From positions 183,768,001-183,832,000 of the forward strand of contig OX597815.1 of the NCBI GenBank assembly GCA_951406725.2: a stretch of 64,000 bases of DNA, written 5' to 3'. Origin of the DNA: Octopus vulgaris. Its lineage: Eukaryota. A model generated the notes under the pieces. It ran no database searches. It was not told the origin of the DNA and saw only the letters and a list, made by a program, of their open reading frames with translations. Numbering within the stretch: the first letter of the stretch is position 1; each line of letters begins with the position of its first letter. The position numbers and the translations under genes were made by a program. This document shows positions 1-64,000 of the stretch, in pieces.

Positions 1-99
1 ATTAGAATTATTCCTCGTTATATGGCAGATAACCTAGTGAGTATACGTTTGTCCTCATGGTCTAAATTAGGGTGTATATATATATATATATATATATAT

Positions 100-398
100 C
101 ACATGATCACGTGACCGACCAGGCAATCAGATGTTGCTACACATCACTGGTCACAATGCGCTTTGCATTGTTTTAGCTTTCAAATGACGCCACCCTGCTG
201 GCTAAGCGAGCAGGCCAAGAGAAGAAAGAGTGAGAGAAAGTTGCAGCGAAAGAGTATAGCGGGGATCGCCACCCACCCCCTACCGGAGCCTCGTGGAGCT
301 TTAGGTGTTTTCGCTCAATAAACACTCACAACGCCTGGTCTAGGAATCGAAACCGCGTTCCCACGACCGCGAGTTCGCTGCCCTAACCAATGGGGCAT
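100..398 (-). mobile_element. tRNA-derived SINE (OR-type head, tail A)
   Basis: Minus strand has a tRNA-like head (tggttagggcagcg...ggtttcgattcc) and the tail ...ggtcggtcacgtgatc. Homologous to 39766-40068 and 41720-42026. Confidence 0.85.
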
Positions 399-749
399 AT
401 ATATATATATTATATGTAGAAAAATACAAACTGGGACAAGAACGTAAAACATTTAGAAGACGATACAAAAAACACGGACGGGACATTCGAAGCCTTCAAT
501 CTTCAGTCAAGAACCGGATCATCCTCGCAATTTCGGCTGATTAATCTTGAGATCACTCCGATCCGGCCAGCCCCAGGAAAAACTAAGCTACGAGCATTAG
601 ATTTCTTGGAAAAAGGATCGAATGTATACGAAACAAGGACAGAAAAACGGACGATGCCACACGAATATAAATACAAAAAACAATAATAGTAATAACAGGA
701 CAAAAACAGCGGGTGTCTTACGACTATAGACAGTACAACTTATATATAT

Positions 750-1900
750 ATAAACTTAGATAAACTTAGATATGTTTCGACCAGAGATTGGTCCAGGCCA
801 TCTCTAACTTAATAGCACCACCTGATAGGATTATTCGAATCCTGTTTAAGTCAAGTTTTGTTCAAGTAGTGAGTTCTTGTTGGGTGAGTTGTATCCAATT
901 ATGGGTGGCTTATCTGGTATTCTTTGAAGGAATCTATCCAGACTCTGTTTAAAGTTGATGGGATCCTCTTCCTCTTTGATCTCCCTCGGGACAATGTTAA
1001 ATAGGGCAGGGCCTTTTGAGGAAAAGAAATTATGTTGCAGTGTACATGTATGTCGTGATCTTGAATTTGGCAGGGGACGTATAGCCCGTGGTCCAAGTCT
1101 TGGATGAACCTTGAAGCTAATGTTTAGGTCGTTTGGGCAAAGTTGGCGGTATATTTTCCACATCGTACAAATGATGTACCGCTCACGGCGACGCTGGAGG
1201 GAGTAAAGTTTCAAGGCTTTAAGGCGATCCCAATAATGGAGAGCAGCCATGCCTTCAATTTGTTTAGTGAGAGCCCTCTGGGGTGACTCAATTCTGGAGA
1301 TGTTTTGTCTTGTGTGAGGAGACCACAGTGGGCAGCAGTATTCAAGGTGTGGCCGTACAAAGGAGGAAAAAGTGGTATGATGACACCTTGTTCTCTGGAC
1401 CGGAAAGTTCTTAAGATCCAGGAACTCATCCTACGAGCTATATCGACCTTCTTGTTGATGTGTGCACTCCAACTGAGATCGTCATCAACAAGTACACCCA
1501 GGTCTCTGATATTGTTAGAGGCTGTGAGCGGTTCCCCCGAAGGAAGAGAGTATGGTTGTTTTAGTGAGGAATTTCTTCCAAAATGCATCAGCTCAAATTT
1601 TCCCTCATTCAGTTGCATTTTGTTTCTGTCTGCCCATTGACTCACAGCATATAGATCAGACTGGAGTTGAGTTCGGTCCGCTTCTTCATTGACGATTTGC
1701 TGGAGCTTAGTGTCATCAGCGAATATTTTCACTTTGCAGTGATGTACGACACTGGAAAGGTCGTTTACGTAAATTATGAAGAGTAGCGGACCCAAAACAG
1801 TTCCCTGGGGAACACCGCTGGTGACTTTTGCTGGGTTTGAGTGGACTCTATCAACTACAACATGTGTTCTATTCGCCAGGAAATACTTAATCCAGTATAA
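750..1900 (-). mobile_element. 5'-truncated CR1-group LINE: RT and C-terminal domain, frameshifted
   Basis: SGVPQGTVLGPLLFIIYVNDL...KIFADDTK in ORF 1211-2191 continues by frameshift into ORF 846-1250 (YWDRLKALKLYSLQRRRER). The 3' tail has tandem ATCTAAGTTT near 750-770. Confidence 0.9.
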
Positions 1901-2006
1901 ACCCTCCTTCTTCCCTTCTTTCCTGAGCGTCCAATAATACTTTATTTGTTCCACGTTCTCGCGTTGTTGTGTTTTTTTGCTTTTTTGTGTTTTCTTGTTT
2001 GGATTA

Positions 2007-2064
<58 letters not shown>

Positions 2065-2708
2065 CATATACATATGCATATATATATATATATACGCATA
2101 CACACACAAACACACACATACACACAGACACACACACACATACACTACAAACAAAACACACACACAATACATATACATACAATACACACACACATACTTC
2201 AAATTAGCAGTACCGCTCACTGACTTTCTTCCACATGGGTAGACACAAGAGCCACTCTTAATTCCTTCTTCCTTGACCTTAAACAATACTAAGCCCTACC
2301 ACACACATAGATTAACAGCCACAACCACACACACACACACACACATGTTATCATTGCACACATACACATATACACACACACGCACACGCAGACCTGCGCG
2401 CACGCACGTATCCACACTTACACACACATACCTCTTCTTGCATTCTCCTGTCTTTGAAAGAACTTTTCTTCACCCATTCCTTTCCAGCCATTCAAAATGT
2501 GACCGCGTGTGTACCGTTGGCGATTTTTTTCCCTCCGTCTTCCCTTCTCTGGATCTTTCTTTTTCCAATGTTTCTGACGAAGAGCTCCGCTCGAAACGTT
2601 AAACCCTCCGTCTTCCCTTCCTTCCTGAGCGTCCAATAATACTATATTTGTTCCACGTCCTCGCGTTGTTGTGTTTTCTCTTTGTGTTTTCATGTTTGGA
2701 TTAACTTT
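1899..2708 (+). mobile_element. Penelope-like non-autonomous element: partial pLTR, microsatellite-filled body, full pLTR with HHR
   Basis: Direct repeat 1899-2010 vs 2601-2708, HHR at 2570-2604, and a homologous pLTR at 36781-36968. Confidence 0.7.
2570..2604 (+). ncRNA. Minimal type I hammerhead ribozyme motif
   Basis: GTTT-CTGACGA-A-GAGC(TCC)GCTC-GAAA-CG-TT-AAAC. Stems I and II pair; stem III is the palindrome AACGTT. Confidence 0.75.
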
Positions 2709-2716
2709 ATATACAT

Positions 2717-3122
2717 AGGAGTGGCTGTGTGGTAAGTAGCTTGTTTACCAACCACATGGTTCCGGGTTCAGTCCCACTGCGTGGCACCTTGGGCAAGTGT
2801 CTTCTGCTATAGCCTCGGGCCGACCAATGCCTTGTGAGTGGATTTGGTAGACGGAAACTGAAAGAAGCCCATCGTATATATGTATATATATGTATGTGCG
2901 TATATGTTTGTGTGTCTGTGTTTGTCCCCCTAGCATTGCTTGACAACCGATGTTGGTGTGTTTATGTCCCCGTAACTTAGCGGTTCGGCAAAAGAGACTG
3001 ATAGAATAAGTACTGGGCTTACAAAGAATAAGTCCCGGGGTCGATTTACTCGACTAAAGGCGGTGCTCCAGCATGGCCGCAGTCAAATGACTGAAACAAG
3101 TAAAAGAGTAAAAGAGTAAAAG
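2717..3122 (+). mobile_element. CORE-like tRNA SINE with internal (TA/TG)n microsatellite
   Basis: tRNA-like head, CORE-like ccttgggcaagtgtctt, and (GTAAAAGA)n tail. More than 10 copies in the window. Confidence 0.85.
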
Positions 3123-3669
3123 ATATATATACATACAATAGTTGTGACTTAACTTTTATCAAATTCGCCATTCTCTTTGTTTTATTTTCCTTTTCCGTGC
3201 CAATCTACACTGTTTTCTTTGCCTAGATTCTCCCCCAACATCTTGTTTTTAGTTTCCTGAAACAGTTAACCGAAAAAGATTGTACGCATATGCTTTAGTG
3301 GCGTGTGTTTCATTCAGTGTAGTTCAAAGTATTGTAAGTCTGGTGTGGTCGCTTACGTATGCTCTACAAGTTGCTTAGAAATTTTTTTTTATTGTTAATA
3401 TAAGAGAAAGTTGTTTGAATTGAAAAAAGGAAAAAAAAAAAAGCAATCTTTGGGAAAACTATAAATTGCTTACTGGTGATAATATTTACTGATTTCCTTG
3501 TTTAGCACTCTCACACATACTCTCTCTCTCTCACTCCCTCTATATGTTGTAAAGCGTGCCTGGAGAGATTAATCGATCAACCAAACTAACATACCAACCA
3601 ACCAACCCGCCAATTGTTAACGGCCATTAAATGTATGTATGTATATATGTATGTATTTGAAATATATGT

Positions 3670-3891
3670 TCTTTTATTCTTTTACTTGTTAGAGTCATTT
3701 GAGTGCGGCCAACCTGGAGCATCGCCTTTAGTCGAAAAAATCGCCCCCAAGACTTATTCTTTGCAAGCTTGGTACTTATTCTATCGGTTCTCTTTTGCCG
3801 AGCCGCTAGATTACAGGGACGTAAACACACCAACATCGGTTGTCAAGCAATGGTGGGGGCAAACACAGACACACATAACACACATACCTAC

Positions 3892-3969
<78 letters not shown>

Positions 3970-4115
3970 GACGAGCTTCTTTCAGTTACCGAATCTACTC
4001 GCAAGGCTTTGATCAGCCCTAGGCTATAGTAGAGGACACTTGCCCAAGTTGCCACGCAGTAGGACTGAACCCGAAACGATGTGGTTGGGAAGCAAGCTTC
4101 TTACCACACAGCCAC
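3670..4115 (-). mobile_element. CORE-like SINE
   Basis: Reverse-complement homolog of 2717-3122. Confidence 0.85.
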
Positions 4116-5337
4116 ATAATGTATAAATATATGTGTGTTTATACACGCACTACATTTTAATTCCAAGTAATTGAACTCAGAACGTAACGGCAGACGAAAT
4201 AGCCTTAAATAGAATATCAATAATACAAATGAACTAATACATCTACTACCAATCTACCAACACATTAATAACATCCCCGACTAGTTGACTGGCCATGTGG
4301 CATATTCGCCGTAACCCCGAATGAAGGCTACTGACATTTTAATAGAGAACATGCTTATTACTAATCGACGTAACATTATACCTCTTAGTATTTTGTGCAC
4401 CAAACGTGTCTTCTACTTCAGCTTCTTCATAAAACTTTCTCATGTTTTTTTCCTTTGAAACTGTTACTTTTCATAAATTCAGTTTCGAAACATTCCGTTT
4501 ACCTATTTAAATGATACGAACAAAGTTTCTGGGTAAGTTAGATGAAAGCTCAGACATTGACCTCTCTACAAAGAAATATTATTTTTCCATTTGAAGCAAT
4601 AATGATTTTCATTCTCTTTTCATGTTCTGTATTATGGAAGAAATTTTATTTTCTAACATTGCTACCTTTGTCTTCAAAGTGTTCATTTCTGCATATAATC
4701 TTAAGACCAATGAAATTTTATAACTAATATAAATGATATTCGACTTGTAAAAACATAAGGACAGCATCAGAAAAGACAGTTTAATCGAAGATACGAAGAT
4801 CTCTATTTTTATTCGGTGACATTTGTACACGTAAAACCATAACAGAAAACACCGCTTCCAATATAACTTGGAGAGTCAGTGAACAAAACAGATCTAGAAT
4901 AGATTATATATATTATACAGACTTTCAAATATTAACTGTTAAGATTTTTATTCGATCTCCAAATCAGACAGGTTGTCAGGGAACTCAATAGTCACTATAA
5001 TGTGTTTTTTTTTCCCGTCTTAAATGACATGAAAATATCTAAGACTAGACATCCCGCTTGCCACACAACAACTAAGAAGTAAATATTCCAACAAATTTGG
5101 TTGTCCTTGATTTAAGTCGTAATATACAATTAATCATTAACATGTCCTGTTTTCCTATTCACGTTTTAGCTTCTAGTTTACTTGACTTTTTGTTTTACTA
5201 AAATGTATCCCAAATCTGTGTTAAATGATTTGGCCTCTGTCGTTGTGTCACGGTCGAGTTGGTACCAAACCTATTTTGGCGTCCGCCCATTTGGTGGGAA
5301 ACGTTTTGTCACCAGGCAATATGCGTAGGTTACTTGA

Positions 5338-5960
5338 AGCGGCGAACTGGAAGAATCGTTAGCACGCCGGTCGAAATGCTTTGCGGTATTTCGTCTGCCG
5401 CTACGTTCTGAGTTCAAATTCCGCCGAGGTCGACTTTGCCTTTCATCCTTCCGGGGTCGATTAAATAAGTACCAGTTACGCACTGGGGTCGACATAATGG
5501 ACTTAATCCGTTTGTCTGTTCTTGTTTGTCCCCTCTGTGTTTAGCCCCTTGTGGGCAGTAAAGAAATAGGAATTTCTTCTGCCTTCACGTTCTGAGTTCA
5601 AATGCCGTCGAGGTCGACTTTGCCTTTCATCCTTTCGGGGTCGATAAATTAACTACTGGTGAAACACTGGGGTCGATATAATCGACTATCCCCCTCCCCA
5701 TAAATTTCAGGCCTTGTGCTTATAGTAGAAAGGAATATGTGCAGTTTACTTGAGGCGGCGAGCAGGCAGAATGGTTACCACGTTGGACAACGTGCCTAGC
5801 GGTATTTCGTTTGAGTTCAAATTCCTCCGAGATCGACTTTACCCTTCACCCTTCACCGTTCAGGATCAATAGAATATGTACCAGTTGAGGGCTGGGATCG
5901 ATGTAAACGAGTTACCATCTCCCTTGAAAGTTCAGGCATTGTGCCTATTCTAGAAAGGAT
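5338..5960 (+). mobile_element. Cluster of tRNA SINE units with gtcgactttgcctttcatcctt central domain (Meta-domain-like)
   Basis: Three consecutive units containing ttctgagttcaaattccgccgaggtcgactttgcctttcatcc...aagtaccag. Confidence 0.8.
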
Positions 5961-6313
5961 TATTAGAAGTACAGATGCACAGAAAAAATAAGACAATATT
6001 TTTTTGTTCTACACACTTACACCGAAAACGTAATTTAGGTTAGAGCTAAAAAATTATGCGGATGTTGAATGCACCATTACTTAAAGTTTAAACTATGAAA
6101 ATACATAAAACGATATAATTTACTAATATTTCATCTTTGTATACGGTTTGCCAGATTATTGATGTATATTTCTGTGTTGAAACAGAACCTGTTGTATTTT
6201 AGGACGGCCATTATGTTAATAAAGACAGGCACTGGTTCTATTTCACGTCTTTCTTATATCATTATTTGTCAAATAAATTGGCGAGCTGGGACAATCGTTA
6301 GCACACCGGAAAA

Positions 6314-6510
6314 TGTGTGTGTGTGTGTTTGTATGTGTATGTTTGTGTGCCTGTGATTACGTCCCCGTAAACTAGCGGTTCGGCAAAAGATACCGATAGA
6401 ATAAGTACTATGCTTACAGAGAATAAGTCCTGAGGTCGAATTGCTCGACAAAAGGCAGTGCTCCAGCATGGCTTCGGACAAATGACTGAAACAAGTAAAC
6501 GCATAAAAGA
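6314..6510 (+). mobile_element. CORE-like SINE 3' half, preceded by a head fragment of the Meta-like SINE
   Basis: Matches the 3' part of 2717-3122. 6279-6312 matches the head of the other SINE family. Confidence 0.75.
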
Positions 6511-6517
6511 ATATACA

Positions 6518-7140
<623 letters not shown>

Positions 7141-8049
7141 CTTGTTGGAATTTATGAGGAGTAAAACTCAAGATATGAGTGTATATATGTGCGGTTCTGT
7201 AATGTCTCTATGAATATACACACCTACGTCTTTGTATGTGTGCATCATTGCATCTGTGACTCTGTGTATTAAGAAAGCATGTTTATCAATTATTTCTTGT
7301 ATAATTTTTTAAATTGTTTTTTTCACCGACGTTATATATTCGACTGGATATTTCTTTTAGCCTTGCGTTCTGACTTCAAGTTCTACCGATACCGACTTTG
7401 ACTTTTATCATTTCGGGGTCGATAAAATACGTCCCAGTTGAACACTGGGTCGGTGCAATCGAGTTTCCCCTGTACCCTCAAATTTTAGGCTTCGTTCCTA
7501 TAGTAGAAAGAAGTATTATTTGTCAACCAGTTAACTCATCAATTGGTTGACTAATCGTTCGATCAGTCAACCAATTAAGTTCGTCAGCGACCTGTCGTCG
7601 CCATTATATGTTCTCACTATTACCTGTCTGTGTGTCACTTTGCTTTCAGAATCTCTATTTTCATTTATGTGATGTGAGTGAAAATGTGAAAGAGAAAGTG
7701 AGAACGCATGTATGTGTGTGTGTGTGTGCTTGCATGCGTGTGTACCTGTATGTGTGAGTAAGTGTGTATAAGAAGCCGTATATGTGCATGTGTGAGAGTG
7801 CGGGTTTGTGTATGTGTATGGTGTAGATTCTGTGGGAGGTGGAACTCGTTAACGTTTGTTTATTTATTTGTGAAATGGACACTTTGCGTGTAGGTGTGTG
7901 CTGTGTGTGTGCGCATGCGTACATGGACATTCAAGCTTACTCTCTTTCTTTCTTCCTTAATTTTTTTTTTAATTTTTGCAATGAGGCAGATCAGGTTGCA
8001 ATTGTATTGACGACTTTCATCTTTCATTCAAATATAAGCGTATACTTCA

Positions 8050-8060
8050 CACATACAGAA

Positions 8061-8091
<31 letters not shown>

Positions 8092-8548
8092 CAAACACAT
8101 CGACTTACAAACTCACACAGATACAGACACACACACGCACACACACACACACGCATACACATACACACACGTACAAACACACACAGGCACACACACACAC
8201 AGGCACACACACACACTCACACACACCTACACAGACACATACACACACGCACACACACACGCATACACACACGTACACACACAAACGCACATACACGCAC
8301 ACACACACACAAGCACACAAACACACACCCTCACACACACATACACAGACACACCCACACACAGACACACCTACGCGCATACACATACACGCACGTACAC
8401 ACACAAACGCACACACACAAACACACACATACACACACACTGACACACACACTCACACAAACTCACGCACACACAGACTCACAAATACAAGCACACATAC
8501 ACACAAACACAAGCACACACACACACACACATACACACACGCACACAC
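8050..8548. repeat. Degenerate (CA)n tract
   Basis: Direct reading; source of the THTH ORF 7839-8642. Confidence 0.95.
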
Positions 8549-8931
8549 CACTGTATGCTTTCTGACTTTCAGCTCTAGAAAGCTTTCTGAAGCTGGTGGT
8601 AGCAGGTGGTTTAACATGTCCTCCGCCGCAGTATCAGTTTGACACTGCGTTCATCGACCAATTTAATGCCAAGCTGCACATGCATAGTTGCATGCACCAA
8701 CAATGCACTGATAAGCACACACAAATTGATTCCCGTACATGATACCATATTGCTTACAGATTTTTCTCCCTTTTTTTTTTTGCAGGTTGTGGTGTGATCA
8801 TCGCATTTTACCATTATCTTTTATTAAGCGGTGGTTCCCATCCATTTATGAGTGTAGATTGGCGTATCTCCTTGTGTTATGTAGCTGCATCGATATCATT
8901 CCTCTATCCATCGCTATCTCTCTCTATATAT

Positions 8932-9348
8932 GTATTTCTTTATTGCCCACAAAGGGCTGAATATAGAGGGGACAAACAAGGACAGGCATAGGTATTAAGT
9001 CGATTACATCGACCTCAGTGCGTAACTGGTACTTAATTTATCGACCCCGAAAGGATGAATGGCAAAGTCGACCTCGGCGGAATTTGAACTCAGAACGTAA
9101 CGACAGACGAAATACCTATTTCTTTATTACCCACAAGGGGCTAAACACAGAGGGGACAAACAAGGACAGACAAAGGGATTAAGTCGATTACATCGACCTC
9201 AGTGCGTAACTGGTACTTAATTTATCGACCCCGAAAGGATGAAAGGCAAAGTCGACCTCGGCGGAATTTGAACTCAGAACGTAACGCAGACGAAATACCG
9301 CTAAGCATTTCACCCGGCGCTCTAACGTGACTGCCAGCTCGCCGCCTT
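8932..9348 (-). mobile_element. Meta-like SINE tandem dimer
   Basis: Two near-identical units on the minus strand, homologous to 5338-5570. Confidence 0.85.
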
Positions 9349-9372
9349 ATCTCTCTATGTATGAGTTTTCTT

Positions 9373-9725
9373 TCATATTTAGGCCATTCAGCAGTATTCT
9401 GCGATTAAGAATAAATTATTTCCATATTTGTATATTTAAATATATCTCAACGCTTCTAAAAAAACCAAGCTTTGTTTATATACATCGTAATTTCCCATAT
9501 AGCGTCTTTAAAAGCTAAATTTATAAGTTCAAAAATTGCAGCAGAATTTCTTAGTGGGCAGTTTAGCTTAAAGGTAAAGCATTTCACCAGTAATCACAGA
9601 AATATGAGTTCGAGTCTCATGGCTGGCTGCTAACAAATTTTTCTGCAATATATGGATGTTCCATCATATTTATGCTATTCGGCATTATTCTGCGTTTGAG
9701 AATAAATTATTTCCATCTCTGTATA
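9373..9725 (+). mobile_element. Element with 62-bp direct repeats and a tRNA-like module inside a hairpin
   Basis: Direct repeats 9373-9434 and 9664-9725; inverted repeats 9536-9562 and 9622-9648; D-arm gctt..aagc and T-arm atgag-ttcgagt-ctcat. Confidence 0.55.
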
Positions 9726-10308
9726 CTTCAGTTTATGTCGTTTAGTATGCCGTAATGTTTACCCTTCGCATACTGATAGACTACCGCTGTTATACGCTCC
9801 AGTGTGCCTCCAGTCTCTCGGCCACGTCCTTGCGAAGTCGCATGGTCTAGAGTTTAGCTTGTTGCATTCACAATCGCAAGGTCATGGATTCGATTTCCGG
9901 ACGTGGTGATGTGTTGTCTCTGGGAATAAAAACGCTTTATTTCACATTGAACCAGTCCACTCAGCTACAAACAAATAACAACTCTGAGACGGACTGGGGT
10001 CCAGTTCCGGTGGTTGAGTGTTGTGATCTCGAATACTTATACAGGGTGGAAACCGAGTAAAGGGCCGAATGAATCCCAGGGTCCAGACAGGAATGTCCAA
10101 TGTCCATACTGTGATAGAGACTTTAAGATAGTCGTCCATGAATTTGAACTAGTATACTATGTTTCTCATTTTGCCGTTGACCCTAGGGTTTGTATTACGA
10201 ACAATACAATCCTTATTGCTGCATAACATCCTATGAAAAGAGCATGTCCTACAGATCTGGGATCTAATCACACTCACGCATTTCACAGATCCGCACCATG
10301 ATGAGCAT

Positions 10309-10353
<45 letters not shown>

Positions 10354-10871
10354 CTCCCTTTCTCTTTCACATCCGTCTAAGGATAAACATAGGATCTGAA
10401 AACTGGGAGCCAGTAATAATAGTGAAGGTATGTTATTGATGAGGTTGCGAATGGCGACGAAAGGACTCTGTGAAACCCAGATTCTTGATTGTTTGATCTA
10501 TCGAACAAGGAATCAAGCAGTCGATTAGTTCATTAGTTAATTCAGTAAATAGTTCACTAGTTGACAAATAATAATAACAGAAGTGAAATTGAAACAACAC
10601 GTGTGTTTATTATTGGTATAACGGCCCTCCCAAGCTGCAACAAAATTTGCTTTTATACGCATACATATTGAAAATTTAGTTTTATTCACATCAAAGCTAA
10701 GGTATGACAACTTATTTTGTCAACAATAAAGGGAATAGCTGATCAAGATTTTGTAATAGAGTAGTTTGGTAGTATTAACTTTTCAATTTAAAATTATGTT
10801 TAAATAGTTTTTAATTTGAAAACTTTTGTATCACTAAAATATCTTTCGCTAAACAAGTTTCCCATCCAATT

Positions 10872-11083
10872 ACTCTTTTACTCTTTTACTTGTTTCAGTC
10901 ATTTGACTGCGGTCATGATGGAGCATCACCTTTAGTCGAGCAAATCGACCCTAGGACTTATTCTCTGTAAGCCTAGTACTTATTCTATTGGTATCTTTTG
11001 CTGAACTGCTAAGTTACGGGGACGCAAACACACCACCATCGGTTGTCAAGCGATGTTGGGGGGACAAACACAGACACACAAAC

Positions 11084-11118
<35 letters not shown>

Positions 11119-11290
11119 CATATATACGACGGGCTTCTTTCAGTTTCCATCTACCAGATCCACTCACGAGGCTTTGCTCGGCCCGAGGCTATAGTAGAAG
11201 ACACTTGCCCAAGGTGCCACGCAGTGGGACTGAACCTGGAACTATGCGGTTGGTAAGCAAGCTACTTACCACACAGCCTCTCCTGCGCCT
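10872..11290 (-). mobile_element. CORE-like SINE, full length
   Basis: Homolog of 2717-3122. Confidence 0.87.
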
Positions 11291-12976
11291 ATTGTTGACC
11301 TTTAGCTTCGCATGTACTGTATCATGCGAATTTACAAGTGAAAAGGATTATAATTCTTATAATAACAATCAGTGTATGTCGTGTGCTAAGCAATATTTTA
11401 CATTTGTGGCAGGAATTCGTTTCTGTATTTACTTATACTGAGATGTAGGCGTCGAATTGGCAGAATCCTTAGAAAATCCTACACATACCTTCGCTGTATT
11501 TGTACTGATTTGCTGTGTTCTGAATTCAAATTCTATCTTTGTGTCAAGGTCAGCTTTTACTCTCATCCATTCGTGATCGATAAACAATACCAATCCTAGG
11601 TGGCAGATTCGTGTAATTGTAAAGATGTCAGACCGGATGTCTCTGCGGTTTCTGTTCTTGAAATCCCAACATATCTTACCTCTGCGTTAGGCTTGACCCG
11701 TCGCTCTGTTTAACCCCTTGCATGCATTCATGGTATCTAATCTATTTCAAGCATTCGGACTATGTTTTAGATACTCTCTCTCTCTCTCTCTCTTTCTTTC
11801 ACTTACCAGTCTCGCAAAACATGTCATGAGCAGTACCTTGCTTTTTGACTGAAATATAAAACGCGAAGAGATTTAATCGTAACTCTCTAGTATACTTCTG
11901 TATCCTTAATTCTTTAAGAGTAAGAAATCCAATACTTTTCTTGTGTACACAAAGGAGATATTGGTTGTTTATTTAAGTTAAAATTATTTTTAAAGAACTT
12001 ATCGAGAGGAGGACGGATTATGTTCACGATCTTATCAAGGGCCTTCGAGACTACTTGGAGGGAAAAGAGGACTGCTGACATTACCGGAACTATTGCATCA
12101 GAATGAAATCCGTTTTAGGAAGCCGATATGTAGGAATTTAATAAACCTGGCAATCGATTAAGTTCACCAATTTTCAAACGTTTATGCTTTTTTAATTTCT
12201 ATTCCGAAGCACATTTAGGTTAAACAACGTGAACTAAACGGACTATAAATGGCTTCGACTTTTGTTGTTACACATGAGATTTGTCTTATTAAAAATGTTG
12301 AGTATTGCTCCAGGTGGAGGCCATTTCCTTTTTGTGTTGGTTTATGTGGGATATAGTATACTTATCAAACTCGAAAGCTGTTAAAATTTTAAATTGATAT
12401 GACTTGTGTCTTATTTGCAGTTATTTGTCACATGACGGTCATTGTTTCTTTTGTCGTAAACTCTACTTGACGAGACATCGACATATCTACTGATAAGAAT
12501 TTTCTCAATCAAAAATTCTTTGTTGTAAAAGTTTAGTGGTTCTTACTGTGATATTTACTTTTCATACATTGTTTGGATGTCAAGACAAAGTGTTTTACAA
12601 GGTTTTCCCCAAGAATTTGTAATTGAATCCAACGTCCCTGGGGCTAATTTAATTTGCTAGATATTTTCAAAGAAAATTTAATCAAACCTCCACTTCTACA
12701 CACGTACGTACGTAAGTACGCACACGTACACACGCACACACACACAAACATACACAACACACACGAGCCAATATAGATAAATGTATAGCCAGTATAGATA
12801 CATGTATAGATTCATACATACATGCATACATACTGAAAAGTGTTAGATATGATGAATTCATTAAGGGCAGGGTGAGAAATTAAGAATTAAACAGAGTTAA
12901 AAACAGACGTTCATCACATCCTTTAAAATACAAAATGTCTATCACTTACATCATCTTTTCGGTACATATCCTAATA

Positions 12977-13360
12977 GTGGAGGCGCAATGGCCCAGTGGT
13001 TAGGGAAGCGGACTCGCGGTCGTAGGATCGTGGTTTCGATTCCCAGACCGGGCGTTGTGAGTGTTTATTGAGCGAAAATACCTAAAGCTCCACGAGGTTC
13101 CGGCAGGGGATGGTGGTGATCCCTGCTGTACTCTTTCACCACAACTTTCTCTCACTCTTACTTCCTGTTTCTGTTGTACCTGTATTTCAAGGGGCCGGCC
13201 TTGTCACTCTCTGTGTCACGCTGAATATCCCCGAGAACTACGTTAAGGGTACACGTGTCTGTGGAGTGCTCAGCCACTTACACGTTAATTTCACGAGCAG
13301 GCTGTTCCGTTGATCGGATCAACCGGAACCCTCGTCGTTGTAACCGACAGAGTGCTTCCA
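12977..13360 (+). mobile_element. tRNA-derived SINE (OR-type head, tail B), full length with TSD
   Basis: A/B-box head; TSD acatatcctaat at 12964-12975 and 13362-13373. Confidence 0.92.
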
Positions 13361-14512
13361 AACATATCCTAATTCTCTATTTAAATTCTGAACTCGTCAA
13401 TAACTTAGCAGCATAGATATATGAACCTAAAAGCTATTCAGTCTTACAGGTGGTATCAATATCAATGGAGATGTATTTCCTGCAACCTAAAAGCAGTTTG
13501 TGCCTTGAAATATGTTTTACCGTCTTTGTGATTCGGATTATAACATGGAAGTAACTTATCCAACACACAAAAGAATACATTGATTTTCTCTTGTTTACAA
13601 AAAATAAAATAAAAACATCCTTAGAATAGTCAACGAAATCATGAAGAAATGTAAAATAAATATCTCTCTTCAGCTTGGCATCATTGTGGTAAAAGCACGC
13701 GAGAAAGAATACATCTATAAAAGAAAAGAAGAAAATATCTATAATTCTTAAATAATACTTAAAATACATTTTTATTTCGGTGATCGCTTCCACAAAACAT
13801 TTTTGATCCAAGATCGTATTGCGGACATTCTATCTTAACATGAACCAAAGTTACTAACTTAAGGGAGTGATCGAATTTTAGTCCTAATAAAGTGGATCAA
13901 ATCTCCACTAAATTATTTGTGACTCCTCAAAACGGCAGGAGTTTGTGGATTGTCGCAATGGGAAATAATTTGTTTAACCAACTCGTTCAAGAAGAAAGTG
14001 ATTTTTATGGTTCAACACGGTTCACACACACATGCTCATATAATTGTGCGTGATTTTATAAACCTGTGCATGAACAAATGTATATAAACGTAGATAAATA
14101 TGTGTGTACTAAGCAGACTCACAGAGAAAGAGACAGAGAAAGACAAAGGCAAATTTTCAAAGAGAAAGAAAAGAAAGCAATCAAGTGAAAAAGAAAAACA
14201 ATACGGAAAAGAGAGACATAGATTTGAATTAAGTAATTTGGAATACTCGGAAGACTGTGGATGTATTTTAGTGGAAGCCACGCAGCACGGAAATTATTTC
14301 ACATTTTATGACGTACGCCACTTACATTTGTTTCGTCTTTGTAAACTGGTTTTGTTTTAAAGGAAACTTGTATTTATAACTTGTACCCTAATCATTCTGT
14401 CGTTGCATAATCGTTGACCCATTGCTAGATTCATCCGTTCATTTGGCATACATTGTTTTAACCTTACTGGGTTTCTAGCAACTTCCCTCACCAAGAAACT
14501 TTTGTGAAAGTT

Positions 14513-14566
14513 GTTAAGAGCGCTGGCTACTAACCCCAAGATTCGGAGTTCGATTCCAAGCAGTGA

Positions 14567-14614
<48 letters not shown>

Positions 14615-14758
14615 TAACATCGAAAATACCCCAGGAAAGAGAACCCAGGTTCAAAATTTCCCCAAGACACCTGATGAAGGCTGGTGGGTATATCAGCTGA
14701 AACGTTTTGTTAACAACAAACAAGATGAGGACAAATATCTGTCAAATGTAAATAATGT
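14513..14758 (+). mobile_element. tRNA-like head + (AAT)n + HHR-bearing tail element
   Basis: gttaagagcgctggctactaacc...gagttcgattcc head, then (AAT)n, then HHR at 14666-14711. Second copy at 42507-43200. Confidence 0.7.
14666..14711 (+). ncRNA. Minimal type I hammerhead ribozyme motif
   Basis: GACAC-CTGATGA-A-GGCTG(10 nt)CAGCT-GAAA-CG-TT-TTGTT, with one stem I mismatch. Confidence 0.65.
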
Positions 14759-14797
14759 GTAGATTTAATCCTGGACGATCTACCCATGCTACAAACT

Positions 14798-15131
14798 TTT
14801 TTTTTTTTAAAGACTCCGCCGGTTACGACGACGAGGGTCCCAGCTGATACGATCAACGGAACAGCTTGCTCGTGAAATTAACGTGCAAATGGCTGAGCAT
14901 TCCACAGACACGTGTACCCTTAACGTAGTTCTCGGGGATAATCAGCGTGACACAGAGAGTGACAAGGCTGACCCTTTGAAATACAAGTACAACTCATTTT
15001 TGCCAGCTGAGTGGACTGGAGCAACGTGAAATAAAGTGTCTTGCTCAAGGACACAACGCGTCACCGGGAATCGAACTCACAACCTTACGATCATGAGCCG
15101 AATGCCTTAACCACTACGCCACGCGCCCTCA
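14798..15131 (-). mobile_element. tRNA SINE (gtgtccttgagcaag centre, tail B) with poly(A) and TSD
   Basis: TSD catgctacaaact at 14785-14797 and 15132-15144; 3' tail shared with 12977-13360. Confidence 0.9.
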
Positions 15132-15621
15132 CATGCTACAAACTATCAATAGTTTCGAAAGCAATATAAAGCATTGTTGTTGTTATTGAACAATATCTGG
15201 TAAAATGATTTGTTCAAACATTTAAACGGCCAAATAATTCGTTATTAATATAATTTACTCTACTTTGACTAGAAATAATGCTCGCTGTTTCACAGGGAAA
15301 AAGCGAAACGTTAGCCATGTAAAATCCTTAGATTTCTGATTTAGATTTCAACCAGAATGAAAATGAAAAAAAAAAAAAAAAAAAAAAAACCTCTCGCAGC
15401 AGCGATATACCTGATACAGCAAACGTTATACAAAAGCAACAAACGTTAACGTGCCTATATTCTCGCAATACTAACACGGTGACCTAGCAGCAGCGAAATC
15501 AGGAATAACTAAATGCCTTGGAATATATATAGCAGTCTCCTTCACGTTAGGGCTTCAAATTACCCTGATGTTGATTATATATTCATGTCATTGGGTTGAT
15601 TAAAAAATATCAATCAATTAT

Positions 15622-16086
15622 ACCTATTTCTTTACTACCCACAAGGGGCTACGCACAGAGAGGACAAACAAGGACATTTTAACGGATTAAGTCGATTATA
15701 TCGACCCCAGTGCGAAACTGGTACTTATTTAATCGACCTCGAAAGGATGAAAGGCAAAGTCGACCACGGCGGAATTTGAACTCAGAACGTAGCGGCAGAC
15801 GAAATACGGCTAAGCATTCCGCCCGGCGTGCTAACGATTCTGCCATCTCGTCGCCTTATTCAATCAATTATACCATCATTGGAAAACAAGGCAGGCAACG
15901 TCGGTGAGGGGAAATTCGAGTACATCGATCTCCCAGCATTCAACTGTTACTTATTGTATCAACCTCGAAAGGATGAAAGGCAAAGTCGACTTCGGCAGAA
16001 TTTGAACTTGGAACGTAAAGATGGACGAAATGCCGCTAAGCATCTTACTCAGCGGACTAACTATTTCTGCCAGTTTGCCGCCACCT
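15622..16086 (-). mobile_element. Two Meta-like SINE copies
   Basis: Homology to 5338-5570. Confidence 0.8.
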
Positions 16087-16498
16087 TCAAACGGTTTTGT
16101 AATAATCTAAAAAATGATTTATAACAATTATATGTTGAGGAGTGTAATGAGGGTGATTTCAGTTCGAGTACACTAAAGTACAAAGACTTGAAATAACAAA
16201 TTTCATAGAAATAGAAAGAGATCATTTAAATGCCATTGGATGTAAACAGTAAACTGTGCACTATTCTGATTAAATGTACGGCAAATATGAATTGAATTAA
16301 AGCACAGACACAAGGAAATATGTATGTGGGTTGACGGTTTGCCAGTTATGTGGTAGAAATACTTGATTGGTACTTATTTTTCGACTACCAAAAGATGAAA
16401 GGTTAGATCTATTCCTGCGAGATATGACATGAGAATGTAAAGAGATAAAACACAAATTACTACGAGAGAGATATAGGAAGAGAGAGAGAGAGAGATAG

Positions 16499-16529
<31 letters not shown>

Positions 16530-16859
16530 TAGAGAATGAGGGAGAGGAGAGAGAAGACAAAATAAGAAAGAGTGAAAGAAGGGAGGTAGATTAAGGAGGG
16601 AGAGAGAGTAAGAAATATAGCTTCAATTAGTATTAATGTAAGTTTATTCTGATGGACAGAAGGATAAAAAAGTGTTTTGGCGTTAGGAAGTCATCTGATG
16701 CCTCTTTCGTTTCATAACGTTATGAAGTAGACATTAAAGATAGTCTGGATAATTCATTGGCGACAGATTCTCCTTATTTCTAAGTGGAAATGATGAGTGG
16801 CTTGACTCCTCATAGTACAAGGTTTTAATCTTGTAATATAAGAATTTATGAATAAGTGC

Positions 16860-16942
<83 letters not shown>

Positions 16943-16959
16943 CATGATAGCTCGTTAGC

Positions 16960-17142
16960 CACTACACATATGTTTTGTTTCTCCTTGTTTCTCTCCTTGT
17001 TTTTTTCTGTGTCTCTTTCTGTAGAAGAGCGTAGGCTCGAAACGTAAAAGACTTTTTCTATTCCTGAGCGTTATACTAATACATCTGTTTGTTTTCTACA
17101 CCACCCGTCTTCGTCTTTTGTTGTTTTCGTAAACTCTCCCTA
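16960..17142 (+). mobile_element. Penelope-like pLTR fragment in (TA)n, with HHR variant at 17014-17051
   Basis: TCTTT-CTGTAGA-A-GAGC(GTAG)GCTC-GAAA-CG-TA-AAAGA. Homolog at 25775-25968. Confidence 0.65.
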
Positions 17143-17167
17143 TATATATATATATATATATATATAT

Positions 17168-17487
17168 CTTTTATTTCTGTCAGTTATTAGACTGCGGCCA
17201 TGTTGCGGCATCACCTCGAATAACTTTAGGTAGAAATAAATCAGCCAAAGTACTTTTTTTGTTTTAAGCTTGCTAGTTATTCTAACGGGTTCTTTTGGAA
17301 AACCGTTAAGTTACGGGGATGTAAACACACCAGCACCAGCTATCAAACGGCAGTGGGGGATAAATACTGGCACAAAGACACTCACACACAGACAAACGTA
17401 TACACACACACATATATATACGGCGAGCTTGTTTCAATTTCCGTCTACCAAATCCACTCGCAAGGCTTTGGTCAGCCTAAGGTTATA
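17168..17487 (-). mobile_element. CORE-like SINE, 5'-truncated and diverged
   Basis: Homology to 2717-3122. Confidence 0.75.
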
Positions 17488-17496
17488 TAACTGACT

Positions 17497-17502
17497 GTAG
17501 TA

Positions 17503-17584
<82 letters not shown>
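17497..17584. repeat. (AGT)n microsatellite
   Basis: Direct reading. Confidence 0.97.
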
Positions 17585-17585
<1 letters not shown>

Positions 17586-18389
17586 CACATTTTTTTCATC
17601 ACATTCAGCTTCTTATATAATTGTAAGTTAGTGAGAGTCGTGGTCACTTCAGTTTCAAGAACGGAAAAAAAATTGTAAATATGTAAATGAAGTCCTACTT
17701 TAGATTTATTTTTGCAGAATCCTCCCATGAGTCACATCTGTTGTTGATATTCATAAACAACATCATAACATTCCTTTTATCTACTAAACCCATTATACTA
17801 TAACCCTCAATGGTCGTTATTTAGTCAATGCGTCGTTAGCATTGGAGTCGTGCTACCAGCAAGCAATTTAATTTTGTTATTCAGGTTTCAGATGTAAAGT
17901 TTGTTTTGGCTGCAATTTAAAGAGAGCGCGCGCGAAATGGGGCAATAATTTCGTAACTCAGGGACGAATAAATATCGAAACGTTGCTAAGTGTTTTCGTA
18001 TTGTTTTCAGCTGATAATGTAACATAATCAAATCAAGTTGGTGTTTCTGATGCTATTGGAAGATGGCAATGAGAATAATGTATATACCAAAAAGCCAGTT
18101 AATTCCGTTACGAAGAATATGTTTATTTCAAGTAATTGCAAAACTGTACCCAGGGAGAAGGAAGCAGCCAAAATAAGACGTACAGACATTTAAACAAGAA
18201 CATTAAATGTGTGATCGACAATTAGGTCCCCGAGCAAAAAATTAATTTCTTGAAAGTAGGTCATAATATGGAATTTTAAATTCCCAGTATTTTTGCTATT
18301 AATGAGTTTTAGTTGCCGTTTATTTTTATCAGTGATAAAGTTCTAAATAAAGTTTAGATATATAATTTTTTTGTTTCAGTTATTTCTGC

Positions 18390-18756
18390 TCCAGGCGGCA
18401 CTGGTATCGACCGCGCCCGAATGGACCCAGTGCCGCCTGACTCTGTGCCAGCGGTACGTAAAAAGCACTATTCGAGCGTTATCGATGACAGTGCCGCCTG
18501 ACTGGCTTCCGTGCCGATGGCACGTAAAAAGCACCATTCGAGTGCGGTCAATGCCAGTGCCGCCTGACTGGTCCCGTGCTGCTGACACGAAAAAGCATCC
18601 ACTACACTCTCGTAGCGGTTGGCGTTAGGAACGGCATCCAGCGGTAGAAACCTTGCCAGATCAGACTGGAGCCTGGAGCAGCCCCCTGGCTTGCCAATCC
18701 TCAGTCAAACCGTCCAGCCCATGCCAGCGAGGAAAGCGGACGTTGAACAATGATGA
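18390..18756 (+). mobile_element. GC-rich SINE-like element with three ~61-66 bp internal subrepeats and (TGA)n tail
   Basis: cagtgccgcctgact at 18428, 18489 and 18555; ggcgttaggaacggcatccagc motif; ends aatgatgat. Confidence 0.65.
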
Positions 18757-18924
18757 TATACGATATATATATCATTTATAAAACCATCTTTATTGTGTGT
18801 GTCATTTATCGTGCATTTCTTTATTTTGATGTTTTGGGAATTGAATTTAAAAAATGAAGAAAATAGTATAAAAGAAACTTCATAAAAACAACGATTTTAT
18901 CCTAACACTTTCACGCATTTTGTT

Positions 18925-19352
18925 CAGCGTTCTAACGATTCTGCCAACTTGCCGTCTTTTCTTACAACTTAATATCCTTTCTATTATAGGCAAAAGGCCT
19001 GAAATTTACGGGGTAGGGGTAAGTCGATTACATTGACCCCAGTGCGCAAGTGGTACTTATTCAATCGACCCCGAAAGGACAAAAGGCAAAGTCGACCACG
19101 GAGGAATTTGAACTCAGAACGTAACGGCAGACGAAATACCTATTTCTTTACTACCCACAAGGGGCTCAACACAGAGGGGACAAACAAGGACAGACAAACG
19201 GATGAAGTCGATTATATCGACCCCAGTGCGTAACTGGTACTTAGTTTATCGAACCCCGAAAGGATGAAAGGTAAAGTCGACCTCGGCGGAATTTGAACTA
19301 AGAACGTAACGACAGACAAAATACCGCTAAGCATTTAGAGAGTTCGCCACCT
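18925..19352 (-). mobile_element. Meta-like SINE dimer
   Basis: Homology to 5338-5735. Confidence 0.8.
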
Positions 19353-19759
19353 TCTTAAATCTTAATATCGACAGAAATTTTGTATTTCTTAAAAAGGCTA
19401 ATTCACTATATTGTTTCGGCAACAATTAATAGTCAAACATCTTCAAAGGCATATGAACGACCTGTTCGTCTGCAACTGAAGTGACTGACAACAAATTAAT
19501 CAGCAACTTTTGACAACCGAGTAGAACATCCTTTACAGAAGATATACAAGCAGATCGAAGTGTGTGCTGTTCTAACAAGGTCACCCTGAAACTTTTATTG
19601 GCATCATTTCTATCTGCCTAAAATCTTTGGCTGGCTAATATACTTCAGAATATTTCCCTTCATTGGTTTTTTAGAATAATATCAAATGCCCTAATAGGGT
19701 ATTATTCTTTCTGCCAATAACATTTATAATCATAGCTAATCGAAAGGTTTTCCATTGCA

Positions 19760-20058
19760 CTATATCATCTGTATGATGTAGAAAATACTCCATCAATATT
19801 GCCCGAATGATATAGGTTTCATCTTTAAAATTCATCCGAGGCTTGGCCCCTGTGTCATCCGTTCACTACAGAAATCATGTTCGTGTTGTATGACAACACT
19901 ACGACAGAACTATTTCACCTCAACTGGCCCTGCTCTCTTCAACATCGTGCCAGCCGACATAAAGTGATTTCACGGCATTCAAATGGTCCCTAGATGAATC
20001 CCCAACAAATACCAGACAAGCCACACACACCCGGATATGTCTCCGAAAACAATAACTC
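19760..20058 (+). mobile_element. CR1-group LINE C-terminal fragment, related to 750-1900
   Basis: YCPNDIGFIFKIHPRLGP...STGPALFNIVP...QIPDKP aligns with LCPNDLNISFKVHPRLGP...SKGPALFNIVP...RIPDKP. Confidence 0.85.
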
Positions 20059-20332
20059 TAAACGTTTTACCCGGCGTGCTAACGTTTCTGCCAGCCTTTC
20101 TCTATTAAATATGTTAAAAAAGATTAGTGTACATATTCATCTGTTCTTGTTTATTAAGAAATGCAAGAAAAAATGTATAAAGACCAGATGTCGGTAAGGA
20201 TTGTGAAATCACATAAAGCAAGACCTATTTTTTAAGTATATTCTTCTTCAAGTTATTCCCACTTTCCTTTGTAAACTACGTTCAATTCCATCATCGGTTA
20301 TGCGCTCTTCGGTTGGTATATCATAGTAAATG

Positions 20333-20682
20333 TTAACAAGAGCACTCGGAGAGCGCAAATCTCCACCAGGCAACACCAACGTCATCTCAACGATTAGCCG
20401 GAGATGATTTTTAAAATGAGAATATTTGAAATAAACTCGAATGTTCTCACAAACGAGAATACTAAAAATGAACCCAACCGCTCTCAAAACTTAAGTTTAA
20501 AAAATAGGAAAAATAATCCAGAATCCGGTACCGGATCGATCCCAAAATCTAATCAGTTCGTGCCAGTCACGAGGCTAAACATCCCTGAAAGTTTCATCTA
20601 AACCCATCCAGCGCTTCATGGAAAAAACAAACAAACGCGACTGAAAACAATACTCCTGCCTTCGCTAAGGCGGAGGTAATAA
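20333..20682 (+). mobile_element. Helentron-derived (HINE/DINE-like) non-autonomous element
   Basis: Starts aacaagagc, contains aagtttcat and (caaa)n, and ends in the hairpin ctcctgccttcgctaaggcggagg. Family assignment is by resemblance. Confidence 0.5.
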
Positions 20683-21028
20683 GTTTGATGGTAATGACAA
20701 TAAAGAGTAATGATAGTATCAACAGCGCGGACGAGTTGACGAGAAATATGTAAAGATGCAGACGATATGAGTATTAGGATGGTGTGGATTGTAATGAGAA
20801 TGATATTAGTTTGATTGGAATGCTTTATATCGGCTGATAATCATAAACTGTACGGAAAATGTGATTGAATATTAAGATAAAATAGGTTTTATAGTTCCCC
20901 TGCTGTTTAATCTCTCTAGACTAAAGAAGAGACGGTGGCCTAGAAACATAATATTGTAGAACGTTTGTTTTGATGACGCAGAGTGATACAACTTGGATGT
21001 TGCGCAATACAACTCGTTATATCACACA

Positions 21029-21098
<70 letters not shown>

Positions 21099-21404
21099 TA
21101 TGCATATAAGTTTGGCATCTATGAGAAAGTGCGGAAAAGTTCCTGGTTTTGGGTAAATGAAAATATACAAATCGCCGCCTGTATATGACTTAATAATGAT
21201 TTCAAATTTTGGCAGGAGTCAGCAGTTTTTTTTGAGTGGAGGGAAGGGCAATTGGATCGACTGCAGTACTTTAATGGGGCTTAATTTATCGACCACGAAA
21301 AGATAAAAGGAAAAAGTTCACCTCGGCAGAATTTGAATCAAATATTTATGATTTTACACCAATAAAATCATTTTGTAGCTGAATCTCCAAATACTTTATG
21401 TATT

Positions 21405-21802
21405 GGAGTGGCAGCGTGATAAGTAGCTTGCTTACTAATCACACGGTTCCGGGTTCAGTCCCACTGCGTGGCACTTTGGGCAAGAGTCTTCTACTATAGC
21501 CTCGGGCCGACCAAAGCTTTGTGAGTGGATTTGGTAGACGGAAACTGAAAGAGGCCCGTCGTATATATGTATATGTATATATATGCGTGTGTGTTTGTGT
21601 GTCTGTGTTTGTCTCCCCAACATCGCTTGATAACCGATGCTGGTGTGTTTACGTCTCCGTAACTTAGCGGCTCGGCAAAAGAGACCGAAAGAATAAGTAC
21701 TAGGCGTACAAAGAATAAGTCCTGGGGGTCGATTTGCTCGACTAAAGGTTGTGCTCCAGCATGGCCGCAGTCAAATGACTGAAACAAGTAAAAGAGTAAA
21801 AG
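21405..21802 (+). mobile_element. CORE-like SINE
   Basis: Homolog of 2717-3122. Confidence 0.85.
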
Positions 21803-21829
21803 AAAAAAAGAGTAGACTTGGACCGATAT

Positions 21830-23488
21830 TTTGCTAAGCCTGCTGAGGCCTGTGCTGGGGTAGTTACTGCTTGGATTTCCGCTGGTATTAATACCTTGAT
21901 ACCATCTCACAAATATTTGATCGAACCGCATTCCTCACCCTGGTTTTCTCCTGCTTTAGCTGCTGCTATAACCCATTGTAATAATTTTTTTCTGCGAGTT
22001 TCAGCGAGATAATTCTGCAGTGAATAAACAGCCTTTCACCAATGCTCGCAATCACTGTAGGGCTGTCATTCGTGATGCTGAATCAGACTACGAGCAGCAC
22101 ATTCATGATCGTATTTCATCCCAGAAAGTGGGCTGTCGGGACTTTTGGAGAATTATTAAGTGTTAGAGGTAACACTAAGTCTTCTATTCGTCCTTTATTC
22201 AACGGATCTGAGGTCTTAACAACACCAAATGATAAAGCAGAGCTCTTTGCTTAACTGTTTGGTTCTCACTCTATTCTCGATGACTCTGGTCATCCATTTC
22301 CTGATGTTTTTCGTAAAACTGATAAACTGTTACACAGTTGTCATATTACTTCTGCTAAAGTTGCGGCCATTGTGGCATGGTTGGATCCATGTAAAAAAAC
22401 TGGACCTGATGGTAGTGCTCTCCCGATTTGTCTTCTGTCTTATCTAGGTTCTCCCGAAAGTGTATCTCAGAATCTTGTTTTCCTTCTTTATAGAAATCCG
22501 CAACTGTTGTTTCTATCTTTAAGAATTGTGGTGATCGATTTAATTCTCGCAATTATACACCAATTAGTCTTATACCAGTCATCAGTAAGTTTTTTTTAGT
22601 CCTTGATTAATGACTCGCTTGTAAAATATCTTGACTCAAATCATTTATTCTCCGACTCTCAATACGGTTTCTGTGCCGGACGGTCTACTACTGATCTTCT
22701 CACAGTTATATCTGAGCGTGTTTATCGTACCTAGAATGTGTCTGGTCAAGCTGTGGCAATTGCTCTTGATATCTCTAAGGCATTTGCTAGGGTTTGGCAT
22801 GCAGGACTTCAATGGAAGCTCCAATCCTTTAATGTATCAGGTTTCATGCTGAACATCATCTCCTCTTCCCTTTATGACCGTAGGATCAAGGTTGTTCTTG
22901 ATGGTCAATCTTCATCTAGTTACTCTATTAATGCTGGAGTTCCTCAAGAATCTGTCCTGGGCCCAACACTTTTCTTTTTATCAATGATCTGCCGGATCAT
23001 ATCATCTGTCAGCTAGTAATCTATGCTGACGACTCTACTTTGTACTCTTATTTGGACAAATCTAACGACTTGTCTGATAAGGTTGAGATCGCTGCGAACC
23101 TTGCGAATGATCTTCGATCTATTGTTGGGTGGGGTAGGAAAGGACTTGTAACGTTCAATCCATTGAAAACTAAACTTCTTTCAATTAATCGCTTCAAACA
23201 TCTTTTCTTGCAATTCGGTTTCGATGGATGGTATTGACTTACCCGAGAGTCATTCTTTTCCTCTCTTAGGAGTGACTTTCTGTAATGATTTTTCTTGGAG
23301 AACTTACATTGAATCTGTTGCCAGGCGCAGGAGTGGCTGTGTGGTAAGTAGCTTGCTAACCAACCACATGGTTCCGGGTTCAGTCCCACTGCGTGGCATC
23401 TTGAGCAAGTGTCTTCTGCTATAGCCCCGGGCCGACCAATGCCTTGTGAGTGGATTTGGTAGACGGAAACTGAAAGAAGCCTGTCGTA

Positions 23489-23563
<75 letters not shown>

Positions 23564-24350
23564 TTGTGTGTCTGTGTTTGTCCCCCTAGCATTGCTTGAC
23601 AACCGATGCTGGTGTGTTTACGTCCCCGTAACTTAGCGGTTCGGCAAAAGAGACCGATAGAATAAGTACTGGGGTCGATTTGCTCGACTAATGGCGGTGC
23701 TCCAGCATGGTCGCAGTCAAATGACTGAAACAAGTAAAAGAGTAAAAGAGTAAATCGACTGCAATGAAGGTAGACTCACTCCTTCTTTCGAGGGGTTATC
23801 TCACTCCTGAGACTATTCGTTATCTTTATAAGTCCACCATTCACTCCCGCATTGAGTACTGTTGTCATGCATGAGCAGGCGCTCCTGCAGATTGTTTGAC
23901 TCTGATGGACTGCATTCGATTCTGTATTTATAATGCTATTGGTCCTGATCTATCTTCTAAATTGGATTCACTCCCTCATCGACGTCGTGTAGCTTCCTTG
24001 TCACTTTTCTATAAGTATTTTCATGGACATCGTTCAGCTGAGCTCTCTTCTCTGGTTCCTCTTTTAAGAACTTATACCCGATCAACTAGACTGGCATCCA
24101 GTTCTCATCAATATACTGTGCCACCTCCTAAGTGTCGTAAAGCACTTTACAGTACCAGTTTCTTCCCCCACACCTCTGAACTTGGGAATTCAACTTCCAC
24201 AGTCTTCTTTTCCTCTTCAATATGACATCCAGTCTTTTAAGTCTAATGTACATTGTCACCTATTGACTTTTGTCTAGTGTCCATTTATTCTAGTAGCTCT
24301 TACGTTTTCAGTGGTTTAAGGACCTTGTAACGATCGAATGCCTTAAAATA
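21830..24350 (+). mobile_element. Decayed CR1-group (Zenon-like) LINE ORF2, with many stops and frameshifts
   Basis: SPWFSPALAAAI; ALDISKAFARVWH; NAGVPQESVLGPTLF; IYADDST; HRRRVASLSLFYKYFHG. Confidence 0.9.
23323..23751 (+). mobile_element. CORE-like SINE nested in the LINE
   Basis: Full-length copy interrupting the LINE reading ESVA|KSTAMK. Confidence 0.88.
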
Positions 24351-24421
24351 TACATACATACATACATACATACACAATCATATATATATATATACAAACA
24401 CACACACACACACACACACAC

Positions 24422-24493
<72 letters not shown>

Positions 24494-25640
24494 ATATATA
24501 TATATGTATGTATGGATTAGCTATCCCACTACTTAAAACAGAACACTTAACATGTAATAAGGTATTCCTTGACCGATGGCCAGAGATGCAGGCCTAAAAG
24601 AATCTACGTAGCTTTAACGCAAGATAAAACAGTGTAGCCTCTCCGCAATCAGCTCTCTTAATTGAAACCATTTTAATGACGAAACTAAATTTGGAATTCC
24701 AAACACTTAATTACATTTTTGGGATGGTTAAATCAGCAAGCATTTTCTTTGATTGCCTTATTTTAAACGAATCGATTTAAAGCATTCTATAACATTTGCA
24801 TTTCAATTTTATAAATGAACTAGATAACATATTTCTGAGACATATTTTCTTGCAAAGATGACTTGACACTATTCTTTTATTCTTTTACTTGTTTCAGTAA
24901 TTTGACTGGTGCAGTGTTGGAGCATCGCCTTTAGATAGTTTTTTGTTTTGAATCCTAATGATCTCATTCAGCAGTTAATCTTAAATTTGTAATTTGCTAC
25001 TGAAGCACATTGATATTCAACCCATGCGATTGATTCAACTTGTAACAGAAACAAACTCGTCAGTGGCAGCTAATATCGATGTTGGTGCAAGTGTCATATG
25101 TTATGAACAGGATAGCTTTCCTTACTTGACATGCTCAGTCAGAATCAGCATTTTTTAAAAATCAAATCAAATAGTCATTGACTTTTGTTTCAGTCACGAC
25201 TGAGAAGTACATTTCATATCTAGTAGAGAATGCATACTAATAATAAGGAAAATTTGTCGAGTAAAATAGCGTTGAAAGTTAGCAAACCAGTGTCCATATT
25301 GTTTCACAGAATATTATATTCTTAGCCAAAAAATGGAAGATTATGCTCTATGTTGTTTTATAATATAAGCTTTTATATTCAGCACACAATATGCAGCAGT
25401 TTTCTGTCTGTGGCTTAGGAAATTTATCAGCAGTAAACCCATTATTTTGCATTATAACATTTTCCATATTTATGACATATCTTCAGTTCCTAAACACGGA
25501 TCTATTAAATTAGAGTCTACTTAATACGTGTTAACTAGTTTGTAAATAGCGACCTGTATAATAAATATCACTAGTCTCTAGAAAACCATAAATGATTAAA
25601 GTTTATTAAACTGAAATTTATTGAAATGAAACTCATTCTC

Positions 25641-25710
<70 letters not shown>

Positions 25711-25774
25711 GAGATCCTCCATTTTAGCAGCCAGGTATATTGTTGATGACATTGTTGCTAGCCATACTTACACG

Positions 25775-25968
25775 AGCTTCTGCACGGATTTTTTTTCTCT
25801 CCTTGTTTCTCTCCGTGTTTCTTTTCTGTGTATCTTTCTGTTGAAGAGCGTAGGCTCGAAACGTAAAAGACTTGTTTTATTTATATTCCTGAGCGCCATA
25901 CTAATACAATTGTTTGTTTGTATTCCACCTGCCTTCGTCTTTTGTTTATTTTCATAAAACTTCCCGTT
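25775..25968 (+). mobile_element. Penelope-like pLTR fragment with HHR variant at 25833-25870
   Basis: TCTTT-CTGTTGA-A-GAGC(GTAG)GCTC-GAAA-CG-TA-AAAGA. Homolog of 16960-17142. Confidence 0.65.
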
Positions 25969-26483
25969 ATATATATATATATAAGAGTTTTGTGGTAAAT
26001 AAAATGTAAACAGTATGTTATAGTAAATGTACATACGTAAGTAGGAATCATTCTCATGAGTTCGGCAAAAGAAACGCGTTAAAAAAAATCACAGTTCTTA
26101 GGGAGTGTCATGTTTAGCTTCTGAGTTTGAATGTTGCTGGATTCGGCTGTACCTCTGAACGAATTATGTAACAGTTATCGGATTTATTCATGCGTTCCTA
26201 CGCTTCTGCAGAACTGTAGTCATGTACGAAATGAAAAATCCATGGCGAACGATACAGCCACCGAAAAAGTCTTTAGGTTTCCATGTCGGATCAATACCTG
26301 AAAGTTATTGTAGACCAGTGGGAGGGGAAAGAATTTCACTTCACTAACCTCCCCACCCCCGCAACTATACTCCTGAATTACAGTCATCCACACAATGAGT
26401 ACAAAAACGTTAAGTTGGTGATTATTGTTTCAATGCAGCTCGTCCCGTGTAAGTATGGCTAGCAACAGTGTCATCAACAATAT

Positions 26484-26822
26484 GGGTAAAGACCCCCTTC
26501 GGTCATGAATGACCATGGGATTGCACCTAGAAAGTTACCCTCCTAGACACAAGTCCGGGCAAGGTTGTTTATGGAAGACCAGCAGTCGCCCATGCATACC
26601 AGCCTCCCTCTCCACGCCACCAGTGTTATCCAAGGGAAAGACAAAGGTCGATACAGCTTGGCACCTGTGACGTCGCAACTCATTTGTACAGCTGAGTGAA
26701 CTGGAGCAACGTGAAATAAAGTGCCTTGCTCAAGAACACAACACGCAGCCCGGTCCGGGATTCGAGCTCACAACCTCACGATCGTAAGCTCGACGCTCTA
26801 ACCACTGAGCCATGCGCCTTCA
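26484..26822 (-). mobile_element. tRNA SINE (gtgttcttgagcaag centre, tail C) with TSD
   Basis: TSD catcaacaatat at 26472-26483 and 26823-26834. Near-identical copy at 49448-49780. Confidence 0.92.
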
Positions 26823-28319
26823 CATCAACAATATACCCGGCTGCTAAAATGGAGGATCTCGTTATCTTCTTTCTATTATTACTGCGATGTCGCTGGTACT
26901 GTATTTAGTTACATGTGGCTTTTGCGAAAGACTGTTGCTGTTGTTGTTATTAGAACTGTATATATGCGAGTTGTTCATGTTGCCATTTTTAGTTTTGCTC
27001 CTGTACCCTTGTTGCCGTTCATTTTACCTATTACTGCTTCTACTGCTGTCTTTGACGTTACACTTGATGGTGTTTTACTGTTCCAGAAAATGTTACTTTG
27101 TTGTTGAATTTTACTACCATTATTCAGTGTGTTGTTGTTATTCGCCGTTATAATATTTCTTTTGCCTAGAAATTATTAAATATAAAGGGCAATTGTCGGT
27201 GATGGTGTCTAGCCCTGCAAATTATTTCCGCAGTCTTTTCTAATATAATTTTTCTCTTCTTGGCAAACAACAAATATAGTTGAAATAAAGTTCTCGTGAA
27301 GAGAGTTACTGAATGATAAATAATCGAGTTAAATGTGCTTTAATTTCAGCAAAGCAATAACAAGCACTCACAGAAAGTTGAAGCAAATATTTGTATAAAC
27401 TTCATGAGGCTTGAACTGGGTACGCATATTTCAATTGATAGACAGTTGCTGTGGATTTCTAGCACTGACACAGCACAACAGTGAGAAGATGTGATATAGT
27501 TGCCTGAATTGAATAACAGTAGATACCCACTTCTTCGTTAAACCTGGGAAACGAAATTCGGATTGATTCTGTTAAGATTAGAACGTACAGAGTCAGGCAC
27601 TATATTTACCCCTCTATCGTTTCGTCAATGAATATTTCTTTATTCCAGTTAATTAAATGAAAAGGAAGAAAAGAATATGGACTATTAATAACTGTTTTTC
27701 TTCATAATTGGAACGATTGTTCAAAGATTAAATCTGTACTTTTTTTAAAACCAAGATTATTTGCATAAGCCGACTCATGTATAATAGCATAGTTTCTCTG
27801 TTGAAGGTTACGGCGGCAGTATGCTTAAATATATTATCATAAAGAAACTATCATCAAGAATAACAAATTTTTACTAGATTATATATGAAAAAAATTGACA
27901 TATCTATGCAGAGCGAAAAAATATATTTAGAAATTATAAAACCGCTGCTGATAAGGTTAAATGGTTATTTAATTTTATAATGGCTTAAATTTGCATATAA
28001 AAGAACTTTTACGAAAAGTGTTTGGTGTAATTAAGATTTTGAAATGAAACATTTATATTTACCTTAAATTTATTCTTGTGGCTAAATAGCTTTCTTTCGA
28101 ACACATTTATGTTCTGTAAACGACCGTAATTCTTGCATAATATCGCAACGAAATTTAAAATGGATTATAACATGGTGGTTTTGGCAATTAATCTGCTTTA
28201 CAAGGATTCTTCAGCTTTAGAGAATGTTTTATTTTTTTAGCTTTATTATTGGAATAAACATTACATATAATATTTAATAATACAGTTATAAGGAATTATG
28301 ATAGTTAAAGTTGAAATTT

Positions 28320-28520
28320 ATAAAAAAAACAAAAAACAAAAAAAAAAACGGAATGTGAGGACAACAAGTAGGTGAATTAGTTTGGTGCTCGGGAAGGTGG
28401 GAAAATCTTCTAAGTTTCGAGCCTACGCTTTTCAACAAAATGGAACACGAGGAAATGAACAGAGAAAGAAAAGAATTTTTGGAGTTAGCAGTCAATCATG
28501 GCGACTGATATTTAAAGCTT
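28320..28520 (-). mobile_element. Degenerate copy of the 17k/25.8k pLTR-HHR family
   Basis: Minus strand TTGTTGA-A-AAGC(GTAG)GCTC-GAAA at 28415-28438. Confidence 0.5.
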
Positions 28521-29255
28521 GTTTTGTTTCAGAACATAAACATTGCTTTATCCAGAAATATGATATCTTGACCTGGAAGTGTTAATACTAGTTACTTAAT
28601 AATAAATTACTTATCTATATTTGCAAAATTTCTATTTCTATTTCCGTTATCAATTACTGACACAAATGTTTGCTTATGAGACAACTATTTTTAATGGGAA
28701 ACAGCATAGAATATTGTATGGATAAAAAACAAACAAACTGTGGTTAACAGAGTGTATGTTTGAACAAGAATGAAAATTAATGAAGCCAAACAGAAAGCGC
28801 TGGCAAATTAGTACGGTTGACTAAGACGAGAACAAGCATATAGTGTATCATTACTAGGTGAGGCAAAATGATTTCTAATTTAAATTGTCAATTGAATAAA
28901 GGAACTATGTTATTTACGCGTTATTTCATAGATAATGCAAATTGGAAAACTAGCAAAAATAAAATTCCGCACCCTACTTTCGTGAATCGTATAGATTCAT
29001 TATGGGGGATTTTATCGCGGACCTCAAAATGAAAATACTCATTTTAACACTTTGTTGCAGAGGTTCACACAGATATCTTCAAATAAAGTCTAACGAAGAC
29101 TCAGGTAGAACATTCCTACCGCAGACATTAATTAGGTAATAAAAACCTATCTAAACCAATTGCTAAGGCTGCCAACTGCTTCAAATAATAATAGAAATGT
29201 AAATAAGAAAGTATATTTTAACGTATTTTAATATTCAGAGAATACAGCGTAATAA

Positions 29256-29287
<32 letters not shown>

Positions 29288-29316
29288 TAATAATAATAAT
29301 AATGATGATGATGATG

Positions 29317-29372
<56 letters not shown>
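29256..29372. repeat. (AAT/GAT)n microsatellite, followed by a Meta-like SINE fragment (29373-29516)
   Basis: Direct reading. Confidence 0.9.
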
Positions 29373-29732
29373 TTATTTCTTTATTGCCCACAGGGGGTTA
29401 AACATAGAGGGGACAAACAAGGACAGACAAGGGATTAAATCGATTACATCGACTCCAGTGCGTAACTGGTACTTAATTTATCGACCCCGAAAGGATGAAA
29501 AGGCAAAGTCGACCTCTAAACAATATAGTTTTCACTTAGAATACGCAAGTTTTTCAAAATGATGTGATATATATATATATATTTATATATGTAGCAGTTA
29601 ATAAATAAAGAAAAGCATTTCTATAGTTAATCTTTAAATAATTCACGTATACCTGTAATATAATCACATTATCTTATGGAAATTTCACTCAGCATCATTA
29701 GGCTATTTTTATGAAAATGGAAAATATACTAA

Positions 29733-29985
29733 AAGTATACAAGCCATCTCAATATGGCTAACCACTAAGGGTGGGTGTTACTGTAGCTTTTAGCCCCAGG
29801 AGATCATCGACTCCAGCTGGCTTTAGGCACACTTTCTGTACCCTTATGATATTTGCAAAGGGAGGTCACCCCTCTCTCGTAAACCTAAATGAAACGCACG
29901 GACTGCAGTTTCGAGGTATTTGCCTCTTGTCAACGTACGGTAATCACCGGTTTTCGATGAAGAGAGACCTGTTTGCGAATATCTA
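29733..29985 (-). mobile_element. HHR-bearing repeat homologous to 53842-54149
   Basis: Shared ggctaaccactaagggtgg...ccagctggct and ggtattt...aatcaccggt..tcgatg blocks. Confidence 0.7.
29895..29939 (-). ncRNA. Type I hammerhead ribozyme motif with U3-A8 core
   Basis: CGTACG-TTGACAA-GAGG(CAAATA)CCTC-GAA-AC(TGCA)GT-C-CGTGCG. All three stems pair. Confidence 0.7.
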
Positions 29986-30597
29986 TTTAATGTTTTTCCC
30001 AATAACCACTGTCACTGATTTCGAAAAACTGTCTGAAAGCAATAATAAATCTCTGAACGAGATGGAAACAAAGAAAAAAAGTGAACGTTTAAATACTCCA
30101 ATATTCCAGTATTTTCTGTCATAGTTCGTTTTGGTGATTCCTACCGATATTAATGAACAGAAGCTTGGAAACTGTAAAGTTAGATGTATTCCTTCGGGTT
30201 GCAAATGCGCTCAATACACAGACACACACATACAGACAGATCAGAATGTAAAATTAAATTGGTGGGGATTTTTTTTATATCTAAGATAAGTAAAGAGACG
30301 TAGCCAAATACCACAAGGTAATTTGGTTAAATCAATAACAATTATAATAACCATTGAGCAAGTGGGAATCGAATCAACGTCTCTGAAAAGCTGTTGTTTT
30401 TAATCAGCTTCTTATGTGCTCGTCTCTGTTACCATGCATTCAACGCTATGTTTACGAAATTCTATCGAGGCCGAATTTGCCTTTCATCCTTTCGGGATCG
30501 ATTAAATAAGTACCAGCTACGCACTGGGGTCGATGTAATCGACTTAATCCCTTGTTTCTCTCCTCTATGTTTAACCCCTTGTTGGTAATAAAGAAAA

Positions 30598-30644
<47 letters not shown>

Positions 30645-31127
30645 GGAAATATGAAAAATCAACGAAAATGCACATTGTAAAAAAAAAAAATGCTTTTTAT
30701 GAAAGGTAACGACAAATATATACATTTAGATGGACTGAGGTAGTAATAAAAGTCATAAAAGTCATTATTATGAGATGATCATAAAGTCAGAAAACAAAGC
30801 ATACCATGGTTTCCGCAAAGCTATTCATCGCTTTAACATATATATATGTGTGTGTGTGTGTGTATGTGTGTGTGTGTGTGTGTATGTATATTTACAAAAT
30901 TCAAATTCCCATTCAGTATTTTCTTTTCTTTCTTTCTTTCTTTCTTTCTTTTTATCTGTATGTCTATCAGTAAGGTTTTGTGATTAAAAAGCTCGATTGG
31001 CAACCATGTGTTTCGGTGTTCAACCTCACTTCGCGGAACCTTGTGTCTTCTGCTGTAGCATCGGGACAAACGATGCCTTCTGAGTGAATTTAGTAAATGG
31101 AGGTCAGTCATATGTATATATTTCTTT

Positions 31128-31172
<45 letters not shown>

Positions 31173-31289
31173 ACCCTGACCACAGTTCATTGACTAAAAC
31201 ACGTAAAAACTATAGAAAAATATGCTAGTTGCAGCTTTACTCTAAATTCATTTGCAGTAGCTCCACTGATTCTGTCATTTGTGATACGT

Positions 31290-31500
31290 GTCTGGTCTGT
31301 CGAGGAATATCCACTCCACAGATATCAGAATCCTCATGATCAACTAGAAAATTCACTGGAAACAGTGACATCAACAGGCTGTACCTCAGAAGACATGGAG
31401 GAGGTAGCGGCTTGAGATCAGTATAGACAGCATTCGAATATAGTGTAGAATATCTCTCAGGCAGCGCCTGCCAGACAACAACAGCGATATAATAAATAAA
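31290..31500 (+). mobile_element. R4/Dong-like non-LTR retrotransposon fragment (post-RT region)
   Basis: 31361-31438 reads NSDINRLYLRRHGGGSGLRSV*TAFE, matching the SD.DRLY..R..GGRGL motif. Confidence 0.65.
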
Positions 31501-32037
31501 ACCCATGTTGAAAAGCGAAGAGAACAATATTCAGGAGTCGGGAGTGAGCTCCTTAGGAAGTTCTGTTTTTCCTGACGACATCCTCTACAGACCCAAAACA
31601 GCTTGACTAACACAACTCAAAGAAGAGCTAATTGTGAAACACTTAACGTGCCAAAACAACAGAATGCATGCTTATGTTTCATGAAGACTTAAATATGACA
31701 GTAATATCTATATGATGTGCAACTTTTCTAAGACTTATGATCTCTACATCACATCAATTTCAAACGCTATACGTTTGCGACTCAAGAGTTGGGGATTCAG
31801 CAAAATACCTTAATGAACAAAGTGACAGTGAGCCCTAGGAAATGTACCCGAAAATGTCGATTATGTCATATTTCTGTGAAAAACATCACGCGTGTAATTA
31901 ACATCTGATCCAATATCCCAATGTCAGCAATATCCTAATTTCTAACGCAACATGGCGTTGAAAACGATATAAGATGAGGACTGTCCTGAGGTAAGTATAA
32001 AGAATTCTACAGTTATTGAGTACTTACATAAATATTT

Positions 32038-32645
32038 AATTCTTTATTGCTCCACAAGGAGCTAAACATAGAGGAAACAAACAAGGGCAGGCAGAGAAAT
32101 TAAGTCGATTACATCGACCCCAGTACGTAACTGGTACTTATTTAATCGACTCCGAAGGGATGAAAGGTAAAGTCGACCTCAGCGGAATTTAAACTCAGAA
32201 CGTAACGGCAGACGAAATACCTGTTTCTTTACTACCCACAAGGGGCTAAACACAGTGAGGACGAACAAGGACAGACAAACGGATTAAGTCGATTATATAG
32301 ACCCCAGTGCGTAACTGGTACTTATTTAATCGACTCCGAAAGGATGAAAGGCAAAGTCGACCTCAGCGGAATCTGAACTCAGAACGTAACGGCAGACGAA
32401 ATACGGCTAAGCATTTCTCCCGGAGTGCTAACGATTCTACTAGCTCGCCGCCCTACATAAATATTGGTTTCAAATTTTCGCAGAAGTTGAGCAATTTCGA
32501 GGAAGAGTAAGTCGGTTACATGGACCCCAAAAGGGATAAAAGGTTAAGATGACCTTGGTGGAGCTGGAACTCAGATCATAAAGACGGAAGAAATGCTACT
32601 AAGCATTTTTGTACGGCATGTTAATGGTTCTGCAAGTACGCTTCC
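32038..32645 (-). mobile_element. Meta-like SINE dimer plus a degenerate unit
   Basis: Homology to 8932-9348. Confidence 0.8.
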
Positions 32646-33540
32646 TTAATACCTACTTAAATATCAACAAAAAAAATATTGGTGAGATACTTCATCCCCG
32701 AAAGAGCTACAAAGTAGAAGCATAACGAGATGGATATCGTTGTTTGGGATAAATAAGATGTGAATATCAGTTCGAAAATCAAAGAAACGTTCATTACAGG
32801 CAGCTGCGTCGAAACATTGAACTTCTAAAGCTAGATTATAAATTTACATTTATATCAAAACAAATGGTGCAATTCGTTATCTTTCTAAATCTCTAAATGG
32901 CAATTTGTAAAAGCTAAGGTTTTCAGGAAATAAAATCAATCAGCTAACATACATATTACAAATACAATCTGTTAACGCAACAGTAATAATATCTAGACTT
33001 TTCTCATGGTTAATATCCGACATTGTTCTTGTTATTTACATAACAACAATGGCGATTTGTATCCTTATTAAAAACCAGCTCTTTTCTTACAGGAAGAAGT
33101 CAGATAATTAAAAATAGAAGATAACATAAATACACATACACACACAAACATTCATATATTGGGAGAGAGAGTGAGAGAGAAAAGAGAGAGGCAGAGGCTC
33201 TTTGAACTAGCAAATAATAGCAGAACAGAAGTTGGTTACATGGTTATCAATGGCGGTACGAAAATGTGGTAAGAAACTCCGAAGAGAGCTGAACAGTAGA
33301 AGGTCTTAAGAGAAGAAACCCATCATCGGTCAAGTGTTTCGCCCCATAAGTTCTTACTCTGTAAGGGAGTCGGGGTGGCGGTCCGCATCCAGACACGCAT
33401 TCTCAGTGTCCTACTGCTGATTTTGTGACTTTGTAGCTACTTGGATATCAGAGCCTTGTGCATTTAATCTGCTTGAAATAGATAACAACACATACACAGA
33501 CACAAACACACATACATACATGTATATATATATATACATG

Positions 33541-33620
<80 letters not shown>

Positions 33621-33647
33621 AAAATATGTTACATTAATCAATAGTCA

Positions 33648-33710
33648 AGATAAAACTCTGAGTTTCAGATGCCGAAGTGGAAATCCACAACACCATCTCT
33701 TCGGTTATCT
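33648..33710 (-). ncRNA. Type I hammerhead-like motif (U4C core variant)
   Basis: AGATAA-CCGAAGA-GATG..GTGG(ATTT)CCAC..CATC-T-GAA-ACTC(A)GAGT-T-TTATCT. Confidence 0.6.
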
Positions 33711-34114
33711 GGCCATCTGAAAAACGCTATGAAAAAATACCGTTATATAAAGGGAAATTACTGTATTATGATTCTGCTCGCGAACCCACGTGCGTACTTA
33801 TACGTCACTATGAAAACGTACACATCTTCACTCGCATTTTTCGCCAAATATATACGCATACATATACAACCTCATACACACACACATGCGTACCGTAAAA
33901 GTTCATACATACGTCTATATACGCACAAACACAAGAAAAACCATGGTTAAAGATAACAGAAAAAAACATAAGGAAGTATACTTTATATATATAAATTTTA
34001 AAAATAGGATAAAATCTTAATAAGAAATCTTAACAAGATATTATCAAGTAGTTAGCGTGAAAAACCTCATAAGAGAAAAAAAACTGTAATTTTTTTTCTT
34101 TGAAAATATTTATT

Positions 34115-34422
34115 TATATTGTATAGAGGGCATTATTACACATAAATGCCGCACGCTAGGAGGGACTCTTAAAGTCATAACTACCAAATATAAACAAATC
34201 GTACCGAATGCAATTCTCGAAGCGAGTCATTTAAAAACAGAATTTAGCTCCAGATCACCTGTGATTTCGCAAGTAACGTTGTATCCGCGTCCCTTGCTCT
34301 TACCTTGCTCTTAAATGACTCGCTTCGAGAATTGCATTCGGTACGATTTGTCTATATTTGGTAGTTATGACTTTAAGAGTCCCTCCTAGCGTGCGGCATT
34401 TATGTGTAATAATGCCCTCTAT

Positions 34423-34430
<8 letters not shown>
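34115..34430. repeat. Fold-back: 120-bp inverted arms (1 mismatch), 76-bp spacer
   Basis: 34115-34234 vs 34311-34430. Confidence 0.95.
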
Positions 34431-34456
<26 letters not shown>

Positions 34457-34734
34457 CATCAAAAAAGGGGTAGAATTAATTAATTGTTAATAAATTCGAC
34501 CAAGCAGTATTCGGTATGTAAAGACCATTTACGGTATATTTGAAGTATTAATTTATAAAAATATGGTAAAGTAAAAAAATTCACTTTACCACACACCGAA
34601 CTTTTCAGAAATAGCAGCCAAAAATTTGGCTATTTCTTCAACTGCAAATAAAAGTCTCCAGACAATGCATACTCAGAAAATAACTCACATAGGTATAAGG
34701 GAAAAACAATGAAAGATCACATCCATATACGACA

Positions 34735-34796
34735 CCCGAGGACAGTCTGTTTCTGGATTTGTGGGTAAAACGCCACTTTTCCTTCATCAGCTCAGA
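34735..34796 (-). ncRNA. Type I hammerhead ribozyme, unit 1
   Basis: TCTGAG-CTGATGA-A-GGA..GTGG(8 nt)CCAC..TCC-A-GAA-ACAG(A)CTGT-C-CTCGGG; GUC cleavage site. Confidence 0.8.
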
Positions 34797-35292
34797 GATT
34801 TCTTCTGATTTAGATTTGAAAATACTAAGAATCAAACATACCCGTCCGATATCTGTAACATCGGACAAACCATGCCAGACACCCAGTACTAGCGAATCCA
34901 AAAATACGAATGAGATCTATTATTCTCCCTGTCCACCCACGTGAGTCATAGAGCATACATTTCTACAGAGGTAAAAACTGCAGTTCAAATTCTTGGAGAT
35001 AAAGCATTATATTGTCATCAAAAAAGGGTAGAATTAATTAATTGTTAATAAATTCGACCAAGCAGTATTCGGTATGTAAAGACCATTTACGGTATATTTG
35101 AAGTATTAATTTATAAAAATATGGTAAAGTAAAAAAATTCACTTTACCACACACCGAACTTTTCAGAAATAGCAGCCAAAAATTTGGCTATTTCTTCAAC
35201 TGCAAATAAAAGTCTCCAGACAATGCATACTCAGAAAATAACTCACATAGGTATAAGGGAAAAACAATGAAAGATCACATCCATATACGATA

Positions 35293-35354
35293 CCCGAGGA
35301 CAGTCTGTTTCTGGATTTGTGGGTAAAACGCCACTTTTCCTTCATCAGCTCAGA
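35293..35354 (-). ncRNA. Type I hammerhead ribozyme, unit 2
   Basis: Same motif, 558 bp from unit 1. Confidence 0.8.
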
Positions 35355-35851
35355 GATTTCTTCTGATTTAGATTTGAAAATACTAAGAATCAAACATACC
35401 CGTCCGATATCTGTAACATCGGACAAACCATGCCAGACACCCAGTACTAGCGAATCCAAAAATACGAATGAGATCTATTATTCTCCCTGTCCACCCACGT
35501 GAGTCATAGAGCATACATTTCTACAGAAGTAAAAACTGCAGTTCAAATTCTTGGAGATAAAGCATTATATTGTCATCAAAAAAGGGGTAGAATTAATTAA
35601 TTGTTAATAAATTCGACCAAGCAGTATTCGGTATGTAAAGACCATTTACGGTATATTTGAAGTATTAATTTATAAAAATATGGTAAAGTAAAAAAATTCA
35701 CTTTACCACACACCGAACTTTTCAGAAATAGCAGCCAAAAATTTGGCTATTTCTTCAACTGCAAATAAAAGTCTCCAGACAATGCATACTCAGAAAATAA
35801 CTCACATAGGTATAAGGGAAAAACAATGAAAGATCACATCCATATACGATA

Positions 35852-35913
35852 CCCGAGGACAGTCTGTTTCTGGATTTGTGGGTAAAACGCCACTTTTCCT
35901 TCATCAGCTCAGA
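35852..35913 (-). ncRNA. Type I hammerhead ribozyme, unit 3
   Basis: Same motif, 559 bp from unit 2. Confidence 0.8.
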
Positions 35914-36082
35914 GATTTCTTCTGATTTAGATTTGAAAATACTAAGAATCAAACATACCCGTCCGATATCTGTAACATCGGACAAACCATGCCAGACACC
36001 CAGTACAAGCGAATCCAAAAATACGAATGAGATCTATTATTCTCCCTGTCCACCCATATATATGTGTGTGTGTGTGTGTTAT

Positions 36083-36243
36083 ACGCGTAGGTATGGCTGT
36101 GTGGTAAGAAGTGCTTCCTGACTACCTAGTTCCGAGTTCAGTCCCACTGCGTGGCACCTTGGTCAAGTGCCTTCTACTATAGCCACGGGCCGATCAAAGC
36201 CTCGTGATCGGATTTGGTAGATGGAAACTGAATAAAGTCCATC

Positions 36244-36288
<45 letters not shown>

Positions 36289-36535
36289 GTGTCTTTATGT
36301 CTATATTTGTCCCCAATCTCCGCTTGATAACCGGTGCTGATCTGTTCACCTCCCTTAAACTGATCGTTCAGCAAAAGAGACTAACATAATAAGTACCAAC
36401 CTTACTAAAAAAAACAACAAAAAAAAAACAAGAAAATATTAAGTACTGGGGGTCACTTCATTCGGCTAAATCTTCTTCAAAGAGGTGCCCCAGCATGGCC
36501 CCAGGCTAATGGCTGAAACAAGTAAAAGATAAAAG
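36083..36535 (+). mobile_element. CORE-like SINE, older diverged copy
   Basis: Homology to 2717-3122. Confidence 0.78.
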
Positions 36536-36539
36536 GCAT

Positions 36540-36968
36540 ACTTCCACTTTTCCACTTGTGTCGCCATCACTTACACCTACACAGACATTCACTACTTCTC
36601 AACATGCCTGACTTGCACTCGTTCCTCCAACACCTTCAATCCCTTCTTTGCCGTTTTCTTGCTCCCCCCCCCAATACTTGCAACCCGCAAAAAAACTTTC
36701 TCACTTACTTTTTAAAAAAAACTCGCCACTCTAGCCATCTCTCCTTTCTTAGCCGCTACCTCCGCCATCACGTCACAAAGGTTGGCGATTTTTTTTCCTC
36801 TGTCTTCCCTTCTCTGGATCTTTCCTTCTCTTATGATTCCGACGAAGAGCTCCGCTCGAAACGTTAAACCCTCCTTCTTTCCTTCTTTCGTGAGCGTCCA
36901 ATAATACTATATTTGTTCCACGTCCTCGCGTTGTCGTGTTTTTTTGTGCTTTCTTGTTTGGATTAACT
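36540..36968 (+). mobile_element. Internally deleted Penelope-like element: ORF N-terminal remnant joined to a pLTR with mutated HHR (36835-36869)
   Basis: KKTRHSSHLSFLSRYLRHHVTK resembles the Penelope N-terminal R..HL.FL.RC....PKG motif. The pLTR matches 2515-2708. Confidence 0.6.
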
Positions 36969-36971
36969 ATA

Positions 36972-37020
<49 letters not shown>

Positions 37021-37044
37021 TGAAAATGAGCAGGGCCGGTTTAT

Positions 37045-37105
37045 GAGATTACCTTAGGCTTCCCGTTCATAAAGGGTTTAGCTTTATGGTGTATCGTCAG
37101 ATCCC
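37045..37105 (-). ncRNA. Degenerate type I hammerhead-like motif in a TA-embedded fragment
   Basis: GGGAT-CTGACGA-..CATAAAG(7 nt)CTTTATG..-GAA-GCCT(A)AGGT-A-ATCTC. Confidence 0.5.
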
Positions 37106-37192
37106 CAAATCCTGTCGGCCAATGACCTCTTAAGAATATGGAGTGGGGAAATGTTAGTGTGTGCTACTTTCGGATTTATGTATTTACAAACG

Positions 37193-37604
<412 letters not shown>

Positions 37605-37625
37605 TTTTATATATATATATATTTA

Positions 37626-37723
<98 letters not shown>

Positions 37724-38195
37724 GTATATATACCGAGAGAGGGAGAGAGAGGAGCTTATTGACCTTGCTAATAAAAGGAGAACCGAAGTCGGTTATATAT
37801 GTAACAATATCGGTAAAATAATAAGAAGCAAGCTTCCAAACTTCAAACGCAAATCAAAACAAAGCTAAGGAACCGGAATTCCAGCGCACAGTTTAAATGG
37901 AATGCCTGTTCAACGGCAAGTAATTCAGTTAACTGATAATATGTGGGGCACAGATAACACTTCATGTAACACACGCGCGCACACACACACACAGATATAA
38001 ACATGCACACAAGTACAGACAGATATAAGGATATTCTCACATGTATGTATGTATATTTGTGTGTATGTGTGTGTGTATGTCTGTATATATATACTCGTGT
38101 ATTTATGTATGTATGTACGATTGTATGCATATATATATATATTGCTCGCTCTCTCTCCCCATATATATATACATATATGTATATATCTATATACA

Positions 38196-38235
<40 letters not shown>

Positions 38236-38248
38236 TATATACATATAT

Positions 38249-38457
38249 ACTCTTTACTCTTTTACTCTTTTGCTTGTTTCAGTCATTTGACTGCGGCCAT
38301 GCTGGAGCACCGCCTTTAGTCGAGCAAATCGACCCCGGAACTTATTCTTTGTAAGTCCAGTACTTATTCTATCGGGCTCTTTTTGCCGAACCGCTAAGTG
38401 ACGGGGACGTAAACACACCAGCATCGGTTGTCAAGCAATGCTAGGGGGACAAACACA

Positions 38458-38507
<50 letters not shown>

Positions 38508-38664
38508 CACTTATACGACAAGCTTCTTTCAGTTTCCGTCTACCAAATCCACTCACAAGGCTTTGGTCGGCCCGAGGCTATAGCAGAAGACAGTTGCCCA
38601 AGATGCCACGCAGTGGGACAGAAACCGGAACCATGTGGATGGTTAGCAAGCTACTTACCACACA
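38249..38664 (-). mobile_element. CORE-like SINE
   Basis: Homolog of 2717-3122. Confidence 0.85.
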
Positions 38665-38790
38665 AATATATATATATATATATATATATATTGGCGGTGC
38701 CCCATCATAGCCACAGCTCGTGAGCTGAAACTAGATAAAATTAAAAAAATAAATAAATATATATATATGTATATATTGATAACGAAGGGT

Positions 38791-38922
38791 ACTACTTGTA
38801 GCATCAGCATGCTAAAGATAGCAGTCAAAACAACTGAACACCACAGTTTGCACTTGAAGACAAGGGCGATGTGGTTTTTAGGCGTTTTGACTGCTATCTT
38901 TAGCATGCTGGTGCTACGAGTA
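38791..38922. repeat. Fold-back with about 39-bp arms
   Basis: tacttgtagcatcagcatgctaaagatagcagtcaaaac and its near-perfect reverse complement. Confidence 0.85.
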
Positions 38923-39013
38923 GAACACATTATTATTAATTGATAATTTTGCCTTTATGTTTCTATTACGCATGCTAACCACTGACATTATTGTCAATTA
39001 TTAACAGTAATAT

Positions 39014-39049
<36 letters not shown>

Positions 39050-39167
39050 GCTTGTACTTATATATAAGCACACGTACACACATATATATATATATATTGG
39101 TAAGTATGAACATGTATTTATCTCTCTCTATATACATATAGATAGATAGATAGATATGAATGCATGC

Positions 39168-39209
<42 letters not shown>

Positions 39210-39286
39210 GATATTAGGGAATAAATCCAAATTTACAGGGAAAAAATCAGATTTATGATTAAATCCAATTTTATAGTAAAATATTA

Positions 39287-39533
39287 TATAATATTAATTA
39301 GAGACAAAACCACTATTTTGCAAAACAAACAAGGAAAGACTTAATCAATACATAAAATTTTAATAAAAAGTAAAAAAAAAGTAAAAAATAAAAAATAAAA
39401 AGTAAAAGAAGTAAAAAAAAGTTAAAAAAAGTAAAAAATAAAAAGTAAAATTTTTATTAAAATTTTATGTATTGATTAAGTCTTTCCTTGTTTGTTTTGC
39501 AAAATAGTGGTTTTGTCTCTAATTAATATTATA
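39287..39533. repeat. Fold-back: 83-bp arms around an A-rich spacer
   Basis: 39287-39369 vs 39451-39533. The arm is homologous to the 37333 hairpin. Confidence 0.93.
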
Positions 39534-39765
39534 TTATATATATATATATATATATATATTGTTATGCCTTTTATATTTAACCCTACAGTCTCTTATGTGG
39601 TGGTTTAATAAAGTATGTGATTGAGTATTATCTGGTAATTGATATTTGATTTAGATGTATTTCTCCATTTTTTGTATATATATATATATATATATATATA
39701 CATACATACATGCATGCATTCATATCTATCTATCTATCTATTTATCTATCTATATGTTTATATAT

Positions 39766-40068
39766 CACGTGATCACGTGACCGACCAGACCATCTGATGT
39801 TATTACACATCGCTAGTCACAATGCGTTCGCATTGTTTTAGCCTTCGAATGACGCCACCCCGCTGGCTAAGCGAGCAGGCCAACAGACGAAAGATTGGGA
39901 GAAAGAGTGATGAAAGAGTACAGCAGGGATCACCCCCCCTGCCAGAGCGTCGTGGAGCTTTTAGGTGTTTTCGCTCAATAAACACTCACAACTCCCGGTC
40001 TGGGAATCGAAACCGCGATCCTACGACCGCGAGTCCGCTGCCCTAACCATTGGGCCATTGCGCCTCCA
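39766..40068 (-). mobile_element. OR-type SINE (tail A)
   Basis: Homolog of 100-398. Confidence 0.88.
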
Positions 40069-40091
40069 CATGTATATATATAGATGTATAT

Positions 40092-40470
40092 ATGGCCCAG
40101 TGGTTAGGGCAGCGGACTCGCGGTCGTAGGATCGCGGTTTCGATTCCCAGACCGGGCGTTGTGAGTGTTTATTGAGCGAAAACACCTAAAAGCTCCACGA
40201 GGCTCCGGCAGGGGATGGTGGTGATCCCTGCTGTACTCTTTCACCACAACTTTCTCTCACTCTTTCTTCCTCTTCCTGTTTCTGTTGTACCTGTATTTCA
40301 AAGGGCCGGCCTTGTCACTCTCTGTGTCACGCTGAATATCCCCGAGAACTACGTTAAGGGTACACGTGTCTGTGGAGTGCTCAGCCACTTGCACGTTAAT
40401 TTCACGAGCAGGCTGTTCCGTTGGTCGGATCAACCGGAACCCTCATCGTCGTAACCGACGGAGTGCTTCC
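40092..40470 (+). mobile_element. OR-type SINE (tail B)
   Basis: Homolog of 12977-13360. Confidence 0.9.
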
Positions 40471-41030
40471 ATCCATATAGAGAGAGATAAATACATCTTC
40501 ATACTTACCGATATCTATATATATGTGTGCGTGTGCTTATATATAAGTACAAGCGTATATGTACGTACGCGGACACACATATTGGCAGAGGAATGATAAA
40601 GAGAGTATAAAGAACAGGAATGATCACTTAAGGCCTTAAGGAGAAAGAAATAGTTTGACGAAAGTATCTGCAAAACGTTTCTCTATCTCACACAGATACC
40701 TCGAACACTACCACTTGTGCACAATTACTGCTGCATTAAAGCTTTTAGTGTTTCTTTATCTGATTCGTTTGTTCCATCTCGCTTTATCTGAAATGGATCT
40801 GAAACTTGCAAGATTATCCATTATCCTGGGTTAAATCTGCTTCTCCTCGCGAAGTGCGACAAAGTCTCTTTGTGAAATGATGAAGCTGTTTCAAAACAAA
40901 ATGTCTCTCTCTCCTTCTCCCCCTCTCTAATTTTATACACACAAACACACACAAGCACGGACGCATACATATACTCATACGCACACCCGCGAGATTCGCA
41001 CAAACGCGCACAAATACATATTTGGAATTT

Positions 41031-41080
<50 letters not shown>

Positions 41081-41083
<3 letters not shown>

Positions 41084-41488
41084 AGTGGCTGTGTGGTAAG
41101 TAGCTTGCTAACCAGCCACATGGTTCCGGGTTCAGTCCCACTGCGTGGCATCTTGGGTAAGTGTCTTCTGCTATAGCCCCGGGCCGACCAATGCCTTGTG
41201 AGTGGATTTGGTAGACAGAAACTGAAAGAAGCCTGTCGTATATATGTATATATATGTATGTGTATGTATGTGTATGTGTTTGTGTGTCTGTGTTTGTCCC
41301 CCTAGCATTGCTTGAGAACTGATGCTGGTGTGTTTACGTCCCCGTCACTTAGCGGTTCGGCAAAAAATCCGATAGAATAAGTACTGGGCTTACAAAGAAT
41401 AAGTCCCGGGGTCGATTTGCTCGACTAAAGGCGGTGCTCCAGCATGGCCGCAGTCAAATGACTGAAACATGTAAAAGAGTAAAAGAGT
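41081..41488 (+). mobile_element. CORE-like SINE
   Basis: Homolog of 2717-3122. Confidence 0.87.
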
Positions 41489-41719
41489 ATATATATATAT
41501 ATATATATATATGTCTGTATAAAATTAAAATAGACAACAGTGTGCAATGTGTTACCAAAAAGGTAAACCATAATTATCATTAAATATGACTAAGGTGCTA
41601 GAAACACCTACATTGCTAGAAATAAGAGCTAAAATGGTCTGATTCAGTAGTCAAAGCACATAACTCTATACATATATAATGGCAGTAATTGTTTGTATTC
41701 TGACTATAATTGTATATAT

Positions 41720-42026
41720 CACGTTATCACGTGACCGACCAGACCATCAGATGTTGTTACACATCGCTGGTCACAATGCGCTTCGCATTGTTTTAGCCTT
41801 CAAATGACCCCACCCCGCTGGCTAAGCGAGCAGGCCAAGAGAAGAAAGAATGAGAGAAAGTTATGGTGAAAGAGTACAGCAGGGATCACCACCCCCTGCT
41901 GGAGCCTCGTGGAGTTTTTAGGTGGTTTCGCTCAATAAACACTCACAACGCCCGGTCTGAGAATCGAAACCGCGATCCTCCGACCGCGTGTTCGCTGCCC
42001 TAACCACTGGGCCATTGCGCCTCCAC
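41720..42026 (-). mobile_element. OR-type SINE (tail A) with TSD
   Basis: TSD aattgtatatat at 41708-41719 and 42027-42038. Confidence 0.9.
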
Positions 42027-42440
42027 AATTGTATATATACTGATTGTAATTGTCCGAAAATATCGATCGGGAATTCGTAAGAGCGTCGGGCTCACAAACA
42101 TAATAAAGTAAGTTCGATTCCTGGAGCGGACTGTGTGTCGTATGAGCAAGACATGTTCTTTCACGTTGCTCCTGTTCATTCAGCTGTAAATATGATTTGC
42201 GACATCAGCGGTGCCAATCTGGATCGCTGGAGTTGAGAGGGGTGGCTGGCATGTATGGGTGACTGTTGATCTTCTATAAGTAAACTTACTTCAGCGGGAA
42301 ATTTTCTAGGTGCAATACCATGGTCATGTATATGTGTGTGTGTGTGGGGTGGTTGGGATTTGGTGGTGTTTGTTTGTGTGTCTAATAAGGGTAATGATAT
42401 CGAATCTTTCTGCTGCTATTATTATCATTATTATTATTAT

Positions 42441-42574
42441 TCAGGTCACAGCTTGGAATCGAACTCGGAATCTTGGGGTTAGTAACCACTACGCCATATG
42501 CCCGTGGGCGTAGTGGTTAAGAGCACTGGCCACTAACTCCAAGATTCCGAATTCGATTCCAAGCAGTGACCTGA

Positions 42575-42652
<78 letters not shown>

Positions 42653-43200
42653 TTATCATAGCCATGTGGGGGAGCATCATAGCCATGTGTTGAGAGGGAT
42701 TCTTTGGGGTTTGAATTATTCACCTCTGGAAACATGGGTGTTTCATTCAACATCCTTAAACAACCCTTATTCAGGGACCTTTTGAGCAGGATGGGTTACT
42801 CGACCTGAAGAAAATTCTAAGTGGGCCCCACCTGCAAGGTCATGTGCTGCTTATCTTGATATGAGATCACCATGTCGTGCCCATATGGTTGTGATGCATG
42901 TGCCTAGTGTACCCTTATCAGACGGGTATTCATGATGGGTATACTGGGCTTCGTATATTTTACCCCAGTGTCACTTTGATGGCATGCACTGCTCTCTCAC
43001 TCAATAATAATAATAATAATAATAATAACAACAACAGCAACATCGAAAAATACCTTAGGAATGAGAACCCAGGTTCGAAATTTTCCCCAAGACAGCTGAT
43101 GAAGGCTGAAACGTGTTAACAACAAATAAGATGAGGACAAATATCCGTCAAATGTAAATAATGTAAATAATGTACATACTTCCTCATCTCTTAAATATAG
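42441..43200 (+). mobile_element. Second tRNA-head/(AAT)n/HHR-tail element, with inverted head copy and nested insert
   Basis: Head 42507-42574, inverted head 42441-42495, insert 42655-43002, and HHR with deleted stem II at 43091-43117. Confidence 0.65.
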
Positions 43201-43364
43201 AACTGTATGAAGCACAAAATTGTTTAAATGCGGGCATGTGTGTTACAGTAAAAGAACGCCTTGGGATGTTAACCGAGTGTGTGAATTTGGAGTAGGAGAA
43301 AAGTGGTATTAACATGAGCCGAAGTGTGTGATGAAGAATAATTACGGGATTTTTATGGGATTTC

Positions 43365-44490
43365 TCCTTAGGGACAAAAGCCCGACACTTTTAAGGAGGG
43401 AACCAGTCGATTCGATCGACTCTAGTACGCAACTGGTACTCAATTTATCGACCCCGGAAGGATGAAAGGCAAAGTTTTCTTCGGCAGTATTTGAACTCGG
43501 AACATAAAGACAGACGAAATACCGCTAAGCATTTTTGCTCGGCGTGCTAACGTTTCTTTTCTACTCTAGGCACGAGGCTCGAAATTTTTGGGGGAGAGAA
43601 CCAGTCGATTAGATAGACCTCAGTACGCAACTGGTACTTAATTTATCGAACCGGAAGGATGAAAGGCAAAGTTTTCTTCGGCAGAATTTGAACTCGGAAC
43701 GTAAAGACAGACGAAATACCGCTAAGCATTTTTGCTCGGCGTGCTAACGTTTCTTTTCTACTCTAGGCACAAGGCTCGAAATTTTTGGGGAGAGAACCAG
43801 TCGATTAGATCGAGCCCAGTACGCAACTGGTACTTAATTTATCGAACCGGAAGGATGAAAGGCAAAGTTTTCTTCGGCAGAATTTGAACTCGGAACGTAA
43901 AGACAGACGAAATACCGCTAAGCATTTTTGCTCGGCGTGCTAACGTTTCTTTTCTACTCTAGGCACAAGGCTCGAAATTTTTGGGGAGAGAACCAGTCGA
44001 TTAGATCGACCCCAGTACGCAACTGGTACTTAATTTATCGAACCGGAAGGATGAAAGGCAAAGTTTTCTTCGGCAGAATTTGAACTCGGAACGTAAAGAC
44101 AGACGAAATACCGCTAAGCATTTTTGCTCGGCGTGCTAACGTTTCTTTTCTACTCTAGGCACAAGGCTCGAAATTTTTGGGGAGAGAACCAGTCGATTAG
44201 ATCGAGCCCAGTACGCAACTGGTACTTAATTTATCGAACCGGAAGGATGAAAGGCAAAGTTTTCTTCGGCAGAATTTGAACTCGGAACGTAAAGACAGAC
44301 GAAATACCGCTAAGCATTTTTGCTTGGCGTGCTAACGTTTCTTTTCTACTCTAGGCACAAGGCTCGAAATTTTTGGGGAGAGAACCAGTCGATTAGGTCG
44401 AGCCCAGTACGCAGCTGGTACTTAATTTATCGAACCGGAAGGATGAAAGGCGAAGTTTTCTTCGGCAGAATTTGAACTCAGAATGTGAAG
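43365..44490 (-). repeat. SINE-derived tandem array, 196-bp unit, about 5.7 copies
   Basis: ctactctagg at 43561, 43758, 43954, 44150 and 44346; the unit is a Meta-like SINE body. Confidence 0.93.
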
Positions 44491-46661
44491 ATCTGTAAGA
44501 CGTTTCAAAATTTCTCCATCTGAGATTCTTTAGGTGAATAGATGTGTGCATCGACAGTTCAACAAACACATCAACTCAACCACATATTTACAAACATCGG
44601 GAACTTTCTTAACTCAAAAGTGTTGTTTTCTCAGCGACCGGCTTGAACTCTCTCAAGAAGAACTTAAATAAAATTCAAAGAAAAAACATACATACATACA
44701 TACATGCACATCATAAACACATAACACACACATACACACACATCTTTTTAGGACTTCAACAGTGCATTTATTTATTTATTTATTTGCATAAATTTTGTAC
44801 ACATATCGACGTTGGTAGGTGTTTTCTTGCATTATATTATTTTTTGGTAAAAAGGAGTTATTGCAGAATTGGAGTGACGCAGAAAGAACAAAAAAGGGAA
44901 AATAATAACAATTAAAAAAACCATATTTACTAAAGTTTCAGGAAGTAAACGAAATCTGAGATCGAGTTAAAAAGTAATTGTCTTTTTTGGAATTATCATA
45001 AGACAAAATGGTTTATGCGGTCTTCTGTATTTAAAATAGCATCCATTCTGTGATATCGTTTTGAAATTTAATTAATCTGTGATTTTTCGTGACTAAAATC
45101 TCTTCTTTTCATTGAGAAAGAATGCAATATCTGATGTATTTCATATTTATTACTATTTTCAGCATTTCTTAAGTAATCTTGATCTTGTTTTTATATAAGT
45201 TTCTATCAATGTTAATGGCAAACCTCGAAATACCACAGAGCTTTATTCTTGTGCATCACTATTTTTATGTAAGACGCTTTTGAAGGTTCGGTATATTTCA
45301 TTTACTCGAAAAAAAAAAAACGAAATATTCTTTTTTGTAGCTTTAGTACACCATAGAATAAAGAAGGAATATAAAGGTGTGGCTGTCTAGTCAGTATTCT
45401 TTGGAAAAAACAGCATTTCGAAATGAAATTGCAAATATTACTTTTCGTATTTGCTTAATATTTACTTTTATGAAACTATTAAAAGAAAAGAAGAAAAAGT
45501 TTTCCCTCAGTTTTGCGGAATTATCTGAAACTTGCCTAGAAACCGGAAAAAATAGTTTTAAATTTAGATCATATAAGATCATTTGTACTTTTTTATGAAT
45601 AAAATTAGTCGTTACCACTTCATAATACTCAAAATTCCTGTGATTTCGAATACGGTCTTTTCTATAGCTTGATTCCCTAGAGGAATAAAAACATTCATTT
45701 TCTTTAAAAGATTATTACCTGTAAATATTTTCAACTCTATCTGAATGCATAACCTTATAAGCATACACTTGCAACATGTTTTTCCATGCAGCTGTGTATG
45801 GATTCGGAGTTTAGCTTTGAAGGAAATCAGAGAAATCCATGAAAGTTTTTACTGAATGACGAGGAAAAAAAAATAAACAAAAAGGCAAAAAAAAGAAGAA
45901 GAAAAAAAGAAGAAAAAAAAAGAAAAAGAAAAATGAGACAATATTTAACATCAAAGAAAATCACAATCGAAATATTCTTACCGTCTCTATACATATCCTT
46001 TGCAACACAGCATTTCATAAAATATTTCTTTGCTATATTTTTTAACGTACGAGTCTTCAGTCATAACTAATATTGTGAACTTCCAAACTTTTTATTTGTA
46101 CATCATGGTGAAGTAGAGCAAATTGCTTAACATCATGATGTTTTCATCTTTTTGTGGAGTTCTCTTCCGAAACATGTCTGAAAGCTAACTAAATTTGCTC
46201 TCGCTTTTATTAATTCTAACCTAAAATATGTCTTTCCGATTCCTGATCTTTTCTCTCGTAACCGCAAAATACGTTATTCATGCAAAGTTATTTTTAAACG
46301 TGTTCTTTAGATTAAAACCATTCGTAATTGGAAATCAATTTGTGCATCCTTTTCATGCCAGGATTTTCATATTTCAAAAACTATATTCATGCATAGCTTA
46401 TACTACCCGTCTCCCCTACACTCGCCAATCCCCACCGTCGGCACATCTCGTTCATTTTTAGACTCCCTTGAGAATACATGTAAATATAAAGGAATTGCTA
46501 TTTGGGATGCAATCAGTGTATAAACAGAGGCATAATTATACGTATATACATACACAAATACATACACGCACGCACACATGTACACATACACATATACATA
46601 TACACCCATCTTATGTAAGTATTGGTATGGATCAATGCATATATATATATGTACGTATATG

Positions 46662-46667
<6 letters not shown>

Positions 46668-46727
<60 letters not shown>

Positions 46728-46756
46728 TAATAATAATGATAGTGATAATGATGATG

Positions 46757-46804
<48 letters not shown>

Positions 46805-46930
46805 TGGGTGGTACATGAAAAATAAGGGGTGTTACCATAGTTCACTGGCAGTGAACAGCTGGCACCGTAGTATATCTCCAGGGTTAGAAGCTATGCAATG
46901 ACAATAAATAATAATAACAACAATAACAGC

Positions 46931-46966
<36 letters not shown>

Positions 46967-46985
46967 AATAATTATAATAATAATA
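46668..46985. repeat. (AAT)n/(AAC)n microsatellites around a ~100-bp unique insert
   Basis: Direct reading. Confidence 0.9.
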
Positions 46986-47984
46986 CACACACAGCACACA
47001 CATGCACACACATGCACACACACACACACGCGCGCATTTATATAGTCATTCCATTACAATTTTAAAAATACCTTATATAATGAATCTATGTACCAGTAAA
47101 AAAAATTGAATATATTATGAATCAATGATGTCGTAAGAGTGAATATTACTCATAAAACAAATCTAAATATTTAACTATTTTATTTATTTATTGCACTTTT
47201 CTTCACACTTCTCTGATTGGTTACTGCTTTGAAGAAGCCTTTTATACATTGACAACCCGACACAGGTTATATACTAATCAATACCTTTATTTTTTTAATA
47301 TTATTTATCTATTTATCTAATTCCTAAGCAGGCAATTCGACCAAACGAATGTGATCGATGCCAACATACGTGTATTTAGTCAAATTTGAATATAACAACA
47401 CACTTGTGTGTTTGTGTATCAAAGTTAAGTGAATTTCAAAAGAATGCTGAGATATAATAGATATGATATTAAAGAAATCATGTGGATCGCTGCAAACAAC
47501 CAGACGGATATATAATTAAACCTACAGGCAACACCATTCTTCCGAATACTTAGTGTATACAGTCCAACTATTTTTGGAATCGGTTTAATTGTCTTTTCAA
47601 AGTCGAGAAAAATATTTAACCAAAGAGGAGCATGCTAAATAATTGATATTAACCTTTAAATATGGATTTCATGTAATCATTTTCATTCAACATTTTTAAA
47701 TGACTCCAACTCGTTACCAGTCTATACATTTATATAGATATTCACAGAGAATTTAAAGAAGGTTCTTTTTCTAACATTTTCTTTTTGCTCTTCTACGTTT
47801 AATTTTCTTAATTTGAAGTTATGCAGTTGTTTGGATGGAAATGAGATAAAAAGTACTTGTTCCATTTAAGTGCAAAACAATATCTTCTCAAGAAATATTT
47901 AGAATGCAGTTCTTTCACCTTCCTTCAAATAGATTCACACAGAAACACGCACAAACTTACATACATTCATACAAAATACATATA

Positions 47985-48210
47985 TATTTCGTTATTGCCC
48001 ACAAGGAGCTAAACACAGAGGTGACAAACAAGGACAGACAAACAGATTAAGTCGATTACATCGACCCCAATACGTAGCTGGTACTTATTTAATCGACCCC
48101 GAAAGGATGAAATGCAAAGTCGACCTCAGCGGAATTTGAACTCAGAACGTAGCGGCAGACGAAATACCGCTGAGCATTTTGCCCGGCGTGCTAACGTTTC
48201 TGCCAGCTCG
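47985..48210 (-). mobile_element. Meta-like SINE
   Basis: Homology to 5338-5570. Confidence 0.83.
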
Positions 48211-48868
48211 ATGCTTTCAGCTGAATCTTTTTCAAACAACACACTACCATTTCAGAAAGGAAAGTATTTGAAGCACCCCCCTTTCATCATAGTTATATTT
48301 TATGAAATATAAGCTAGGGCTAAACTATACTCAAAAAAGAAACCCCTTAGTCTATTGTTCTTATTTTGGTTCCCCAAACTACGTCCATTATTTATAGAAG
48401 GCATCATCATTATTATCATTACGCAGTCATGGAAAAAAGTAGACAAATACCAGAAGAATAACAACAATAACAAAACAACAGCGGCAATAACAACAACACT
48501 AGCAGCATGAACAATGACATGTCAATCAAGGAAGTTCACAACCATCCTTAGGAAAGCAATCTGTAAGAGTACAAACATGACCATCACAATTACCCCAAGA
48601 ATAAATAACGGAGGCCACAACGACACAAATAACAGCAGTTAGCGGTAGCAACAACAACAGCAGCAATAATAACAGCACTAATAGCAACAGTTAAAAAAAC
48701 ATAAAAGCGGCAGAACACAAGGCATTGGCAACAGCAACAAAAAGAACAATAGCAAGGCTTCTTTCCCTGTAGAAGTCTTTACAAGGGATTTTTATATTAT
48801 ATCCCTAGAAGATAAACGGACAAAATTACACCGAGACTGGGTTGTCGGTACTACAATATATGCTGCTA

Positions 48869-49253
48869 TGGAAGCACTCCGTCGGTTACGACGACGAGGG
48901 TTCCGGCTGATCCTATCAACGGAACAGCCTGCTCGTGAAATTAACGTGTAAGTGGCTGAGCACTCCACAGACATGTGTACCCTTAACGTAGTTCTCGGGG
49001 ATATTCAGCGTGACACAGAGAGTGACAAGGCCGGCCCCTTGAAATACAGGTACAACAGAAACAGAAAGTAAGAGTGAGAGAAAGTAGTGGGGAAAGAGTA
49101 CAGTAGGGATCACCACCATCCCCTGCCGGAGCCTCGTGGAGCTTTTAGGTGTTTTCGCTCAATAAACACTCACAACGCCCGGTCTGGGAATCGAAACCGC
49201 GATCCTATGACCGCGAGTCCGCTGCCCTAACCACTGGGCCATTGCGCCTCCAC
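48869..49253 (-). mobile_element. OR-type SINE (tail B) with TSD
   Basis: TSD tatatgctgcta at 48857-48868 and 49255-49266. Confidence 0.92.
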
Positions 49254-49447
49254 CTATATGCTGCTATATGCAAGACCAGACTGTTATTGTTTCGATAGCA
49301 TTCAACCGGAGTTTGCAGCAGGACTAAACGGAGAGATTTAATTGTGGGGTCGCCGGGAAATATTGAAGTTGTTTTAAAGAAAATATTTTAATTATTTTTG
49401 GTACTGTTATTTTCTGTATCAGTTGAATTTGTGATGGTAATTGTAAA

Positions 49448-49780
49448 AGGGTAAAGACCCCCTTCGGTCATGAATGACCATGGGATTGCACCTAGAAAGT
49501 TACCCTCCTAGACACAAGTCCGGGCAAGGTTGTTTATGGAAGACCAGCAGTCGTCCATGCATACCAGCCTCCCCTTTCCACACCACCAGTGTTATCCAAG
49601 GGAAAGACAAAGGTCGATACAGCTTGGCACCAGTGACGTCGCAACTCATTTCTACAGCTGAGTGAACTGGAGCAACGTGAAATAAAGTGCCTTGCTCAAG
49701 AACACAACACGCAGCCCGGTCCGGGATTCGAGCTCACAACCTCACGATCGTAAGCTCGACGCTCTAACCACTGAGCCATG
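49448..49780 (-). mobile_element. tRNA SINE (tail C) with TSD
   Basis: TSD atggtaattgtaaa at 49434-49447 and 49778-49791. Homolog of 26484-26822. Confidence 0.9.
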
Positions 49781-50025
49781 GTAATTGTAAAGGCTTAATA
49801 TTTAATAGAAGAAAGTTGTTCTGTTCGTATATGACGCCATCTGCATTAACAAAGGTATTGGTTGTGATAACGACATAATGTGCGGATGTCTAATAGTTTG
49901 AAATTGAATGTCCGGTAGAAAAAAAAGGCAGATATCACAAGCCATAAAACAAATCAAAATGTATGAATTATCGTCAAGTTGTTTCCTCCAAGCCTGTTCA
50001 TCTTCATCTCCGTTTTAGTACTGTA

Positions 50026-50413
50026 CTAGCAGTATCGCCCGGCGTTGCTCAGGTTTGTAAGGGAAATAACTATAAAGCATTTTTAGAGAGTTATAGCCAA
50101 AAAATAGCAAAAAAATGGAAAAAAATGATGGTAAATTTTTTTTGAGAGTTAAAAAAGGTGGAGTTGCGTCCCCTAGACAGTTTGCGGTTTGTGTTTCTGA
50201 TTCTCGACCCCATGTCGAATTTATCGATTTTTTTAGAACTGGGGGAACTTTTCAAAATTTTCGCTGCGTTAGTTTTGAATTATGACATTGGGCTATGTGT
50301 GTGTCAAGTTTCATCAGAATCGGTTGAAAGCCGTGGTCAGGGTGAGGGTACAAGCAAACAGACACACAGAAACACGCACAGACAAACTACCGTTTATATA
50401 TAGAGAGAAGAGA
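50026..50413 (-). mobile_element. Non-autonomous Helitron-like element
   Basis: Minus strand has a 5' TC, an internal (CTGT)-like tract, and a subterminal GC hairpin before 3' CTAG, at an A|T site. Confidence 0.65.
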
Positions 50414-51249
50414 TGAACGGGGAGGGAAATGAACCTCATTGTAAGCGTAGCTGACATATTACTAGTTTTTTAAATTTTTTTATATTGTGCATTTTCAGAG
50501 GAAGATTTGGCTGTTACACTGAAAAAACCCAGTGAAAAGATACAGGCTTACTAGTACAGTACTTGTTTTATATTTCTTTCTGAAAACAAGCTATTTTCTT
50601 TAAAAGTTTCCACACACTGCATTCCGAAATATTCTTCGAAGTGAAATCTGGTACCGACAACGACGGACCCAATACAGAAGTAGCAATAACAGGAGTAAAA
50701 TACTCACTAATTGCAACAGTAATATTCTCAACGAGACATTTGTTAATGAGAAATTTCAGTGATTGAAGATCAAAGTGATGTAAGAGTACAGGCAAGAGAA
50801 ATCGATTCCAGAAATAAATAGATTTCGTGAAAATAACAATCAGTTGTTGTCTAGGAGAAGGAAAAAAAAATCAAAGGCTTGAAATAGACAGCAAATTAAT
50901 CCTCAATTTAAAAAGAAATTAAATTTAGAAATCTATTTTAACGTTTAGAATTCCATATTCTATCCCTTTAAATAGTTATTCAATTTGTAACGCTCTTTAA
51001 TTTAATAGAAACGGAGATTCAAAGTGGATTTAATGAAAATAAATTTCAAGACTATTTTATGATCCACGTGCGCACAATAAAGAAATTTGGAAAAAAACTT
51101 TGAATCGTGTTGTAATATATTGAATGATTTAAATAGTGAGTAATGATTTAAATAGTGCTGATTAATAATTTATCAATCTATCTATCTGTCTATGTATGTA
51201 TGTATGTATCTCTCTCTCTCTCCCTCTCCCTCTCTCTTTGTCTGTTTCT

Positions 51250-51945
51250 CTGACGCTGAGGGGCATCCCGCGAGAGCTGGGATGCAGGAGCATCGTGTTT
51301 GCATACGTGGACGACGTCAACGTCATATTGTCGTGCCACGGGCATATCGACCAGGTCGGCGAGACACTAAAAGAATGCGAAGCGATAACGGGAGCAATAA
51401 TTAACCGGGAAAAGTCAGTGGACTTGCGGCTCGGCACCTGTAAAACCAAGCCCATGCCGTCTCTATAGTGGGACGCTGGACCGACGGACCGGTTAAATTG
51501 TTCTGGTTCGGTTCAGACCTCAAATGGAGAAGAACTGGGGCGAGATAATGACTAGGGTGGCCACTCTCACCCAGCAATGGGACGAGAGGAAGCTATCCCT
51601 AAAAGGTCGGGCGGAGGTGGCGAACGCATACATCGCATCCATCATCGATTACCGTCTGACCGTCGTGCCATGTCCCGACCGTACCATCACCAAAATTGGA
51701 ACGCATACTCTTCGGCTTTTCGTGGAAGGAAGCGTTCCGATGGTTAGACGATCCATTTGCTATCAACACCCGCTAAATGGAGGGCTGTGCATGCCGTCGT
51801 TGATGATGTGCAGACATGCGTTGTGACTGCGGCATCTCCGGCGCTTCAAAGACGCCGTTTGTGCGGCGCGCTTTCCTGCAGCTCGTCTTCTTGGCCGAAC
51901 TACAGTCGTGGATCAAACAGAGACCGAGGCTAGGCGAATGGCAAC
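51250..51945 (+). mobile_element. Tx1/L1-clade LINE RT fragment, degenerate
   Basis: FAYVDDV...GAIINREKS; WDERKLSLKGRAEVAN; HPLNGGLCMP. Confidence 0.85.
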
Positions 51946-52035
51946 AGGTACTTAATTTATCGATCCCGAAAGGATGGAAGGCAAAGTTGATAATGATGCT
52001 CTAAATTTCCCCACTCTGTCAGAAGGTATCGATTA

Positions 52036-52500
52036 TGCCATATTAATGTGTAGGATAGAACTTATATCAATAACTGTCCTGAAATGTCTGTAAGATACCA
52101 CCTTCCCATGAGACATGACATGGTCGCCAAGACGGTTTATAATGCTACATAGAAGAATTATTCTTTTGGTAACCATATTAAAGGCGCACCAGGACCAGAA
52201 AATATCTACACCATTAAAAGCAAGGAATTTTTGACAGAACACTCCAATAAAAACAGCAGCCCGGTGTAAGCACAACTGGCCAGATATAGATGTATGGGTC
52301 ACGGGACAAAAGCTGTGTAGCATTATAGAGATCAGATGACCAGTGGGTGGAAATGACACTTTAAAAACTGTGCAAAGCAGAACAGTTACGAAGAACTGCA
52401 GCTCTTATATCCAGGCGACAGTTCTATATGCTCAGGTTTTCATCGATGCACGGGTCGTCGTGACAACAAATCTGCATAAAAAATTTAAATACTTCAGTTC
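52036..52500 (+). mobile_element. R4/Dong/NeSL-type LINE C-terminus: zinc knuckle and restriction-like endonuclease remnant
   Basis: NNCPEMSVRYHLPMRHDMVAKTVYN and CKHNWPDIDVW...KLCSIIEI (RHD and PD..E motifs), with stops. Confidence 0.8.
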
Positions 52501-52849
52501 TCCAACAAATAACAGGGCAGATTGGTTCGCGTTTTGATAGAATCTGAAATAGTGACAAGTGAAGACGTTTCAGAATCTCATATATAAATATGAAATACAT
52601 ATGAACGAAAGGCGTATAAACAGTAATGAAACTGGTTGTATCCTGATTCACTTCCCCATAAGCACAGATTTATCCAACATCTACGCATATGCACTCAACA
52701 AGCACACATACGTGCAGAAAAAAATGCAGCTAAACACAATACTCAAGGGCAGTCTTAATTGAAATAGAAGAGTCTTACCATTCTGTTAATGGCCAGTTTG
52801 AATTCTGCTAATGAAAATATTTACAATATATCCCAAAGCCACATGGATA

Positions 52850-52939
52850 TATACATACATACATACATACATACATACATACATACATACATACATACAT
52901 ACATACATACATACATACATGCATACATACATACATACA

Positions 52940-52971
<32 letters not shown>

Positions 52972-52975
52972 CATG
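52850..52975. repeat. (ACAT)n microsatellite
   Basis: Direct reading. Confidence 0.97.
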
Positions 52976-53841
52976 CATAATATACATGCATGCATGATAT
53001 AGGAAAATGAAAATGTATCTTTGGGGAATATGTTTGAATTACTTTTAAACTTTCGCCTGTCTCTTGTTTATATATTCTGCCGTTGAAGAGATTTTAAGTA
53101 ATTGATGAGTATTCTTGATGTTGGTCTACATCACCAAATTAACTATTTCAATATAACCACTATTTTGATATCAATATAACGTACTGCACCTTCCTTCAAT
53201 ATCAGAACAACGAACAATGTCGCGAGGGAGTTTTAATGCTTGTGGAAGGAAATATGGCTCTGATTGAAGATTTTGTATTGAATGTACGATAATTGAAATA
53301 AAGTGTACATAAACAAATCTAAGGCAATTTTACGGGAAATTTTTCCATTAAATAGTTATGGACCGCTGTAATGCTCGTACTTTGGCATGCTGGGTTTGCT
53401 TTGCCCTGAAAGTGTTTATTTCAATAAATGCCTTTCACAGTTTTCAACTCCAGTTTCGCTTAACGGGTAATGGTTTTAGATTTATTCTCCTGGTTGTAAC
53501 GTATGGCTTACTTATTTTCGTTAATATAATTCAGTGAAACTAAGGGAGTTTCCTTCACTAATGAAACAGGCATGTCACGTCTATCGCTAGAGAAATAACT
53601 ACGTCAGTATTTCCCCTCAATAATGTGTAGGTGATTATATTAAAGAACGGACATTTACACCTTGGTTTCATTTTCTCACTTATCTTCTCTCTGCATTTTC
53701 GTTTTGACAGTTACACCCATTTAGCCTCACACACAGACATGCCTTCATACTCATGCATATAAATGAACATTTGACTTTTTATTTTGATAATTTAACCACT
53801 TGTTATCTACACGTTATTTATTTCACATAACTCTTTTTAAG

Positions 53842-54149
53842 ATGTGAAGTATATTCGCCACTTAAATGTGGCTAACCACTAAGGGTGGATGCTACTGTAG
53901 CTTGTAGCTATATGTATTTGCATTGGGATCCCTTCGCATCGAAGACCGGTGATTGTCGTGCGCTAACAACGGGTAAATACCCAGAAACCAGGTCGACGAT
54001 GGGAAGGATGGCTTCCGTTTGTAAATACTGATACGGCACAGACAGTGTGTCAATAGCCAGCTGGAGAAGATGTTCTCCTGGGACTACAAGCTACAGTAGC
54101 ATCCACCCTTAGTGGTTAGCCACATTTAAGTGGCAAATATACTTCACAT
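53842..54149 (+). mobile_element. HHR-family element with 66-bp inverted ends and degenerate HHR at 53956-53999
   Basis: Arms 53842-53907 and 54084-54149 (1 mismatch); CTAACAA-C-GGGT(AAAT)ACCC-A-GAAAC..GTC. Confidence 0.7.
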
Positions 54150-54857
54150 TGTAGTGTAGCTACTGTTTATACCTCGTTCAGAGATTTATTATTACTTTTT
54201 AAGATCCTTACTTTTTATGGCGGAAAGTTCAAAACATGGCAAAAAAAAACCGGCTTAGTATAGCGGACTCTGAAGAAGGAGGGATTAAGACGAAAAGAAT
54301 TAATTTACTTAAGACTTGAAAGAGTTCAGGTCATAAAAAAGGAGGAAAGAATGAGGGAGAAGAGGGTTCCAAAGTTTGGCCGTTCGAGGACTTCATTTTT
54401 AAATACTTCAATGGCTAGGGTTTTGCTTTGCTCGTGGCCAATAAAATAACCCCCCCACCAAAAAAAACACAGCTGTTGCTCTGTTGTTGATGGAAGGATT
54501 GGAATAATGCTGTTCATATTTCTCATTGTATATCTGCAAATGAAAATTCTTTGTTAGCAGCAGATTTCTTTGAACACTCGAAGTTTGGTTTCCTTGTAAG
54601 TTACACATCTCAGTTTCCCTATAAAATATGCTCAACATCCATTAGAGCGTACGCGTTCAAATCGTAGGCAGGAATGTTGTTGTGGGGTGCTGTGGCAGAT
54701 ATATCATCAAAATGTGGTAAAAATACATGGGTGGAGAAACGATCACGTTTCCTGGTTATGTTTGCTGTGATGATGTCCGTTGGGCTTCCTTACCCTGCAA
54801 CCTACCAACTGCATTTTTTTATTCACGCAACGTGTGTGAAAGAACTTGACAGTCGAA

Positions 54858-54898
<41 letters not shown>

Positions 54899-55111
54899 TA
54901 AATAAAATAAAACATATGCATATATATAAACATATATGTACGTACCTACCTCCATATGTACATATACACGCATATATGAGCACAGGACACCAAAAGGACG
55001 TCGAACACAATGAGAAACGAAAACATAGACACAAACCAAAGGAACTGGACATTTTTTTAAAAACAGCAAAAAAATAGAGTACAGGACAATTAACACAAAG
55101 AAAAAAACCCT

Positions 55112-55182
<71 letters not shown>

Positions 55183-55191
55183 ACATACATA

Positions 55192-55404
55192 CTTTATTTG
55201 TATATTAAGGGTACCATTGGTTTCATATTAAGAAAATATCTTAATATCTTAACAATTTTTCAAGCTGATCACATGGAGGAGTAGTGTTCATTTCCAGTTT
55301 GGATTAAAACACCGTTCCGCCATGTGATAGGCTTGAAAAATTGTTAAGATATTAAGATATTTTCTTAATATGAAACCAATGGTAGCCTAAGTACACAAAT
55401 AAAG
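55192..55404. repeat. Fold-back with about 90-bp arms between (TA)n tracts
   Basis: taccattggtttcatattaagaaaatatcttaatatcttaacaatttttcaagc and its exact reverse complement at about 55331-55384. Confidence 0.9.
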
Positions 55405-55464
55405 AACTTTTATTCACCAATGCGATTGAGCTCTCTTTCTCATTGTTCAACATTTACGTATATA

Positions 55465-55528
<64 letters not shown>

Positions 55529-56552
55529 TTTAAAACATATATTATTATTATTATAGCCTGAAATTGTATGTATTTTCATGCTTTTATTCACTGTGCCTTA
55601 TTGTTAGACAAGCAATTTCAATCATTCTATACCTACAAGTATTTATATCGTATATTTATCGTTAGGTTCTGTCAGCTATTGTAACAAGTGTAGAGAAGTC
55701 TATGCATCTCTGTTGCTGTAGTAATTTCAAATAAAACGAGCTTGTCTGCCATAATTAAATATAGGTTAAACCTAAATTAAATATAGTAAGATGCATATAT
55801 TTTCTACAGATTATATTAAGCCACTGTGGTTTTTAGTGTTTTCGTTATATAATTTCCGGTTCGCTTTCTGTCGTGTGAAATAATTTGCTTCAATGGTTTC
55901 TTATTGTGCATATTTAGAAAATCGGTAGGAAAGACTTAATATATATTAATGAGATTTTAAAATTCAGTTTCATGATGTTTCATGAAGAATTTAAGTAATA
56001 TTGTATCTTACATTTACCATACGAAATTCGTTCATATGTTCGTACGTTCATATACTCACAATTTTGAATTTTACACGATATATATTTGAAAATCTGAAGC
56101 TTGACTACCTGGTTCTTAAAACCTTAATGGGTATGTTATGCAATCATTCTTCGGATAACGGATTTGCAACAATTACATTTGATAGCCACTACTCGAATCA
56201 CACGCTTTAATGCTTTACTTTTCGGCCTAATGATTCTTTCAAACAGATCTTACAATGTTATTGTACAAACCAATTCCCTAATCTTTTAGTCCAGTCTTAC
56301 TGGAATGCGGTCTTGCAGTTATACATATCGATCTGTCTACTTATTCCAGTCTGGTACTTATTTAATGGATCTATTTCTGGAACTGCAATACTACCAGAAA
56401 TAAAAGAGAAGAATAAAAAGAAATCTAGACACGTTATCACATGACTGCCTCCCCACAAAAAACATGTATCTGTGTATAAATACATATATACATACATGTA
56501 TCCAAATGTACATCCAGGCAGTTATGAATACATTATACACATGTCTACCTAC

Positions 56553-56669
<117 letters not shown>

Positions 56670-56703
56670 CTTCCATCCATCCATCTGGTTCAGTTAGCAA
56701 ACG

Positions 56704-56751
<48 letters not shown>

Positions 56752-56763
56752 GCATACATACAT

Positions 56764-56843
<80 letters not shown>

Positions 56844-56847
<4 letters not shown>

Positions 56848-57007
56848 GACGGGCTTTTTTCAGTTTCCATCTACCAAATCCCCTCACAAGTCTTTGGTCG
56901 GCCCGAGGCTATAGTAGAAGGCACTTGCCCAAGGTGACACGCGGTGGGACTGAACCTGCAGCCATGTGGTTGGTAAGCAAGCTACTTACCACACAGCCAC
57001 TCCTGCG

Positions 57008-57010
<3 letters not shown>
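56844..57010 (-). mobile_element. CORE-like SINE 5' half
   Basis: Homology to 2717-2880. Confidence 0.8.
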
Positions 57011-57044
<34 letters not shown>

Positions 57045-57200
57045 GACTGGCTCCTTCCAGTTTCTATCAACCAGTTCCACTCACAAGGTTTGGAACTGAA
57101 CCTAGGAACATGTGTTTGGGAAGGACATTTCTAACCTCTCACCCACTTTTGCTCCTACATATGCATTTAGATAGATAAATAGATAGTTAGCGGGAGAGAT

Positions 57201-57234
<34 letters not shown>

Positions 57235-57958
57235 GAAGGGAGAGAGAGAGAAATGGTGATTAGCTTGCAATGTTTAAAAACGGTGGAATAAAAGTTAAGA
57301 ATAATTGCAGGTGAATTCTTATAATATATTAATGCATATAGATTCTTATTTATAGGAAAAAGTGTAATGAATTACTAGTGATGATACTTTATTTTATTAT
57401 GTATATATTTAGAGATATATTTAATGTGTACGATAATAGTTGTCAGCACGGTGTATGATTTCTATTCATAAATCGGTCTGAGTCACGCAAGAGATTATGA
57501 ATGCGAGATAAAATGTCTCCTCGATAGTAAATAGATGTCAATAAATATTTTATGGCCAACAATATTTTCTTAAGTGCTAAGGCAATGAACGTAGAGTTTT
57601 CTTGTAGAAAAGGAATTAAGAAAATGATTTGAATGGCGACAATAAATTTGTGGAAGAGTAAAACAAAATTATTGATGCTGAGCTCTTTTAATGATGTCAA
57701 TCAGAGAAAATCTTTTGGAAGGTATGTAGACCAGTTACCTGAATGAGTCAAGTGATGGCTGATAAATGCAATGGCTGACATTTTAAAATAAAACATTGGC
57801 TGTTTAATGCCGTTTCCTATACACGGATGCAAGAGAAGAGGCATTTAAATGATATTGGATTCATCTGTATTATTTCACCTTCTGAAAGAAGTCACTAAAT
57901 GAAATATGATTTACATGCAGTTGATGGCAAAGATAAAACTTTATGTAGAAGTCAGCCT

Positions 57959-58059
<101 letters not shown>

Positions 58060-58251
58060 GTTCTCGTATTATCACTGTTCAAGTATTTAGCTATTAATAT
58101 ATTTTCGTGGCTGTTGTATTAAGGCTGGGCAGTAGGAGGTGGACAGAAAATATACTAAGTTGTTTATGAAAAGCCATGCATTTGTGGAGTTTAGAATATA
58201 TACGTCTATCCTTCCCTTACCACCCATATTTGTGTGTGAGTGTGTGTGCGT

Positions 58252-58330
58252 GTATAATCAAAATAAGCAACAAGGATACCCTGAGGTAATGCAGTACCTC
58301 TGAATATCCTTGTTGCTTATTTTGATTATA
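58252..58330. repeat. Hairpin with 26-bp perfect outer stem
   Basis: tataatcaaaataagcaacaaggata / tatccttgttgcttattttgattata. Confidence 0.88.
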
Positions 58331-58426
58331 ATCACCCTATTTTAGATTATATGGATAATACCATACTAAATTCTGGTGCCTTAAACTTAAGTACCATATT
58401 CATCTGAATATAAATTTTACTGATCT

Positions 58427-58491
<65 letters not shown>

Positions 58492-58750
58492 GGTGGGAAT
58501 ATGAAAACCACCATTCACTGGAAAAATAATTGGTGGTTTTCTTACAGGATGTTTCGGCTCTGATTTTCACAAAAATGCTGGTACCACGTGTGGCCTATTA
58601 TAATCATAAAGTAATCATAAAGTTTTGGATTTGTCATTTATCGGCTTTTGCTTGTTGACCACCTGTATGATTGTTGTTATTCATTTTATTATTGATAATA
58701 ATTAATAATAATATCTGTATAAATATTTTAGAATATTTATTCATTTAGTA

Positions 58751-58788
<38 letters not shown>

Positions 58789-60740
58789 TGTGTGTGTCTT
58801 GATAATCAGTGCTGGCGTGTTTACATCCTCATAACTTAAGGCTTTCGCAAATAAGATCGATAAAATAAGTACTAGGCTTATATGATAGTATAGCAGTCGA
58901 TTCATTCGACTAAAAAAACTTATCAAGATGGTACCCCAGAATGACTGCATTCTAATGACTGAAACGATACTAGATAAAAGATACTTTAATTTATACGTAT
59001 ATATGTACAAATATACAATCAATCCCACGCTTACATAATTTATGTAAATAGTCTATTAATATCAAACTTGCTTGTAACTAATTTGATTTTGAAATTAATA
59101 ATATTGTTCATCTCACATTTTTTTATATATATAATTAATTACCTCCCACATAATTTGTTTGTAAAAGTACTTTTATACAGCAATTGAAAGTTAATTAATC
59201 TTAAGCAATCTCGAAATGACACATGACTTGAAAACTCAGTCACTGATATGATTTCAGAGCTCAATAATTTTAAACACATCAACCGGATTCTAATGTTTAC
59301 CATTTACTTTTTGCCTGTTTCATTCAATGAGACTGCGGCTATTCTGGCGTAACCCCCTGACGAATAACTTTGGTCGAACAAATCAATCTCAGTACTCATG
59401 AAAAACATTTTTTTAAAGCCTTATACATATTTATCGGTCATAATTTTTCTTAGACATAACGCTCAATTTAGGTACAGTTTCATTCAGTCCCTACTGAAAG
59501 ACTGTTGTACATCAACACTAACCCCTGCCACCCATCTATAGTATTTAAGACCTTGTAAAGTGTGTCAGTAGTATCATGTCGAATCTATCTTAAAGAACAA
59601 TGTATTTTAAAGAAGAGGCCACCGAATATAACAAGTCTTTGGCAGCCAGCGAGTTATCGAAGAATTTATCTTAATGATACAGTGATATCTTTTTAATGAA
59701 GTATAACGAAGCTATCTCCAGTGCATTGTTAAATTCTATCATAAGAATTAAATGTAAACACTGAAGAAGAAACACGATTCCAATTTTGGCCGCAACTCAA
59801 ATCCCCGAGGTCTTACGATTAAACCACGAATTTTCCACTATCCTAGCATTGAATATTGTACAACTTGATAAATCATAATAGATTGCTGTTGATTTTATAA
59901 CTAAATAATTTTCATTCTTCGTCTAAACTATAATTAATTTTTACCAGTAAAAAGCAGTAACGTTAAACTATCGAGAAATCACAAAATTAAAATTATGTCT
60001 CTTTGCATTGTAAATATGGCAGCGAGACCATTCTGTGTCTTGTACAATAGCGTGAAAGCATCACTGTAGTTTATATAATAAAATTAAATATCGCTATCTA
60101 ATAAAATATCTATAATAACATTAAATCCATGATTCATAATTTTTATTTGAATCTATGTGATTAAATTTTTGTAATGAATCTCAACTAATGTACATGTATT
60201 TTAAATCACTGGAATTTTCTTAATTATGTACTAATAATGCAATTATATTTTCATACTGTTGCCTTCTTTTTTCAATGAAATACATCTATAAGCTAATTAA
60301 ACTCTTATTAAATTATCAGCGCATATCATCATAGATTTCTGGTAATCGAAGCTGCTGTGTAATTTTAATGTAGTCTATTGTAAATTTACTGACTAATTAG
60401 GTTATATGGCCGACCCTCATGCCGGTTCTTCAATTCTTATGCCAATAGTTCGCCACCTTTTAAACCCAGATTCTCAGAATCTAAAGAAACGTATATTGGT
60501 TTCTAAAACTGAATAAACACCACGTCCTTATTTCGATTTTATGGTTGTTATTATTTCATTATTTTAAACAATGATTTTTGGTAGTGTATGACACGAAATT
60601 AAGAAAATTTAATTTCAGTTTGTGTGTCTGTTTACTGATTGGGATCACTGCAGTTATACCGAGAAAGTAATAAATGTAACAGCTTCTAATTTCCGCCATA
60701 GAGAATAATGTTTTTCCTTGGACAAAAGACTTACGGCCTT

Positions 60741-61008
60741 GGTTTTTGAAATTATATACTTTAAATTTATTTATCAGCTTCAACCACAGATTTTGGCCAT
60801 AATGGCGTTAGTTTTTGAAACTGTATACTCTAAATTCATTTATTATTTGCAACCACAGATTCTGGTCATAGCGGCGTTTGGTTTTGAAATTGTATACTTT
60901 AAATATATTTATCAGTTTCAACCACAGGCTGTGGCCATAATGGCGTTAGTTTTTGAAATTAACTTCAAATTTATTTATTAGTTTCCACCACAGACTGTGG
61001 CCATAATG
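60741..61008. repeat. Minisatellite, about 69-bp unit x4
   Basis: caaccacag at 60781, 60850 and 60919, with the variant ccaccacag near 60985. Confidence 0.88.
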
Positions 61009-61447
61009 GGGCCCCTTATCTTATTAAATGGAGTCAATGGTTCCCTTCTTTTCATCGGTGGCTAACTAATTAATATGGGTACTGTATATAGATATAGCTT
61101 TTGAAGTAAGTATCAGCACCAAATCAGTTGCATTTCATTAAAAGGCAGTACTAAGTCCTCCGCTAAGGTTGGACAATTATAATTAGTCTATTCCATATAA
61201 GACCAAAATGGATTATACATCAATAAGTATTTTCTTATCTATGAAACGATCAATTGTGTAATCTATTGTGTGGGATGTTCATAAAAACCAGTGGCGACGG
61301 AAACTGAGGTCAATCGATAATTTCATTTCGAAGTTCTGATCAAATATTTTTAGAATAAAAACGTATTTCTATTTTTCAGCATCAGCAGTATCTACAGCAA
61401 GCTTACGTGTGTAAGTTTAACTGATATTATTTCATAGACCTATCGAG

Positions 61448-61752
61448 AGCTTGTTTGTTCCTTCTCGAGTCATGCCTGGCTCATAAGGGTCGGTTTCTCG
61501 GTTTCCTTCGCGTATAGGTTCCCCACCTGGACGGGACGCCGGTCCGTCGCAGGTGAGCTGCAAGATGCAGGAGGAAGAGTGAGAGAAAGTTGTGGCGAAA
61601 GAGTCAGCAGAAGTTCGCCCATTACCTTCTACCGGAGCCGCGTGGAGCTTAGGTGTTTCGCTCATAAACACACAAATCGCCCGCGATGATTCGAACCCGC
61701 GATCTCTCGACCGCGAGTCCGCTTCTCTAACCACTAGGCCATGTGCCTCCAC
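61448..61752 (-). mobile_element. OR-type-head SINE with a third tail (tail D)
   Basis: Head homologous to 12977-13160; tail gcgacggaccggcgtcccgtccagg...aacaaacaa. Confidence 0.8.
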
Positions 61753-61808
61753 TTGTCGAGAACTTAATGGAGGAAAATTGCAAAAAGAATTTGTACCAAA
61801 TATTTTCT

Positions 61809-62028
61809 TACGAGGGGATGGTAAAATGCTTCTGTCTCTGGGTAATAGAAAACACAGGAGGATCAGTTAGTTATGATTTTAATCAACATAGTCTCCTCTC
61901 AGATTCACACACGTATTGCAGCGTTCCTTCAGTTTTCTAAGCCCTGTAAAGGAATTCCGAAGGTTGGGTCTCCAACCGGGAGTTCAGCAATATCCTTAAA
62001 GCCAGGAACTTTCAGTACTCCCTCTTAT
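61809..62028. mobile_element. Possible mariner-type MITE remnant
   Basis: TA-bounded diverged TIR-like ends tacgaggggatggtaaaa and (reverse complement) taagagggagtactgaaagttcctgg. A similar end lies at 21120-21157. Confidence 0.4.
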
Positions 62029-62029
62029 A

Positions 62030-62515
62030 CTTGTTCTGATCACAACATTTAGCATTACTATGGGTATTTCTAATGTCGTAAACATGGGAAATGATTACAC
62101 CCAACTTTATTTTATCCAAGCATAGGATCGATGTCCCATTCAAAATTGAATTATCAATCAATATCCAGGAGCCATTTACTGTTTATATGTACACACACGC
62201 ACACACACAGAAGCATGCACACACATACACATGTACATTTATATACAGTATATTGTATTAGTGTATAATTACTATCAAACTATGTTCATTGCATTTAAGA
62301 CTATTAAAATGTCGCTGAGTCTCAATATATTTTTATTTTAACGCTATATTCATAAATGGGATGAATTCGCGTAAAAATAAATTTCCCAAAACTAATGTGC
62401 AGAGTGTCACATTTAGAATAATACAAAGAAAATATTTCACTGATGTATCATAATTTCATTCTAAGCTCTACAGATGTTTCCACGATTAAACACAAATGTC
62501 AGCCATATAATTACG

Positions 62516-62576
<61 letters not shown>

Positions 62577-63583
62577 TATCATATTATATTAGACTAATGT
62601 TTTACACACACACATATATGATATATGATATATATATACTTATAAATTATATATGAATGTGTGTATAAAACTTATATATATACATATATAACATACACAC
62701 ACGCACATATGAAACACTGATTTATCTCAATGAGCTGGATAAACCATTTCACCTGGTCATAATATTGCAATAGGAATGTAACGTCGCTCCTGTTTGAAAT
62801 ATAACACATAGAAAACTGATAACAAAAACAAAAAATACTCACATACTTAAAATGGCCGTACACAGATTACGTGAATATTCGGTTTTGATATAACCCCTGC
62901 ATGATTAGCATTAGGGGAAAAAGTTTTGAAGCCATAATTCACTTCTGCTTATTTCGTGCGTTTTAACGCATATCTACACATCGTTTGTTCTTATATATGC
63001 ATTGTTCTTTCCTTCTTTCTTTTCCAGATTCTGCCCTTTTTTCGATTGCATCGTTTTCGGTGTTTTGTTTTGATTTATATTTTTCATGTTTATATAGATG
63101 TATCCATAGATAAATAGATAGATAGATATATACATACATATGTACATACTTACATACATACATAGAAAACATACAAATTTGAACGTATACACACATACAT
63201 CCTGTCGTTGCTGTAGAAATTCTAATGCATTTATACATACATACACTTCGGCAAATATACCTCAGAAAACAATCCCTTAAAATAACGCAGCCGTTATTTA
63301 GGATATAGCTACTCACAATAGATGTGTACGTAATTACCCTTTCAAATAACCCCTTCATATTAACGTTTTTTAATAGAACTCATATGCCTTTATTTAATAA
63401 CTTACACGCATACACATATGCTCACGCAAGAAAATGCGCCCAATTAACTTGTTCTGATCACAACATTTAGCACTACTATGGGTATTTCTAGTGTCGTAAA
63501 CATGGGAAATGATTACACCCAACTTTATTTTATCCAAGCATAGGATCAATGTCCCATTCATAATTGAATTATCAATCAATATC
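62030..63583 (+). repeat. Direct duplication of about 135 bp (62030-62164 and 63448-63583)
   Basis: The two copies differ at only a few positions. Confidence 0.9.
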
Positions 63584-64000
63584 ACTAACTCATCAAAATA
63601 TTCTAAACAAATTATTAACATATCATATCAGCTACAATGACAAGAAACACAAACACCACATCACAAAATACAATACAAACAATCAATGAAGTGCCAGAAA
63701 AACACCAGCCAGCTAATCAATCAATACGAAAAAATAAGCCAATGAAAAATGCTAGAACGAAACCACACACGAAGACACGCCGAATGATATAAGCATACAG
63801 CCGATACCGTGTTGTGACAGTTCTCGCCTGGAGAGAGCATCGGTATGAAACTCAACTGACAAGAGAAATTATCTGTTGCAGTTTTTTGAAGAAGTCGTAT
63901 CCTTCAAAACATGTATGAAGCAATACTCTCTTATTTATCTGACGTAAACCCATGCCGTTGACCATTTACAACGATCCGAGTAAGAAACTGAACATCAAAC

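Follow-up and report, generated by a model that had tools for sequence, protein, structure and literature searches.

A young family of tandem hammerhead-bearing units in Octopus vulgaris: a non-LTR retrozyme with Penelope-like insertion marks

The window analysed here, a stretch of 64,000 nucleotides from Octopus vulgaris (contig OX597815.1), carries a tandem array of a 558-bp unit, and the family formed by this unit is a new member of the known class of non-LTR retrozymes. We consider it likely that the family represents a young, protein-free retrozyme for which a circular RNA of 558 nt served as template and a Penelope-like element (PLE) supplied the reverse transcriptase. That it was moved by a PLE is almost certain. 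In the main texts of the literature searched, no description of this family or of a cephalopod hammerhead retrozyme was found.

The units of the array are 99.5% alike and differ among themselves at 4 places only, each unit having distinct variants. The insertion contains no inverted piece; its RNA 3' end lies at 34453 and its truncated RNA 5' end at 36056. The features are given below, where q denotes a coordinate system starting at position 35012 (q1) of unit 2.

34453..36056, minus strand: whole insertion, 2.87 units head-to-tail
34453..35011, minus strand: unit 1, 559 bp
35012..35569, minus strand: unit 2, 558 bp, reference unit (q1 = 35012)
35570..36056, minus strand: unit 3, partial, 487 bp
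34735..34796, minus strand: type I hammerhead 1, stem I to stem I; predicted cut between 34741 and 34740
35293..35354, minus strand: type I hammerhead 2; predicted cut between 35299 and 35298
35852..35913, minus strand: type I hammerhead 3; predicted cut between 35858 and 35857
35299..35857, minus strand: predicted cut-to-cut monomer, 559 nt; -179 kcal/mol, z -8.2
34741..35298, minus strand: predicted cut-to-cut monomer, 558 nt
35068..35195, minus strand: conserved RNA module of unit 2, a hairpin plus a 10-bp helix closing a multiloop
35165-35195 (hairpin) and 35149-35158 with 35068-35077 (10-bp helix), minus strand: module parts in unit 2
34510-34637 and 35627-35754, minus strand: the other window copies of the module
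35093..35109, minus strand: site A (q82-98), unpaired A/U-rich stretch within the module, where most RNA 3' ends of the family lie
35012..35048, minus strand: site B (q1-37), the other place where RNA 3' ends of the family cluster, that of the window insertion (34453) among them
34426..34453: (TA)14 target repeat, left flank
36057..36080: TATATAT(GT)n, right flank

An earlier note made from the letters of this DNA had described about 2.9 near-identical units without a real open reading frame in a TA repeat, and both descriptions hold for the measured units and their TA-type flanks on both sides. The longest stop-to-stop frame inside one unit has 92 codons at a unit GC content of 0.35, and neither a PLE protein match nor a tRNA was found in the window. 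Unlike an autonomous PLE, the element has no frame for a reverse transcriptase (RT) plus GIY-YIG protein inside it. Directly to the left of the array, a 134-bp inverted repeat (96%; window 34106-34439) ends in the TA repeat of the array. Similar sequence also occurs in loci L068 and L186, and this repeat is possibly another Penelope-type inverted insertion. Elsewhere in the window, tandems of one common repeat were observed at 43395-44491, 8933-9299 and 32040-32404, with 196 bp (5.6 copies) and 184 bp (2 copies).

On the minus strand, the CUGAUGA core was present in all three units, starting at 34790, 35348 and 35907. Each hammerhead shows an A-A opposition at the base of stem II, which consists of 3+4 bp around internal loops, then GAAA, a palindromic stem III (ACAG-A-CUGU) and GUC, while stem I (UCUGAG/CUCGGG) has 6 bp including two G-U pairs. 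The intact minus-strand hammerhead that had been proposed for every unit was thus seen in 3/3 units with core, A-A opposition, stems and GUC. Its topology is that of a type I hammerhead, found in tandem units only; the features of plant-type LTR retrozymes, whose type III hammerhead lies in LTRs flanking a unique core, were absent. The scan with the Rfam hammerhead models which the earlier note had proposed was run, and gave no hammerhead match in 33500-37000 or on a 111-base piece at E values up to 10. As Rfam did not recognise the motif, it was tested by comparison, and the identification as a hammerhead rests on motif and covariation. A pattern of the core plus stem III had 168 matches in the whole genome versus 1 for the reversed control, so that the motif is not a chance occurrence.

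Among 26 loci checked, hammerhead and module were both in place in 13, and 11 of these 13 loci gave the 11 sequences of a covariation alignment representing 10 lineages, which were assigned by eye. We are aware of the fact that the rows were chosen for having the core; this choice accounts in part for the core conservation, but not for the covariation of the stems. Two-sided changes were found in 5/5 pairs of stem I and 3/3 pairs of stem II. With the structure given, 94.9% of the alignment cells of the 11 sequences pair, and two-sided changes occur in 18 of 42 pairs, a value equalled in 0/500 shuffles. RNAalifold without a given structure recovered stem I and the module. Loss of the core among genomic copies had been named earlier as an outcome that would count against the hammerhead; ten related lineages keep it in these core-selected rows, and their stems covary. 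As judged from these comparisons, the hammerhead motif is confirmed as real and intact in every unit. Energy estimates for stem III gave +2.1 kcal/mol as a hairpin and -6.9 as a duplex, and placed the active fold of the monomer 4.5 kcal/mol above the local minimum. The argument of the earlier note that such hammerheads cleave as dimers therefore appears reasonable, the palindromic stem III being predicted to be unfavourable as a hairpin and favourable as a duplex.

The family was searched in the 2.8-Gb genome (227 contigs). Whole-unit searches gave at least 128 matches from 40 scored of 1574 candidates, and the 20 bases after the cut site had 253 genome matches versus 0 for the control. In total the genome holds about 250 units, which sit in TA repeats and are arranged in tandem or as inverted arrays. 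For further analyses 86 non-redundant loci were used, comprising the best whole-unit matches, the first 100 listed matches of the core pattern and three wider-core matches; because of this choice the sample favours long, ribozyme-bearing copies. More than one unit in a row was found at 46/86 loci, which answers the earlier call for a genome-wide search for further arrays; the longest row has 5.2 units. Both orientations were present at 45/86 loci. TA-rich flanks accompany 78/86 loci, compared to 3.6% of random 30-mers. The median divergence was 2.2% between loci and 0.5% within arrays (45 loci with overlap, four diverged loci dropped), and from these low values we conclude that the family is young. 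The former description as retrozyme-like, young and multi-copy is hence supported by dispersed tandem copies, the 168 and 253 pattern matches and the 2.2% median divergence. An assembly artefact as origin of the trimer, or a chance match as origin of the motif, would agree with the near identity of the units and the lack of an Rfam match, and is nonetheless extremely improbable in view of the distinct unit variants, the 46 tandem loci of 86, the 168 versus 1 pattern matches and the covariation.

The way in which the copies end carries the PLE signature. Outer ends on the RNA 3' side are concentrated at q1-15, at q37 and at q74-101, and 82/86 loci have such an end; site A is an unpaired A/U-rich stretch in the predicted fold. 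Two outward ends were found at 45 loci, at 26 of which both ends fall into the two site windows. These windows were set after seeing the data, and the remaining 19/45 loci have a non-canonical end; within them, 24/26 inverted loci use one end of each site, where 50% is expected if the ends were independent (p about 5e-6). One end of the inverted arrays carries a tail of 45-100 bases. PLE insertions are described as carrying a tail at one end (Craig et al., 2021, PMC8557442), and for the anole element two internal start sites as well as cutting and extension of both target strands were reported (Frangieh et al., 2024, PMC11167929). The use of one end of each site in 24/26 loci therefore matches the one-ended tail and the two internal starts of PLEs. 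The inverted arrays agree with priming from both strands as well as with fold-back copying.

The same ends bear on a proposal by Li et al. (2026), in which single units are retrotransposed and then expanded in place by DNA duplication like a minisatellite. Variants shared by part of the units at three loci (L026, L029, L117) would agree with such an expansion. Against it, the arrays are of fractional length, their 3' end is fixed while the 5' truncation is random, and inverted arms share one haplotype, all of which points to arrays made during insertion; no row at the 86 loci is longer than 5.2 units. We regard expansion in place as improbable for this family and return to copying from RNA.

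The 559-nt monomer is predicted to fold at -179 kcal/mol (z -8.24), and 0/100 shuffles were as stable. As a circle, the hammerhead strand reached -174 kcal/mol versus -109 for the opposite strand, and 29 of the 188 pairs are G-U. Because the opposite strand is weaker and G-U pairs are present, the structure is that of the RNA strand and not a DNA palindrome. Stems I and III are unformed in the lowest-energy circle. The variant counts, from which four diverged or decayed loci (L037, L060, L202, L203) were left out, pointed to maintenance of the fold: variants in at least 3 loci broke confident pairs in 8/20 cases versus 66/89 for private variants (p 0.007). Shared variants were also rarer at paired positions (20/53 versus 96/163, p 0.011), but with transitions alone the pair-preserving bias lost significance (p 0.25). 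At L202 and L203 pair-breaking changes are about as many as pair-keeping ones. Unit length stays at 550-610 bp across lineages, and long stems join the two halves of the unit.

Which RNA served as template was approached from the break points and variants of the copies. Among the first 100 copies listed, the cut site itself is the break point in 0 and a position 4-6 bases upstream of it in 2, by a pattern which misses breaks placing G or C twelve bases upstream. The cleaved linear monomer was accordingly rejected as the usual template. Subfamily variants were uniform inside an array in 261/284 cases and across inversions in 157/173; many non-uniform cases lie at homopolymers or junctions. Nineteen variants were private to one array yet present in all its covering units, and 89 were found in one unit only. 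Six variants at the three loci named above were common to only part of the units, a distribution that a single rolling-circle event could not produce. Array units were closer to each other than to the nearest other locus in 17/45 loci only. Taken as sequence patterns, read-through of the cut and uniform arrays fit a circular monomer as template; uncleaved multimers also fit.

A non-autonomous Penelope-type element copied from long uncleaved array transcripts, with the hammerhead acting rarely or at another step and no circle needed, has therefore to be weighed. It accounts for read-through at the cut site, for the two end sites and for the partly shared variants, and has precedents in the anole element, which inserts without cleavage from unprocessed RNA (PMC11167929), and in the Xenopus dimers, most of which stayed uncleaved, with 1 of 9 cleaved (Li et al., 2026, 10.64898/2026.07.22.740005), a result that also speaks against the cleavage model. 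On the other hand, the 261/284 uniform cases and the 19 array-private variants would need repeated monomer bottlenecks, and there would be little reason for a unit kept at 550-610 bp with long stems linking both halves across lineages. Copying from uncleaved transcripts is a possibility to which we give roughly half the credence of the circular template.

The unit was present in 20 of 24 sequencing runs listed; none of these is recorded as RNA, and their RNA status is a guess. Four runs were examined, as contigs only and from other individuals, one under another organism label (40/43 variant rows). One 597-base contig starts and ends in the same 30 bases, giving a 567-base loop, as expected for circle and tandem alike. 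T>C changes, which correspond to A>G on the hammerhead strand, exceeded A>G by 17 to 1 in run X3 and 9 to 1 in run X8, in few contigs each. Eleven such T>C changes were not seen in the genomic copies that span these positions (77-82 loci), and on the hammerhead strand the 5' neighbour is U or A at 13/14 sites, the context preferred by ADAR. These runs, guessed to be RNA, hint at an edited minus-strand transcript. A genomic A>G excess stemming from edited templates was also considered and rejected, as unit-private changes numbered 14 A>G to 12 T>C and array-wide changes 2 to 7.

As possible motor, PLE proteins were sought in the genome, where 148 GIY-YIG matches were obtained among 150 scored. 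A 781-aa RT plus GIY-YIG frame was found in 10/16 genomic stretches examined; these frames carry the CX4CxxC linker, as described for Neptune and Nematis. The Neptune-type elements have pseudo-LTRs of about 500 bp and end in (TA)n with a TATATA overlap. No homology of unit or module to an autonomous PLE was detected by blastn and nhmmer in 36-40 PLE-bearing loci, a sample of GIY-YIG-detectable families only, and for this reason the resident Neptune-type partner is a candidate only. Derivation from the pseudo-LTR of a resident PLE found no support in these loci, as matches fell only in separate neighbouring insertions. The same holds for apparent links between unit and PLE in L068, L164 and L205, which are neighbouring insertions set apart by TA repeats; the GIY-YIG pieces of L083 and L092 sit in the flanks. 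A supposed 33-base tail in a Neptune-type element proved to be merely TA repeat. Further observations concern L121-L131, a Neptune-type element of young age which has a 479-aa frame upstream that matches no Pfam family and a pseudo-LTR holding a variant minimal hammerhead with a UUGAUAA core, and L164 (412-1516, minus strand), where decayed reverse-transcriptase frames are unlike the Neptune-type ones and presumably Naiad-like.

The module extends beyond the family. A fragment at window 6850-7110, with two inverted arms between TA repeats, resembles part of the unit and carries the shared module; it belongs to a related hammerhead tandem family with units of 593-608 bp. The pattern of the 10-bp helix of the module had 4074 genome matches versus 1 for the control. 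Related tandems have units of 551, 559-560, 563-566 and 565 bp, with the hammerhead 184-234 nt upstream of the module. More tentatively, and with rather more doubt than trust, one may see here viroid-like RNA circles that form a radiation of their own (at least 10 lineages, 550-610 nt), which would not stem from resident PLE pseudo-LTRs and whose own conserved module would recruit the Neptune-type protein and set the two start sites. If true, no docking signal for a reverse transcriptase would have been defined in an animal retrozyme before this module.

Several other hammerhead-like sequences were observed. L198 and L230 have a stem II insert of about 70-85 nt, an intact core and a covarying stem I. 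L204-L208 are tandems of a 427-bp family whose type I hammerhead has a palindromic stem III of 10 nt, and they show no match to the 558-bp unit or its module. Hammerhead-like cores of another repeat family lie at window 14671-14705 and 43096-43115 (plus strand), the latter without most of stem II. Genome-wide, cores of the A-GG...CC-N-GAAAC layout numbered 1926 versus 29 in controls; in the commonest of them stem II is short, and its surroundings hold no long ORF.

For copying from a circular monomer, the following course is proposed. The minus strand of the array would be transcribed, adjacent hammerheads would pair via the palindromic stem III and cut after GUC, and a host ligase would close the monomer, with stems I and III unformed in its lowest-energy fold. 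A Penelope-type RT/GIY-YIG protein, most likely the resident Neptune-type one, would bind the module and nick (TA)n, and the cDNA would start inside the RNA at site A or B, aided by short TA-like matches. Copying could then go on for 0.5 to 5 laps of the circle, across the re-joined ribozyme, and where the second site is used, the result would be inverted arrays of which one end bears a tail of 45-100 bases.

Compared to the metazoan non-LTR retrozymes of coral, mussel and axolotl, as described by Cervera and de la Pena (2020, PMC7229834), the family shares non-coding tandem units with a GC content below 45% and one type I hammerhead each, a short palindromic stem III, a highly self-paired monomer and co-occurring PLEs. 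It differs by its 558-567 nt, by the extended stem II with A-A opposition and by circles which are predicted only. Stems I and III are unformed in the lowest-energy circle here and reported free in most metazoan retrozymes of that study. Insertion by PLEs, only proposed there, has direct genomic marks here in inverted arrays and two end sites. The unit had been called comparatively long: it does exceed the 170-400 nt of these retrozymes, but lies within the 51-972 bp (fish mean 650) given by Li, Clavereau and Pollet (2026, bioRxiv 10.64898/2026.07.22.740005), who regard retrozymes as non-autonomous PLE derivatives. Their sample, as described, holds no mollusc, whereas the window family is from Octopus vulgaris; and pseudo-LTR homology, reported by them for many Xenopus families, was not found here to the Neptune-type copies examined.

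With PLEs, as far as described in PMC11167929, PMC8557442 and PMC4209133, the family has in common AT-rich targets, two internal starts, a one-ended tail and partial tandems with inverted pieces, and in its hammerhead the extra base before stem II and the palindromic stem III. Dimeric PLE hammerheads were reported to have low activity (Cervera and de la Pena, 2014). Unlike PLEs, the family has no ORF, and its tail measures 45-100 bases versus 30-40. Its starts lie in an A/U-rich loop with TA-like target overlap, in contrast to the AC-rich stem-loop without homology described for PAc, the anole Poseidon element (PMC11167929).

The way in which animal retrozymes move is still hypothetical, and help by PLEs was proposed from co-occurrence and pseudo-LTR trees. 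Octopus vulgaris offers in one genome a young family with the tail signature of PLEs, a covarying module at the start sites in about ten lineages, and intact candidate motors. This makes three questions directly testable in vitro: circle versus uncleaved multimer as template, the RNA feature that a PLE protein recognises in trans, and the need of the ribozyme for a dimer or a protein. The retrozyme class is known; distinctive here are the clear insertion signature and the conserved module.
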